Source: Ramazzottius varieornatus (taxonomy: Eukaryota > Animalia > Tardigrada). Taken from it: a stretch of DNA of 64,000 nucleotides. The translations under genes and the position numbers were made by a program. Below the pieces are notes generated by a model. That model saw nothing but the letters and a program-made list of their open reading frames with translations, did not search any database and was not told where the DNA came from. Positions 1-64,000 of the stretch are shown here, piece by piece. How positions within the stretch are numbered: the stretch's first letter is position 1; the number at the start of each line of letters is the position of its first letter. Location: NCBI GenBank assembly GCA_001949185.1, contig BDGG01000010.1:687233-751232 (forward strand), given 5' to 3'.

Positions 1-1696
1 AACCGGAAGTGACGTCAAAATCTGGGCGGTACACACCTATTGATTTTATCGACCTCACGTATCGTGCGAACTTCAACTTCACATTGTCAAGCAAGGCAAA
101 TCTTTCAGAAATGATATTCTTCGTAAAAGTGGTGGAAGCATAGCGGAGTTTTAAACCATCCACGTTTCAGAAGGAACGCTCACATTTATCATGGTCACAA
201 CGACCAGTCAGTCCTTGGAAACAGAATTTTGTGGGGTTAACATATTCTACGGACCTGCCGACATAACCCGACAAATGTCAAGCTTGAGCAATGAAGTTAG
301 AAAATCTAGGACAAGTAAAGTGCTAGTAAATCAGGGAATGCATTTTCAATATGACGTACCGATGGTGGACTTGAGCCGGCTGATTGTTCAAGAATATCCA
401 GTTCGTAACCTTCCTGAAACACCCCGTGAACATCGGGAAGCAAAGAACGTCCAGTGGCTGAATCTGACCGGCGACTTTAGGTGGTATAGTGATCATTTCA
501 TGTTCCAGTTCTTCCGGTTTGACTCCTTCTACGGTTTCTTGGTCAGAAAACGTCGACAAAGAATCAGCAAGGAATATACAGCGCTGGTTCGTGTGCGGAA
601 AGAAAGAGTAGAGCTCCATGGTAATTTTTCCAGACGTGGAAGCAGTGACATACAGGTTACTAGCTTTGAACATGGACTTTTTCACAAGTCGTCCGAAGAT
701 TTCATTGGGTTCTTGCAGCGTGATGAAGAGAACGGGCAGAAACTTGCGGACACCTGGTGGAACACACATCATAACCGTGTAGCTGTGAGTCATCGAGCTC
801 TGAGACTGTGTGAGTGCTAAAACGTGCTTTGCACCGACGAAATCCGGAGTTCGACCTGGTCTCTTCTCGTACCCGAATCCACTCTGATGCATTATCGATC
901 CACGAGCCTCCTTCTCCAACGTAATTCCTCCAGTCTCTCAGCTGGCGAGTACTGGTGACTTTCCTATACTTGTCCTGCGCACTGGCCAGGCTACGACGCT
1001 TCTTGGAAGAGACATTGGTCCAGTAACCAACAGCACGCTTTTTTTAGGCAAAATCAGCAGCCTGGTTTAGTGCCACTTTCGGATTCGGGATTCGGAGTAC
1101 AAACAGCTCATGGGAAGAAGGCTCTGTTCCGAGTGAAGCAGGTCCGGTAAGGCGACCATTCGGAGTAGATTCGAAGTCTGCTTCGCTATGTCCATGAAAC
1201 AGGTTGGTTACAGCGATAGACTTTTCCAGCTGATCGAACGTCGGCACGCCAATCGGGAGCTCATACTGAAGATCTTCTTCAGTGGCCGATATCGCACTTC
1301 CAGCTTGGTCGAGCTGGACGTCCAAGAAGTCTGTAAGCACAAGACCAAACCTGAGATAAGCTTTAGGCAATCGACATAATTGCCGAAATTTACAGTACTC
1401 GTACCTTTGATGAGTGTCTTTAACATCTTGTCAGATTCGCTCTCAGAGTCGCTCAGTTGGAAATGTTGCTCGTAGTCCGACAGCAGTAGGTTCAAGATGT
1501 TGAGGGCATTAACGGATTCCGTGGCGCTATCGGGAGGAAAAGAAGAGAGGAAAGAGAACTTCGCAGCACAAATGATTAGCTTGTATTCTAAAGCATAGCG
1601 CAACTTTGTCAATCAATAACGAATCAACAACACTGAAACCAAACCCCTTGATTGAATAAACCATGTACCGCCCAGATTTTGACATCACTTCCGGTT
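1..1696 (-). mobile_element. Degenerate Tc5/pogo-like (DDE_1) DNA transposon with terminal inverted repeats; left end probably truncated by the window edge
   Basis: Bases 1-33 (aaccggaagtgacgtcaaaatctgggcggtaca) are the reverse complement of 1664-1696 with 1 mismatch. ORF 323..919(-) has HSYTVM..LFITLQEP..FG, ASTSGK and IPPKVAGQIQPLDV, resembling DDE_1/Tc5 transposases. It is followed by in-frame stops and a Cys-rich tail (NPTKFCF..RCDHDKC). Confidence 0.8.
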
Positions 1697-2044
1697 CCTG
1701 TAGTGTCTTCCAGAATTTCATTGCGCAAGCTACGCCTGTTTCAAACGATAGAACAGACTCTTCTCCATCAGTCTATCATGTCAGAATATTTCAGAAAGGT
1801 GGAGGACAAGCATAATCCCCTCGTTAATGGGCCGAAACCTGTAATCGGGTCTTTTTGTAAATGCGAGCCCGGCATGCAAACCTCGAACCTGAGCTGATCG
1901 TTCTTCCAAGTGGCGCAAGCTTTCAGCTCTTGTCACCGAGGATGTGCGCCACTCAGCAAAACGATCTGGTCGAGTATGTTTGCCGAGCTCTCAAACTTCG
2001 TTTTATATTAAAAGTTGGTGACTTTTTGTGGGTTATTGTTTCAG

Positions 2045-2395
2045 GTGCGCGTTTCGGTCGAGGTCAAGACGGAACTGCTCCGCGGTTTCGACCTGTCCTA
2101 CATTGAGCTTCAGTTTCTGCAGAAAGCTGTGGATACTCTGAAGCAATGCCGCCGGACGCCGATGAACACCTACGCGTTTGCTTTCTACGCCAAGAAGAAC
2201 CATCAACAAGCAAGATTCGAGGTCAACCAGAGCGACCTGGAGACTGCAACTGAAACATTGTCAAAACAGCTGGAAGCCGAAGGAGAGACTGTGGCGGACA
2301 TCAAGCAGAAGTTCCAGGACCAAGCCAACTACTGCGAGAGTCGAAGGAAGGTTTTGGTGGAACATGTCCATGAATGGTACGAGAAAGAATGGTAG
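2045..2395 (+). CDS. Terminal exon of an ariadne (ARIH1-like) RBR E3 ligase, Ariadne domain; partial gene or pseudogene
   Basis: Acceptor ttgtttcag ends at 2044. SYIELQFLQKAVDTL..TYAFAFY.KKN.Q...FE.NQ.DLE.ATE.LS..IKQK.QD...YCESRRKVLVEHVHE matches the ARIH1 C-terminus. TAG at 2393 lies 4 codons before the next stop (TGA). Confidence 0.75.
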   Translation: MRVSVEVKTELLRGFDLSYIELQFLQKAVDTLKQCRRTPMNTYAFAFYAKKNHQQARFEVNQSDLETATETLSKQLEAEGETVADIKQKFQDQANYCESRRKVLVEHVHEWYEKEW

Positions 2396-2841
2396 GAATT
2401 CAGTTGAATGTTACTCTACTTTCGTGTGATGCCCAAATAATTATGGCTTCTTCGTTCTACCATCAGCTGGTATTTCCTACTTCCAAAAGGCTTTCGTCGT
2501 GTAAGTACGTTAGCTCCTGATCCTTCGATACTCATTCCTGACGGCACACTTGACTCGTTCTTTTCAATTTCGTCTTGTCAAGCTCCAGGTTCACACACAC
2601 GTTCACGTTTAATAGTTTTGAAATCCGGGAAATTCTTCCTTCACCAAGTAATATGGACAAAATATTGCACGGCGAAGTTGCGAATTGGCCGTTGGGGACC
2701 AAGCTCGACAATATCTGCGTAAAGAGTTTCTTCCGAGTGGCGCACGCTTCAAGCCAATAAGATTGATGATATGCGCCACTTTGGAAACAGAAGTGGCGCA
2801 TCTTGTCGAGGTTGCTTCAGACTCTTCCAACTCTTCCAAGT

Positions 2842-4881
2842 TCAGAGCTTCCAACTGCCGCTGTGCTGGTGGTGGCTGTGATTCTCTTCTGATTCCGGTT
2901 GCCACAAGTTGTCAGCACAAGGTTTCGTCGCGATTAGCTGTCCTCGCTGCGGGAGAACTCGAAGAATATCTCTCAAGGTACGGTGCTTACCGAACTCCTC
3001 GCCTTCATCCATGGTCTCAGGCAGTAGCTGGTTCGCTGTTTCAGGTAGCAGCAACGTGGCGAACCCACCAAGGATAGCCAAGACGGCAAAAGCCACCAAG
3101 GGCAACCATGGATAGTGCTTCGCCACCGACGTGATCAACGGGCAGACACACAACCCAAGCGTCGACACAGTCTGCGCCAAGAACCCACCAGATCCTCTAA
3201 CGACCGTGGGAAAGATCTCCGAAGCGATCAGATCCGTCACGAAGAACGAGATGGTAATGGCGAATTTTGATATGAGAAAGAGAACAATGGTTGTTTTCTG
3301 ATGCGTGAGAGGCGTCAGCGCGGCTGCAATGCAAAAAATGCCTCCGATCTCGAGTGAGATCATCAGAGTTCCTCGTCGACCAAGTGGGTTGAGAGTGAAG
3401 TACAGGAGGAAGTAGGAGGGAAGTTCGACTAGAGCTGCTAGCAGGAAACCCACATAGTCGTCACCGCCCAAGTATGGCACGAAGAAGTTCATGCCGTTGT
3501 AGACGGCGAACCCGCTAAATGTGATGAAGACGATCAGGATGGAGTTCTTTCGTAAGTTGGGCGTCCGGAACAGGTCGACCAAAGTATATTTCCTGAAAAA
3601 CGGAATGGGTGCTGTGCAAACAAGACAAAGGAAAATGTCATCTAAAGTGACGCACGTTTCCATTGTTTCGACTGGAAGGGTGCGCCACTCAAGCCGACTA
3701 CTTGAACGGTTTGTTTTGGCCGCCTTCCATTGTAAGATTCAGTCTTGAAATTCAGGTCTTTAAGTACGGGCTCACCTGGTTGTAGCTTCTAGATCCACCG
3801 ACGCTTCGATTTTACTTCTCAGGATTTCCAAATAGTTTTCCGGAAGGTCGGGCTTGTTCATCTTGATAATTCTTCTAACGATAGCCAACATCTCGTCAGT
3901 CCTCCCACGCGCCATCAACCACCGCGGCGATTCTGGAAGCAACCACCAGTCTGCTATGAAGAACGTGAAAGGAAGCGTTACTGCCAGCTGGAACTCGAAC
4001 CAGGGTCGGACAAAGTATGCCACCACAGCGACTCCGACAACGCCCAGCGAGTAAAAAAATGATATGGTGGTGCCGACAGCCGCGCGCTTCGACGGACCGA
4101 CGAGCTCAAGACCCATGATCAGCGGAATCAAGTAAACTGGGATGACGGTGAGTCCGCTGATGAAGCGAGCAATGCAGAAGAACGTGAAGTTTGGTGAGAA
4201 GGCAGTAGCGATACCACTAGCAAGTTGGATAATCGCAGCGAGGAAGAATGCTTTCTTGCGACCGATCCTGTCGGAAAGGAAACCGAAAAGCAGACAACCG
4301 AGAAGGGTTCCCACTGTGTTGATGAAGAGCGACCATGTCGGGAAGTCTTCTTTGTCGCAGATGAGGTTCCAATCCATGACGAGGGTAGACTGGTAGACAG
4401 AGCGATCGTACTCCCAACCACTGGTGCAGGGGACTGTCGGGAAAGTGGCGTTTTGGAAGTGTTCGGCGTTTTCTAGTTTGTTGGACTGTTGAAGATGCCG
4501 GTAAGTGGGGCTGTCGAGCCTGTCGAGATCGTACATGGAGCAGCGACTATGAGTAATGTTTCCGGTTTCAGCGTTTCTCACGTTTGGAATCCACCAGCGA
4601 TTACTGCTTTGGTTGTTCGGTAAAATTGTGTGGAGCTCGGAGATGTTGAAGGAGGGCGGAAGTCGACACCAGTAGTCACCGGGAACCCCAACGGTAAAAA
4701 TCTGTAATTAGAGTTACGATGGTATCGGGACAGTTTTCTCAAATGAGGATCCTCGTAATACCTGGGAAAATCCATGGAAGCCACCGGGAAGCGTCGCTGG
4801 AAGGACCACAAAGACGAGAAGGAGCTTCTGATACCGCCCGAATTGACCTACCTCGAGTAAAATCTCGTCGAAATCGATCAT
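2842..4881 (-). CDS. SLC22-family organic cation transporter (Orct-like), 3 exons
   Basis: Start MIDFDEILLEVGQFGRYQK at 4881. Exons approx. 4881-4762, 4701-3776, 3592-2842. Motifs: C..GWEYD, WNLICD, SDRIGRK, ELVGPSKR, PESPRWL, SEIFPTVVR, LLPET. Confidence 0.92.
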
Positions 4882-5512
4882 AGCTTCTGCGATTTTGTGT
4901 CCACTAACTACAGATGGAACGGTTCGCCAAAGTTGATGTTGGCTCTGCTCACATTAGGAATGCTAGTTTTGGGCTGTTTTTCCACGAGCTCTTCGAAGAA
5001 TAGAATTTATGCAACAAAAACCGGAAATGCGGCATAGTCGCGCCACAGTTGATGCGCATAAATTTGGCCATTCTCTTCTTTCTAATTTCCGTTTACACTT
5101 TAACTGGCTGTCTTCGGCTGTACAGCTCGCAGTGAGCTCAGCGGACAACGGTTTGTTTTGCATGATCAGTCAGGTCGGAGAAAATTTGCGAGCTCGAGAA
5201 CGGAAGGACCCGGAGGTGTCGCATCCGAAGTAGCCCCTGACGTCACAGCAGCCTAACGTCATGCGTACCGATGTCATCCGGTTGTCCAACAGTCTAACTG
5301 TAGCAGCTGTAGCAGCTAACGCGATTAATTATTCTCCTTCTTCCAGCTCCAGTTTGTTTCACCTTGCATTGCTCCACCATGCCTTACCTTTCCCGGATAT
5401 CGTACATTGCCATAGGATTGACCGTGATCTGGATGTGGGACGTGGGAAAGTATTTGGGTGAGCGGATGACTACTGCATGTACCGTATGGTGCTCTGAGTA
5501 ACTGTTCCTGTC

Positions 5513-6875
5513 ATGTATGTCATGCTTGCAGTGCTGGCCACAAGCCACGATGTTGTGAAGATGCGCGTTATCGTGGATCCCGTTTCCCTCTCCCAAGCCA
5601 ACCATGCCGCAGCCGCCGTGAGAGAAGATGAGGATGAGGAGGCGGACAACGGGGAGCCTATCACTGTGCGCGTTGAACCAGCCAGCTTCTCCGGTCCAGA
5701 GCACTTCCGGTCGCTTGATGGTCAGTGCTTCCAGTTTGACGATGAGAAGTAAATTAGTTCACTTCATCCTTGAGAGTTATGGCGCAGTACAGACTACGGC
5801 CTACGACCTGAAACTGCGTTTTGTGTTTAGGTTCGAGTACAAGCTGTGCCCATTTCAGAATGCTACCCAGAAAGAAAACAATGGCAGAAGGCGCACCACT
5901 TCAATTGGGTAGGTCGAAGTACGGTACTTCATTTCCGTGATTCCGCAGCGGCGCCGCAACGGCGCAACTGCAGAGTCCAGAACAACGGTCTTTCATACCG
6001 CCGATGGCCTTTGCCAAGGTGTTCTGCGACCATTATCGATCTTTTGCAGAGTATGGCATGATTGGATTGTGAAGAACGAAAGTTTCGCTGGATGGCGCTT
6101 CCTGAACGGGAAACCATGCGATGCAGAAACCGTTCGTCAAACAATCGTATGTACCTCTTTCTCGAAATGCATAATTTCCAGTTGCATGCGGGTTTTTTAT
6201 GGCTGGACATCGTACGGAAGAGGCTTGATTAGGGCAATGTCTGTCATCAGGTTGATTTCGAATGCGGAAGTGTTCCGCTGATTTGGGAGGTCGCGGAACC
6301 CGCTCGTTGTCACTACCACTTGACATTCAAACTCCCGCAAGCATGCTACACCGATCCGCTGCTGGTTTATCCCATACTTCCACAAGAGCTGCGAACTCGA
6401 TGGGATATGCTGGAGAAAGAATACTTGGACGGCGAGATCACCGACAAGGTATTCCTTGAGATACTTCTGACGTGGACGGACCTGCGTACAGTTCTTTTTG
6501 TATCTTTGCGGTGTTTTTTCAAGGGTTACGATGTGCGATTGTCGGAGATTCTGGGCGACGCAAACCTTGTGCGGTTGGAAGCTGCATTAGCCGCTCCTAC
6601 AACGGACCCTTCTTCGCAGTTTACTACGTTGCGAAATGTCGCCACTTCCGGTGTGGTTAGTGAAGCTGTGTCTTCCGTTAACGATGGGCCTTCTGGCGGA
6701 AGTCGCTTTCAAAGTGTGGATCAATGTCAGAAGGTGTGTAATGAAACTACTTCACGATGTACCTCCCGTTTTTGATGGCATGCTTAGCTTCCTTCGACAG
6801 GAATTCCGTGATCTGGAGGAGAAGTATCGTCGCTTGAAAGAGTTCTGTCCTGCTGCAGGTCAGGTGCTCGGGTGA
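5513..6875 (+). CDS. GNPTG: N-acetylglucosamine-1-phosphotransferase gamma subunit (MRH/PRKCSH domain), about 6 exons
   Basis: Spliced product reads SGPEHFRSLDGQCF..FEYKLCPFQNATQKE..GVWHDW..NGKPC..ECG..VAEPARCHYHLTFKLPQAC..LLVYPILPQELRTRWD..EITDKGY, collinear with GNPTG. Confidence 0.85.
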
Positions 6876-7539
6876 TTTACGGGTCCTCAGAGCATTGCGT
6901 GCTCTTTTCAGTATATTTTAAGACGATTCATTGGTTCCTGACGTAAGGTGATTTAGCTTTCGCTGTGATAAAGATGACACCACATGTTAAAAGAAATCTG
7001 GAAACTGGCTAGTCGGTTTTACTGTCGTACTTCCGGTCTTTTGCCTTTTGTATATCCGGTGAGGCCAGCTCTCTCATTTTTTTTTATTTGGTCCTCCAAG
7101 TTTTTTAAATGTGTACGCTCTGAAGAATACACACTACAGTGCATCTTGATGGGACACGGCGTAATATGAATGCTATACGAACTGGAGAGGAGGAAGGAAG
7201 GAGGAAGAAAAATGCTGCACAAAATCAATGCGAGACTTCCAGGCTTAACTTAGAGACTCCCATGTCGTACACGAGACGGTACTGCCAGAGTGATACTCTG
7301 GTACTGCTCACCACGAGCATCCGCTGCTAACGGTTGGTTGGCGATGCCCTGTTTTCGGTTTACGGTAGTTGATTGAGTTGATCAGCTCTCAAGTCTCAAC
7401 CTCAATACTCGTACAACTTTTTGACTTTTCTACTTTTCCAGCCATTTTCCATTTCTGTCATTCTGTTGCTGTCTCTGGTTCAGCCGGTTGGGACGTTGGG
7501 TGTTACACCACATCAGGAGCGGACATCTGTACTAGGAGA

Positions 7540-9221
7540 ATGGCGATCAATGGACATAAACGCGACGGAGATGTGCTCGACGATGGCGGCTACGACGAGG
7601 ATTTCCCACAGTTCAAGAAGCCTCGGAATGAGCTCGTCGTCGCAGAAGATACTGCTGCCAGAGAACGCAAGATGGCCGTAGCTGTAAGTGTCCGTTGTAA
7701 CTCACATGGTGGAGAGTTTAAATCGTGAGCCATATACGTTGCTTTATAGGGAATACCGAGAACGTCCAGCATGCAAGCGCCAATCATGCTCCTGACAGGC
7801 CACGGTGGAGAAATATTCTGCTGTAAATTCCACCCAGATGGTTCAGCTTTGGCTTCCGCTGGATTTGACAGACAGATCTGTAAGACATTTCGGTGTTTTC
7901 ATCTCGTGTTATAGCCTGCATGGAGAATATCCTGCGAATTATTTCAGACCTGTGGAATGTGTTTGGAGAGTGCGAAAATTATGCCATTCTACCCGGACAT
8001 ACTGGGGCTATCCTGGACCTCCACTTTACCAGAGACGGAAGGTACAGTCTGACGTAGAAAATTTTGCTCATATCTCTTGTGGTAGAAACAGGAAACCTCG
8101 AAAAATGTTGACAGACGTCATCAGATTGAATGATCAATTGGGATTTGGGATTCAAAATTGCAGTCCTTTTGATGAGGCACATAGATACTCTGCAGTTTTC
8201 TGCAAGTTATCCTGCTAATTGTAAGCTTTTTCCATCGATCTGCTCAGAAAACTGGATCTTTGTTTTGCAGAAAGATCATCACCTCGTCGACGGACAAGAC
8301 CATCGGTGTTTTTGATTTCATGACCGGTGCCCGCATAAAGCGCATCAAAGGCCACAAGCAGATCGTCAATTCAGCCTGCACAAGTCCTAACGCTGGACCA
8401 GACATGATCTGTAGCGCGAGTGACGACGGAAAAGTCATGATGTGGGACCTCCGGACACGGAACTTTGTTAAATCCTTTGAATCAAAGTATCCTGTCCTCT
8501 CCTGCTGCTTCAACGGAGTCACGGACGTTATCGTTTCCGGTGGCGTCGACAACAACCTCAAAGTAAATTCCCCAAAAGCATGACCACCTTCATACTCACC
8601 TATTTTGTGCACCAAGCATCTATCGTAGTTTCTTCTCTCTTTTCCAGGTATGGGATCTCAAAAACGACCAGCTCCATTACTCGCTAGTTGGACACAGCGA
8701 CTCCGTTACGGGCATCGCGTTGGATCCAACGGGCTCTTACGTCCTCTCGAATTCTATGGATAATACTGGTACATCCTATTCTTCCGTTCGCTGGGCATTA
8801 GTTACGATCGTGGTTTATTTTGTAGCGAGGATTTGGGACATTAGGCCTTTCGCGCCTCCGCAGAGGTGTACGAGACTGTTCAGTGGCCACCAGCACAACT
8901 TTGAGAAGAACCTTCTCAGGTGTGCCTGGTCGAAAGACGGAAGTAGGGTAGCATGTGGCTCCGGTGACCGTTTCGTGTACATCTGGGAGACGGTCTCAGC
9001 GAAAATCGAGTATAAGCTACCTGGACACAATGGATCGGTCAATGATGTCTGCTTCCATCCTAGAGAACCCATCGGTAAGCTCACTGTTGATAAGTTATTT
9101 TTTGTAAACATCGTCGTAAAATCATAATAATATCTGCGAAGGTTAAAACAAATGTTTCTTTACAGTGGCATCAGCTTCGAGCGACAGGCAAATTTACTTG
9201 GGCGAAATCGAACTGAGCTGA
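7540..9221 (+). CDS. SNRNP40: U5 snRNP 40 kDa WD40 protein
   Basis: PRTSSMQAPIMLLTGHGGEIFCCKFHPDG, VLSNSMDNT, RIWDIRPFAP, HNFEKNLLRCAWSKDG, YKLPGHNGSVNDVCFHPREPI, ASSDRQIYLGEI; short GT-AG introns. Confidence 0.95.
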
Positions 9222-9327
9222 AAGAACTTCACAGTTTAAAGAAAGACCAACTAAAAATGTTAGACATGTTATCTTGTTTGTAACGTTGTTGATTGACCGA
9301 TATTTTCTGCTTTTTTTGGACTGCTGG

Positions 9328-11330
9328 TTAGAAGCTTTGGTTTCCAACGTGTGGGAATTGTATCCTTTGCTTGTTCCCGAACAGCGTAACTTGCGCTTGG
9401 GACTGAAATTCGTCGATATTGACATAACAGCCCTGAAATCAGTATGTTTATTTTTACCGACATTCTGATGAGCATTTCGAAAGCCTCGCGGCATCTTTTA
9501 GCACCTGCAGATGTCGAACTCCTTCCGAGACGGTAAAAGCGTTGCGACCATGCAGCCACGTTCTGTTGTTGAAGATGATGAGATCGCCCGGCCTCATTAA
9601 GAAGCTTTTCTTCGTGGGTGAAGCGTCAATCAACGAGGCAAGTTTCCGGTAGGCGTCGTAATACCTTTCCACGTTGCCCTAAAGGAAAATCCAATACATT
9701 TACGAAGAGAGAAAATTTGTATGGAGTACTGTGCATATGTGAATGTTATACCTCGGAAGCGAAGAAAGGTCCTTCGAACTGTGGTGCCCAGAAGAAGCCC
9801 GTTATTTCCCTTTTATCGTTGATCACGATGTGGGGTCTTCGGTACCGCATGTGGACAGGCCATTCTCTCTCATAGTGGATCTTCTCGAAAGTGACTGGAG
9901 TGCTGCAGAGTACGTTGAACTCTGCCGGGAACTTGTACCGCATTTTTTCAGCGACGTCGAACCCGTCGATCAAAATGCTCTCCCCACCTTGAACACTCTC
10001 ATCAAACCTACAATACAAACATAACGAAGATTTGCTTCGGTTATGCGGTCTAAGTGGAAAAAAGCATGGGGTTACTTTAAACAGTGAAGAAGCTGTAAAC
10101 CAGGTGGAGATTCGTAATAAACCAGGTCCATGTGCGGCTTCAGTTCGGCATTGCTATAAGCGACGTTGATCGGCTTGTCTGTCGACATCACATCAAAAAC
10201 CTATCAAGTATGAAAGTCTCAACTGAAAAATGTTGAAAGATGATTGGGAGCTAGCCAAAAAAACCTTGACGAGATCGCTTTTTGAAGTTGCGCACACTTT
10301 CGGACAATGAGACTGGAAGCGTGCGCCACTGGGGAATGCAGTCCCGTCTGCCGAGCTATCAATTTACAACCAACGGCAATCTTCGTAACGTCTACAATTT
10401 CTGTGAAGCATTTACCTCGCCGTAAATGGTCCGTTGGACTGGCAGATTGAATACATCTTGGACGAACTTCTTGACCGTTCCAGGAGTCGTAGGGAGGCCG
10501 TGGACCTTGATGTGCCCTTCTTTTAGGATAGCTTCATACAGGTGGCGAACGTATTCAGATTTCTCGAGCTCCTTGTAATCAATCACAGACATCCCGATTG
10601 AGTGGCTCTGCAATCAACGAGTATCCGCGAGGTCTAAGCATACTCGCACTTCGAAGTTGTCGCAGGAAACATTCAGCGCAAGAAAAGTCACCTTTTTGAG
10701 CGATAGTTCGCTCTTGTCTTCCTTCTCAAGTTTGTGTAGGTGGTTCTCCACGAGCCATTTCAAGTTTATTCGTCCTTTATGGTTGTCAGTCCATTCTAAA
10801 ACCACACAGTCTCCTGGAAAACGAAACAGTTGGTGTTCATACAATAATACCAGGAGGAAGTAGATTTTGTTCATATTGGGACTACGTACTGTACCTTCTA
10901 TAAAAGCATCTAACAAAGTGATGTTGCCGGGAATTTTAGAAGGGTCCAGGATGCGTTGGTTGGAAAAGGGCTGACGGCATTCCGCGCACTGACAGTGAAA
11001 TCGAAGCCATTGGTGTGGATCTGCGGATGGTAGAAGCGCTTGGAGCTAACAAGCATATAGGAGTTATAGCGATCTGACTCCAAACTTACAAGAGTAATTG
11101 TGGCCTCCATCTGGCCATCCAGCGTACCAGGCCAACTTCAGACTTCGCTCTTCAAACAGCTGTACCTCCGGGACTTTGTTAGCCTCTGTTTTTGGGATGT
11201 TCGTTGTTGCTCGCGACCAGCTTCTCATCGGTGTTCCACCGCAGAATCTGCGCAGGCGTTTCGTCCGTAAAAGTCTTGAGCATGCGCTGGCAACGTCGCT
11301 CCTCCGGATGGCCGGCGAAATGATGTCCAT
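9328..11330 (-). CDS. Gamma-butyrobetaine dioxygenase-like Fe(II)/2-oxoglutarate dioxygenase (BBOX1/TMLHE superfamily)
   Basis: Arg-rich N-terminus, Zn-site WLRFHCQCAEC, WTDNHKG, HMDLVYYESPPGLQLLHC (HxD), GGESILIDGF, PGDLIIFNNRTWLHGRNAF, RHLQGCYVNIDEF. Stop TAA at 9328-9330. Confidence 0.85.
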
Positions 11331-11947
11331 GGTCGAGACAGCAAACTAGCACAAAGAGGGGCCAAGGCAGGTATAAGCTCACCCACACTTTCATAATCTC
11401 AGCATCCAAGGTCCACTAAAACGGCATACTGCTGAGTCAAACAACGTTCTCGATGAAACACTGCCGGAAGCTTGCCGGAAGTCGAAAGAACAAAGTCCGG
11501 GTTTTTCGAACTCACGCAGTCGCGCACTGGCCGTCGTTGGCCATCTCGTCGCCTCGCTCTGTCTGATCCTCTGAGTGATCAACCATTGTCAATCAATCGG
11601 TAGCCGTTTCCTGTTCCCTTTGGTCGATTGATTCGTATTGATTGACCCGAAGGCTTCCCCCTGCTGACTGCAGTTTTCGCTTTTCGGTTCATTCCAGATT
11701 TTCTCGCTTACAGTACTTTTCTCGATCCCGATGATGTCCTCCTAGTCGTGGATCTTAGAATCACTCCTGCTAGTTAGATAAACCGGTGATGGACTGCTGA
11801 CTGTGGATTCCTCGGACGAAGGTAGAAAAGACAGAGGCTCCATTGGATGCAGGGCCACACACCCACGGATCACTCCGACTTTGAAGGAGAATCGGATATC
11901 TCGGTTTTCCAGCTCACTTATCTTCTACTGCCCGTACTCCTGCTGAC

Positions 11948-14900
11948 ATGTCTGCGACGGCGAAACCTGCCGATGATTCCTGGCGTAATATCCCTGGTTT
12001 GAATCCAAATGATCAGCAGCGCGTCATGGATCTGGACAGGTACGCAGAAGGTGTTCGTCTCGGTCTAACAACTCTGTTTGCTCTTCCGAGTTCGATTTTC
12101 GGAGAAGGTTGTTTGTCACTTGTAGTCGCCATTTCGATTATCTGGATCTAACGAGCGGCAACGGACCTCACACTCTGGAGCTAATTCGAAAGGTGCGATA
12201 TCTTGGTCGACATTAGGAAACCAGCTGGCTGAGCAAGTCTCGTCCTTGATCAAAAGTTGTTTAATCGGTTGGATTTTACAGGCCATTATCCACTACAACT
12301 CGTTACTACTGCAAGAGCCGGAGAAACTGAAGCAAGGAATCGTACAGTCACTCGACCCAGCAATTTTCTGCCGTCTAGGCCATTTCTTCGTGCTCGTCTT
12401 GGAATGGGAGAAAGGTGCGCTTTATACCTTTTCCTTGTGCCACTAGAATCCCTGACATTGGTGTCATTGCAAGCAGTTTTTTGTTTTATAGCGTTACAGG
12501 CCTTCCAGACTTTCCTTGTGGCTAGCATCAAAGCACGAACAGTAAAAATCTTATTCAAACTGGGCTTCCTGTCCACTTCCGGCGGAAGACTGTTTGGATC
12601 AAGGGGTTCTTTTTGCGTTGCAGGACCCATATTTCTACTACGGACTTGGATTATCGTACTTCCACCTGGACCTTCATCTCGCGTAAGTTCATGCAAACCA
12701 TTCTTACGCTCATGAATTTGGGGTTGGAAGCCCTAGGTCAGCGAGAACAGATCGTGACGTCGTGTGATCGAATAGCTTGCGAAACGTTAATAACGTTATG
12801 CTTGTGCATTACGTCATACGTCAGTTGATGTGGTGGATGAATGGGTTGCGGGCGGACTTGCAGGACGTATTGGAGGTGTGGTACCGTGTGGCGCTAGACC
12901 AATCATCAGGTTGGTTGTGCAGCGAGGCAGGCTCAGATTGGGCGACCTGAGCAGGCCGTTGGTCAGTTAGGGCTAGTGGGCGGTGCGTAGACACGGCTTT
13001 CTCTCATCAGCTTATCGATTTCCTTATGTGATCGCAGTCGCTGTTGAGTACGCTCGCAGCTGGCCTCTTTCACCTGCCAGCCAGTATATCTATCTCATCT
13101 CATGTCTCACTATCTCATGCTCTCCTCGCTTTCCAGTTGTAGGATTTGCAGCACGTGTAGTTGTAGACGACGTCCTTTTGATCGACAATTTGCCTGGTGG
13201 GAATTTACAAACTGGATTCTGAGTGGTGTTCTGTAGAGGGAAGTTGATCGAGAACCTAATGATCGGTGGTGTCTTTTATCATCTCTGCGAGTGCCAGCTT
13301 CCCTGACCTGCCTCGCTACTTCGGTCCATACATTAACGAGCTAAGTTTGATCGGATATTACGCCATTCATCAAAAGATAGCAAGTATGTAAGGTTTGGCT
13401 TCGATAGAGCATTAATCAGATTACGTAGACGAAGTTGTTTTATTACCGCGCGAGTTGAACCGGAGATGTGTCTTATCGGCGTCCGCAAGGAAGTTTCGAG
13501 GTGTTTTCTGTTGTCAGTTTGTTCGAAGTTTTGAGAAACGTTGGCGGATTGGAACAAGGGCTAGACTGTGATAAGGTGTGGCTTACGTGAGGTGTTTTTC
13601 TGTCGGCTTGAGACCGACCAGCGTTGCTCTACAATCGAGGTGGCTGAAGGTCTTACGAGGCAACTTAAACTTCTCAGCTGAGCATTGATTTCTTTCCCTA
13701 GATGGTTGCACTTTAGAGACCGGCAGACTGGTTTGGCCCAGTTTTATAAGAGCACGTTGTTCGTTCCTCATCATGAGCTCCTCCGCGGCTCCGTGATGTT
13801 GCTGCGTGGTTGGCTCTCTCTTTCTCTTCCTCTCTCATCGCCATGTGCTCTTGTCGATGGATCCCCTCGCGATCGGACGAATCGACGACAACACATGCTG
13901 GAGCCCTGCCATCAAGCCATGTTTCTTCTCTGCAAGCTTGACACCCGATACTTTGCAACACTGAAGAAAATGGCCACGAGGTCGATAGAACTTCAGGCTT
14001 GGAAGCTGTGAAAACAGTGGAGGGAGGATATAGCTTTCGGAGCCATCCCAACTTGAAGTACTGATTTTGATTCGGTAACTCACATGTAAATGTTATTCTT
14101 TTGTTTGCCAGCTGTTCCAGCTTTCATTGAGGGTTCCCCCGAGAGTCTTAGACCCATTACACTTGTTTTCGCATGTGCGCGCCGCTGATGTGGAACATGA
14201 TGAGCAGTTGAAGAGCTACCGACGATGCATGGTTGATCTTCAGAGCGGTGAGATCACAGCAAAAACGCTTGGCCTTTACGGCAGTTTCACAATGTCAGCC
14301 ACATTGCGAAGCTACACTGTAGTACGTATGAATCGTCCAAGGCATGGCTCTCTTTATTGACTTTAGCTTGCACACGTGTTACGGAGTGTTTTATGCGAAG
14401 GCCGGTAAATGAACTTGCTGACTTTACTACCGCGTACTCGAGTTCTCGTTCTCGTTCTGAAAGCTCAGAGTGGCGATCTCAAGAAGCTCGATCGACGAGT
14501 TTTGCCTTCCGGCTTCGCTGAGTGTACACAGTTTGTGGTTGCTCGAACAGACAGATAAGGCGGAAGTCTTTGCAGAAGCAAATGTCCAGGGGAAGGTCTC
14601 GTTAACATAACACGAACGTGTTCGAATTTTGACGAGCCAGATACCACTTATCGTCCGTAAATGTAATGTCTGGACATTTTTATCGCCTTCGTATCAAATG
14701 TGAAAATTTCGATAAAATCCAGTAGATATTTTGTGACGGTTCTTGTATCTCGTTGTAATATTGTTACGTTTCAGTGAGGGAGAACGGGCGTTATATCTTT
14801 GAGGATATGACGTTGGCTCCTTAGATCACATGTCTGTATGTGGTCGTTTTGTCGTATTTAGCGGTGGAAGTTCGTGTCAGTGTAGAATGATTGAGTGTTG

Positions 14901-17900
14901 CTGATGAATGAAGCATAATTCTAATCGTCTGGATGTGTATCGTTCAAATGGCTCTGATTGGTATTCACATGAGAAATTTGAGGCAACTCCACATCTGCAA
15001 ATCTAATTTGTGCTAATATCCGCATTATTAAGCAGTGAGTACGTGACGTCATCCAACTCGCACACGGGGTGACTGTGCCAAAGCCGAACAGCGTTGGCCG
15101 CAGTGACGTCTTGCGTTTGTTCGGTGTGTAAATGCGCAAGTTGCGCTGACAAGGAAAGACGCGGTGGAATATTCCGGCTTTCGGTGTTCTTCTTTGACTT
15201 TCCTGAAGACTCAGGTATGTGGTCGACTAGTTGAAGGGTTGAGCTGTGAGAAGTAAAGGCGAGACAGACAGTTAGGTAAAATTGTGATGGACACAAAGAC
15301 GAACGGCATGTTTGGACAATGTGCACCGAAACGATCGAGTGTCTCTTCTGGCTCTGTTCAGCGCTCTGTTATGGCCTTGTTATCAATTTATCATCACCGC
15401 TTCCTTCCGTCCTGTAACTCTTGTTCTCTGTTCCCTCTTTCAGTGTACGATGTAGCAACATTCTTCCCTTCCGTGGTGTTTGATCTATGGCTTCCACTCT
15501 TGACGTGCTGGTCAGCCATGTAAATTTTGGCGGTGGTCAAATCTGTTCTCCTCCCGTCTCTTCTTGTTCTGGCTGGAAGTAATACGAGAGCAGATGCGAA
15601 GAGGGCGAAGGCGGGGAAGGGTTGGCTAGGCAGGAAAGAACCGTAAAACTTTGAATCTATGACTATTGTTTAGAGAGGGGGAACAACCGACACGAAGGCG
15701 TCCACTTCAGCCTTTTGTCAAATTGTCGATGGCGAATTTTGGTGTGAAGGTTCAGGCAATTCTTTCCTTGGCCATCAAGCCTGCAGCTGGGAAATTAGAT
15801 TCATGAGTGTGGAAATTTTATGGAATAACGTGGCAGAACAGTGTCCAGTCTCATGTAATGCGTTGTTTGCCGAATTCGGCTTGATCAGATTTAAATTACA
15901 TCCACATGCACACTTTTGCTGGCGATTTCTTGTGGAGATTCGTGGGTGTTGTGCTTTCGGCTTTTTGTTAGTGTTTGTTCTTGGTAGGTGCGGAATGTGG
16001 AATTGTGACGGAGGGGTTTGATCACCGTTTGATGTTTATTTTGTGTTACAGTGCATCAACTGCCTTCCAACATGCCCTGTATTTGGATCCCGCCTTCACG
16101 CGGGCGCAGGAGGTGCTCTTCAAGCTGGGATTAATTTTCAAGCACCTGCAGATCTATGATGTAGCTTACAAATACTATCGACGCACCATGAACGACCCCA
16201 CAACCTTCACCGAGACCAAGGAAATGAGTGAGTAATCTCTTCCCTGATAAACGTATTTCTAAAAACTTGGCAAACAAACTTGACAGTATTCGACAATATT
16301 CGTTTTCCAGATGGTGCACACTTCCACTCAGTAGCAATGGAAGCGTGCGCTACTGAAAATAAACTGGACAGGCTTGTTCTTCCAAGTGGCGAGCCCTTAC
16401 AGCCGTTAGCACTGAGAACATGCGCTACTGTAGAAAAGAATCCTATTAAGTTTGCTGTGCGTTTTTTTCCCGCTGTACTGTCGGAAAAACTCATTTCATG
16501 GTTATCCATGATTTCTCAAATGAAATTACAGTGTTATCGTTGACTTTTATCTCTGGTTGAATGTCCTCGTAAATCTTCTCAATGACACACCTTTCTTCTT
16601 GTTGCAGTCAATTTTCATATCGGCCATGTTTACGAACTCCAAGGTCGATATGAGATGGCCAAGGCGTATTACGAGAAGGTTATCCAGTCGCCGACCTGCG
16701 ATAACCAGCTGCGAGCCGAAGTTCTTCGCCAGCTAGGATGGATGTTCCACACAGTGGAGGAGTTTGGACATCGCAACCAACGCGACGAGTCGGCCATCAA
16801 GTGCCTGTCCAAGTCCATCGAGTACGACCCCAACAATGGCCAGACGTGGTACTTCATGGGTCGCTGTTACGCCGCAATGTCCCGCGTTCACGACGCCTTC
16901 TCCGCTTATCGCTCCTCCATTGATAAGTCGGAGGCCAATGCTGATACCTGGTGCTCCATCGGGTACGTAAACACCTCCATAACAGAGCTGCTGAACCCGC
17001 TTCAAAATTCAGTATATGGGAGCTCGGTAAACAAAATCGATCAGATCGGTTTCCTATAAGTGGCAGTGGCGCACATTGTTGGTGGTTTTGGCTGGCATAG
17101 TGCGCCACTTGCGTGAAACAATCCGTTCGACTTTGAATGCCGAGTTTCCATATCGTTTTTCACGCAACTACATCGCACAGTGACATGGGAGTATTAATAG
17201 GGTGGTATTTGGCTTGAGTTCTGACCGGATAACAGCATTCGAAAGTTTTATCTGGATTTTGTTTGAAGTGAAGGTGTGGAGTTGTTGACTGTTGATTTTT
17301 CTTTTAGGACGCTCTATCAGCAACAGAACCAGCCGATGGACGCGCTTCAAGCTTATGTCTGTGCCGTCCAGCTGGACAAGTCCCACAGTCCGGCGTGGTT
17401 CGACCTGGGTATGCTGTACGAAAGTCTCCAGCAGTTCTCTGATGCTTTGCACTGTTACCAGAACGGTATCAAGTACGGCAAGACGGAGGCGACGCCGGCC
17501 ATCTCGCACAGAATCGAAATTCTGGAAAACGCTCTGAAGACCTCGCCAGCTATTTTCGACGCATTGTAAGTACGCGTACTCAATTAACCCGCTGAGAAAC
17601 AGCTTCACAAATGGAAAATTTGATTTCAATTCAATGCCGCTTTGTCGTAGACCGAAGCAGCTGCCATCTCTTGAGGAAGCCCTGGCTCTTCCGATTGCGG
17701 CCGAATTGACTGCGGGACACCGCCCACCACAGACGGTCAAGAAAACCACACTCCTACCGGAAACGTCGGTTCTTCCTGTTCTCAACGCGCAGCAAATCAC
17801 TCTGCTGAATATTCTTACGCAGACCGAGGTCCGTTAGACAATCAGTTTTCCCTTCCGAAATGTAAAAGTTGCTTTGTGCACTATTTTGAGTCACACAGAG

Positions 17901-20900
17901 CCACAAGAACTCTTTTCGAATGTCGCCATTGGCATCGAAAGACTGACCGTTCATAGTAACAAACAGATGTTAAATGCGAGTTGTTCTTTCGTCCTTCAAC
18001 CGATCTTCGACCGAGCTTTTCCATTTCAGCATGAACTTGCTCCTCCTCAGAAGCAGCTTCTCGAGCAGCTCCGTCAACAAGCGCAACAAGTTCAACAAGT
18101 TCAGCAAGCTACCCTCACTAGCCCGAAGACACCCTACGGAGCTTCGATGGCTGCAGTACAGAGCCTCCGAGACCAGCCCTTCCCACTCATGAGCTTCTCG
18201 CCGACCGTCGACATTGGTCTGTCGAAGCACCTGGAAAAGATTGACGAACTCGTCAAGAGGACCGCCGCGGACATCCTGGCGGAATGCGCGTCACTGGACT
18301 ACGGCAAACTGAGCGGCCAACACCTCAGGTAAATTTTCATAACTGTACGGAACATGGTAGAAATTCACGCTCCAAGAGGGACGATTTACAGCTTTCGACC
18401 AGTTCAATGTAAATGAAAGTAGCGATGAAATTCAAGTTGATGTTGATGCGAGTGGGTTTCCCGGTAGGTTGAACTTGTTGAGTGACAACGTGTCGCCTCC
18501 TGTACCTCCAAAGCCACCTCAGCCGCCGCTGCCCAAGAGTGCCTTGGACCCGAAGACGCCTTGTGTCTACGTGGAGAACAAGAAGGAAGCCATGTCGCTC
18601 GACCTGGAGAACAATCTGCTGCGGCAACCGTGTATGATTGTCAAGAACCTGAGCAACGTTCTGAAGCTCGATCTCAGCCTCTTCTCGACCAAGACGCTGG
18701 TCGAAACCGCACCTGACCACACCATCGAAATCCGCACCCAGAAGAAACAAAGTCCCGACGTAAGTCCAGATGTGACATATTTATAGAGAAGAAGGATTCT
18801 TTCGTCATGCAAATGCTCCGTTGTGACAGGATAATTTTGATGCTTTGGGTGCGGAGCGCATATGGAAGTGTGAAAGCGTCCGGACTTTCTCCACGGTCTC
18901 CAAGTATGGCATCTGTCAAGCGACAGACTTCCAGAAAGCCTTGCAGGAAGAGAACGAAGGGAAAGCACCACCATCGGACACGGACTCAACAAATTCCGGC
19001 TCCAAGAAGGACAAAGGTGAAAAAACGCACACTGGCGAAGAAAATTAGATGGACTCTGAATTGAGAGTTCGCCAGTCAGACTCGACCAGACCGCTCGCCC
19101 AAGTGGCGCACGCTTCCAGTCAATATCATGGAAGATGTGCGCCACTAGGGAAAACAATTCGGTCGAGTTTGTTTGCCGAGCTCTCGACTATTCGCAAAGA
19201 AGTGATGATTTTATCGAATGGAAGCAGTAGGATTTGGACATACAGGAAGATGCAGAAACAAAGGTTTTCATTGGTCGTTTGTTTTTGTCGTTGCAGGCAA
19301 AAAGAGCGGAAACATGATCAGGTTCGGTACGAACGTGGACCTGTCCGATCCCAGCATCTGGAGAGCCCAGTTGGCCGAGCTGGACAAGCTGCCTTCTTTG
19401 GTTAAGGTAAAGGCGGCTAAGAACATGCTGAGCCATCTGGAGCACACCATCCTGGGCATGAACAGTGTCCAGCTGTACATGAAGATCCCGGGGTGTCGGA
19501 CGCCTGGACACCAGGAGAACCTCAACTTCTGCTCGGTCAACATCAACATCGGTCCGGGCGACTGCGAATGGTTCTGTGTCTCCCATGAGTACTGGGGTGT
19601 CATCAACCAACTATGCGAAAAGTAAGTGCAGTAGCGAACAATTTGCGGAAAACATTTTTGTCAGGAAAATAGAACGAAACTGAGGGAGGAACGAAAGCAG
19701 GAAATGCGGGGACGTTTCCTCTCGGCTGTTGGGTGCGCGTCATGTCGTTGGTATACTTCGGGGCTTGTAGCGTTTGTCTTAGTGGAGCCTTCACACCGTG
19801 ACCGCGTCAACTAATTACGATGACTTGCAAACTATACAATAACAAGATCATGTGAGGTGTCGCGGTCAGAAACTGAGAATAAGGATCTCGCGGCGCTTCC
19901 TTGGATGCGCTTGCGTAGTTGTCTGCTTTGATTGGGTCTGCCACTGATTTCGAGGGTTACTTGATTCTTTTAGGGGGAAAAGTCTTGCGTTTCGTAAATT
20001 AGCTTTCGAATTACCTATCCAGGTAAACTGTCTGAGTAGTTCCTCGGCAGGCTTCATAAAGTGTGTCGGGAAAACTGCTTGGTCATTATAATTGCTCCCG
20101 GAAGCATATGACTGGTTATTAGAAAGGAAGTCATTCATCGCCGTTGGTGCCTGGAAGCCTGTTGCCGTTGGCTTGGCTGCCTGTCGAGTTTCAAATCATC
20201 GCTGGCACTTTATACCAGGCATTCGTACGCATCGACTGTGTACGTAGACTGTGTTTCATCTGCTTGTAAAGCCCGATTCGATCTGCTCGATGTTAAGGCT
20301 CTTTGTTCGGTGTCAGGCTTTCAGTCGTTCCGTCTTTGTTACTCCTGCAGCTGCAGCCACCTTCCTGCAACCTTCAGCTTCTCGCCTTGCCCTTTTATCC
20401 TTCGAGCTTCGCTCCTTCAGCTACACGATGAATACGATGAACAATACGGTCCATCACATCAAGCAAGGTATCGCCAACATGCTGGGCTCGGACGACAGTG
20501 GCAAGAAGCCCACCATCTTGGTGCTGGGCAGCACCGGCCAGGTTGGAGGACAGGTGATTCACGAGCTGGAAAAGCATTCCAGCGTCAGTGTCCGCTACAC
20601 TTCTCGCAAGCAAGACCAGGTAGCTGCATGGAAGGCCGAAGGAAAGGACGCCGTCTACATGGACATGGACCAGCCTTCCTCCTTTGGACAAGCCTTTAAC
20701 GGCGTCAATCGACTCTTCCTCGTGACGGGCTACAGCGTGGCCATGTTGACGCAGGGTAAGACGCTGATCGACGCAGCCATCAAAGCAGGAGTCCAGCATG
20801 TCGTCAAGATCACCGTCTACTACCAGTGGGACAACATCGATCCTCATCTGTCGTGGCATCAGCTGTTGGATACCTATCTGCAAGCTTCAGGTATACCCAA

Positions 20901-22791
20901 GGATAAATTTCTGTACTGCTTTAGTACCAGTTTAGGTACTCTTGTGGACACTTGTACTTAGTAGTTACAGTAGTTTTTGTTTTGACTAGGGATGGCTTGG
21001 ACTTTGGTGCATCCCAACTGCTTCATGGAGAACGTCAGCAGTCTTCGGGGTGGTAATTATGATTACTACTGGGGTAATCAACGGGTAGGCTGGGTGGCTG
21101 TGAAGGACATTGCCGCAGTGTCGGCGACGTGCTTGAAGGAAGGTCCACGACGCCATGGTGGCAAGGAGTACTGGCTGAGCAGCGAAGTCCTCGATGGTCC
21201 GCAGATGGCTCAGATCCTGTCGGAGGAACTGGGACAACGCATCAATGTGTCCATCAAGACCGACGAGGACTTCAAGAAGGCATTAGACGCTTACAAGTTC
21301 ATGGAACAGTGGTATGGAGACGGCTTGAGGGTCTTCTTCCGTGAAGTGAGGAACGGCGGGATGGGCTACATTGGGACGGTACGAGATGATGTGCCCTTCG
21401 TGACGGGACAGCGAGCCACCACCTTCCGCGAATACGTCCAGGCCAACAAGGCGAAACTGCTGGGTAGCATCAATGGATAAAGAACCGGTTATTGATTTGC
21501 TTTGTTTTCATACATGGTCGACCTCCGGTGGCAGTGTAATTAATCTCATCTTGGTCAATTTCCCCTGCGAGCTGTAACTCGAACGTACTTCATGGATTTC
21601 AAAAGCTTACGACACGTAATGAGGATGAGTAGAGCCCTTTCTGCCAATTCTTGCACACTTTCTTCCTTCCAGACTAATGCGAAGATCATCTTTCTACCGT
21701 ATTTGAATTGCAGATATAAATAATACATAAAAATTAACCACGATCTGCCTCACGAGCTGCAAGTGGGATAGACAATATCGTGAATGATCTGGTATGCCAG
21801 GAAAAAGGAAGGAGGCTTCGTTCAAAAGACTCATCATTTTGTACGACAGTACAGTCGTCGCCGTACCCATCAAGAAAATGTGGAATTCTGTGTCGGCGCC
21901 GTTTTTCTGCCGTTGGTTTCATACTTATCCCATACTAATGGCTTTGTGTTTTTCCAGGAACGATGTGCATTTCCTTCACGGTTCGTGGTGGCCCAACCTG
22001 ACGGACCTACGGAACGCCAACGTGCCTGTCTACCGCTTCACCCAACGTCCCGGCGATCTGGTGTGGGTCAACGCGGGAACCGTCCATTGGGTACAAGCCA
22101 TCGGCTGGTGCAACAACATTGCCTGGAACGTCGGACCATTCACTCCTGAACAGTATTACCTGGGTGCTGAGCGCTACGAGTGGAACAAACTCCAAAGCTA
22201 CAAGTCCATCGTCCCTATGGTCCACCTGACATGGTCCATCGCTGTCAATGTCATCTTTCAGAAGAAGGACGAGAAGCTGTGGAAGCTGATCCGGCTGACA
22301 CTTCGTCGGTCCATGAAGTACTGTCACGTGTTGTTGGAGCACCTCAAAGCTCAGGGAAAGACAATAAAGTACCAGGCAAGGGAGAAAAACGAGAATGCGC
22401 ACTATTGTGAAGACTGTGAGGTAAGGCAATAGAAATTCGATTGGGAGCGCGGTAATCAAACCAACTTAGACGAAAATGCTTTCCCGTTTGGCGCACCTTT
22501 TCGGTGTGATTGGCCGAAGCCGTGCGCCGCTTGGAAGAACGATCTGTCAAGTTTGCTTGTCTTAAATCGAAATGCTTTGTGTGCACTTGAATTTGTGTTT
22601 CGTCTCAGGCGGAAGTCTTCAACGTTCTCTTCATCAAGCAGAAGGAAGACAATTCTTCGGAGTACATCGTACGTTGTTACGACTGTGCAAGGAAGATTGA
22701 CAAGGACCTGAAGAATATCCTGGTGTTGCATCAGTACAAGCCGAAGGAACTAATGGACATGTACGATCGTTGTCAGTTGGCGGACTCTTAA
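11948..22791 (+). CDS. Utx: H3K27 demethylase Utx/KDM6 (TPR repeats, JmjC, C-terminal zinc-binding domain), multi-exon
   Basis: TPR exons ([54 protein letters not shown]). Jmj[29 protein letters not shown] and [39 protein letters not shown]. Zn domain [17 protein letters not shown]. Large introns at approx. 12683-16051 and 19622-21957. Confidence 0.96.
19078..19177. repeat. Representative copy of a dispersed approx. 100-bp palindromic element (core AGTGGCGCAC-N~26-GTGCGCCACT), at least 13 copies in the window
   Basis: Cores at approx. 1908, 2736, 3647, 10287, 16311, 16384, 17064, 19102, 22488, 29360, 39750, 40239, 49435, 55248. Outer arms resemble CTCGACAAGATCGTTTTCC / GGAAAACGATCTTGTCGAG. 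Confidence 0.85.
20290..21480 (+). CDS. NmrA-like / atypical SDR NAD(P)-binding protein nested in a Utx intron; 2 exons (intron 20891-20989); start at 20290 or 20428
   Basis: Rossmann motif [52 protein letters not shown]|[42 protein letters not shown] 99-bp GT-AG phase-1 intron joins ORFs 20251..20961 and 20992..21480. Confidence 0.9.
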
Positions 22792-23960
22792 TTTTATTGA
22801 ATTAAAAATGGACCAGTCTTCCGGGATTATGACTAAATGTTCTTCTGTTATCGTCTATAACCTATCGATCTTTAGTTGGATTTACTTTTGTTAGATCTTT
22901 GATCTCCTCAGTTATTTGATTCGACGCTGCATTTACGAACATTGTTTCTTCCGTTGATTTTTTATGGTTATCATGGCTAACTGACTGTAGCTTTCGATTA
23001 CTTATGGTTTTTAGCACAGCGTTCTGGTAGTCTCTTCTAGTTTGAACGGTTTTATGTCTTTGGATTGCTGCTTTTGTACGAAGAAGTCTCTTCCCGAGTT
23101 ATAACTGAAAGATGTCACGTCGAATTCGCAAAAGCTTTGGAAAAGCTATCTGCTTGCTCGTTATAGATATCGAATGGTCGAATCGATTGACACATTTTGA
23201 GGATGTACAGCATTTCTGAAGTGCCTGGTGGATCCCTATGTAGAGGGCCAGCGAGTCCTAGAGGAAGTCTACGCTTCAGGAATACTGTTGGCAAGGAACG
23301 CAAAAAGAACGTCAACAGCGGGGTTTGAACTGTGGAGGCCATGTCGCGAGCCATGGCTGCACACCGCTGAATAAATTGTAATTGAGAAGGCGATGTTTTA
23401 AATAGTACAAATTGAAACGAAACGGGGGCATTCATTCATAGTGGTGGTTAACATCATGTGTCAGACTACAGGTCGAGTGTAGATCAATCAAGTCGCTTGA
23501 CGACCCGATGCCCTTCGTTACGAAACTGACCTTGGCAGACGTAGGCCGTACGGAGAGAAAGAGCGCAGCTGCGCCAGTCTCGTCATCGACTTGTCAACAT
23601 GTTCCTCGGCTCTTGTGAAAATACGCGTAATATCCGTTCCTTTATCCCTTGTTCCGCGGCAGCTTGAAACAACCCCAACACAAACATGGATCCTTCGCCT
23701 TGATTCGTAACCGCAATAAGATCTCTCTTTGTGTGTTTCGTCTATTTTCAGGCAATCGCGTTGCTTTACTTTCTCCCCGCCACTGCGCATACTGAACTGC
23801 AAACTGGCGATTTAGGTCAGATGCATAAACAGTGGTGCACTGTAATCCGCTAACTTGATTAGCTTTGTCGTTCGTTGTACGCGATCGCAAATACCCATCC
23901 GAATATTTCGCAAGCTTAGTTCGTTCTTTTGCAGATGAGTGGTGAGGAGAACGACTGAGG

Positions 23961-24810
23961 ATGGCCGCTCTGGAGATGCTCTTCGAAGAGGCGAAACGGC
24001 TGGAATCGGAACGAAAGTTCAAGGAAGCTGAAAGACGCTACACGGAATACATCCGATACTGCGCTGCAGAGATGGACAGAGGACGCAAGAATTCGAATGA
24101 TCTGTAAGTTCGCCCGTATACCTGTTTCCCTTTTCGTGAAATTGTCCGGAAATATTTCTTTCCATATTTCAGCTCCGAAAGACTGGCTTTGGCGTACAAC
24201 AACAGGGGCTTGGTTCGCTACCTTCTCGTGGACTTTGACGCTGCGATTCAGGACTTCACTTCAGCCTTGCAATTGGACGATCAGCTCGCGGTGGCATATT
24301 ACAATCGAGGACTCGTCCACTACAGGCTCGGTAAGAATTTGAGAAATTTTCGAAAAATTCTAGTCTGGAAAACCTATCTTCTTAACCATCTTCTTGCGAA
24401 ATAAGAGGTGCATATATTAGTTCTTGCCTTTTCGAGACACCACAAGCTGTGGAGAATTCTGGAGTACTTCTGTGAGAAGCTCGAAAGACGTTTTGATGTC
24501 GGATGTCCGTTCTTGGCTTCTAGCAAACAGGGTGCGCGTGTCAAACGGGGTTGATTGTTTGCGCTAGATTTGCATCTCGATTGAACTTTATCTGTTTGAA
24601 TGTACAGTGCACTAACCGGTTATGTTTAGTGAGCAGCACACCGATACTTTGTCTCTGTACTTGACAGGTCAACTAGAACAAGCTCTACAAGATCTCGGCG
24701 AGAGTCACCGGCTGGATCCCGACTTTCAGTCGACGAACGACGCGCTCCACGATGCACTGCATCAGCGCACCACTTGGGTCTCGGCGTCCTCTTCGCCCAC
24801 CTCTCCCTGA
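23961..24810 (+). CDS. TTC32: Tetratricopeptide repeat protein 32-like, 3 exons
   Basis: EAERRYTEYIRYCAA..LALAYNNRGLVRYLLVDFDAAIQDFTSA..YYNRGLVHYRLG..ALQDL..LDPDFQ parallels TTC32. Exons approx. 23961-24103, 24173-24330, 24668-24810. Confidence 0.8.
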
Positions 24811-27249
24811 TTACAAGGGACAAACCTTTCTGTGATGTAAGACCACCATCAGCATAACTGCTATCCAACCTTGAATTTTCATCAGAAAGCGATTTTTAAT
24901 ACTATCGTTTCCCGGGAGGGACTAATCGACGAGTAATCGCAAAGAGTTTCCTTCTTCTACCGATCACCTCTCAATTTTCTGAATTAAGTTAGATGAGAAA
25001 CTTGGTGTGTAAGCCCAGACGTCTTTATGCCTCATGGAAGATGGAAAGAGTCAGACTGAAAATGGAAACACTATGATTGCATTTTTCTCTTTTTTGCAGG
25101 TAAATTCCGCCTCGCAAAGCAGTATTTTCGTCCCCGAGCCTGTATCGGAAAGATTGCAAGACTTTTTCCGGATGTTACGCGTGCTGAAGAGCCGTAACAA
25201 TATCATTGAGTAGTTACATCATGAGAGAGCAGCAGCGATGACGACGTCTGGAAAAGCGGAAGACCTTGGCTCACATTGTTCAACCTTACAAGCGCTTGTC
25301 AGCACTCCGGCCAGTCTCCTGTATGCTCAATTATGTAACCTCTCGTTTCGCGGTCTTCTCGGCCTGTTACGGAATCTTTGTTAGCATTTCCGGTCTATGT
25401 GTTTGCTATCGAAGAATGGTGACAGGAGTAGTCTGGTTGGGGAATTATGTAACCAGATGTCTCATTCCTTTTTACTGATGTGTTTCGGGGCGTAACCCAG
25501 CCTTGAAATCGGGCTTCGTGATGTAACACTTTCTGATTCATCCTGATTCTGTTCTTGCGTAGCCATTAGCTTTCTCTTTTCGCAGCAAATTTCTGGAAAA
25601 ATTTTTACACTACCGCTACACGGTCATTCGCCAAAGGTTTTGTCCAGCATAGACAGATGATACCCTCGTTCAGGTACGTACGTACGCTCGTACCCTTTCG
25701 AACCCACGGGGAAATCGTACAAGGCTTACAGTACGCCCAAGTTTCTTCCTTGTGATATCTGTCCTTCATGAACAGGCGAAACAAGTTTCAGTAGTACACG
25801 GTACACCTGAAGCTGTGGTGCGAGATCAAGATTTTTGATATTGGAAGTCCACCCACGCCCCGTCATCGTCATCCAATCGGTCTGTACGAAGCCAGCGAAC
25901 CAAACTTCCGGAACAGAACAGCGCCACCTGTAGGATTCATGCTTTTGCAGGCACAACTGGCGCACTTCCGGTTTACACTCGCCGCGGCAAAAATATTTGA
26001 GAGGTTCATTGATGCTCTGCTAATGCTGTCGTTTTTACAAATGGATTTTCTTGATGCTGATCCTGACACCCCGTCGCTGACAGGTATGGTGACCGCTGAA
26101 CACCTTCGAGAAGACATTCTGATGAGTGTTCTGGCCGCGGTAAGTCGCTTGTCTCATCATCTCTTCCTAAATGACCACAAAGTCATTACTGTTCATCAGT
26201 GACTATCTATTTTCTTTTTAGGGTTCGCGACACGGTCCTCCGACGCCGCCGCAGAACGGGAGTCGGGACAGTGAGAAGACATTCTGATACCTTTCCTGGC
26301 CGGGGCGAGGACACTTGCTCGATACTTCGAGTCTTTCCTGGTCCATTCATACCGCCGACTGTTCCTTTTTGATAACTTAATGGTCGCGAAAAAGGTCTGA
26401 TTGACAAAGCTCTGATGCCGCCGAAGATTGCAAGGTCTTAAGAATGGACGTACGTGCTGAAGCGTTGTACGTAAGCCCTCAAATGATGCGCCTGTGCTGG
26501 ACGAGTTTTCAGCACGACTTTTTGAGTTACCTGCCTTCCGAAGTTAACCCCCAGATGACACTAAATACCGCTGAGGAAGGGAAGGTAGCAAGCTAGCGAT
26601 TGCCCAATATGATCTCAAGTCGATCCGCTGTAATGCAGCCCACAATCAAAGGCGGAAGAGCTGTGCGGCTGTGGACATGATGATTCGTCTTCGCCCTGAC
26701 GAAAGACACAGGCTGTTGAAGGCGGAAGTGACTGTTCCTCTAACCTCAGGACCGAAGAACTGAAGCTGATCTGACCTTCCAAACTCGTCATCCTTTGGAT
26801 TCCTTTCCCCCTGTCGAGCGGCGCCACTTCTCCAAGTTTAGTATCCCTTGAAAAGCATGATCTGAAGAATATTTTTCAGAAAGCCAGTCGCTTCGAATTT
26901 GATTGTTTCATTACAGGAATCGTTCGAGATATGCCCCAATTCTGTTCCACAAACCTTCAAAACCTCAGAAAACACAAAACAGGTGTGGTCGTGTCAGAAA
27001 TGAACAAGGAACCAGATGTAAGGAGATCGAAGTGCACTAGTAAAAAGCAAGTAAGTCAAGTAAATCCGCAAAAGAATCACAAATCACTAGTGAATGGTCC
27101 ACAGACAACGCGAAAAATCGTATGAAACCCGGAAATACAGTGAGAAAGACTATCATTTGCGTGAAAACATACCGGAAAAGCTATCCTGACTAAACACCTT
27201 TCACACATATCAGAGGCTAACAAGTAACAACAAGCGAATCTAACTCCAC

Positions 27250-30200
27250 TCAACCGTCGATCAGTGCCGAAACGGTATTCGAACTTATATCCGGTTCCTG
27301 ATCGAGCGTCGTCACATGGCTCAAGGCGTCCATAAAGTTCACGTCGTCTGACGGTGAAACATCCATGCTAGGCCTGCGGCTGCCGGTATCAATATTGGAA
27401 GGTTCCGGCTGCTCATCCACCCGAGACATGCCAGCAACCTTCTCTTGGTTGGCGAAGACAGCTTTGACGAACTGCTGGGCGACTCGCTCGACATAGTTGG
27501 TGCCAAAGGGATTCTTTCCTTCCAGGAAGCCAATATGGCCTCCATGGGACGTGACGAGGATGCATAAGGTTGGGTTCGCCTTGGCTTCCTCCTTTGGTAT
27601 GGCTGGAGAAAAACAGCAAAGTCGTCATTCTGTTTATCGTCTCATCCGGAAGGATTCTTAATTACCGTCATAGGGTGAGAAAACGTCGTCGGCAGCGTTG
27701 ATAGCCAGCAGTGGTGTTTTGATGTGCGCCACTTTGTCATGAAGGGTTGCCGATCGGTAGTAATCGTCGGCGTTGGCGTAGCCGAACATTTTCGACGTCA
27801 GACTTTCATCGAACTGACGTAACGTTCGCACATTCTCCAAACCAGACAGATCGTAAGCCTTGCCAAGAATTTCCTCATGTCTGTTGAGAAGAAAAAAATT
27901 ACCATAAATAAAAAATCTTTTCGGTCGCTACTCCGATAAGACTCTTATGCACTCCCAAAGGCAAACTTACAAGAATAGTACTACGGTATAATTGTCAAGA
28001 AAATATCAGAAAGGAGGCCGTCCGCGATCAACGTGGGAAACTCGTGAATTTCAATTTCTTCAGCGACGGTTTTTTCTTCTGGGCTGTCATAGGTCAGTTT
28101 CAAACCGTCAATGCTACTTCGTAGAGTAATCAATGGGGTACCATAGCCTGCAAAGCACGACTTCGTCTGACCCATTATCGCGAAGTTAGGTCTGATTTTG
28201 CAATGGTGGATCAACGATCACAGCCAACTGGTTTCCGACTTGACTCTTTTGCGCTTGCATTCTCTCTGAGCGGCGAAGATTACAAACTGGCGGATTTAAT
28301 GCGTCACCAGTAAAACCTGGCCGTTTTGTTTCTCCATGCGCGCAGCAGAAAACAGTTTCGATAAGGACAAGCACTGACTGACTGTGTGGTAATTCACCCC
28401 TGACTCGAGTCGAGAGCAAGTGGCCAGGCAATCTTTCAGCTACTGGTCCATGGTTTTCCATGGCTGTAGCGGATGTCGCGCTGAGATCTGATTGTATCAC
28501 ATCGAAATCTACCACTTGATGTAAAAAGAGCTCAGTTTGGGCTCAACAAGCAAATTCCCAGGTTGGCCGCGGACGGCCTCAAAAGAAAAGGTTTGATTCT
28601 TTATCCACATTTTACACCATTGTTTCTTGAATTATCAGTTTTTTTAAAAACATCACCGATGTTTTCGACAGTTACGGAAGTTCGTGAACTAATCTTACTT
28701 TTGCACCGCGTCGCACAGTGCTCTTGTCAGCATTCGGTTGAAGAGCAGCCAATTCAGCGGTTCCTCAAGAACCTTGGCGGACTCGAAAAAGTTCCAGGCC
28801 ACGGAGACGGTCATGACCGCCAAGAGCAGCGAGTCTTCGTTAGCCATACCGCACTTGGCCACATAGTTTGTCAGCAGGATTCTACAATAGACAAGAGAAG
28901 CACGTTATTACCGCTCAGTCAGCCAAGGCCGCTTATGTAATCAGCAATGTCGCCTGTTGACAGTCAGCCGACCTTCCAGCTCTTTATTGGCAGTCAACAC
29001 TCAACACTAGGCTTCCCGGAAGGCCAACAGACCACAAAATGAACGATAGGCAGACAGACATGGAACACACTTCTCTTTTCAGTATTCACGGCCACGTAGT
29101 TTGAATAACTTTAGAGCGCACACCGGAAACGATTATCGGGACGAAACAAATTTACCATAGAAAAATGCATATTTACCCTCCGAGGGACACGCCGATAGCC
29201 ACGATAGGCACTGTCGGATACCGTTGCTTTAAATGTCGAATAACCTGGGCGACGTCCGTGGTATCCGCTACAGTGATAAATACTCGGTCAACACAAGAAA
29301 ACCCATCGCAAGCAAACAAATTAGATCAGCAAACAAATTAGATTAGAGAATTTTCCTATGTGGCGCACAGTTTTGGTGTTACTAGCTGAAGCCGTGCGCC
29401 AGATTGGGAAACGATCTTCGCGAATTTGAGCACACAGTGGATCTCAACCGGACTCACCCATGAAGCATCCTCGCAAGTTCCCAGTGGCTCCTCGATAGTT
29501 CATCACGACAGCGCTGCAAAGAAGAAAGAATGCTCCGTCAGGTCAGCAAGCTGAAGTTAGTCGGACAAGAGTTTTCTTACGAAAAGCCGAGTTGTTCGAC
29601 GACTTGGACCAGTCCTTGAACGTAATTCCTGGTGGAGTCACCGGTCATTCCAGGCAGGATTAGGACCAGTCCGTTCGGTGTGGGAACTGTCTGGACTGGC
29701 TGCGTTTTCGGAATAGCCTTGACTTCTTCCGCCGACTTGCTAGGAACTCCATCCGTCATACTCGTACTGGCTTCTCTGGATATCGAGGCAGTTGCCCGAT
29801 CCAGCATGCCTTCCGGCGTGTACGACAGAGGAACATCGGCGGAAATCGACGGCATGGATTCCTTGTCTGCAGGAGCTGCCGCCTCACCAACCCTACAAAA
29901 GCAAAGCCTTTTACACGGCTTCTGCATTGGGAAAAAGCTGACAGTTCCAATTTCTTACGCTTGCTCGACTTCCTGTAAGGTGTTGTAGTTTTTCAGTGAA
30001 GTCAGAACCTTTGGTATTTGAAGATACGGCATGCGTAAATGCGGTAGGAAATTGGTGTAGTAGTAACTCAGGGAATCAAACAGTGACATGCCCGAAGGCG
30101 TCTGTTCCACCACCTCGTGTCCCTCCGGAACCTCTTCTTCCCCCTTTCCCACAGGAACTTTCACGTCGTCCAAGCCAAACTCCCCCTCACCTTCAGGAAT

Positions 30201-31198
30201 GCCTTCCAACGTGTACGACGGATGTATCCGTTCTTCGTCCAGATCCTCTGATAGATCTACAACAGCATGCCACGATCGAACCAGGAGAACAAAAAGCTAA
30301 ACCGAATTTTAGAAAACGTACCGAGTTCGGGTGAAGGTGCGCGTTCCGAATGGGCTTTCTCGGAAACGGCATGTTCTCCTTTCGGACTATACGCTCCGGA
30401 ATCCACCTCCGAGTCATCATCAGAAAGGGCTGAGTGTTCGAGGTGAGCCAGTTCGATGCCCGCAGCCGAGGCAGAGCGGCGAAGGGGACCGAAGTAGGGA
30501 ATCTGGATCTGAGGCATGCGCATGTGAAGCTGGAGCTGTAGCATGCGAAGATGCGGTAGTGAGTTGTAGTAGTAACTGAGCGAGTCGAGAAGTGAAGATG
30601 GCACTACGGGAACTTCAGCTGGCGATTCTGGCTTCAACCGAGGATCCCACCAGTCAAGAGCAATTTCTGCTCCGTCAGACGTTTCAAAGACTTCCCTGCA
30701 AAACAAAATTAATTAGCATTCTCAACTCAAGCCAACCAACCAAATATCAACTGCAATGGACAGATATCCGCAGTGACGTCATGGTGTCACGGTGAAATCG
30801 AAAATCAGTAATTTGGATTTAATTAACCTCATGTAGGGATAACTCAAGCCACGATGTCTTCCTACAGCTGCCAAGATGGTCATCAAGCGAGATTCATGGA
30901 CTAGAGGCGGAGGTCGATATTCCTCCTTCAAGATGGGACAGGTTTCCTGAAGCAGCTGGATAAAAGGACCTTCTCCAGCGAAGATCTCAGGCACCTACGA
31001 ACAATGAATAAAATATATTAATAATTCACGCGGAATTTTCCCAGGAGACGACCGAATGATCGATCGCTTTTAAGAAGTTTGAGTAGTCCTTACGCGTCCC
31101 GTATTTTTCATATAATAATATGCATATCCCATGGCCCCGGGAATGCCAGACAACAAATAAGAGGGCATCATCTCGGCGATTTGTTCGAATGATTCCAT
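27250..31198 (-). CDS. ABHD1/2/3-family alpha/beta hydrolase with a long internal insertion
   Basis: N-terminal hydrophobic segment, CPILKEEYRPP, REVFETSDGAEIALDW, LVLILPGMTGDS, nucleophile GVSLGG, FGYANADDYY, INAADDVFS (Asp), HGGHIGFLEG (His). Confidence 0.88.
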
Positions 31199-32740
31199 CA
31201 AACGAAAAACGTCACCACAACACGCCAATTGATTTCCAGCCGTCCCAAACGACCGGAAATATCATCCGCCACTCGTCCTGACGCCGAGTCAAAGACCAAG
31301 AAAACCTTCCAGCGTGATTGGTGGAGACTTGTCAGGCATCAAGGCCGTCGTCGCGTGCGTATTCTAGCCTGTACGCGAACCTAGATAAGAAAGCACTAGA
31401 GTCCAAGAGAGATACCGTCTTGAAGCGCAAACCTAATAGACAACAAGTTACCAGCTTGAGGGCTTACCAGGTTTGTGAATCCACTTTCGACTTTGAGCGA
31501 CTTTGAGGGCAAAACTCTCCTTTGTTGACAGCACCTATCGAAAATTCCGCGTGCTCGACACTTTCCTGGGCGATTCCTCCGTAGTAGCAGTAGTTGCGAG
31601 ATTGACTCACCGTCGACTCAACGTGTGTGAGTGTATCGATGCCACGGTTAGCTAGGTTGATATCGACCTTCCAGTGGAACTATAAACAGCGAGCTTGGGT
31701 CGGTAAGAGCGTTTTTCATATAGATCATATTTCGCAAACACCAACAAGCTGCGAGATTCAGATCACTGACAGATCAGCATGGATGCAGCGGTGGAGACGG
31801 GAGATTTACTGACTCGTGAGCCTAATATCCAAAATCACGGAACTGTCACTTACGACCTGCCAAGAACCGGTGCAACAGGGAAACTTTATCATCAGTGCGC
31901 AAATCTTACCCTTTGAAGAGGAGACCTGGTGTTCGAACGACATTCGGAACGGCATTTTTCATATGAAAAATATCGATTGACTGTTTGCCGTTCCAAAGTT
32001 GGGCTGCACTTAATGTTGCGAAGCCCGCTCTGTGTTTGGGTAATTTATTGAGTAAATCACCCGTTCATCGCTGCACCATGGCAAGCTCGTGCTGTCTCAC
32101 GGTACGTCCGTGCTGGATCAGTGCGAGACTGCGAGTGCGATACTGTGAGTGCGAGATCACTTCGTCGAAAAAGAAAGTTTACGACAGCTGAGGCTGACGT
32201 GCGTACTCGATGTAGTTGAAACTACTCAAATGACGTCACACCGGTTCTCTGCTGTTCTGGCTCTAACGCCATGGCGAAACTCGCAGCCTACTTCAGGGTA
32301 CGCGATCGGTTTCATGGAAGACATTAAATCAGTGGATGAGTGATCACATCCGGAAGCACATATAGCTCGCCTAAAAGCCACTCCGAACAACCATCATACT
32401 TCATTACCAATTTTGAATGCGAGAAAGTGACAGCTGGAACCAGGAAGAACGAGGCTCACAACGAGAACCTTTGACCTAGAGCCCTCTTCAGACTATTCCC
32501 TTCGCAAGACGCGAAGCACCGTTATATCGTCTATCACGATATCGAAAAGTGGACTTGGTAAAGCTGAACTTCTCCGTCCTCGCAATTTCGCATGGAAAAA
32601 CTTTACAGCAAGAAAAAATTCCAACAAATTAGTGAAGCAAACCAACGGAACAGCTTTCATAAAAACGTAGCAATGCATACCGACATTAGTGTGGCACGAG
32701 CTGCACTAAAAACAGAGTTGATTAAAAGTTAAACCCTAAT

Positions 32741-34910
32741 CTATGAGACCTTGTGCTCGGAAAGGGCATTAGATTCCTCTCCGTGCTCATCTTCCGGTAC
32801 GACTTCGCCATCTCCTCCCTTCGCCAATTTTGCTTTCCTGTAAAGTGCAAACAGATGCAATCGATAACCGGACCTTGATCGTTTCATTAAATCTGTACGT
32901 CCAGACGTCGGAAATACAGACGATCGCTGCTAGATGCACAGTGGCACTTACTTATGGCACGGAAAGCACAGCGAGCTCACGCTCGTCACATTGCCCTCAT
33001 CGTCTTCTTCCCACTGCAAAGAAAGATCTGTCAGAAAAACAAGTCAATTTCAGCAAGTGAATTACAATACTGCGCTGATCAGTGGAAAGCCAGTCAGTTT
33101 CTTTCCGTTAGCTTTTCACAGGACTGTTGACAAGCGGGCCAAAAATCACAGCCGGAGTTATTGGAACTTACATCGATCTGCCATATGCAGGCGCGACCTC
33201 GTTTGCCGTTGAGGTTGGCTTTCTCGGAGCCACACTGCGAACACTTGGCGCACTGTTCACACAACCATCGTCCGTGGGGAATGCGCGGTACGCCGACGCA
33301 GAAACTGTGGTACCCTCGATCGCAAAGATCGCAGAACATCAGCTTTTCCTGCACCGAATAAAATCAACCCGATGATAAATCTCACTTCGCAGAAACAAAG
33401 GGGAAAAATTACCTCTTGGGTCGCGCGAGTGCACTTTAGGCAGATTTTACAGTCAGGACACTGCCAGGGATACTTTGTGATACAGAAAAGCGTTGCCTTG
33501 GGAAGGTGCATACAGCTGGGATGAACTGCAAAGAAGGAACAATTACAGCCTGTCTACAATTCCACTACCTTCCACTACCTTCCACTACTACAGCTTGTCT
33601 GACTAACGCTGACTTACATTTCTTCTCGCATTTTGAACAACCAATCTTCTTTTCTTTATCCAGCATGGCAGCGTTCATTTCGGGGAGGACTTTCCTGTTC
33701 TTCTTCTTCGGTGGCGCAAAGTCGTACTCGGACTTGATGACGGGCTGGCGCTCTCGAACGTGACAGGCGTAGCATTTGTTGGGCGGACAAGGATACATCT
33801 CTTCTTTCGGAGCCGGCAAGGCCGACATATCCAGCTCCTTGCTCACCTAAAAAATAAAAAATCTCAAACGATCGGAAAGAAACCATAAGTTGTCTGTTTT
33901 TACATTGGCAATTCCAGGATCGGGTCGTTCGGTTTCTTTGGTAGTTCCTTTCAGCGGAGTTTCGTCGGACTTTTGCTTTCTTTTCTTCGAGCTCGCGGTA
34001 CCAGGCTGCGGTTCTTCCGGCTGGTCTGTGACAGTCTCTTCCTCTTTCTTTTCGTTCTTGGTTTGTTCGTTATCGGAAGCGTCCGAATCTTCGTCGGAAT
34101 CCACAATACCGTGGTTTACTCCATCGCGGCTTTTCAACCGTTGGTACTCTTCGGCGGACATGTTGAGACACTGGACGGCGAACGAGGACGCTGAATGGAC
34201 GGCAGTGTTGAGCGGCAGGAAACTCAGTTCTTTCGGGGTAAATCTGCAACAGGGGTTCGAGATCGGAAACTGGAAAGTAAACAAGTTAAAGAAGGCAAGC
34301 TTGACTTACATTGGAACTGTGGTCGCGTACTGAGCAGGATAATGCATGAGTGCAACTGGGTAAGCATCGGCGCTTTTGGTGACCATCATGATCTTTGTCG
34401 GAGCGAGAGAACCATTGGTATTTGCGAGATTCCTGGCTAGATCGGGGTCGACAGGAAGGACGTTAACTGGTCGACGAGGCACATGGACAATCTGAAAACA
34501 CAGGGAAAGAACATCACCGACAGAGTCGACGCTTGACGTCAGAAGGCCAGGTGAAAACTAGTGTGAAACATGTGACGTCATGAGGTAACTCTTGAAATAC
34601 TTACGTTTGTCTGAAGATCGAAAGAACATCTGCGCTCATTCATCCTTTGCTGATTAAGAAACGTGTTGTACTTCGCCACAGCTTTCAGAGCTTTCTGCTT
34701 TTGTAGTCTCAACCGGTTTTCGCGGTGAACGTGCGGATTGAAGAGATTTGCAGCGGAGAAGATTTTTTCGTTGTCGATGTCAGCAGATGGCGGAGCAGAA
34801 GAGGACATGGAGGTAGCCTTTGAGCAGCTTGGACCGTTTCCGCTGAGTATATCAGGTGATTCCTGCAACGATCCTTCTAGCGCCAAGTTAGAAGCACTGT
34901 CGTAATCCAT
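32741..34910 (-). CDS. PHF10: PHF10/SAYP-like PBAF subunit with tandem PHD fingers
   Basis: [46 protein letters not shown] match the SAY region. Double [37 protein letters not shown], plus an extra Cys segment. Confidence 0.85.
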
Positions 34911-35705
34911 CCTGCGAAAAACTATTTCGATCCCGTTAGAGAAGCTACACGAACTGAGGAGGTACCGAGGAAAACTGGAAGGATTTTGAATGTGAAGGAT
35001 TCAGGAACTCAGAGGGAATGCGAAACTTCTTCGCTTAATGGGCGAAATTACTGTATTACCTCCAAGGTTTCGCGCAGTCACGTGACATTTCAGTGGATTA
35101 CACCCGGGGCCTCACATCACGGATTGTTTGATTGTAGCACATTGTTACGCTTGATTGGCCACGAATTTTTGATTGATGGCAGTAACCTTTCTTATCCCCG
35201 CCACGCGATGTTCACTGGCCTGTCACGTGACTAATACAGTAACATGGGCCGTGAAAAACCATCCGTTCTGCCTTTCGGAGCCCGTTGTAGCGAGTGCGGA
35301 CAGCCGTCAGCGAAGCGCAAACGGAAAACACGGTGTAGACTATTCAGGTTCGGGTTAACGGGTTGCTTTGCGGTACGGCAAAGCATTGTAAATCATCCAC
35401 AGTTCAGTTTTTGAGCCAGAAATCCAGACATGATTTGCGACTCTTTCTCAGCGTCTTTTCTTCGCTCTCGTTTGCGGAAGTAGCTTTGTTTTGTCATTCG
35501 AGACTTTTCGATAATCTATGGCACTCTACAGTGGATGTCCAAATTCTTTCTGTTCCTCTACCTGACGAGACAGTTGCTGAAGGCACGGGAAGGTAAGTTC
35601 AGCACCATCTTCCACCACCGGAAGTTTACAAGTTATTACGGATGACTCTTGTTCAGGCTCGGTCTTTCTTCATTTAGGATTTCGGTGGTCATTGCAAGCC
35701 CCTAC

Positions 35706-36600
35706 AGCGGTAGCCATTTGGAACGGTGGAATTCCTATTTGGAACACTAGCAAAAATCGGAGGAAATTTAGGAATTCCACGAGGTAAACAGTCGAAGATC
35801 CAGCAGATCGTGTCGAAAAACTGAACCCGATGCAGGCTCACACATGCGTACCACTGAGGCTAATTGGTCGTTCAGTTGAACGACCAGTAGCATTTTCGAT
35901 CCGTCGCACTAAAGTATGCGGCGCATTCAACTGTGCGTAAGTCCTCGATTTTCCCTTGGACTTTCAGGTCCGACAAAACCGAAAGTTCGGATCGGCCAAT
36001 CTCCAGCTGGCTTTCAGTCTCAAAACCAATATTTGTTGATGACTTCAGATCATGGTTATTGTTTTAGATGGGTATTGTAAATATTCGCTGCGTCCGCGGA
36101 GTACGTCATCGTACAAGTGAAGTAGAGCCCCGGTCCGGTTTCACGGATTGCGCAACCCCCTACGGGGAAGCATCGTCACGTACGTGTATGTACTGCGCGG
36201 ACGCAGCGAATATTTACAGTATGTAAAGAGAACTAAACTGGCAAATGGGACTTCGGAATTCTAGATTTTTGCGAGGATCTTCTGGAGAAGGAAACAGGAA
36301 ATAGGAATATAGGAATATTAGGAATTCCCTTCCTGTTCTCCATTCCAAGGGTATTCGGCCTGGAATTTACAACCTTAGAACGCAGGGTCACACGAAAATG
36401 GTCCATTGAGAAAAGTTGTAAATTCCAGGCCGAATACCCTTGGAATGGATTTACCTCGTGGAATTCCTAAATTTCCTCCGATTTTTGCTAGTGTTCCAAA
36501 TAGGAATTCCACCGTTCCAAACGGCTACCGCTCGGAACGAACGGAATTCCAGGAATGGAACAGAATTTGGAAAGGAATGGAATTATGAATTCACAACCTT
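35706..36600. repeat. Cluster of nested inverted repeats (GGAAT/ATTCC-rich MITE-like family)
   Basis: 35706-35787 is near reverse-complementary to 36450-36532; 36341-36375 to 36412-36448. Segment 36412-36600 is bounded by aa(a/g)gttgt(a/g)aattc-type inverted ends. Confidence 0.8.
36075..36219. mobile_element. 145-bp MITE with approx. 30-bp TIRs and TA target-site duplication
   Basis: TA-ttgtaaatattcgctgcgtccgcggagtac ... gtactgcgcggacgcagcgaatatttacag-TA. Confidence 0.8.
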
Positions 36601-36871
36601 ACCATTGAGCGAAGAAGTTTGGGAATGCTGTGCCATTTTTATCAATCAGCAATCAACCTGCTGCGAGCTGCGCAGCCTACGCCGTTTCCCCCCCTCGCGG
36701 GCGTGGTAGGCGGGAATCCCGGGGAGGACAGCAGCCAAACAGAAATTTGTTCGTTCTTTGGTTTCTGAGTTTCTCGTGGATTCTTCTCTCCTTCCGTCCT
36801 TCTCGATCGCAACTTTCTCGTTTTGCAACGCTATTTACTTGAGCTGGTGTTTTTTGCAGGTACATTGGAGG

Positions 36872-37270
36872 ATGCGGCTGACACCGTTACTGAATAAGCC
36901 CACCCTGCGGCATGGCTACGAACGCGCAGTCTCGAAGGTGCTGAAGCTGATCAGTTTGAAGCCCATAAACGAGATCCAGTTTACCGTTGACCCTTTCACG
37001 ATGAACATCAAGTCTGCAAGAGAATCTATGACGTATCTTTCGGCTGACAAAGTTCTGGAATCGAATCCTCGGCTAGAGGTGCGAACGAAAGTTGTGGACG
37101 ACCGGAGTGAACCAACAATGTTAGCGACGTTTGCAGACGGAAAGAAATACCTTTTTAAGACGGCTAACCTCACTGGCCTCGAAATTATGGAGCAGCTCGA
37201 TCGCCTGTCTCTTTTGAGAGAACCCAGAAATATGGCGCTCATCAAACCACCCAGAACAAGAGGAAAATAG
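36872..37270 (+). CDS. MRPL53: Mitochondrial ribosomal protein L53
   Basis: LKLISLKPINEIQFTVDPF..KSARE..LSADKVLESNP..VVDDRSEP..F.DG..FKTANLTGLEI resembles mL53. Single coding exon after an acceptor at approx. 36859. Confidence 0.8.
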   Translation: MRLTPLLNKPTLRHGYERAVSKVLKLISLKPINEIQFTVDPFTMNIKSARESMTYLSADKVLESNPRLEVRTKVVDDRSEPTMLATFADGKKYLFKTANLTGLEIMEQLDRLSLLREPRNMALIKPPRTRGK

Positions 37271-37844
37271 TCCGACGAAGTGGTCGTGTGTACAGTGTCA
37301 TTGTGTTGTCACGTTTATGCTCCCCGAGTTCTAGTGTCTATTTCGCTGTTGGACTACTCTATATGTTGTAAAACTTCCGTTTAGTCTTTTAAGAATTCTC
37401 GGGTTTCTGGTGGATCCATCCAGGAGGTCGTGAACAATGGATATTGTGGACTTCCGGCTGATTTCTCGTCCGTCTCGTGAAAATCGATCGATAAGCGATC
37501 AAGGTCACCCAGGGTTCCAGGCAGACGAGGGGGAATTTTACAAGTCTTTACCGGTCGGCGTGCCATATCAATGGATTGGTGTGGCGTGCTGACCGCCGTG
37601 CTCGGCTTGGTGGGAAGTGCAGCAGAGGGTGAAATGTGGTGAAGGCAAGGCCTCGTTCTGCAACTTTTTTAGTTTTCTAGGAAAATGTTTTTTGGCTTCC
37701 TCGGATCTCCGCTTCATACTTCGCTTTCTTTGGGCATGGGGATCGTATCCATAGAATTTTGGTATCCAGTTCTTCGATAAGCGGACAGAAACTTGTACCT
37801 ACGACAGAGCGCGGGAACAGCTGAGCGAAGTCAAGGGGAGCACC

Positions 37845-40800
37845 ATGGGCGACGGGTTCGAGAGCTTCGAGATCACAGATGATGACTATCAACAGGCGTT
37901 TGATCCCACATCGCGCAAGCGTCGCAAGTTCACCAAGGAAGATGCCGTTTATGGTACTGTAGCCTTTCCTAAGTGGCATTAATTTGCGTGATGTGTCATA
38001 GGGAGTTTTTGTTTCAGGTGTTTGGGCAGAGAATGACAGCGACGAAGAGGACAGTCGACGTGGCTTTGGTGGCGGTGGAGGGAAAAAACAGGCAGACTAC
38101 TCGGCACCCATGAACTTTGTCAGTGGTGGACTGAAAGATGGTGACAAAGGTAAGAAACGTGAACATACTGAGCCAGGTGACGACGATGTGACTATCATAA
38201 GTTCCACAAAGACCAAGGTGGGTATTTTTCTGGTTGATGTTCGGAACAGCTCTGAATACTCACCGTGAAATAACCGTTTTTCGTATTTCTTCAGTCAACT
38301 AAGCCCGCAGTAAAGAAGACGCATGCTTTCGCCGGAGTTCACGCAGAGAAAGACAAGGATTTTGGAAAATTCGAGGCCCATACGAAAGGCATTGGTATGA
38401 AACTTTTGGAGAAATTCGGGTATGACTTTCACTTCATCCATTTTCACGTTAAAAGTTAAAACCGATCTTTGATTTATTGATATATATTTTTCAAATTTGG
38501 ATGAAATTCTGTTTCAGTTTTGTTTTACCTTCTTTGAAGTGTATCGCGTTTTTGTAGGTTTAAGCCTGGTCAAGGTTTGGGAAAAGAAGGCACGGGTATT
38601 GCCAAGCCGATTGAGGCAGTAGTGCGCAAAGGAAAGGGGGCGATTGGAGCGTATGGGTCAGAACGACCAGCAGGTGAAAGGGTCTACGAGGAGGAAGAAA
38701 ACGAAGAAGGCGGCAAACGAGTGAGCATCAAGCACAAGAAACAATGGAGGAAGAAGGACGGAGCAGCCGCGCCAAGCTACCAGTTCAAAACCGTCGAAGA
38801 AGTTCTCGAAGGGAAGAATGAGAAGGTCGCTGGTGGGTGGGACACTTCAGAACTGAGTAAAGTCAAAGTCATCGATATGACCGGAAAAGAGACCCGCGTT
38901 CTATCAGGTACGAGAGTTCAACCAGCCGCGGAACTTTTGAGTTCTATTTCCTGTACCTTGTCGTTCTTCTGTTAGGCTATCATGCGATGCACACAACTCG
39001 CATCGAACATGACGACGACGGAGAGACGCCACGGGTCTTCGATGTGGCTGAGCTTCGTCACAATCTAGACTTGCTCATCGATATGAGCGAGTCCCGCATT
39101 GTGGAGAGTAACAAGAAACTGGAGTACGAGAAGAACTTGGCCGTTACGCTGAAGGAAGAAAAGAAGGTTCTGACGACTGACGTTCAGAAAGACAACGAGC
39201 AAGTCGACCGACTGAACTATCTTATGGAAAAAATTGACGAGTAAGTTGTTGTAAAATTCCTTTCTTACAAAATTTCACCTGATGATCGTGGATGTTTCTC
39301 AGGCTGGTGCTGCATCAAGAAACCATCACGCTCGGTGCTTCCTTACGGACTTTCGAGGAGCTTTTTGAAGAGTACCTGACAGAGTATCGCTTCTACGAGC
39401 TGGACCAACTCGCAGCCGGCATCGTCGGTCCGATTGTGAGTGAAGAAATGTTCGTTGCTGAGTTGAAAGCTTCAGGGAAACTAATCGGATTCCTGTTTTG
39501 TAGTTGGGACGGTATCTGAGCACATGGGACCCTCTCAGGGATCCGGAATTCGGCCACACAGAAATCTCACAATGGCGTCCACTACTCGAGCCTCCTCAGC
39601 GGTCCTTCGAGGCCACCAGGAACGCTTCCAACTCTTTCCACACTCTTTTGTGGGAAGTGTGGATGCCGTTTGTCCGAAGTGCTGCCATGTAAGTTGAAAC
39701 GTTACAGCTAATCGATCTGGGCAAAACTCGACAAGATTGTTTTTTCCAACTGGCGCACGCTTTCAGCCAATAACATGGAAATCGTGCGCCACTCACTTCG
39801 CACAGCTATCTTGTCGAGTCTGCTTGCGGGGGCCTGAGATGCATGGTTGGATTTTGTAAAGAGGATTTGCATGCTTTGTGTAGGAGATGGCAACCGAAAA
39901 TGTACGTGGAAACTCGACAGAAAGATCCCATGGAGAAACTCATCTCCGTATGGGAGGACCTTCTGCCACAATGGATGGTCGACAACATCCTGGAGCAACT
40001 TATTCTGCCTCGTCTCGTCGCGCAAACTGAAGAATGGGACCCGACTGTCGACGTCGTTCCCATCCATCAATGGATTCACCCATGGCTTCCCTTCCTCAAA
40101 GATCGCCTGGACATCCTCTACGGCACCATCAGATCGAAACTAGCCTCCGCTTTAACTCTATGGTAAGTCCGAACTGAATAATTTAGCCCAAGTTTGCAAT
40201 TCGTTAAAATTAATATACTCAACGAGATCGTTCGTCCAAGTGGCGCACGCTTCCAGCCAGTAACACTAGAAACCTGGCCACTTGGAAAGCAATCTTGTCA
40301 AGCTGTTTTTGTATAAGTCTCATAACTTTCTTTACAGGCATCCAAGTGATCAGTCCGCCAGGCTAATGATCAACCCCTGGATCGGTGTCTTCTCTCCAGC
40401 CACTCTGGAACAGTTCCTGATCAGAAGTATCCTTCCGAAGCTTCAAGAAGGCATTGAGAACATGGACATCAACCCGAGACGGCAGCAGCTCGACCCGTGG
40501 CACTGGACCATGTCGTGGGTCGACATCATGCCGCTGAGCTCCATGGCCGCCCTACTCGAGCGAAGCTTCTTCCCGAGATGGCTGAGGGTGCTCGACGCCT
40601 GGCTGAAAGCTGACCCTAACATGGAAGAAATACCAGAGTGGTACACGGGTAAGAAACTTTGACGAATAGCCGTTGAGGTTTGTTATGATCGAACCGGAAG
40701 TGAAGTTGTATTGTGCCTGCAGGTTGGAAGAACTTGGTACCGGAAGCTCTGAGGAGCCACCCATCTGTACAAGAGCAGCTGAGCGCTGCCTTGTACGCCA

Positions 40801-41174
40801 TGAGTAGCGCAGCTGGTGAGGAAGATGAACTACCACCGAGACCGCCACCAGGACCACCACCAACAGTTGTTCCTGGTCCGATGCCGCCACTCAACCAACG
40901 CTTCGCCCCTCCTCCTCCGCCACCTGGCCTGTCGTCTGTCAGTATGGGTTACACGAGCTCGGCACCGACGTTCAAGGACGTGATAGAAAGAAGAGCGAAC
41001 GATCTGGGTATACTCTTCGTTCCTGTTCAAGGAAGGAACTTCCAGGGAAAGCAGGTCTTTAGATTTGGTACGAACTATATCTCTTTTGAGCGGAATGTCA
41101 TTTTTGTGCAGCAAAGCTTTGATAGCTGGCAACCTATTGGTCTGGAAGAGCTCCTGCGTATTGCAGCTCGCTAA
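37845..41174 (+). CDS. TFIP11: Tuftelin-interacting protein 11 (G-patch + GCFC; spliceosome disassembly factor)
   Basis: FEITDDD..TKEDAVYGVWA..DYSAPMNFVSGG; G-patch TKGIGMKLLEKFGFKPGQGLGK; KVKVIDMTGKE; ELRHNLDLL; WDPTVDVVPIHQWIHPWLP; HPSDQSA; FFPRWL; EWYTGWK. Confidence 0.95.
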
Positions 41175-41623
41175 ACTTCAGAGCCACTTCCCCTTTGAAC
41201 CGATCTTACTGGTTTAGGTTTCTGATTTTCCTGAACAAATTTCCTAACCTAAACAAATTATCCAGAAATTGGAAGCAAGAAGAATGGTCGGGTGTGTTGT
41301 GCCCGCTTACATCAGTGATCTAGTGGAAGATGTTCTTTCAGTTTGAAGGAACCAGTGGGCGTTCTTTGGGGTCCCCGCCCCACTCCACGGGAAGTTCGCG
41401 CCGTTGTACGAGTACGTGCAACAGTGGTCACTTGTCACTAACTTGTGACTTGGCTCTTTGTTCGAACCACCTCCGATTTTACAGTACGCAGTCAGATCAG
41501 ACAAGGGGAAAGTAGTAGTAATTTATCAATCACTTTCGCTAGTCTGACTGTCGCTTTATACCAGATTTGTATAGCGTTTTTGTGGCAAGTCTTTGAGCTA
41601 AAATTAACCGACGCAGATTCAAG

Positions 41624-42364
41624 ATGGCAGTGCTCTTGGTTACCCTTATGCAAGACGGTGATCCAGCTTTCCGCTTCTGCATGTACATCTGCTTTGCCCC
41701 TGCAGGCGCTGGCATCGGCTTCGGCTTGAGAAGCTTGACCGTCGCGCTCTCCCACGCTTCCTCAGCGTCAGGTAAGGCCAAGATAGTCTAAGTGACGTCA
41801 GCTCTTGTATTTCTTTGGCGAGATGGAAGACCAAATTCCTTTGTAAAATTTCAGGTCCGAAAATGGCCCGACAGCGTCCCGAGCCCATCCCGAATTTCGA
41901 CAACGCCAGCTGGTCCCAGATTTACGCGCTGCTGTCAGCAGCCAAGAAGACAGTCGATGTTTCCATCCTGCATTTGACCGACCGCCGAATGGTCCAAATT
42001 TTACAGTACTTCAACTTCGTCAGCGCGGAGTGGAAATTCGAGTCGCGTTAAGCGAAAGGCAGACTCTTCGAGACCCTACCGTTTTCCGGATCATCAACTC
42101 TTTTTGGAAGGCAAAGATTCCTCTCCGTCCTTACACCGTCATCTTCGAAGCTCCTTCGCACGGGAGCTTTCGACCATGACTACCTGATTATCGATGAAGA
42201 AGTGGTCGTCGCTGGGAAGCTCGCGTGTTGGACACGCGCTGTTCGACGATCAGGAAGAGACTGTCATCATCAGAGAACCCAAGAATGTTCGTGGTTATCG
42301 AAAGTGCTTCCAAAGAACGTGGGACAAGAATCCTCAAAGCCTCTTCGATCTGTTCGACGCTTGA
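41624..42364 (+). pseudogene. PLD6/Zucchini (mitoPLD)-like single-domain PLD gene with three frameshifts and an altered HKD motif
   Basis: Exon 41624-41771 (hydrophobic) splices in frame to 41855. Stitched frames read LLSAAKKTVDVSILHLT..VLQLRQRGVEIRV..WKAKIPLR..HDYLIIDEEVVVAGS..EETVIIREPKNVRGYRKCFQRTWDK, collinear with PLD6. Shifts near 42003, 42171 and 42215. Confidence 0.7.
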
Positions 42365-45300
42365 CTTCCTTGATACTTGTGCTGTCGAGACTGTCTGGTT
42401 TTACGATTTTCTTGGCAGGCGGTTATCCATTTTAGAAATTCTCCTTGGTGTACCTACGTTTCCTAAACTTCTGTTGGACATTCTGTTGGCTATAGAAGTA
42501 AACCGATCCATTGGCGTTTTTCGGAAATTTTACGGCTTTTGTTGTCCTTTCTGTCGTCAGTCCTGTTGTCAAACTGATGGCGAAGTAAAGTCTGAATGTG
42601 AAGTTCGAGATTCGATCATTCCTGATGTCACACCGCAAGCTCTCAACTTGCTATTGAAAATACGAGTAAGGGCAATACTAGATGGACATTGACCGAGGAG
42701 CCCGGAAGTTGGGGTACCTTGGCTGTGGCTGTTCGAATCTGCGCGACCGCAGCCGAACGGAAAAACAACTGGAAAACAAATTCGAAACTCTTTGGTGAAA
42801 ACCGAATTGTCGCTCTCTCAAAACGCCAAAACCCCGCTTAATCTGCACTGATCAATTTGCAAAGAACTAGACGGCTGTTCGTTCACATCCCCATGGTTGC
42901 TGGCCACGTGGAAGGAGTACTGTACCGCAAGTGCAAGTGGAGTACACGTGTACCGGCTGTTTGAAGTAAGTTCCGGCTGTTTAATCCTGAATGACTCTTC
43001 CACCACAACACACAAAAAAGTTACTCGACATCATCCTGTGTTTTATTCCCTGACGGAGGATTTACCCGAAGCGGGCTCTCCATATCCCCAGGTTTCAACC
43101 ATTAATCCCAAGGGGAATCGATGCGTAAGTAATACCGTGAACCCTGCTGTTTCAGGGACTCTGATAAGTTGATGGATTACAGGCTGCCTTTCATTCTCTT
43201 CCCTCTTGTACGTGTAACCTCCACGTAATAACATACGCCAGCGTCCTTTTCCTCTCATTGCAGTGCCGCTCATTTGCTCCAGAGCTCGAGTACGTGTATG
43301 CTGTGGAGTGAATGTGGGTGCCTGCGGAATTAACAGCTGGGTTTTGTATGTGTACTGTATACCCGTCGCGTACACAGGAACCTTCGCAAGTCCCGTCACT
43401 TACGAGTCCTCAGACTGGCCTAATCCCGTCTCTCCATTTCCCTGTGTCTTTATTCGTGTTCCTCCTGACTGCTGGTGATTTAGCCGTAAAACAACCTGTT
43501 TCGCCACGGTATCCGGCGTCTCATATCGATCTTTCCTCGCGTGTGTTTGCACAGAGAGAGATTACTTCGTCAAACACGGAATGGCCTCTCCATATATCGG
43601 ACCTTCCTTTGCTGTCTGGATAAATTTCTACGGGGGGTAAGTGATAATTTTTGGTTTGAATATGCCCGTTTTCTTCTCGATTGCTGATCGAGTTTGTGTT
43701 GTTATGGTGGGAAGTACCCAAGTTTCGGGCAAGCAGGAAGTAATCGATGGTGAGAACGAAGTCGGTCACGAAGGTCATCATCTTGTGAAACAGAGGCGTT
43801 TTGGGTGCGGGCCGGCGACGAAGTTTTTTATCTTTTAATTTTGGTGCAAGCTGGTGTAAAAAAGGGGACAGCAGCTGGTTTGGATTATCAAGAGTGCAAT
43901 TGACAGTTTATTGCCGGTTGTTGGATGGCGATATCGTGCATAGAATTTCCCGTACACATGCGAAACGTAGAACGATGGACGTTTACAGGCTGCCTGCTTG
44001 TAGCTTATTCAGCTTCCTTCTTCAACAACACAAAGCTTGGATTATTTCGACTTTGCCTTCAATAGACCACAGCTGATGAAAAAACCCTCCCCATAGGTAC
44101 ACTATGATTCCGAGTTATTGTCCAAATGCATGAGTGAAAGACCTCAAATTGTTTTTGAAGCAGAGACGGTGGTTCCTCACCACCAGTTGCATTACATCAT
44201 GGGCTGAGCGCGTTTTACACTATGGCAGCGATAACAACAGCTTTTCAAATATTGTAGTGGCTGCAAGACTAAGGGACAATCAGCAATTATCGATCGACCT
44301 CTTGGCCCTCATCAGGCCAGATGTCAGGCGTTAGGGGACTTCGTCTAGGTCTCGCTTCTATGTCATGAGCTAGAGTCATAATGCGCATCGAGAGACAAAC
44401 GCTGGATGATCGAGATAGACTCTCCTGTCATAATAAGTGTCAATAGTTTTCCATGATCAATATGCACAATACTTCTGTCACCACCCGATGATCAAGCGCA
44501 TCTTGTTGACTTGCAAGCACCCTCTATGATTCCATATCCGTCGATAGGATGACGACCAACACCGTAAGAAATATTCTTCGTTATTGTCTCTAGAACTGTC
44601 CCCTTTCATCTTCCGGAGGCACGGATTAGTTGAGAGATTCGGTTAAGTTCCAAACGGGTTCCGCCCACGTTTTAGCCTGCAATAATCAATCTTGGAAAGA
44701 GCGGAGTTGGAATAGTTCTTCCCAGCAAGACATTGGCATCTGAACTCACTTCAGGGTTGGCCTGTCATAAGCCAAGAAAATCCGGGGCCGGGTTCTTGGT
44801 TTAGTTTTCCCGGTTTTGCTACGTACCATAGATTTCACAGACTGCAACCAGAAGCCGTGCGCGAATCAACTTAACAACGTGATATTATTCCTACCCCAAA
44901 TATCGAGCGTAAGTAGATTTTATTGGAGGTGACAGGTTTCCCGAACTGGGGCTTCCGCTCACGAGTCGGCCTTCGTTCCAGTTGTCTGAGATGGTGTGTT
45001 GTCAAAAGACAACGGTTCGCCGCACCTTCTCACTCTTTGGTAGCTTAGCTTTTGGCTAACTCGTCTTAATTGTACGGTTCGACGTTCCAGCACGCTGCTA
45101 CGACAGCAGTATCCGGTCACGCCACGGCTTTCAGGGCTGCAGGCTTTGCGCTTTGTCACGGTCTCATCCGAAACGCGAGCTTCCTACTCAGGAAGCGATT
45201 TAAGTAACCTTTTGTCCTCTTTCTTTATCCTGGAATTTACGTGCATACGGCGGATGAAGGCCAGATCACACTCGTAGCCAGTATCACTTTGGATCTCACA

Positions 45301-46561
45301 CCAGGATGATCTCACTTCTCACTACGAACCACCCGGGACGAACATTTTCACCACTGTATCTCTCAATCATGTGCGCACGTGTACTGTAGCTTCATTCATG
45401 CGAAAACAAATAACCGACCTGAAGTTCATAGTCTTATTTACAGTACACGTGCGCTTCAACATGTACTGCCCGATATGGCGCAAGTTTCAATTCTGTTGTT
45501 GGTTTCTAACATGACTAATGCACACTTCCTTTTTCTGCTTTTCTACAACATGACATATTCCGCAACTGTCACAATTTCAAACCAATATATTGGTTTGAAA
45601 TTGTGCCAGTTGCGGAACATGTATGCGTTAACTGCGCTTATCGGCAGTGTAATACAGCGGACTTCCGCTCAGGGCATGATAACTTTCGAAACTTGATTGG
45701 ATCTTCGACCCGATCAATCGGAGTATTAGAAATTCGCTTATTGTTGGGGCTGCATGCACATGTTCCGCTGAGGGTCGTCGGCGGCTGCTTCTTGCCTTGC
45801 GTATGTAGCAGATCTGAATCGTTGGAAAGACAGCTGCTGCATCCGGAAGTGCCAAATCATCTTTGGATTCTGAGGAAGTTTCAGACAGCTCATTAAGAAG
45901 GCTGTTGCGACAGAGCGAAGTGTCCTTTGATATGTAAAGGAGCGCGTGCCCGGATTAAGCTTACCGTATGGGATGAATGGCTATAGGACGACCATCAGAA
46001 GCCAGCGCTCCCCACATTAGTATCTGCTAGGGTCCAGGGACGGCCATGTCGAACAGAAGTTGCCATCCGACCTCCATAATGACTGTAGCTTGCGTCCCAT
46101 GAGATTGAGCGGATAAAGCTAATGAATCGTAACGAAGCCACCTTCCCTCGACCCGAGATGCGATAAAGAGTGTTTGAGCTGTTAACGCACCGCGCTCATT
46201 GGAAACGAACCAGGAAATGAATGTTAGGCTCCAACATGTACATGTGCTAACATGCGTTATATGCGCGTTAGTGCCAATCGTTGCCAGCCTTCCTGTTAGC
46301 TTATCAAACGGGCTAAGATTCCCTTGTTTAGTACCGGTTGACTGAAACTTTCCGGACCAGGATAACTTTTGGCGGTCTTTTTGTTGCGTGTGTATATGTA
46401 GGAGTACGAAAATTGCGGAAGCCGTCATGCCTGTAACGCCCGAATTTTCTGCGACTGTTTGCCCTTGAGTTTGGACTTTCGCTCTAAAACTCTCTTTATC
46501 TTCCAGATGCGAAATCAACATGAGAACTCGTTGGTGATTGTGGGCTGCTGATTGTGCGACC

Positions 46562-50797
<4,236 letters not shown>

Positions 50798-51696
50798 CCG
50801 CTCGACCTCGTCGAGCTGAACACTGATTTACATAGAGAATACTGCACACTAGTGTACCTTCTTGATTAGACGAATTCGTGTAAAGTTTTATTGAGCTAAT
50901 GTGGTACTTGAGAAACCGAAACCATGATTCAGCATATTAAAACAGGGTAAATTAAACAGCTTCCTGCTTTCAAGAGTTTGTAAAATTTGTTGCAGTTGTA
51001 CAACAGGGTATATGGGTGCGACAGAAACTGTTCCCGGCGAAGGTAAACCTTATCTACTTTAATTCCAGAAGCACAAAGTTGTGCCATAAAAACTTCGATC
51101 CATCCGTTGATGTAAATCAGCTACGGAGGTGCACGTACGATGTTGCAGATGCAGGTGTTCACCCAACTCTTTTGCGATCGCGTTGCGGGTCTGCAATTCA
51201 CTTTTCGTTATGGTTTCGACCATCCAACCAGCGGGGCTTAGGGTGTTCAGGGTTAGAAGAGGAATGGGCAAAGTCCTGGGAGAGCACGAACCATATGCAA
51301 GGTATCGCAGACAGTGCGTCAGCTCCATCTCGAAAGAGCAGCGCAGAAACTCCAGATTTCCCGCATGCGCAGAAGAGCAAACCCCTGACAAATCGGGGCT
51401 GCCCCAGTAAGACCAAACATCATTCGCAGCACATCTTAAGTCCATCTTGTACGTCGTAATGCAGGTTGTGTATCCCGTACATCCCAGTAAGGAGTAACTG
51501 GATGTGTAGAGCTTGTCGATTCCTCACGCTGCGGGATAGTTAAACGAACCAACATCTCCCAGATACGGGTACTCTAAAATCATTCTTTGAATGGTGCTCA
51601 GGCTGCAAGGCCCCAAAATGGAGCACCGACAACGTAGTAAAGGGATTAGGGACTACGTTGGTCGCGACAAGCTACTTAGCCTACTTTGGAGCTTTA

Positions 51697-52217
51697 GCTC
51701 CGTCTGTCATAATTGGAACTAAATATTTCGATTGGGATTTCATCCATTCGAAACAGCCGGAAAACCCAAAAAACGAAGACCTGGTTCTAGCAGATCAGGA
51801 GTGGTGGTGTAGAGTGGGTTCGGCCAAACACTGGTCAGTGGCCAACGCCTATTTCAGCCGTGGCCAAAATGACGAATGGCCGTTGACCCTTGTCCATTTG
51901 GCCGTGACCAAAAGTGTTCTAGTCAACATACAAGTCGTGCATTGATCGGCTGATTGACGCTGCCAAAACGGCCGAAACAGCCAGAACTCGCCCAAAGCAG
52001 GATTTTGTTCGCGGCCAATCGTCCTTTTGGCCGCGGCCAAACGAATTGGTAAAGGCTAAAATAGCCGTTGGCCACTGACCAGCGTTTGGCCTAATCCACT
52101 CTACACCACCGCCCCTGATCTGCTCGAACCAGGTCTTCGTTTTTTTTGGTTTTCCGGCTGTTTCGGGTGCATGAAATCCCAATCGAAATATTTAGTTCCA
52201 ATTAGGACGGACGCAGC
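51697..52217. mobile_element. Approx. 520-bp non-autonomous foldback/MITE with approx. 165-bp imperfect TIRs flanked by TA
   Basis: 51697-51860 is reverse-complementary to approx. 52053-52217 (for example aattggaactaaatatttcgattgggatttcat). The interior is TGGCC/GGCCA-rich. Confidence 0.8.
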
Positions 52218-53245
52218 TATAGTCGCCCATGATTGGGATGTTGCTCTGTATCGATGAGCGCATTTCTTCGTCTCATTTTTTCGTCTGATTTGAGCAGTAT
52301 TTTGGAGTTCAATAACATTAGTGGAGAGGGAAAGCTTCCATGAGTACTCGACCTGTCCGAAAATGCTAAGCCAGCTGGTGTATACTTGCCTCGGCATGTC
52401 AAGGACAATGCCACATCCGGCTGTTCCACCTCTCTCAGCTGCGCTTCTTGAGGTTTCCTTTTCGATCGGAAAGGGAGTTAGCCACGATGAAGACTTTGAC
52501 AACTGGTTTGAAGTAGCAAAATGATATTTAAGAACGATCTGACTCTAGAGATCTAGAAATGTTTCGCGACGCGAAAACCGGAATTTCGATACGAAGGGCG
52601 AGAGGTCTAAAAATTAATCAGAGCCTCCAAAACAAGAGGTGGGAGCGCAATCCGGTTAGCCAAACCGACCAGTCATAGCCGAGCCCACGTCGGAGCCCCG
52701 CCCTGGCCCTTCCCAGTTTTCCCATTAACAGTCTGCAGGCGAACTTTAGTCAGCGTTAATTTTGTTCAAGTGAAAGAACTTCTACTTCAGACAGCAGCCA
52801 TCGTCCTTCTCTTCCGAGTAACACATCCCCTAGCGTTGATCCTTTCACTCCGGTTAACCGACTGCGAGCTTCTCATCTTCATCATCGTCCGCAAAAGAAC
52901 TCGACAGCCGCACCATCTTGGTACCGTAAGTTTCCCCAGCGAATGTTGCGCTACCCGACTTTGTTGTACTTCTGAATTACTTTAATCCCCTGTATTCCGT
53001 TCTTGCAGTACTGTTGTCACCGTCAAAGTCTTTTCTCCCGTTTTTACGTACCGTGGGGTGCTGTAGGAGATTGTTGCAAATTGCTCGCCGACAAGTCAAG
53101 TCTCAAGTCTCTTTCAAGCCTGGAAAAGCGCATCGCTAGCTCGCTTGCCCGCTTGCCTGCCTTCTAATCAAGTGTCAATCAAGCGAAGGCTTGGCCCGAA
53201 ATGTGTTCCTTCACTCTTTGCAGATTGTTCTGCTTGGACGCAGAG

Positions 53246-55672
<2,427 letters not shown>

Positions 55673-57171
55673 CTTCCTCCTCACGGTCTATAATCTATAT
55701 GGAGCTCCACCGTCTGTTTTGATTATACGTTTACGTTGTTGTAAATAACGCTTTGCTCGTCTGTTTTGCTTCAACTATTGTTGGGTATTTTCAGAGGTAT
55801 CACATCCGATTTTTATTACCTGTTGCGCCAAATACGATTAACGAGATAGCAGCTTCTGTTATTCCTATGGTTTTACTTTCATGAGATGCCAACCTATGCT
55901 TAGCTTCATTTTAATTCTTATGTTATTTCTGGAATCGCTGGTAATCAACATTGTTATGCTGTATCATTATGGCCTTCATCCTGATCCGCATCCACTCTAC
56001 AGATGCGTGTTGAGACTGCGGAGCGTCTGTGGGAACGTTGGTCTAGGAGTGGATGCTCCACCTTTCTTTCAGGCGCTGATCCAAGGAATAGAAAGGGAGT
56101 ACCCAGGCTGGAATTTAGCTCTGGAAAGTTTGGTGGAGCAAGCATCGGTCCTCTGTGAAGGTTGACTTGTTGGCCACTATCCGCGCATACTTCGAGAGTG
56201 ACACTTGAGTACTCAATAGGACTTCAGCAGGTCCTTACTGAAGTCCTATTGGTCCAGACGTTCGGAGTGTGGTTTTCTAGCGTCAGAAACTTTGGGCAAT
56301 TTCGTACCGACACGGAAGTCAACAGGAGTCTGCCGCTCAGTAACCGAGACTATTTGACTGTACGAGCTATTCTGGGTGATCAGAATGTAGAGATGCCGTC
56401 AGCTCTGGAGAGCATGTTCTTGAGCAATTCCTGTAGTATGCAGAGGTACGAGCGATACTCGGATGAGTACGGAAAAGCTCTTCCTTATGTCCCTGACGAG
56501 GATGGCTTGAGAGAGTCCAAGCGGAAAGCAAAAACTGAAGTTGACCGAGCAACAATGGTCCATTATGTCCTTACAAGAGTCCAGCTAGTACCGAAGACTA
56601 GCACGGCCATTGGGACCCGTACCTCGCACACCCGAAAGGGCACATGAAATTTAAACGGTCAAATTTTCGTGAATTTGGTCGCAGCTCGTTTATTTTTTTT
56701 TAACTATGGTTCATGCAATCGACTCGAAACGGATTCATTGCCTTGCTGCTCTCTCCCCATAAGTGGATGATGTTTGTATCCAGATGTGATGATGTGCTAA
56801 ATCCAGTTGTCGAAAGACACAATGCCACTCCATTCATAACCATGAATAGCTTATCGACGTTTGAGTCTTGACTGATAAGTGATTTTTTTTTCGAGTACAA
56901 ATAAAACAAGTGGAGACTGAACAGAAGTGTGAAGTGCTAACCTTTTTAGCATAACCTGTTCAGGAAAACCTCCGCCGCAAACAAACCTCCGCCACAGGTT
57001 ATCTTTCTTTGACATGCGCGGACTGATATGCCTCGCAGTCATATGCTTTGCATGCTCTAACTGATAGCAACCAACTGTCTTTGCCAGCAATACATTTTCC
57101 CACCATTCGATGAGGTTGCAATCGAATTCAGTCTAACGGTATCATTTGTTGATCTGCGAACTTCTTCTAAC

Positions 57172-58815
57172 ATGGCTTCGTTCAATTCCCTCTCCATTGT
57201 ACTTTGCGTTAGCTTCTTTCTCCAGGCTGTGTCTTCCAAACTCTACTCGGAGCCCTACCGTCCGCAGTTCCACTTCTCCCCAAAAGCAAACTGGATGAAC
57301 GATCCGAACGGATTGGTCTTCCACAATGGCACCTACCACATGTTCTTCCAGCATAACCCCACCGGCATAGGCTTCGGACCTATGCACTGGGGACACGCGA
57401 CAAGTCAAGACCTCGTCCACTGGGAGGAGCAGCCTCTTGCGCTCTTCCCAGACCCGCTCGGTCATATCTTCTCCGGCAGCGCTGTCGTCGACATCAACAA
57501 CACCTCGGGCCTCGCTCCTGCCGGCCTGACGGCTATTATAGCCATATATACCAGTCATAATCCCGAATTTGCAGCACAAAATCGTACGGACGTCGAACGT
57601 CAGAGTATTGCGTTCAGTGTCGACAATGGAAAAACCTTTGTAAAGTACGAAAAAAATCCCGTGCTGCCCAACCCCGGAATTCGAGACTTTCGCGATCCGA
57701 AAGTCTTCTGGTACGCTCTGCAAGAGAAATGGGTGATGGCTCTTGCGGCCCAGGACCGTATCCACTTTTACTCGTCGAAGAACTTGTTACAGTGGGAGAA
57801 AGAAAGTGAGTTTGGAGGACCTTCAATTGGAGCCCACGGTGGTGTATGGGAATGCCCCGATCTATTTCTGATCGAGCAGAAGGATATTTCGAAGTGGGTG
57901 TTGTTGGTCAGTATCAACCCCGGAGGACCCAACGGAGGTTCGGCTACACAGTACTTTACGGGTGCTTTTGATGGAAAGACGTTTACGGCCGACAGCAAAG
58001 ATATTAACTGGGTTGACTACGGTACCGACAACTATGCTGGTGTGACATGGTCAAATGTGGGAGATAGGCATTTGTTCTTGGGGTGGATGAGCAACTGGAA
58101 TTACGGGCAGTCGGTTCCGACTGAGCCTTGGCGAGGAGCTATGACGGTGCCTCGAGATCTGAGCTTGAAAGTGGCGAATGAAAATGCCTATTTAGTGTCT
58201 CAGCCCATTCCCGAGCTGAACTCGTTGATTGAAGCAGAACTGGTTTCGCTGAACGAGACGACAGTCAAGGGCGAACTGAAGCTTGTGGACACCAAGAGGG
58301 AGAACTCGACTGGCTTGCTGATGGTGAACTTTGAGCTCGCGGAGGTTGCCGAATGGTCGTTTGTGCTGGAGAACGATCTGGGCGAGCAGGTTGTTGTGGG
58401 CTATGAAGCGTCGAGCAGGCAATTGTACGTCGATCGGTCTTCTTCGGGAAAACTGGACTTTGAAATCCAATTTGCTGATAAAATGAAAGCGCCGCGAATT
58501 TCTCAAGATGGCAGTATGGATGTCACGTTGCTGATCGACGTTGCGTCGATTGAAATGTTTGCCGACGGCGGACTTACCTGCATGACTGCCATATTTTTTC
58601 CTCATAAACCTCTGAATTTGTTGAGTGTACGAAGTGGCGGTGTGGGAAGTTTGGTTTTGGGGAGTGTTCGCGTATGGAGCTTAAATTCTACAGTCTGGTC
58701 CGGTCAAGTTGATCCCGTGAGCTCAGGCCTCCGGCGCGCCCCCAGCACAACAAATAGTTTCTTCATTGTATTTTCATTGGGACTCCTATTCCTTTGCGTA
58801 TTAGGAGAGCTGTGA
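57172..58815 (+). CDS. Intronless GH32 beta-fructofuranosidase/levanase-like enzyme with signal peptide and putative GPI signal
   Basis: Catalytic motifs WMNDPNG, WGHATS.DLVHW, FSGSAVVD, FRDPKV, WECPDL; C-terminal beta-sandwich (SIEMFADGG); hydrophobic N- and C-termini. Confidence 0.95.
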   Translation: MASFNSLSIVLCVSFFLQAVSSKLYSEPYRPQFHFSPKANWMNDPNGLVFHNGTYHMFFQHNPTGIGFGPMHWGHATSQDLVHWEEQPLALFPDPLGHIFSGSAVVDINNTSGLAPAGLTAIIAIYTSHNPEFAAQNRTDVERQSIAFSVDNGKTFVKYEKNPVLPNPGIRDFRDPKVFWYALQEKWVMALAAQDRIHFYSSKNLLQWEKESEFGGPSIGAHGGVWECPDLFLIEQKDISKWVLLVSINPGGPNGGSATQYFTGAFDGKTFTADSKDINWVDYGTDNYAGVTWSNVGDRHLFLGWMSNWNYGQSVPTEPWRGAMTVPRDLSLKVANENAYLVSQPIPELNSLIEAELVSLNETTVKGELKLVDTKRENSTGLLMVNFELAEVAEWSFVLENDLGEQVVVGYEASSRQLYVDRSSSGKLDFEIQFADKMKAPRISQDGSMDVTLLIDVASIEMFADGGLTCMTAIFFPHKPLNLLSVRSGGVGSLVLGSVRVWSLNSTVWSGQVDPVSSGLRRAPSTTNSFFIVFSLGLLFLCVLGEL

Positions 58816-59073
58816 TTTTTGTACTATCCATGCCTGACAAATTCGAATTAATCGCGCAAAGGTCAAATTTTTGACTCCTGAGAGGAAGGGGATCGAGTCG
58901 TCCGGGCCAGACTGTGTTCGGCAATGCTGTAATTTTTGATAATTTTAGGCATCTGTGATTAAAACTGCAAGCGCAGATATCGTTGGACTCTTGCCGTATA
59001 CGCTGGGTAAACGTTAACGATGCTGATTCCGACTGGCGGAATCGCTTTCTCTGTTAGGTTTGGCTCTTCACTC

Positions 59074-60123
59074 CTAGGGAAGTCGCAGGAGGCCGGCGGT
59101 CAGTTTGCGTAGTTCGCTGTTGCCCAAGATAACCAGCAGTGGGTCGAAAATGGTGGTAATGCGTTGAAGAACTACCACGGTCTCAAATATTCTCTCGGGC
59201 ACTACGACATCGGCCATCATCACCACTGTCCAGTATACTTCATTGGGCGTTAGACAAACAACGACGCTGAGGGTCATCAAGGTTAATGTCACAAAGCCAG
59301 TTCGGCTTCCTTGAATGACTCTGCCGCATAGGCGAACTCTTTTATCGTTTGCTTTGGCGCTGGGATTTTCGGGATCGACGGTTGGTCCTTCTCTCGAAAT
59401 TGGCGTCACTTCTCGACGCTGAATACGGATGGAACGGTACGTCCCAGCTTCAGGTGCAACGCGCGCTTTTCGGTCGGCGAAGAAGGATCTGTAGCATACT
59501 AGAGGATAGCTGAGTATGACAATCAAAACGGGAATATCGTGCAGAAGAAGCTGCGACACCGGACTCCATGCGCCGATAGCAGTGGTATCCAACGTGCACT
59601 GCTGTACCGTAACATTGCCCACAGCGGCTGGGACGATAACGGTGGTAGCAATGGCCGTAGGAATGTATAAAATGTTGAGGATGGCCCAAGACGATGCGCA
59701 GAGCAGAAGGGCCAGTTTGGTATTATGGCGTGTACGGTATGAAAAGGGAAATGTAACGGCCCAGACTCGGTTTAGTACGATGAGGAGATGTGCGATGATG
59801 ATGATGTTCTCGAAGACCCAAGCCAGGTACCAGCGGAATACGCAGGCCGGATAACCGAAGGTCCATGTCGGAAAGTATTGTTCAAGTAGGGTGAGTGGCG
59901 AGTATATCACTGAGATGGTAAGATCAATGATGAGGATGTTGATCAGATATACACCAAAACTATTACGAAGAGAACTATAGCGAGCAAACGCAGATAGAAC
60001 GGCTAGGTTGAGAGTAGCTCCGATGACGAGGGAAAACAAGGAGACAATCGGGAAGAGAGTCCATGATCCTGAAACTTCATCGCAGGTGGTATTCGGCGTT
60101 GAAACGTTGAGAGTGTCAGGCAT
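59074..60123 (-). CDS. Intronless class A (rhodopsin-like) orphan GPCR
   Basis: Seven hydrophobic segments, N-terminal N-glycosylation sequons, TM1 LN, TM2 L..ID, WTFGYPAC, NRV at the DRY position, C.TP in TM6, DP in TM7. Confidence 0.85.
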   Translation of the reverse strand: MPDTLNVSTPNTTCDEVSGSWTLFPIVSLFSLVIGATLNLAVLSAFARYSSLRNSFGVYLINILIIDLTISVIYSPLTLLEQYFPTWTFGYPACVFRWYLAWVFENIIIIAHLLIVLNRVWAVTFPFSYRTRHNTKLALLLCASSWAILNILYIPTAIATTVIVPAAVGNVTVQQCTLDTTAIGAWSPVSQLLLHDIPVLIVILSYPLVCYRSFFADRKARVAPEAGTYRSIRIQRREVTPISREGPTVDPENPSAKANDKRVRLCGRVIQGSRTGFVTLTLMTLSVVVCLTPNEVYWTVVMMADVVVPERIFETVVVLQRITTIFDPLLVILGNSELRKLTAGLLRLP

Positions 60124-61183
60124 CTTCAAACTTCTGCGTTGGTACCTGGATGTGCAGTATCATGTTAATTAGCGTCGAAAAAGTTTGCCAGTTAAGTCGT
60201 TTTCGGTTGCACGTTTCTGTTGTGAAGTCGAAATCGTGTATTGTACGCAGAATCAATGAGTTATAACAATCGAACACGTGGAAAGTTGGTTCGCGATCTG
60301 TCGATTGCCGAACCAATTCAAGGTTATGATCGACTGAAAGCGCTAGACTATTCGACATGGATAGGAGATGGGCGTTTCCCAGGGTGAATAATCAACGTGG
60401 AAAACTGAGTGGAAAGGTCACACATCACATCGTAGATCCTTCCGACAAAATATTAGGGTACTATTTAAACATTAAGGTGGTGTAAGGTTGGCATTCTCAA
60501 ATGGATTCTTCCTCACGGTACGTGCACCTCGTGCATAACAGAATTGAAGTAGAAGAATGACAAAACACCAGGAATACGCGGCAAACCCGATTAGGGTAGA
60601 TTGAAGTGAAAAACGGTCCAATTCCATTTCAGTTTTAAGCACAATGAAAATTTCGATCCATACAGGTGAGATGTGTGGAATTTCATAGACTTAACGTACG
60701 CGTATCCTTCCAGACTGACTGTGTTACTTTAAAGTGCCAATGATGCGGGACAGGTTTGGATCCGGGTGCGTCTAAAATGACCGCGCGGATGGCAGGTGAA
60801 ATATCTGGTCAACGTGTCTATCGATCAGCTGATCGCAAAGACATGACACAGCCAAAACGGCACGTACCGTGGGGATTCTTTACGCGGACCCGGACCAATC
60901 TTGTCCTACTTCATGGGCAAAGTACTGCATGGTCACCAGCTCTCGAGCTCATGATCATAATCTTATTACCGTTATAGGAGTGAGTGTGGCGAACCGACTG
61001 CGCCGGAAATGATCGAGCAACAAAGCTAAGTGATCTGGTATTCCAGAGGTTGATACTCGCCTTGTTTAGTTTAGTAAGTCGGATTAGCACAGTGGTCAGC
61101 CAATCAGATCAGGCGATGAAGGCGGACCTGAACGCATTGCACCCACTATGCTATGCAAATTCCTGATGGGTGCTTAGCGCGTA

Positions 61184-61592
61184 ATGATGAGCATTACATT
61201 TTACATTACAATTACACTTTTACACGACGGAGAAGTTGAAATGTTAATGTAGAATGTGATTAAAACTTTTACCTGCCAGAATCTGCGGAATTTTTGAGTA
61301 TTTTGCCCCCAGAAATCTAAAATTCGGTGACATACGCGGAAAACTGTCAGAAACTTCCTGAGTATGGTCATTGTGCAACCGTATTTCTGTCTTTGTCTGA
61401 AGGACAATAACTAAGATCTATATTCTGTGCAAACATAGACATAGCTGGTTCGCCGTTTTCGTCGCACTTTGTCACTTTTACGCGTTACAAACCGCTCGGT
61501 CTGTAAAATGTAAACTAGTGTAAAATGTGATTACACTTTTACAATTACACTATTCTACATTACACGGACCATCTGCGTGTAATGCTCATCAT
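61184..61592. mobile_element. Approx. 410-bp MITE-like element with short TIRs and TTACA/TGTAA subrepeats
   Basis: taatgatgagcattaca (61182-61198) and its exact reverse complement (61578-61594), both including a terminal TA; arrays of ttaca/tgtaa inside. Confidence 0.65.
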
Positions 61593-63201
61593 TATCAGCG
61601 CGTACAGCCCACATGCTATCTGAATCCGTAAACTTTACCTGTCGTCAACTTTACGGCATCTTTTGATTTTTTCCAACTGGGAAGTTTCGAATTTCTACCT
61701 CACAGTCCCAGTCTCAGTGGAAAATTTTTTTTTACTTGTCACGATCGCTTCATCGACCTGGCCATAGTAGAGAACTCGTGCATGAAACACAGAACCATAG
61801 CTGACTAGAAAACCAACTCGGAATTCGACGCCGCGTTGAAAAAATGTTGCTAGCAGCTTTGGACACGATTCGTAAGCAGAATCCGAAAGACAAAAGCGCT
61901 TTCATTTCCGATGTAGTATATAGCGTCAAGACTTCAGCTGAAACTGCAGTTTCCAAAATACTCCAGTCTGTGATTAAGACTACAGTTAAACCTACCGTCG
62001 ATGTCAGGTCACTGGACGTGGAGCTACAGTTCACGGTGCCGTTAACTGTGGCTTTGAAAGAGCTGCTCGTCTATACGACTGTAGGTTTAACTGTAGCGTT
62101 GGCTATTTTCTTTATTTGCTATGAACTGTAGCTCTGTTTTCGCAGCCTTTTAGTAGTTCGACTTCACACACTCTGACTTTAACTGTAGCCTGTGTACAGA
62201 GCTTTAGCCGCCTCTTCCGCTGCTGGTTCGCGGCTGCCGTTGTACGTACGTTGCACTACGCTAATCCGAGCCTGGCATAACGGGTCGCAACCTTTGCATG
62301 TTCAGTGTAGCTGGTGGGCGGAGTCTGATTGTTGTGCTGATTCAAAACAGTAAACTAAACCAGGCAAGTATCAACCTCTCTATTATTACTCTTGGTTCTT
62401 GTGTAGAGTCACAATATGCATGATTTTTTCATCCATTATCAGCATGCATCTTGAGGATAAAAATCCATACGTGACGCCCATTAGACTTTTTTCGGCCCGG
62501 TTCCAGACAGAACCTTTCAGGAGTTCTGACATATTAATTGCATATTGCATTGTAGTTGAATATTGCACGCATATTTGGTGAAGGTATTAACGGTATTGCC
62601 TTGACAGAAAAAAAAGTTAGTGCGCTGGAAAGTCACTAGGAAATTGGATTGACAAGCTCACCATTAGCACATGCAAAAGAAAAGAACTGGTGGTCTGCGT
62701 ACTGAATCGGTTCTCACATGCGCCACCTGCAGTTCCGTCCGCAAGGGAACCGCCTGGTTCGACGCAGCACAGGTTAGTATCAACCCAGTCCGCTGTGACG
62801 TCAGAGTACAACGCCTCAAGACTACCTTAGGTAGCGTTGTTCTCTGACGGATTCGTGTTCGCCGACATTACTCTACGAAGGCTTTATAGCCAAATTGTGC
62901 GACTGTGGATCTTTACACCTTTATATTTTGGCCGAAAGGTACGAGGCGAACTGGATACACCGGGCACTACAGCTAGCGTCCCTTCCAAGTCAAGTCACTA
63001 AAGTAAGATCAACTTGAGTGTGAGTGTTAACCTTCTTAACGTAACCTGCTCGAGAAAAACGATTTTGCCTGCAAGTTATCGTTTTTGACACGGGCCTCTG
63101 GTCACGCTTTACATACTGAACTGACGGCAGCAACACGTTTTTGACTTTCGGTAACATGATTGCCGTCAAGATCGATTTAATGGCAACATTTTACCTTGTG
63201 A

Positions 63202-63925
<724 letters not shown>

Positions 63926-63939
63926 GAACGCGTCTCGTT

Positions 63940-64000
63940 TAGGTCGGGCGAGACCTGACCACGGTCACGCGACCCTGTGACCATGGTCGCGGGTCGCGTG
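63940..64000. repeat. Start of a GC-rich palindromic repeat that interrupts the GH32 pseudogene
   Basis: ggtcacgcgaccc..tgaccatggtcgcgggtcgcgtg is self-complementary; the repeat is cut by the window end. Confidence 0.45.

Follow-up and report, generated by a model that had tools for sequence, protein, structure and literature searches.

A bacterial-type NmrA-like gene nested in the intron that splits the JmjC domain of Utx in the tardigrade Ramazzottius varieornatus

Bacterial proteins labelled "NmrA family NAD(P)-binding protein" (COG0702/YbjT-like) are about 300 aa long and occur, for example, in an Isosphaeraceae MAG (JBAUOX010000837.1), Mucilaginibacter lappiensis, Tolypothrix sp. VBCCA 56010 and Dyadobacter subterraneus; to our knowledge, no member of this family has been characterised. 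NmrA-like proteins can serve as non-catalytic redox sensors. Human NMRAL1/HSCARG (PDB 2exx, 2wm3) and fungal NmrA (1k6x) have an atypical-SDR fold whose Rossmann motif is of the NADP(H) type. KstA11 (5f5l), the SimC7 ketoreductase (5l3z), Citrobacter triphenylmethane reductase (2vrb) and E. coli QOR2/YtfG (2zcv) are NAD(P)H-dependent, take quinone, dye or polyketide substrates and lack the classical SDR triad. The intronic nested genes of animals lie wholly inside one host intron; in humans, about 63% of nested genes run antisense to their host (PMC3192792). Horizontal-transfer candidates make up about 1.6% of the genes of the tardigrade R. varieornatus (Yoshida et al. 2017, PMC5531438), and our literature search returned no paper combining tardigrade, HGT and NmrA.

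We have analysed a 64,000-nucleotide stretch of R. varieornatus DNA (hereafter the window), in which an initial annotation had placed an NmrA-like gene inside the intron that splits the JmjC domain of Utx (KDM6). All features described are on the forward (+) strand. The JmjC coding sequence is interrupted at 19621|19622 and continues at 21958. The exon coding for the N-terminal half of the domain (19297-19621; Pfam JmjC positions 1-50) is preceded by an acceptor (..gttgcAG, with the AG at 19295-6) and ends in phase 2 with ...QLCE plus AA, the donor GTAAGT starting at 19622. The intron itself (19622-21957; 2336 bp, phase 2, GT at 19622-3 and AG at 21956-7) closes with the acceptor ...ttttccAG, whose last base is 21957. 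The following exon (21958-22420), which codes for the C-terminal half of the domain, opens with G|AAC GAT GTG CAT TTC (K-NDVHF), the reading frame resuming exactly as in KDM6 proteins. This exon carries Pfam JmjC (PF02373) positions 61-114, a match to KDM6_C-hel (PF21322, 3.5e-22) and the start of KDM6_GATAL (PF21326, a GATA-like zinc domain), with a donor at 22421; the rest of the GATA-like domain is in the last exon (22609-22791; acceptor AG at 22607-8, TAA at 22789-91). Upstream, Pfam TPR_1/TPR_2 matches were found on the ORF pieces 15975-16232, 16655-16999 and 17276-17566, giving an approximate span of 15975-17566 for the exons with TPR repeats, and because of these repeats the host gene was assigned to the Utx/KDM6A type. 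Its domain set is complete (TPR, JmjC, KDM6 C-terminal helical and GATA-like zinc domains). The HxE iron ligands are presumably encoded by exon 19297-19621 and the third His by exon 21958-22420. All coordinates proposed for the JmjC break and for the 2.3-kb intron with its sense-strand gene and 99-bp intron held.

The 2336-bp intron is roughly ten times as long as the Utx intron that follows it (22421-22608, 188 bp). Its noncoding flanks are single copy in the genome, and a search for direct or inverted repeats flanking the nested gene found none; with such repeats missing and the flanks unique, nothing pointed to a mobile element or to a recent segmental duplication.

The nested coding sequence (20428-21480) lies entirely within this one Utx intron, in sense orientation. 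Exon 1 (20428-20890, with the ATG at 20428) would encode the Rossmann fold and exon 2 (20990-21480, TAA at 21478-21480) the C-terminal substrate-side domain, for a predicted product of about 317 aa. Between them lies a 99-bp GT..AG intron (20891-20989; 35% GC, in-frame TAG at 20959) that splits a Gly codon (G|GG). A database protein, P0001, which is 91% identical to exon 1 and 85% identical to exon 2, was used as full-length proxy in the alignment, tree and fold analyses. P0001 comes from a 1178-bp Logan contig and runs uninterrupted (..YLQASG|MAWT..) over the predicted splice junction; this contiguity indirectly supports the splice, taking the contig to represent a transcript. The protein begins at an internal Met and has no Utx-derived residues. 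The search of the protein collection turned up no stand-alone model of the nested gene, which may lack an annotation or have been fused into a longer model.

The two exons were searched singly, and the profile scores apply to each exon by itself. Exon 1 matched Pfam NmrA (PF05368) with 61.3 bits (cut-off 27; 1.5e-16) and PF13460 at 3.7e-13; exon 2 gave 18.8 bits with Pfam NmrA, under the cut-off of 27, and matched TIGR03649 at 1e-8. The dinucleotide-binding motif GSTGQVG (GxxGxxG) occupies residues 34-40 (window positions 20527-20547) and is followed by an invariant R..SR, typical of NADP(H) binders. The classical SDR Tyr-x3-Lys (YxxxK) is absent from both exons, and at the helix corresponding to it the NmrA-like family has an invariant H..W(H). 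The motifs quoted in the initial annotation were recovered, and its assignment of the gene as NmrA-like agreed with the PF05368 match, the Rossmann motif, the missing YxxxK and a fold model of the NmrA/HSCARG type. The product probably binds NADP(H).

The frame is open from 20251, and an optional in-frame extension could start at 20290 (20290-20427, 46 codons from an ATG). The extension is rich in Arg, Ser, Ala, Leu and Phe and resembles a mitochondrial presequence, a resemblance that is unproven. It is not conserved in C3, one of the paralogues described below, where a stop lies 10 codons before the ATG; because of this stop and of the start of P0001 further downstream, we mention the presequence only as a side note.

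In the database comparisons, exon 1 aligned with metagenomic, cyanobacterial, Dyadobacter and similar proteins at 150-169 bits and 50-58% identity, against 29 bits for human NMRAL1. Exon 2 was 48-52% identical to its best non-tardigrade-like (metagenomic) matches and had no match in NMRAL1. Over the full length, P0001 was 49-54% identical to bacterial proteins and 50% identical to a protein of Paramacrobiotus metropolitanus (XP_055344267.1, "NAD(P)H azoreductase-like"). Relatives labelled as bacterial "NmrA family NAD(P)-binding proteins" were detected by tblastn in 37 bacterial genomes from more than 10 phyla, alignable end to end with 39-53% identity to P0001. All 42 invariant residues are common to the bacterial family and P0001, including GxTGxxG, TGY, WD.TDPH..WH, HPN.FME and RDD. 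The tardigrade gene differs from this family in its spliceosomal intron, in the codon composition of its host and in 17-26 additional residues at the N-terminus, and its branch is very long. The named matches of the word-based protein search, which detects only relatives with shared 5-mers, were bacteria, two tardigrades and one fungus (Stemphylium lycopersici, P0129); no comparable metazoan relative from outside the tardigrades was among them. The bit scores of exon 1 also upheld the initial view that the gene is of a bacterial type rather than of the animal NMRAL1 type. NMRAL1/HSCARG and fungal NmrA have the same fold (TM 0.77 and 0.72) and Rossmann motif but merely 16-24% identity, and the window gene is evidently not an orthologue of animal NMRAL1.

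Three copies of the family are present in the R. varieornatus genome: the nested gene and two paralogues, C2 and C3, one of them being RvY_08130 [Ramazzottius varieornatus]. The paralogues lie on two other large contigs, beside animal genes (PGI, MFS transporter). The nested copy keeps all 41 of the 41 family-invariant residues covered. C3 contains a TAA and a frameshift, C2 contains a TGA and has no start codon, and each misses 5-6 invariant residues. The nested copy is the sole intact one among the three in this genome. C3 has an intron at the same position as the 99-bp intron and, because of this common intron position, an origin of the nested copy by retroposition was ruled out.

The tardigrade pair was recovered with 93/93 support within the bacterial radiation in the full-length tree. 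In the exon-1 tree, the window gene joined P0001 (100/95), followed by C3 (100/98) and by the Paramacrobiotus sequence (92/89). This grouping identified XP_055344267.1 as a homologue in the same tardigrade clade. A single tardigrade clade including C2 was not rejected (p-AU 0.44). The trees did not resolve the sister group of the tardigrade clade among the bacteria. In the full-length tree both tardigrade branches have a length of 0.85, which is long, and join each other, so that long-branch attraction may contribute to the grouping.

GC3 of the nested gene (0.69-0.72) was close to that of the Utx exons (0.67-0.75). Together with the spliceosomal intron, the retention of all testable invariant residues, the Paramacrobiotus homologue and the 91%-identical relative, this host-like GC3 supported the initial proposal of a domesticated horizontal acquisition. 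As in the criteria of Yoshida et al. 2017 (PMC5531438), the affinity of the nested gene is non-metazoan, a metazoan gene neighbours it on the same scaffold, an intron is present and a second tardigrade has a homologue. Bacterial ancestry and horizontal acquisition are both supported. With a homologue in Paramacrobiotus, a GC3 like that of the Utx exons and an intron gained, the transfer is evidently old; it is neither recent nor specific to this locus, predating the Ramazzottius-Paramacrobiotus split and being represented by three copies in the genome. An ancestor of the parachelan eutardigrades would have acquired the bacterial gene; afterwards its codon composition would have shifted to that of the host, a spliceosomal intron would have arisen in it and the gene would have been duplicated.

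The structure model of P0001 (mean pLDDT 90) showed a two-domain NmrA/HSCARG-type fold, with a TM of about 0.77 to KstA11, SimC7, HSCARG, triphenylmethane reductase and QOR2 (0.72-0.78 over HSCARG, QOR2, triphenylmethane reductase, SimC7 and NmrA). KstA11, SimC7, triphenylmethane reductase and QOR2 were the best structural and PDB-sequence matches, with 21-27% identity and a substrate pocket too little conserved for function transfer. The neighbours of the bacterial relatives comprise Old Yellow Enzyme (3 loci), nitroreductase, flavodoxin-like quinone reductase, Zn-ADH, LysR (2 loci) and MFS (2 loci). Based on these gene neighbourhoods, we infer that the product would most likely be a soluble enzyme that uses NAD(P)H to reduce quinones, electrophiles or xenobiotic-type compounds.

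Unlike typical intronic nested genes, the NmrA-like gene is on the same strand as its host, is bacterial in origin and sits between the segments that encode the host's catalytic ligands. Same-strand nesting had been called uncommon: it is a minority arrangement, as proposed, but not a rare one, since about 63% of human nested genes being on the opposite strand leaves about 37% on the same strand (PMC3192792). Neither a canonical AATAAA or ATTAAA nor a recognisable promoter was found anywhere in the 2336-bp intron; a scan for bacterial promoters and terminators, irrelevant to a eukaryotic gene, gave nothing. A script scan located an acceptor-like site (20414-20420, polypyrimidine tract plus cAG) 7 nt before the ATG and in frame with the phase-2 Utx donor, which could be used by an intron in the nested gene's 5' UTR or by a chimeric Utx-NmrA transcript. 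Most likely, the nested gene would be transcribed as its own unit from inside the Utx intron. Taken as a whole, we consider it likely that the locus holds an intact tardigrade gene of bacterial ancestry, NmrA-like, with its own transcription unit and coding for a soluble NAD(P)H-dependent reductase.

Other accounts of the gene's origin are hard to reconcile with these data. An ancient eukaryotic gene that came down by vertical descent and disappeared from almost every other animal would require no horizontal transfer and would accommodate the fungal member as well as the lack of resolution in the position of the tardigrade clade. However, the only eukaryotes among the named matches are the two tardigrades and that one fungus, P0129 falls in a separate, bacterial sub-clade, relatives are spread over more than 10 bacterial phyla and animal NMRAL1 is far more distant, making vertical descent highly improbable. 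No specific point favours an assembly artefact or bacterial contamination inside Utx. Such an error is very unlikely, to the point of being negligible, given the spliceosomal intron and host-like GC3, the Utx exons in continuous frame on either side within 2.3 kb, the paralogues beside animal genes on two other large contigs, and the existence of both the 91%-identical relative and the Paramacrobiotus homologue.

With regard to function, the product, rather than being a reductase, might sense the NAD(P)H/NAD(P)+ redox state without catalysis, in the manner of fungal NmrA or human HSCARG/NMRAL1. Membership in the NmrA-like family, the absence of Tyr-x3-Lys from both exons and the presence of HSCARG and NmrA among the structural matches are compatible with this, but the best structural and closest PDB-sequence matches are enzymes, detoxifying oxidoreductases adjoin the bacterial relatives and fungal NmrA is more distant (TM 0.72, 16-18% identity). 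We see a sensor as rather unlikely. Compatible with the reductase reading rather than exclusive of it, the nesting could also be regulatory: either the acceptor at 20420 or a site in the nested gene for 3'-end processing would capture Utx transcription and couple the expression of both genes, yielding either a truncated Utx without the third iron ligand or an in-frame chimera of Utx (TPR plus half JmjC) with NmrA. The shared strand, the intron's position between the iron ligands and the in-frame acceptor-like site just before the ATG speak for such coupling. On the other side, that site would be in frame by chance in one case out of three, the intron has no AATAAA/ATTAAA, and P0001 starts at its internal Met, free of Utx-derived residues; we regard regulatory nesting as unlikely. 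The coupling to Utx dosage put forward in the initial annotation found no support in these data, and any effect of the nested gene on Utx would be conjectural. That a bacterial redox module tunes H3K27 demethylase dosage in an anhydrobiotic animal, through chimeric or dead truncated Utx, is a speculation that we hold to be very doubtful.

The NmrA-like gene in the Utx intron is, in our reading, real, but as a nested gene gained by horizontal transfer it is fairly ordinary. Since gene finders seldom call intronic genes, the public gene set probably has a gap here. If chimeric or truncated Utx isoforms did exist, the locus would exemplify the rare situation in which a host regulator is reshaped by an acquired gene; otherwise, the result is at the level of annotation. 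Among the few credible horizontal acquisitions of tardigrades, this oxidoreductase of bacterial derivation is a further one that is well supported, old and still intact. It also shows that an acquired gene can persist in an intron splitting the catalytic domain of an essential chromatin enzyme, even as the paralogues outside such an intron decay.

The host gene has the domain architecture of Utx/KDM6A, with TPR repeats at 15975-17566 (+, domain matches), an exon encoding the N-terminal half of the JmjC domain at 19297-19621 (+, profile match), an exon at 21958-22420 (+) with the C-terminal JmjC half, the helical C-terminal domain of KDM6 and the first part of the GATA-like domain, and a last exon at 22609-22791 (+). 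The upstream JmjC exon ends in ...QLCE plus AA, followed by a GTAAGT donor at 19622, whereas the acceptor AG lies at 21956-7 and the following exon opens with G AAC GAT GTG CAT TTC. These sites define an intron of 2336 bp (contig 10, 706,854-709,189); the splice sites and reading frame thus confirmed the 2.3-kb intron that the initial annotation had placed within the JmjC domain. As in that annotation, we take the intron to lie between the HxE iron ligands and the third His. The neighbouring Utx intron measures 188 bp. A search of the assembly (55,842,812 bp, 200 contigs) revealed neither a second copy of the non-coding parts of the 2336-bp intron nor repeats in them.

The NmrA-like gene lies wholly inside this intron and on the same (+) strand as Utx. 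Its first exon runs from the ATG at 20428 to 20890 (+), its intron from 20891 to 20989 (+, 99 bp, GT..AG, 35% GC, with an in-frame TAG) and its second exon from 20990 to 21480 (+), ending in TAA. An intact same-strand gene with its own 99-bp intron was therefore present, as had been claimed. Profile and homology searches were performed exon by exon, with the database protein P0001 as a full-length stand-in. Exon 1 matched Pfam NmrA with 61.3 bits (cut-off 27) and also NAD_binding_10, and exon 2 gave a weak NmrA match and a TIGR03649 match at 1e-8.

P0001 (300 aa, encoded on a 1178-bp Logan contig) shares 91% identity with exon 1 and 85% with exon 2. It reads without interruption over the predicted junction (..YLQASG|MAWT..), which supports the splice model. 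As the 1.2-kb contig holds about 900 nt of uninterrupted CDS, P0001 appears to derive from a close relative's spliced transcript. No protein matching exon 1 or exon 2 at 100% was returned by the protein-collection searches, which covered 89-525 aa; the nested gene thus seems to have no stand-alone protein model in the collection, and either lacks annotation or forms part of a longer model. The frame 5' of the ATG at 20428 is open for 59 codons and includes an ATG at 20290. A start there would add 46 residues (window 20290-20427, +), with 5 Arg, 1 Glu and many Ser, Ala, Leu and Phe; this extension resembles a mitochondrial presequence and is not conserved in C3, a paralogue on contig 3.

After P0001, the top matches of exon 1 were a paralogue from R. 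varieornatus (57%) and XP_055344267.1 of Paramacrobiotus metropolitanus ("NAD(P)H azoreductase-like"; 61%), followed by numerous proteins, metagenomic or from named bacteria, that were 50-58% identical and scored 150-169 bits. Human NMRAL1, in contrast, scored 29 bits against exon 1 and did not match exon 2, in agreement with the proposal that the gene is of bacterial type rather than akin to animal NMRAL1. P0001 was 49-54% identical to bacterial and metagenomic proteins and 50% to the Paramacrobiotus protein. Scanning one genome per prokaryotic species yielded 37 loci with 39-53% identity, distributed over Planctomycetota, Bacteroidota, Cyanobacteriota, Verrucomicrobiota, Acidobacteriota, Pseudomonadota, Myxococcota, Chlamydiota, Abditibacteriota and others. 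One protein from a single 13,507-bp contig carried the label "Methylacidiphilales bacterium" in the protein source (P0012) but "Calothrix sp. CSU_2_0" in the genome record (L011), an inconsistency in the taxon labels of its MAG. The only eukaryotes among the named matches were two tardigrades and one fungus, Stemphylium lycopersici, whose sequence was placed in a different, bacterial sub-clade. The fungal entries (P0129 and P0010, "NmrA family protein", on contigs of about 7 kb) grouped with Abditibacteriaceae and Pyrinomonadaceae, and represent either a separate transfer to the fungus or assembly contamination.

A maximum-likelihood tree built from 76 full-length proteins paired P0001 with the Paramacrobiotus protein (93/93 support) within the bacterial radiation; both branches were long (0.85) and their sister group was not settled in this tree. 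The exon-1 tree joined the window exon and P0001 (100/95), then C3 (100/98) and Paramacrobiotus (92/89), with the placement of C2, the copy on contig 2, not settled. The topology uniting all five tardigrade rows in one clade was not rejected (p-AU 0.44). Homology searches and phylogeny thus agreed on mainly bacterial nearest relatives outside the tardigrades and a tardigrade clade inside the bacterial radiation. Together with the spliceosomal intron and a host-like GC3 (0.69-0.72, vs. 0.67-0.75 in the Utx exons), these data support the horizontal acquisition and domestication suggested initially. Contamination was excluded by the Utx exons on both sides, the spliceosomal intron, the Utx-like GC3 and the paralogues, which have animal genes as neighbours on two further large contigs. 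The most economical reading would be a single old transfer from a bacterium to a tardigrade before the Ramazzottius/Paramacrobiotus split, which amelioration, intron gain and duplication would have followed.

The nested copy (contig 10, window 20428-21480, +) retains each of the 41 readable family-invariant residues, the 42nd being a split Gly codon. C3 (RvY_08130, annotated with 140 aa; contig 3, 4710359-4711573) is 57-59% identical to the window gene and carries its intron at the same position, but has an in-frame TAA at the family's WHQ and a frameshift in exon 2, lacks six invariant residues and looks like a pseudogene. It lies downstream of what we take by eye to be a glucose-6-phosphate isomerase-like gene. 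C2 (contig 2, 1432947-1434035, minus strand), 40-50% identical, has an in-frame TGA at an Arg codon position, no start codon, five invariant residues lost and an intron position differing from that of the other two; it adjoins what appears by eye to be an MFS-type transporter-like gene. Judged from these lesions, the nested copy is the only intact one of the three in the genome. The intron shared with C3 rules out retroposition and indicates that duplication or relocation at the DNA level gave rise to the nested copy. A further protein, P0181 (165 aa, ENA contig of 1328 bp), is an exon-2-only ORF whose first residue coincides exactly with the splice junction. It resembles C3, shares 69-71% identity with the window gene and is probably from a different tardigrade, in which exon 2 of a C3-type copy is still intact.

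The AlphaFold model of P0001 (pLDDT 90) adopts the two-domain NmrA-like atypical-SDR fold, with KstA11, S. aureus SAV0421, the SimC7 ketoreductase, HSCARG, triphenylmethane reductase and QOR2 as top matches (TM ~0.77, 21-27% identity). The window gene encodes GSTGQVG and R..SR, the latter typical of NADP(H) binders, and its sequence has no YxxxK motif. Bacterial family members neighbour Old Yellow Enzymes (3 loci), a nitroreductase, a flavodoxin-like quinone reductase and a Zn-dependent dehydrogenase, as well as LysR regulators (2 loci) and MFS transporters (2 loci). We infer that the product is a predicted NAD(P)H-dependent reductase, whose substrate might, tentatively, be of the quinone, electrophile or xenobiotic type; the main functional rival to a reductase is a non-catalytic redox sensor.

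Same-strand nesting had been called uncommon, which holds in the sense of a minority arrangement but not of a rare one, about 63% of human nested genes being opposite-strand (PMC3192792). Transcripts of a host gene can be driven into exonization and cryptic polyadenylation by genes nested in it (PMC3192792). At this locus, coupling of the nested gene's expression to Utx dosage, as suggested initially, would be a hypothetical and rather unlikely reading. A sequence scan found an acceptor-like site ending at 20420, 7 nt 5' of the ATG, in frame with the phase-2 Utx donor, and P0001 contains no Utx-derived residues. AATAAA and ATTAAA are absent from the whole 2336-bp Utx intron (19622-21957), and the only near-signal 3' of the nested stop codon is a TATAAA at 21715.

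An intronless 547-aa ORF at window 57172-58815 (+), 36 kb downstream of the nested gene, gave strong matches to the GH32 N-terminal (1e-96) and C-terminal (1e-21) Pfam domains and is likely a further horizontal acquisition on this contig. Animal genomes commonly contain nested genes. Candidates for horizontal acquisition make up about 1.6% of R. varieornatus genes (PMC5531438). Hence, the present case belongs to already known kinds; should Utx isoforms occur in chimeric or truncated form, it might, with low probability, amount to more.
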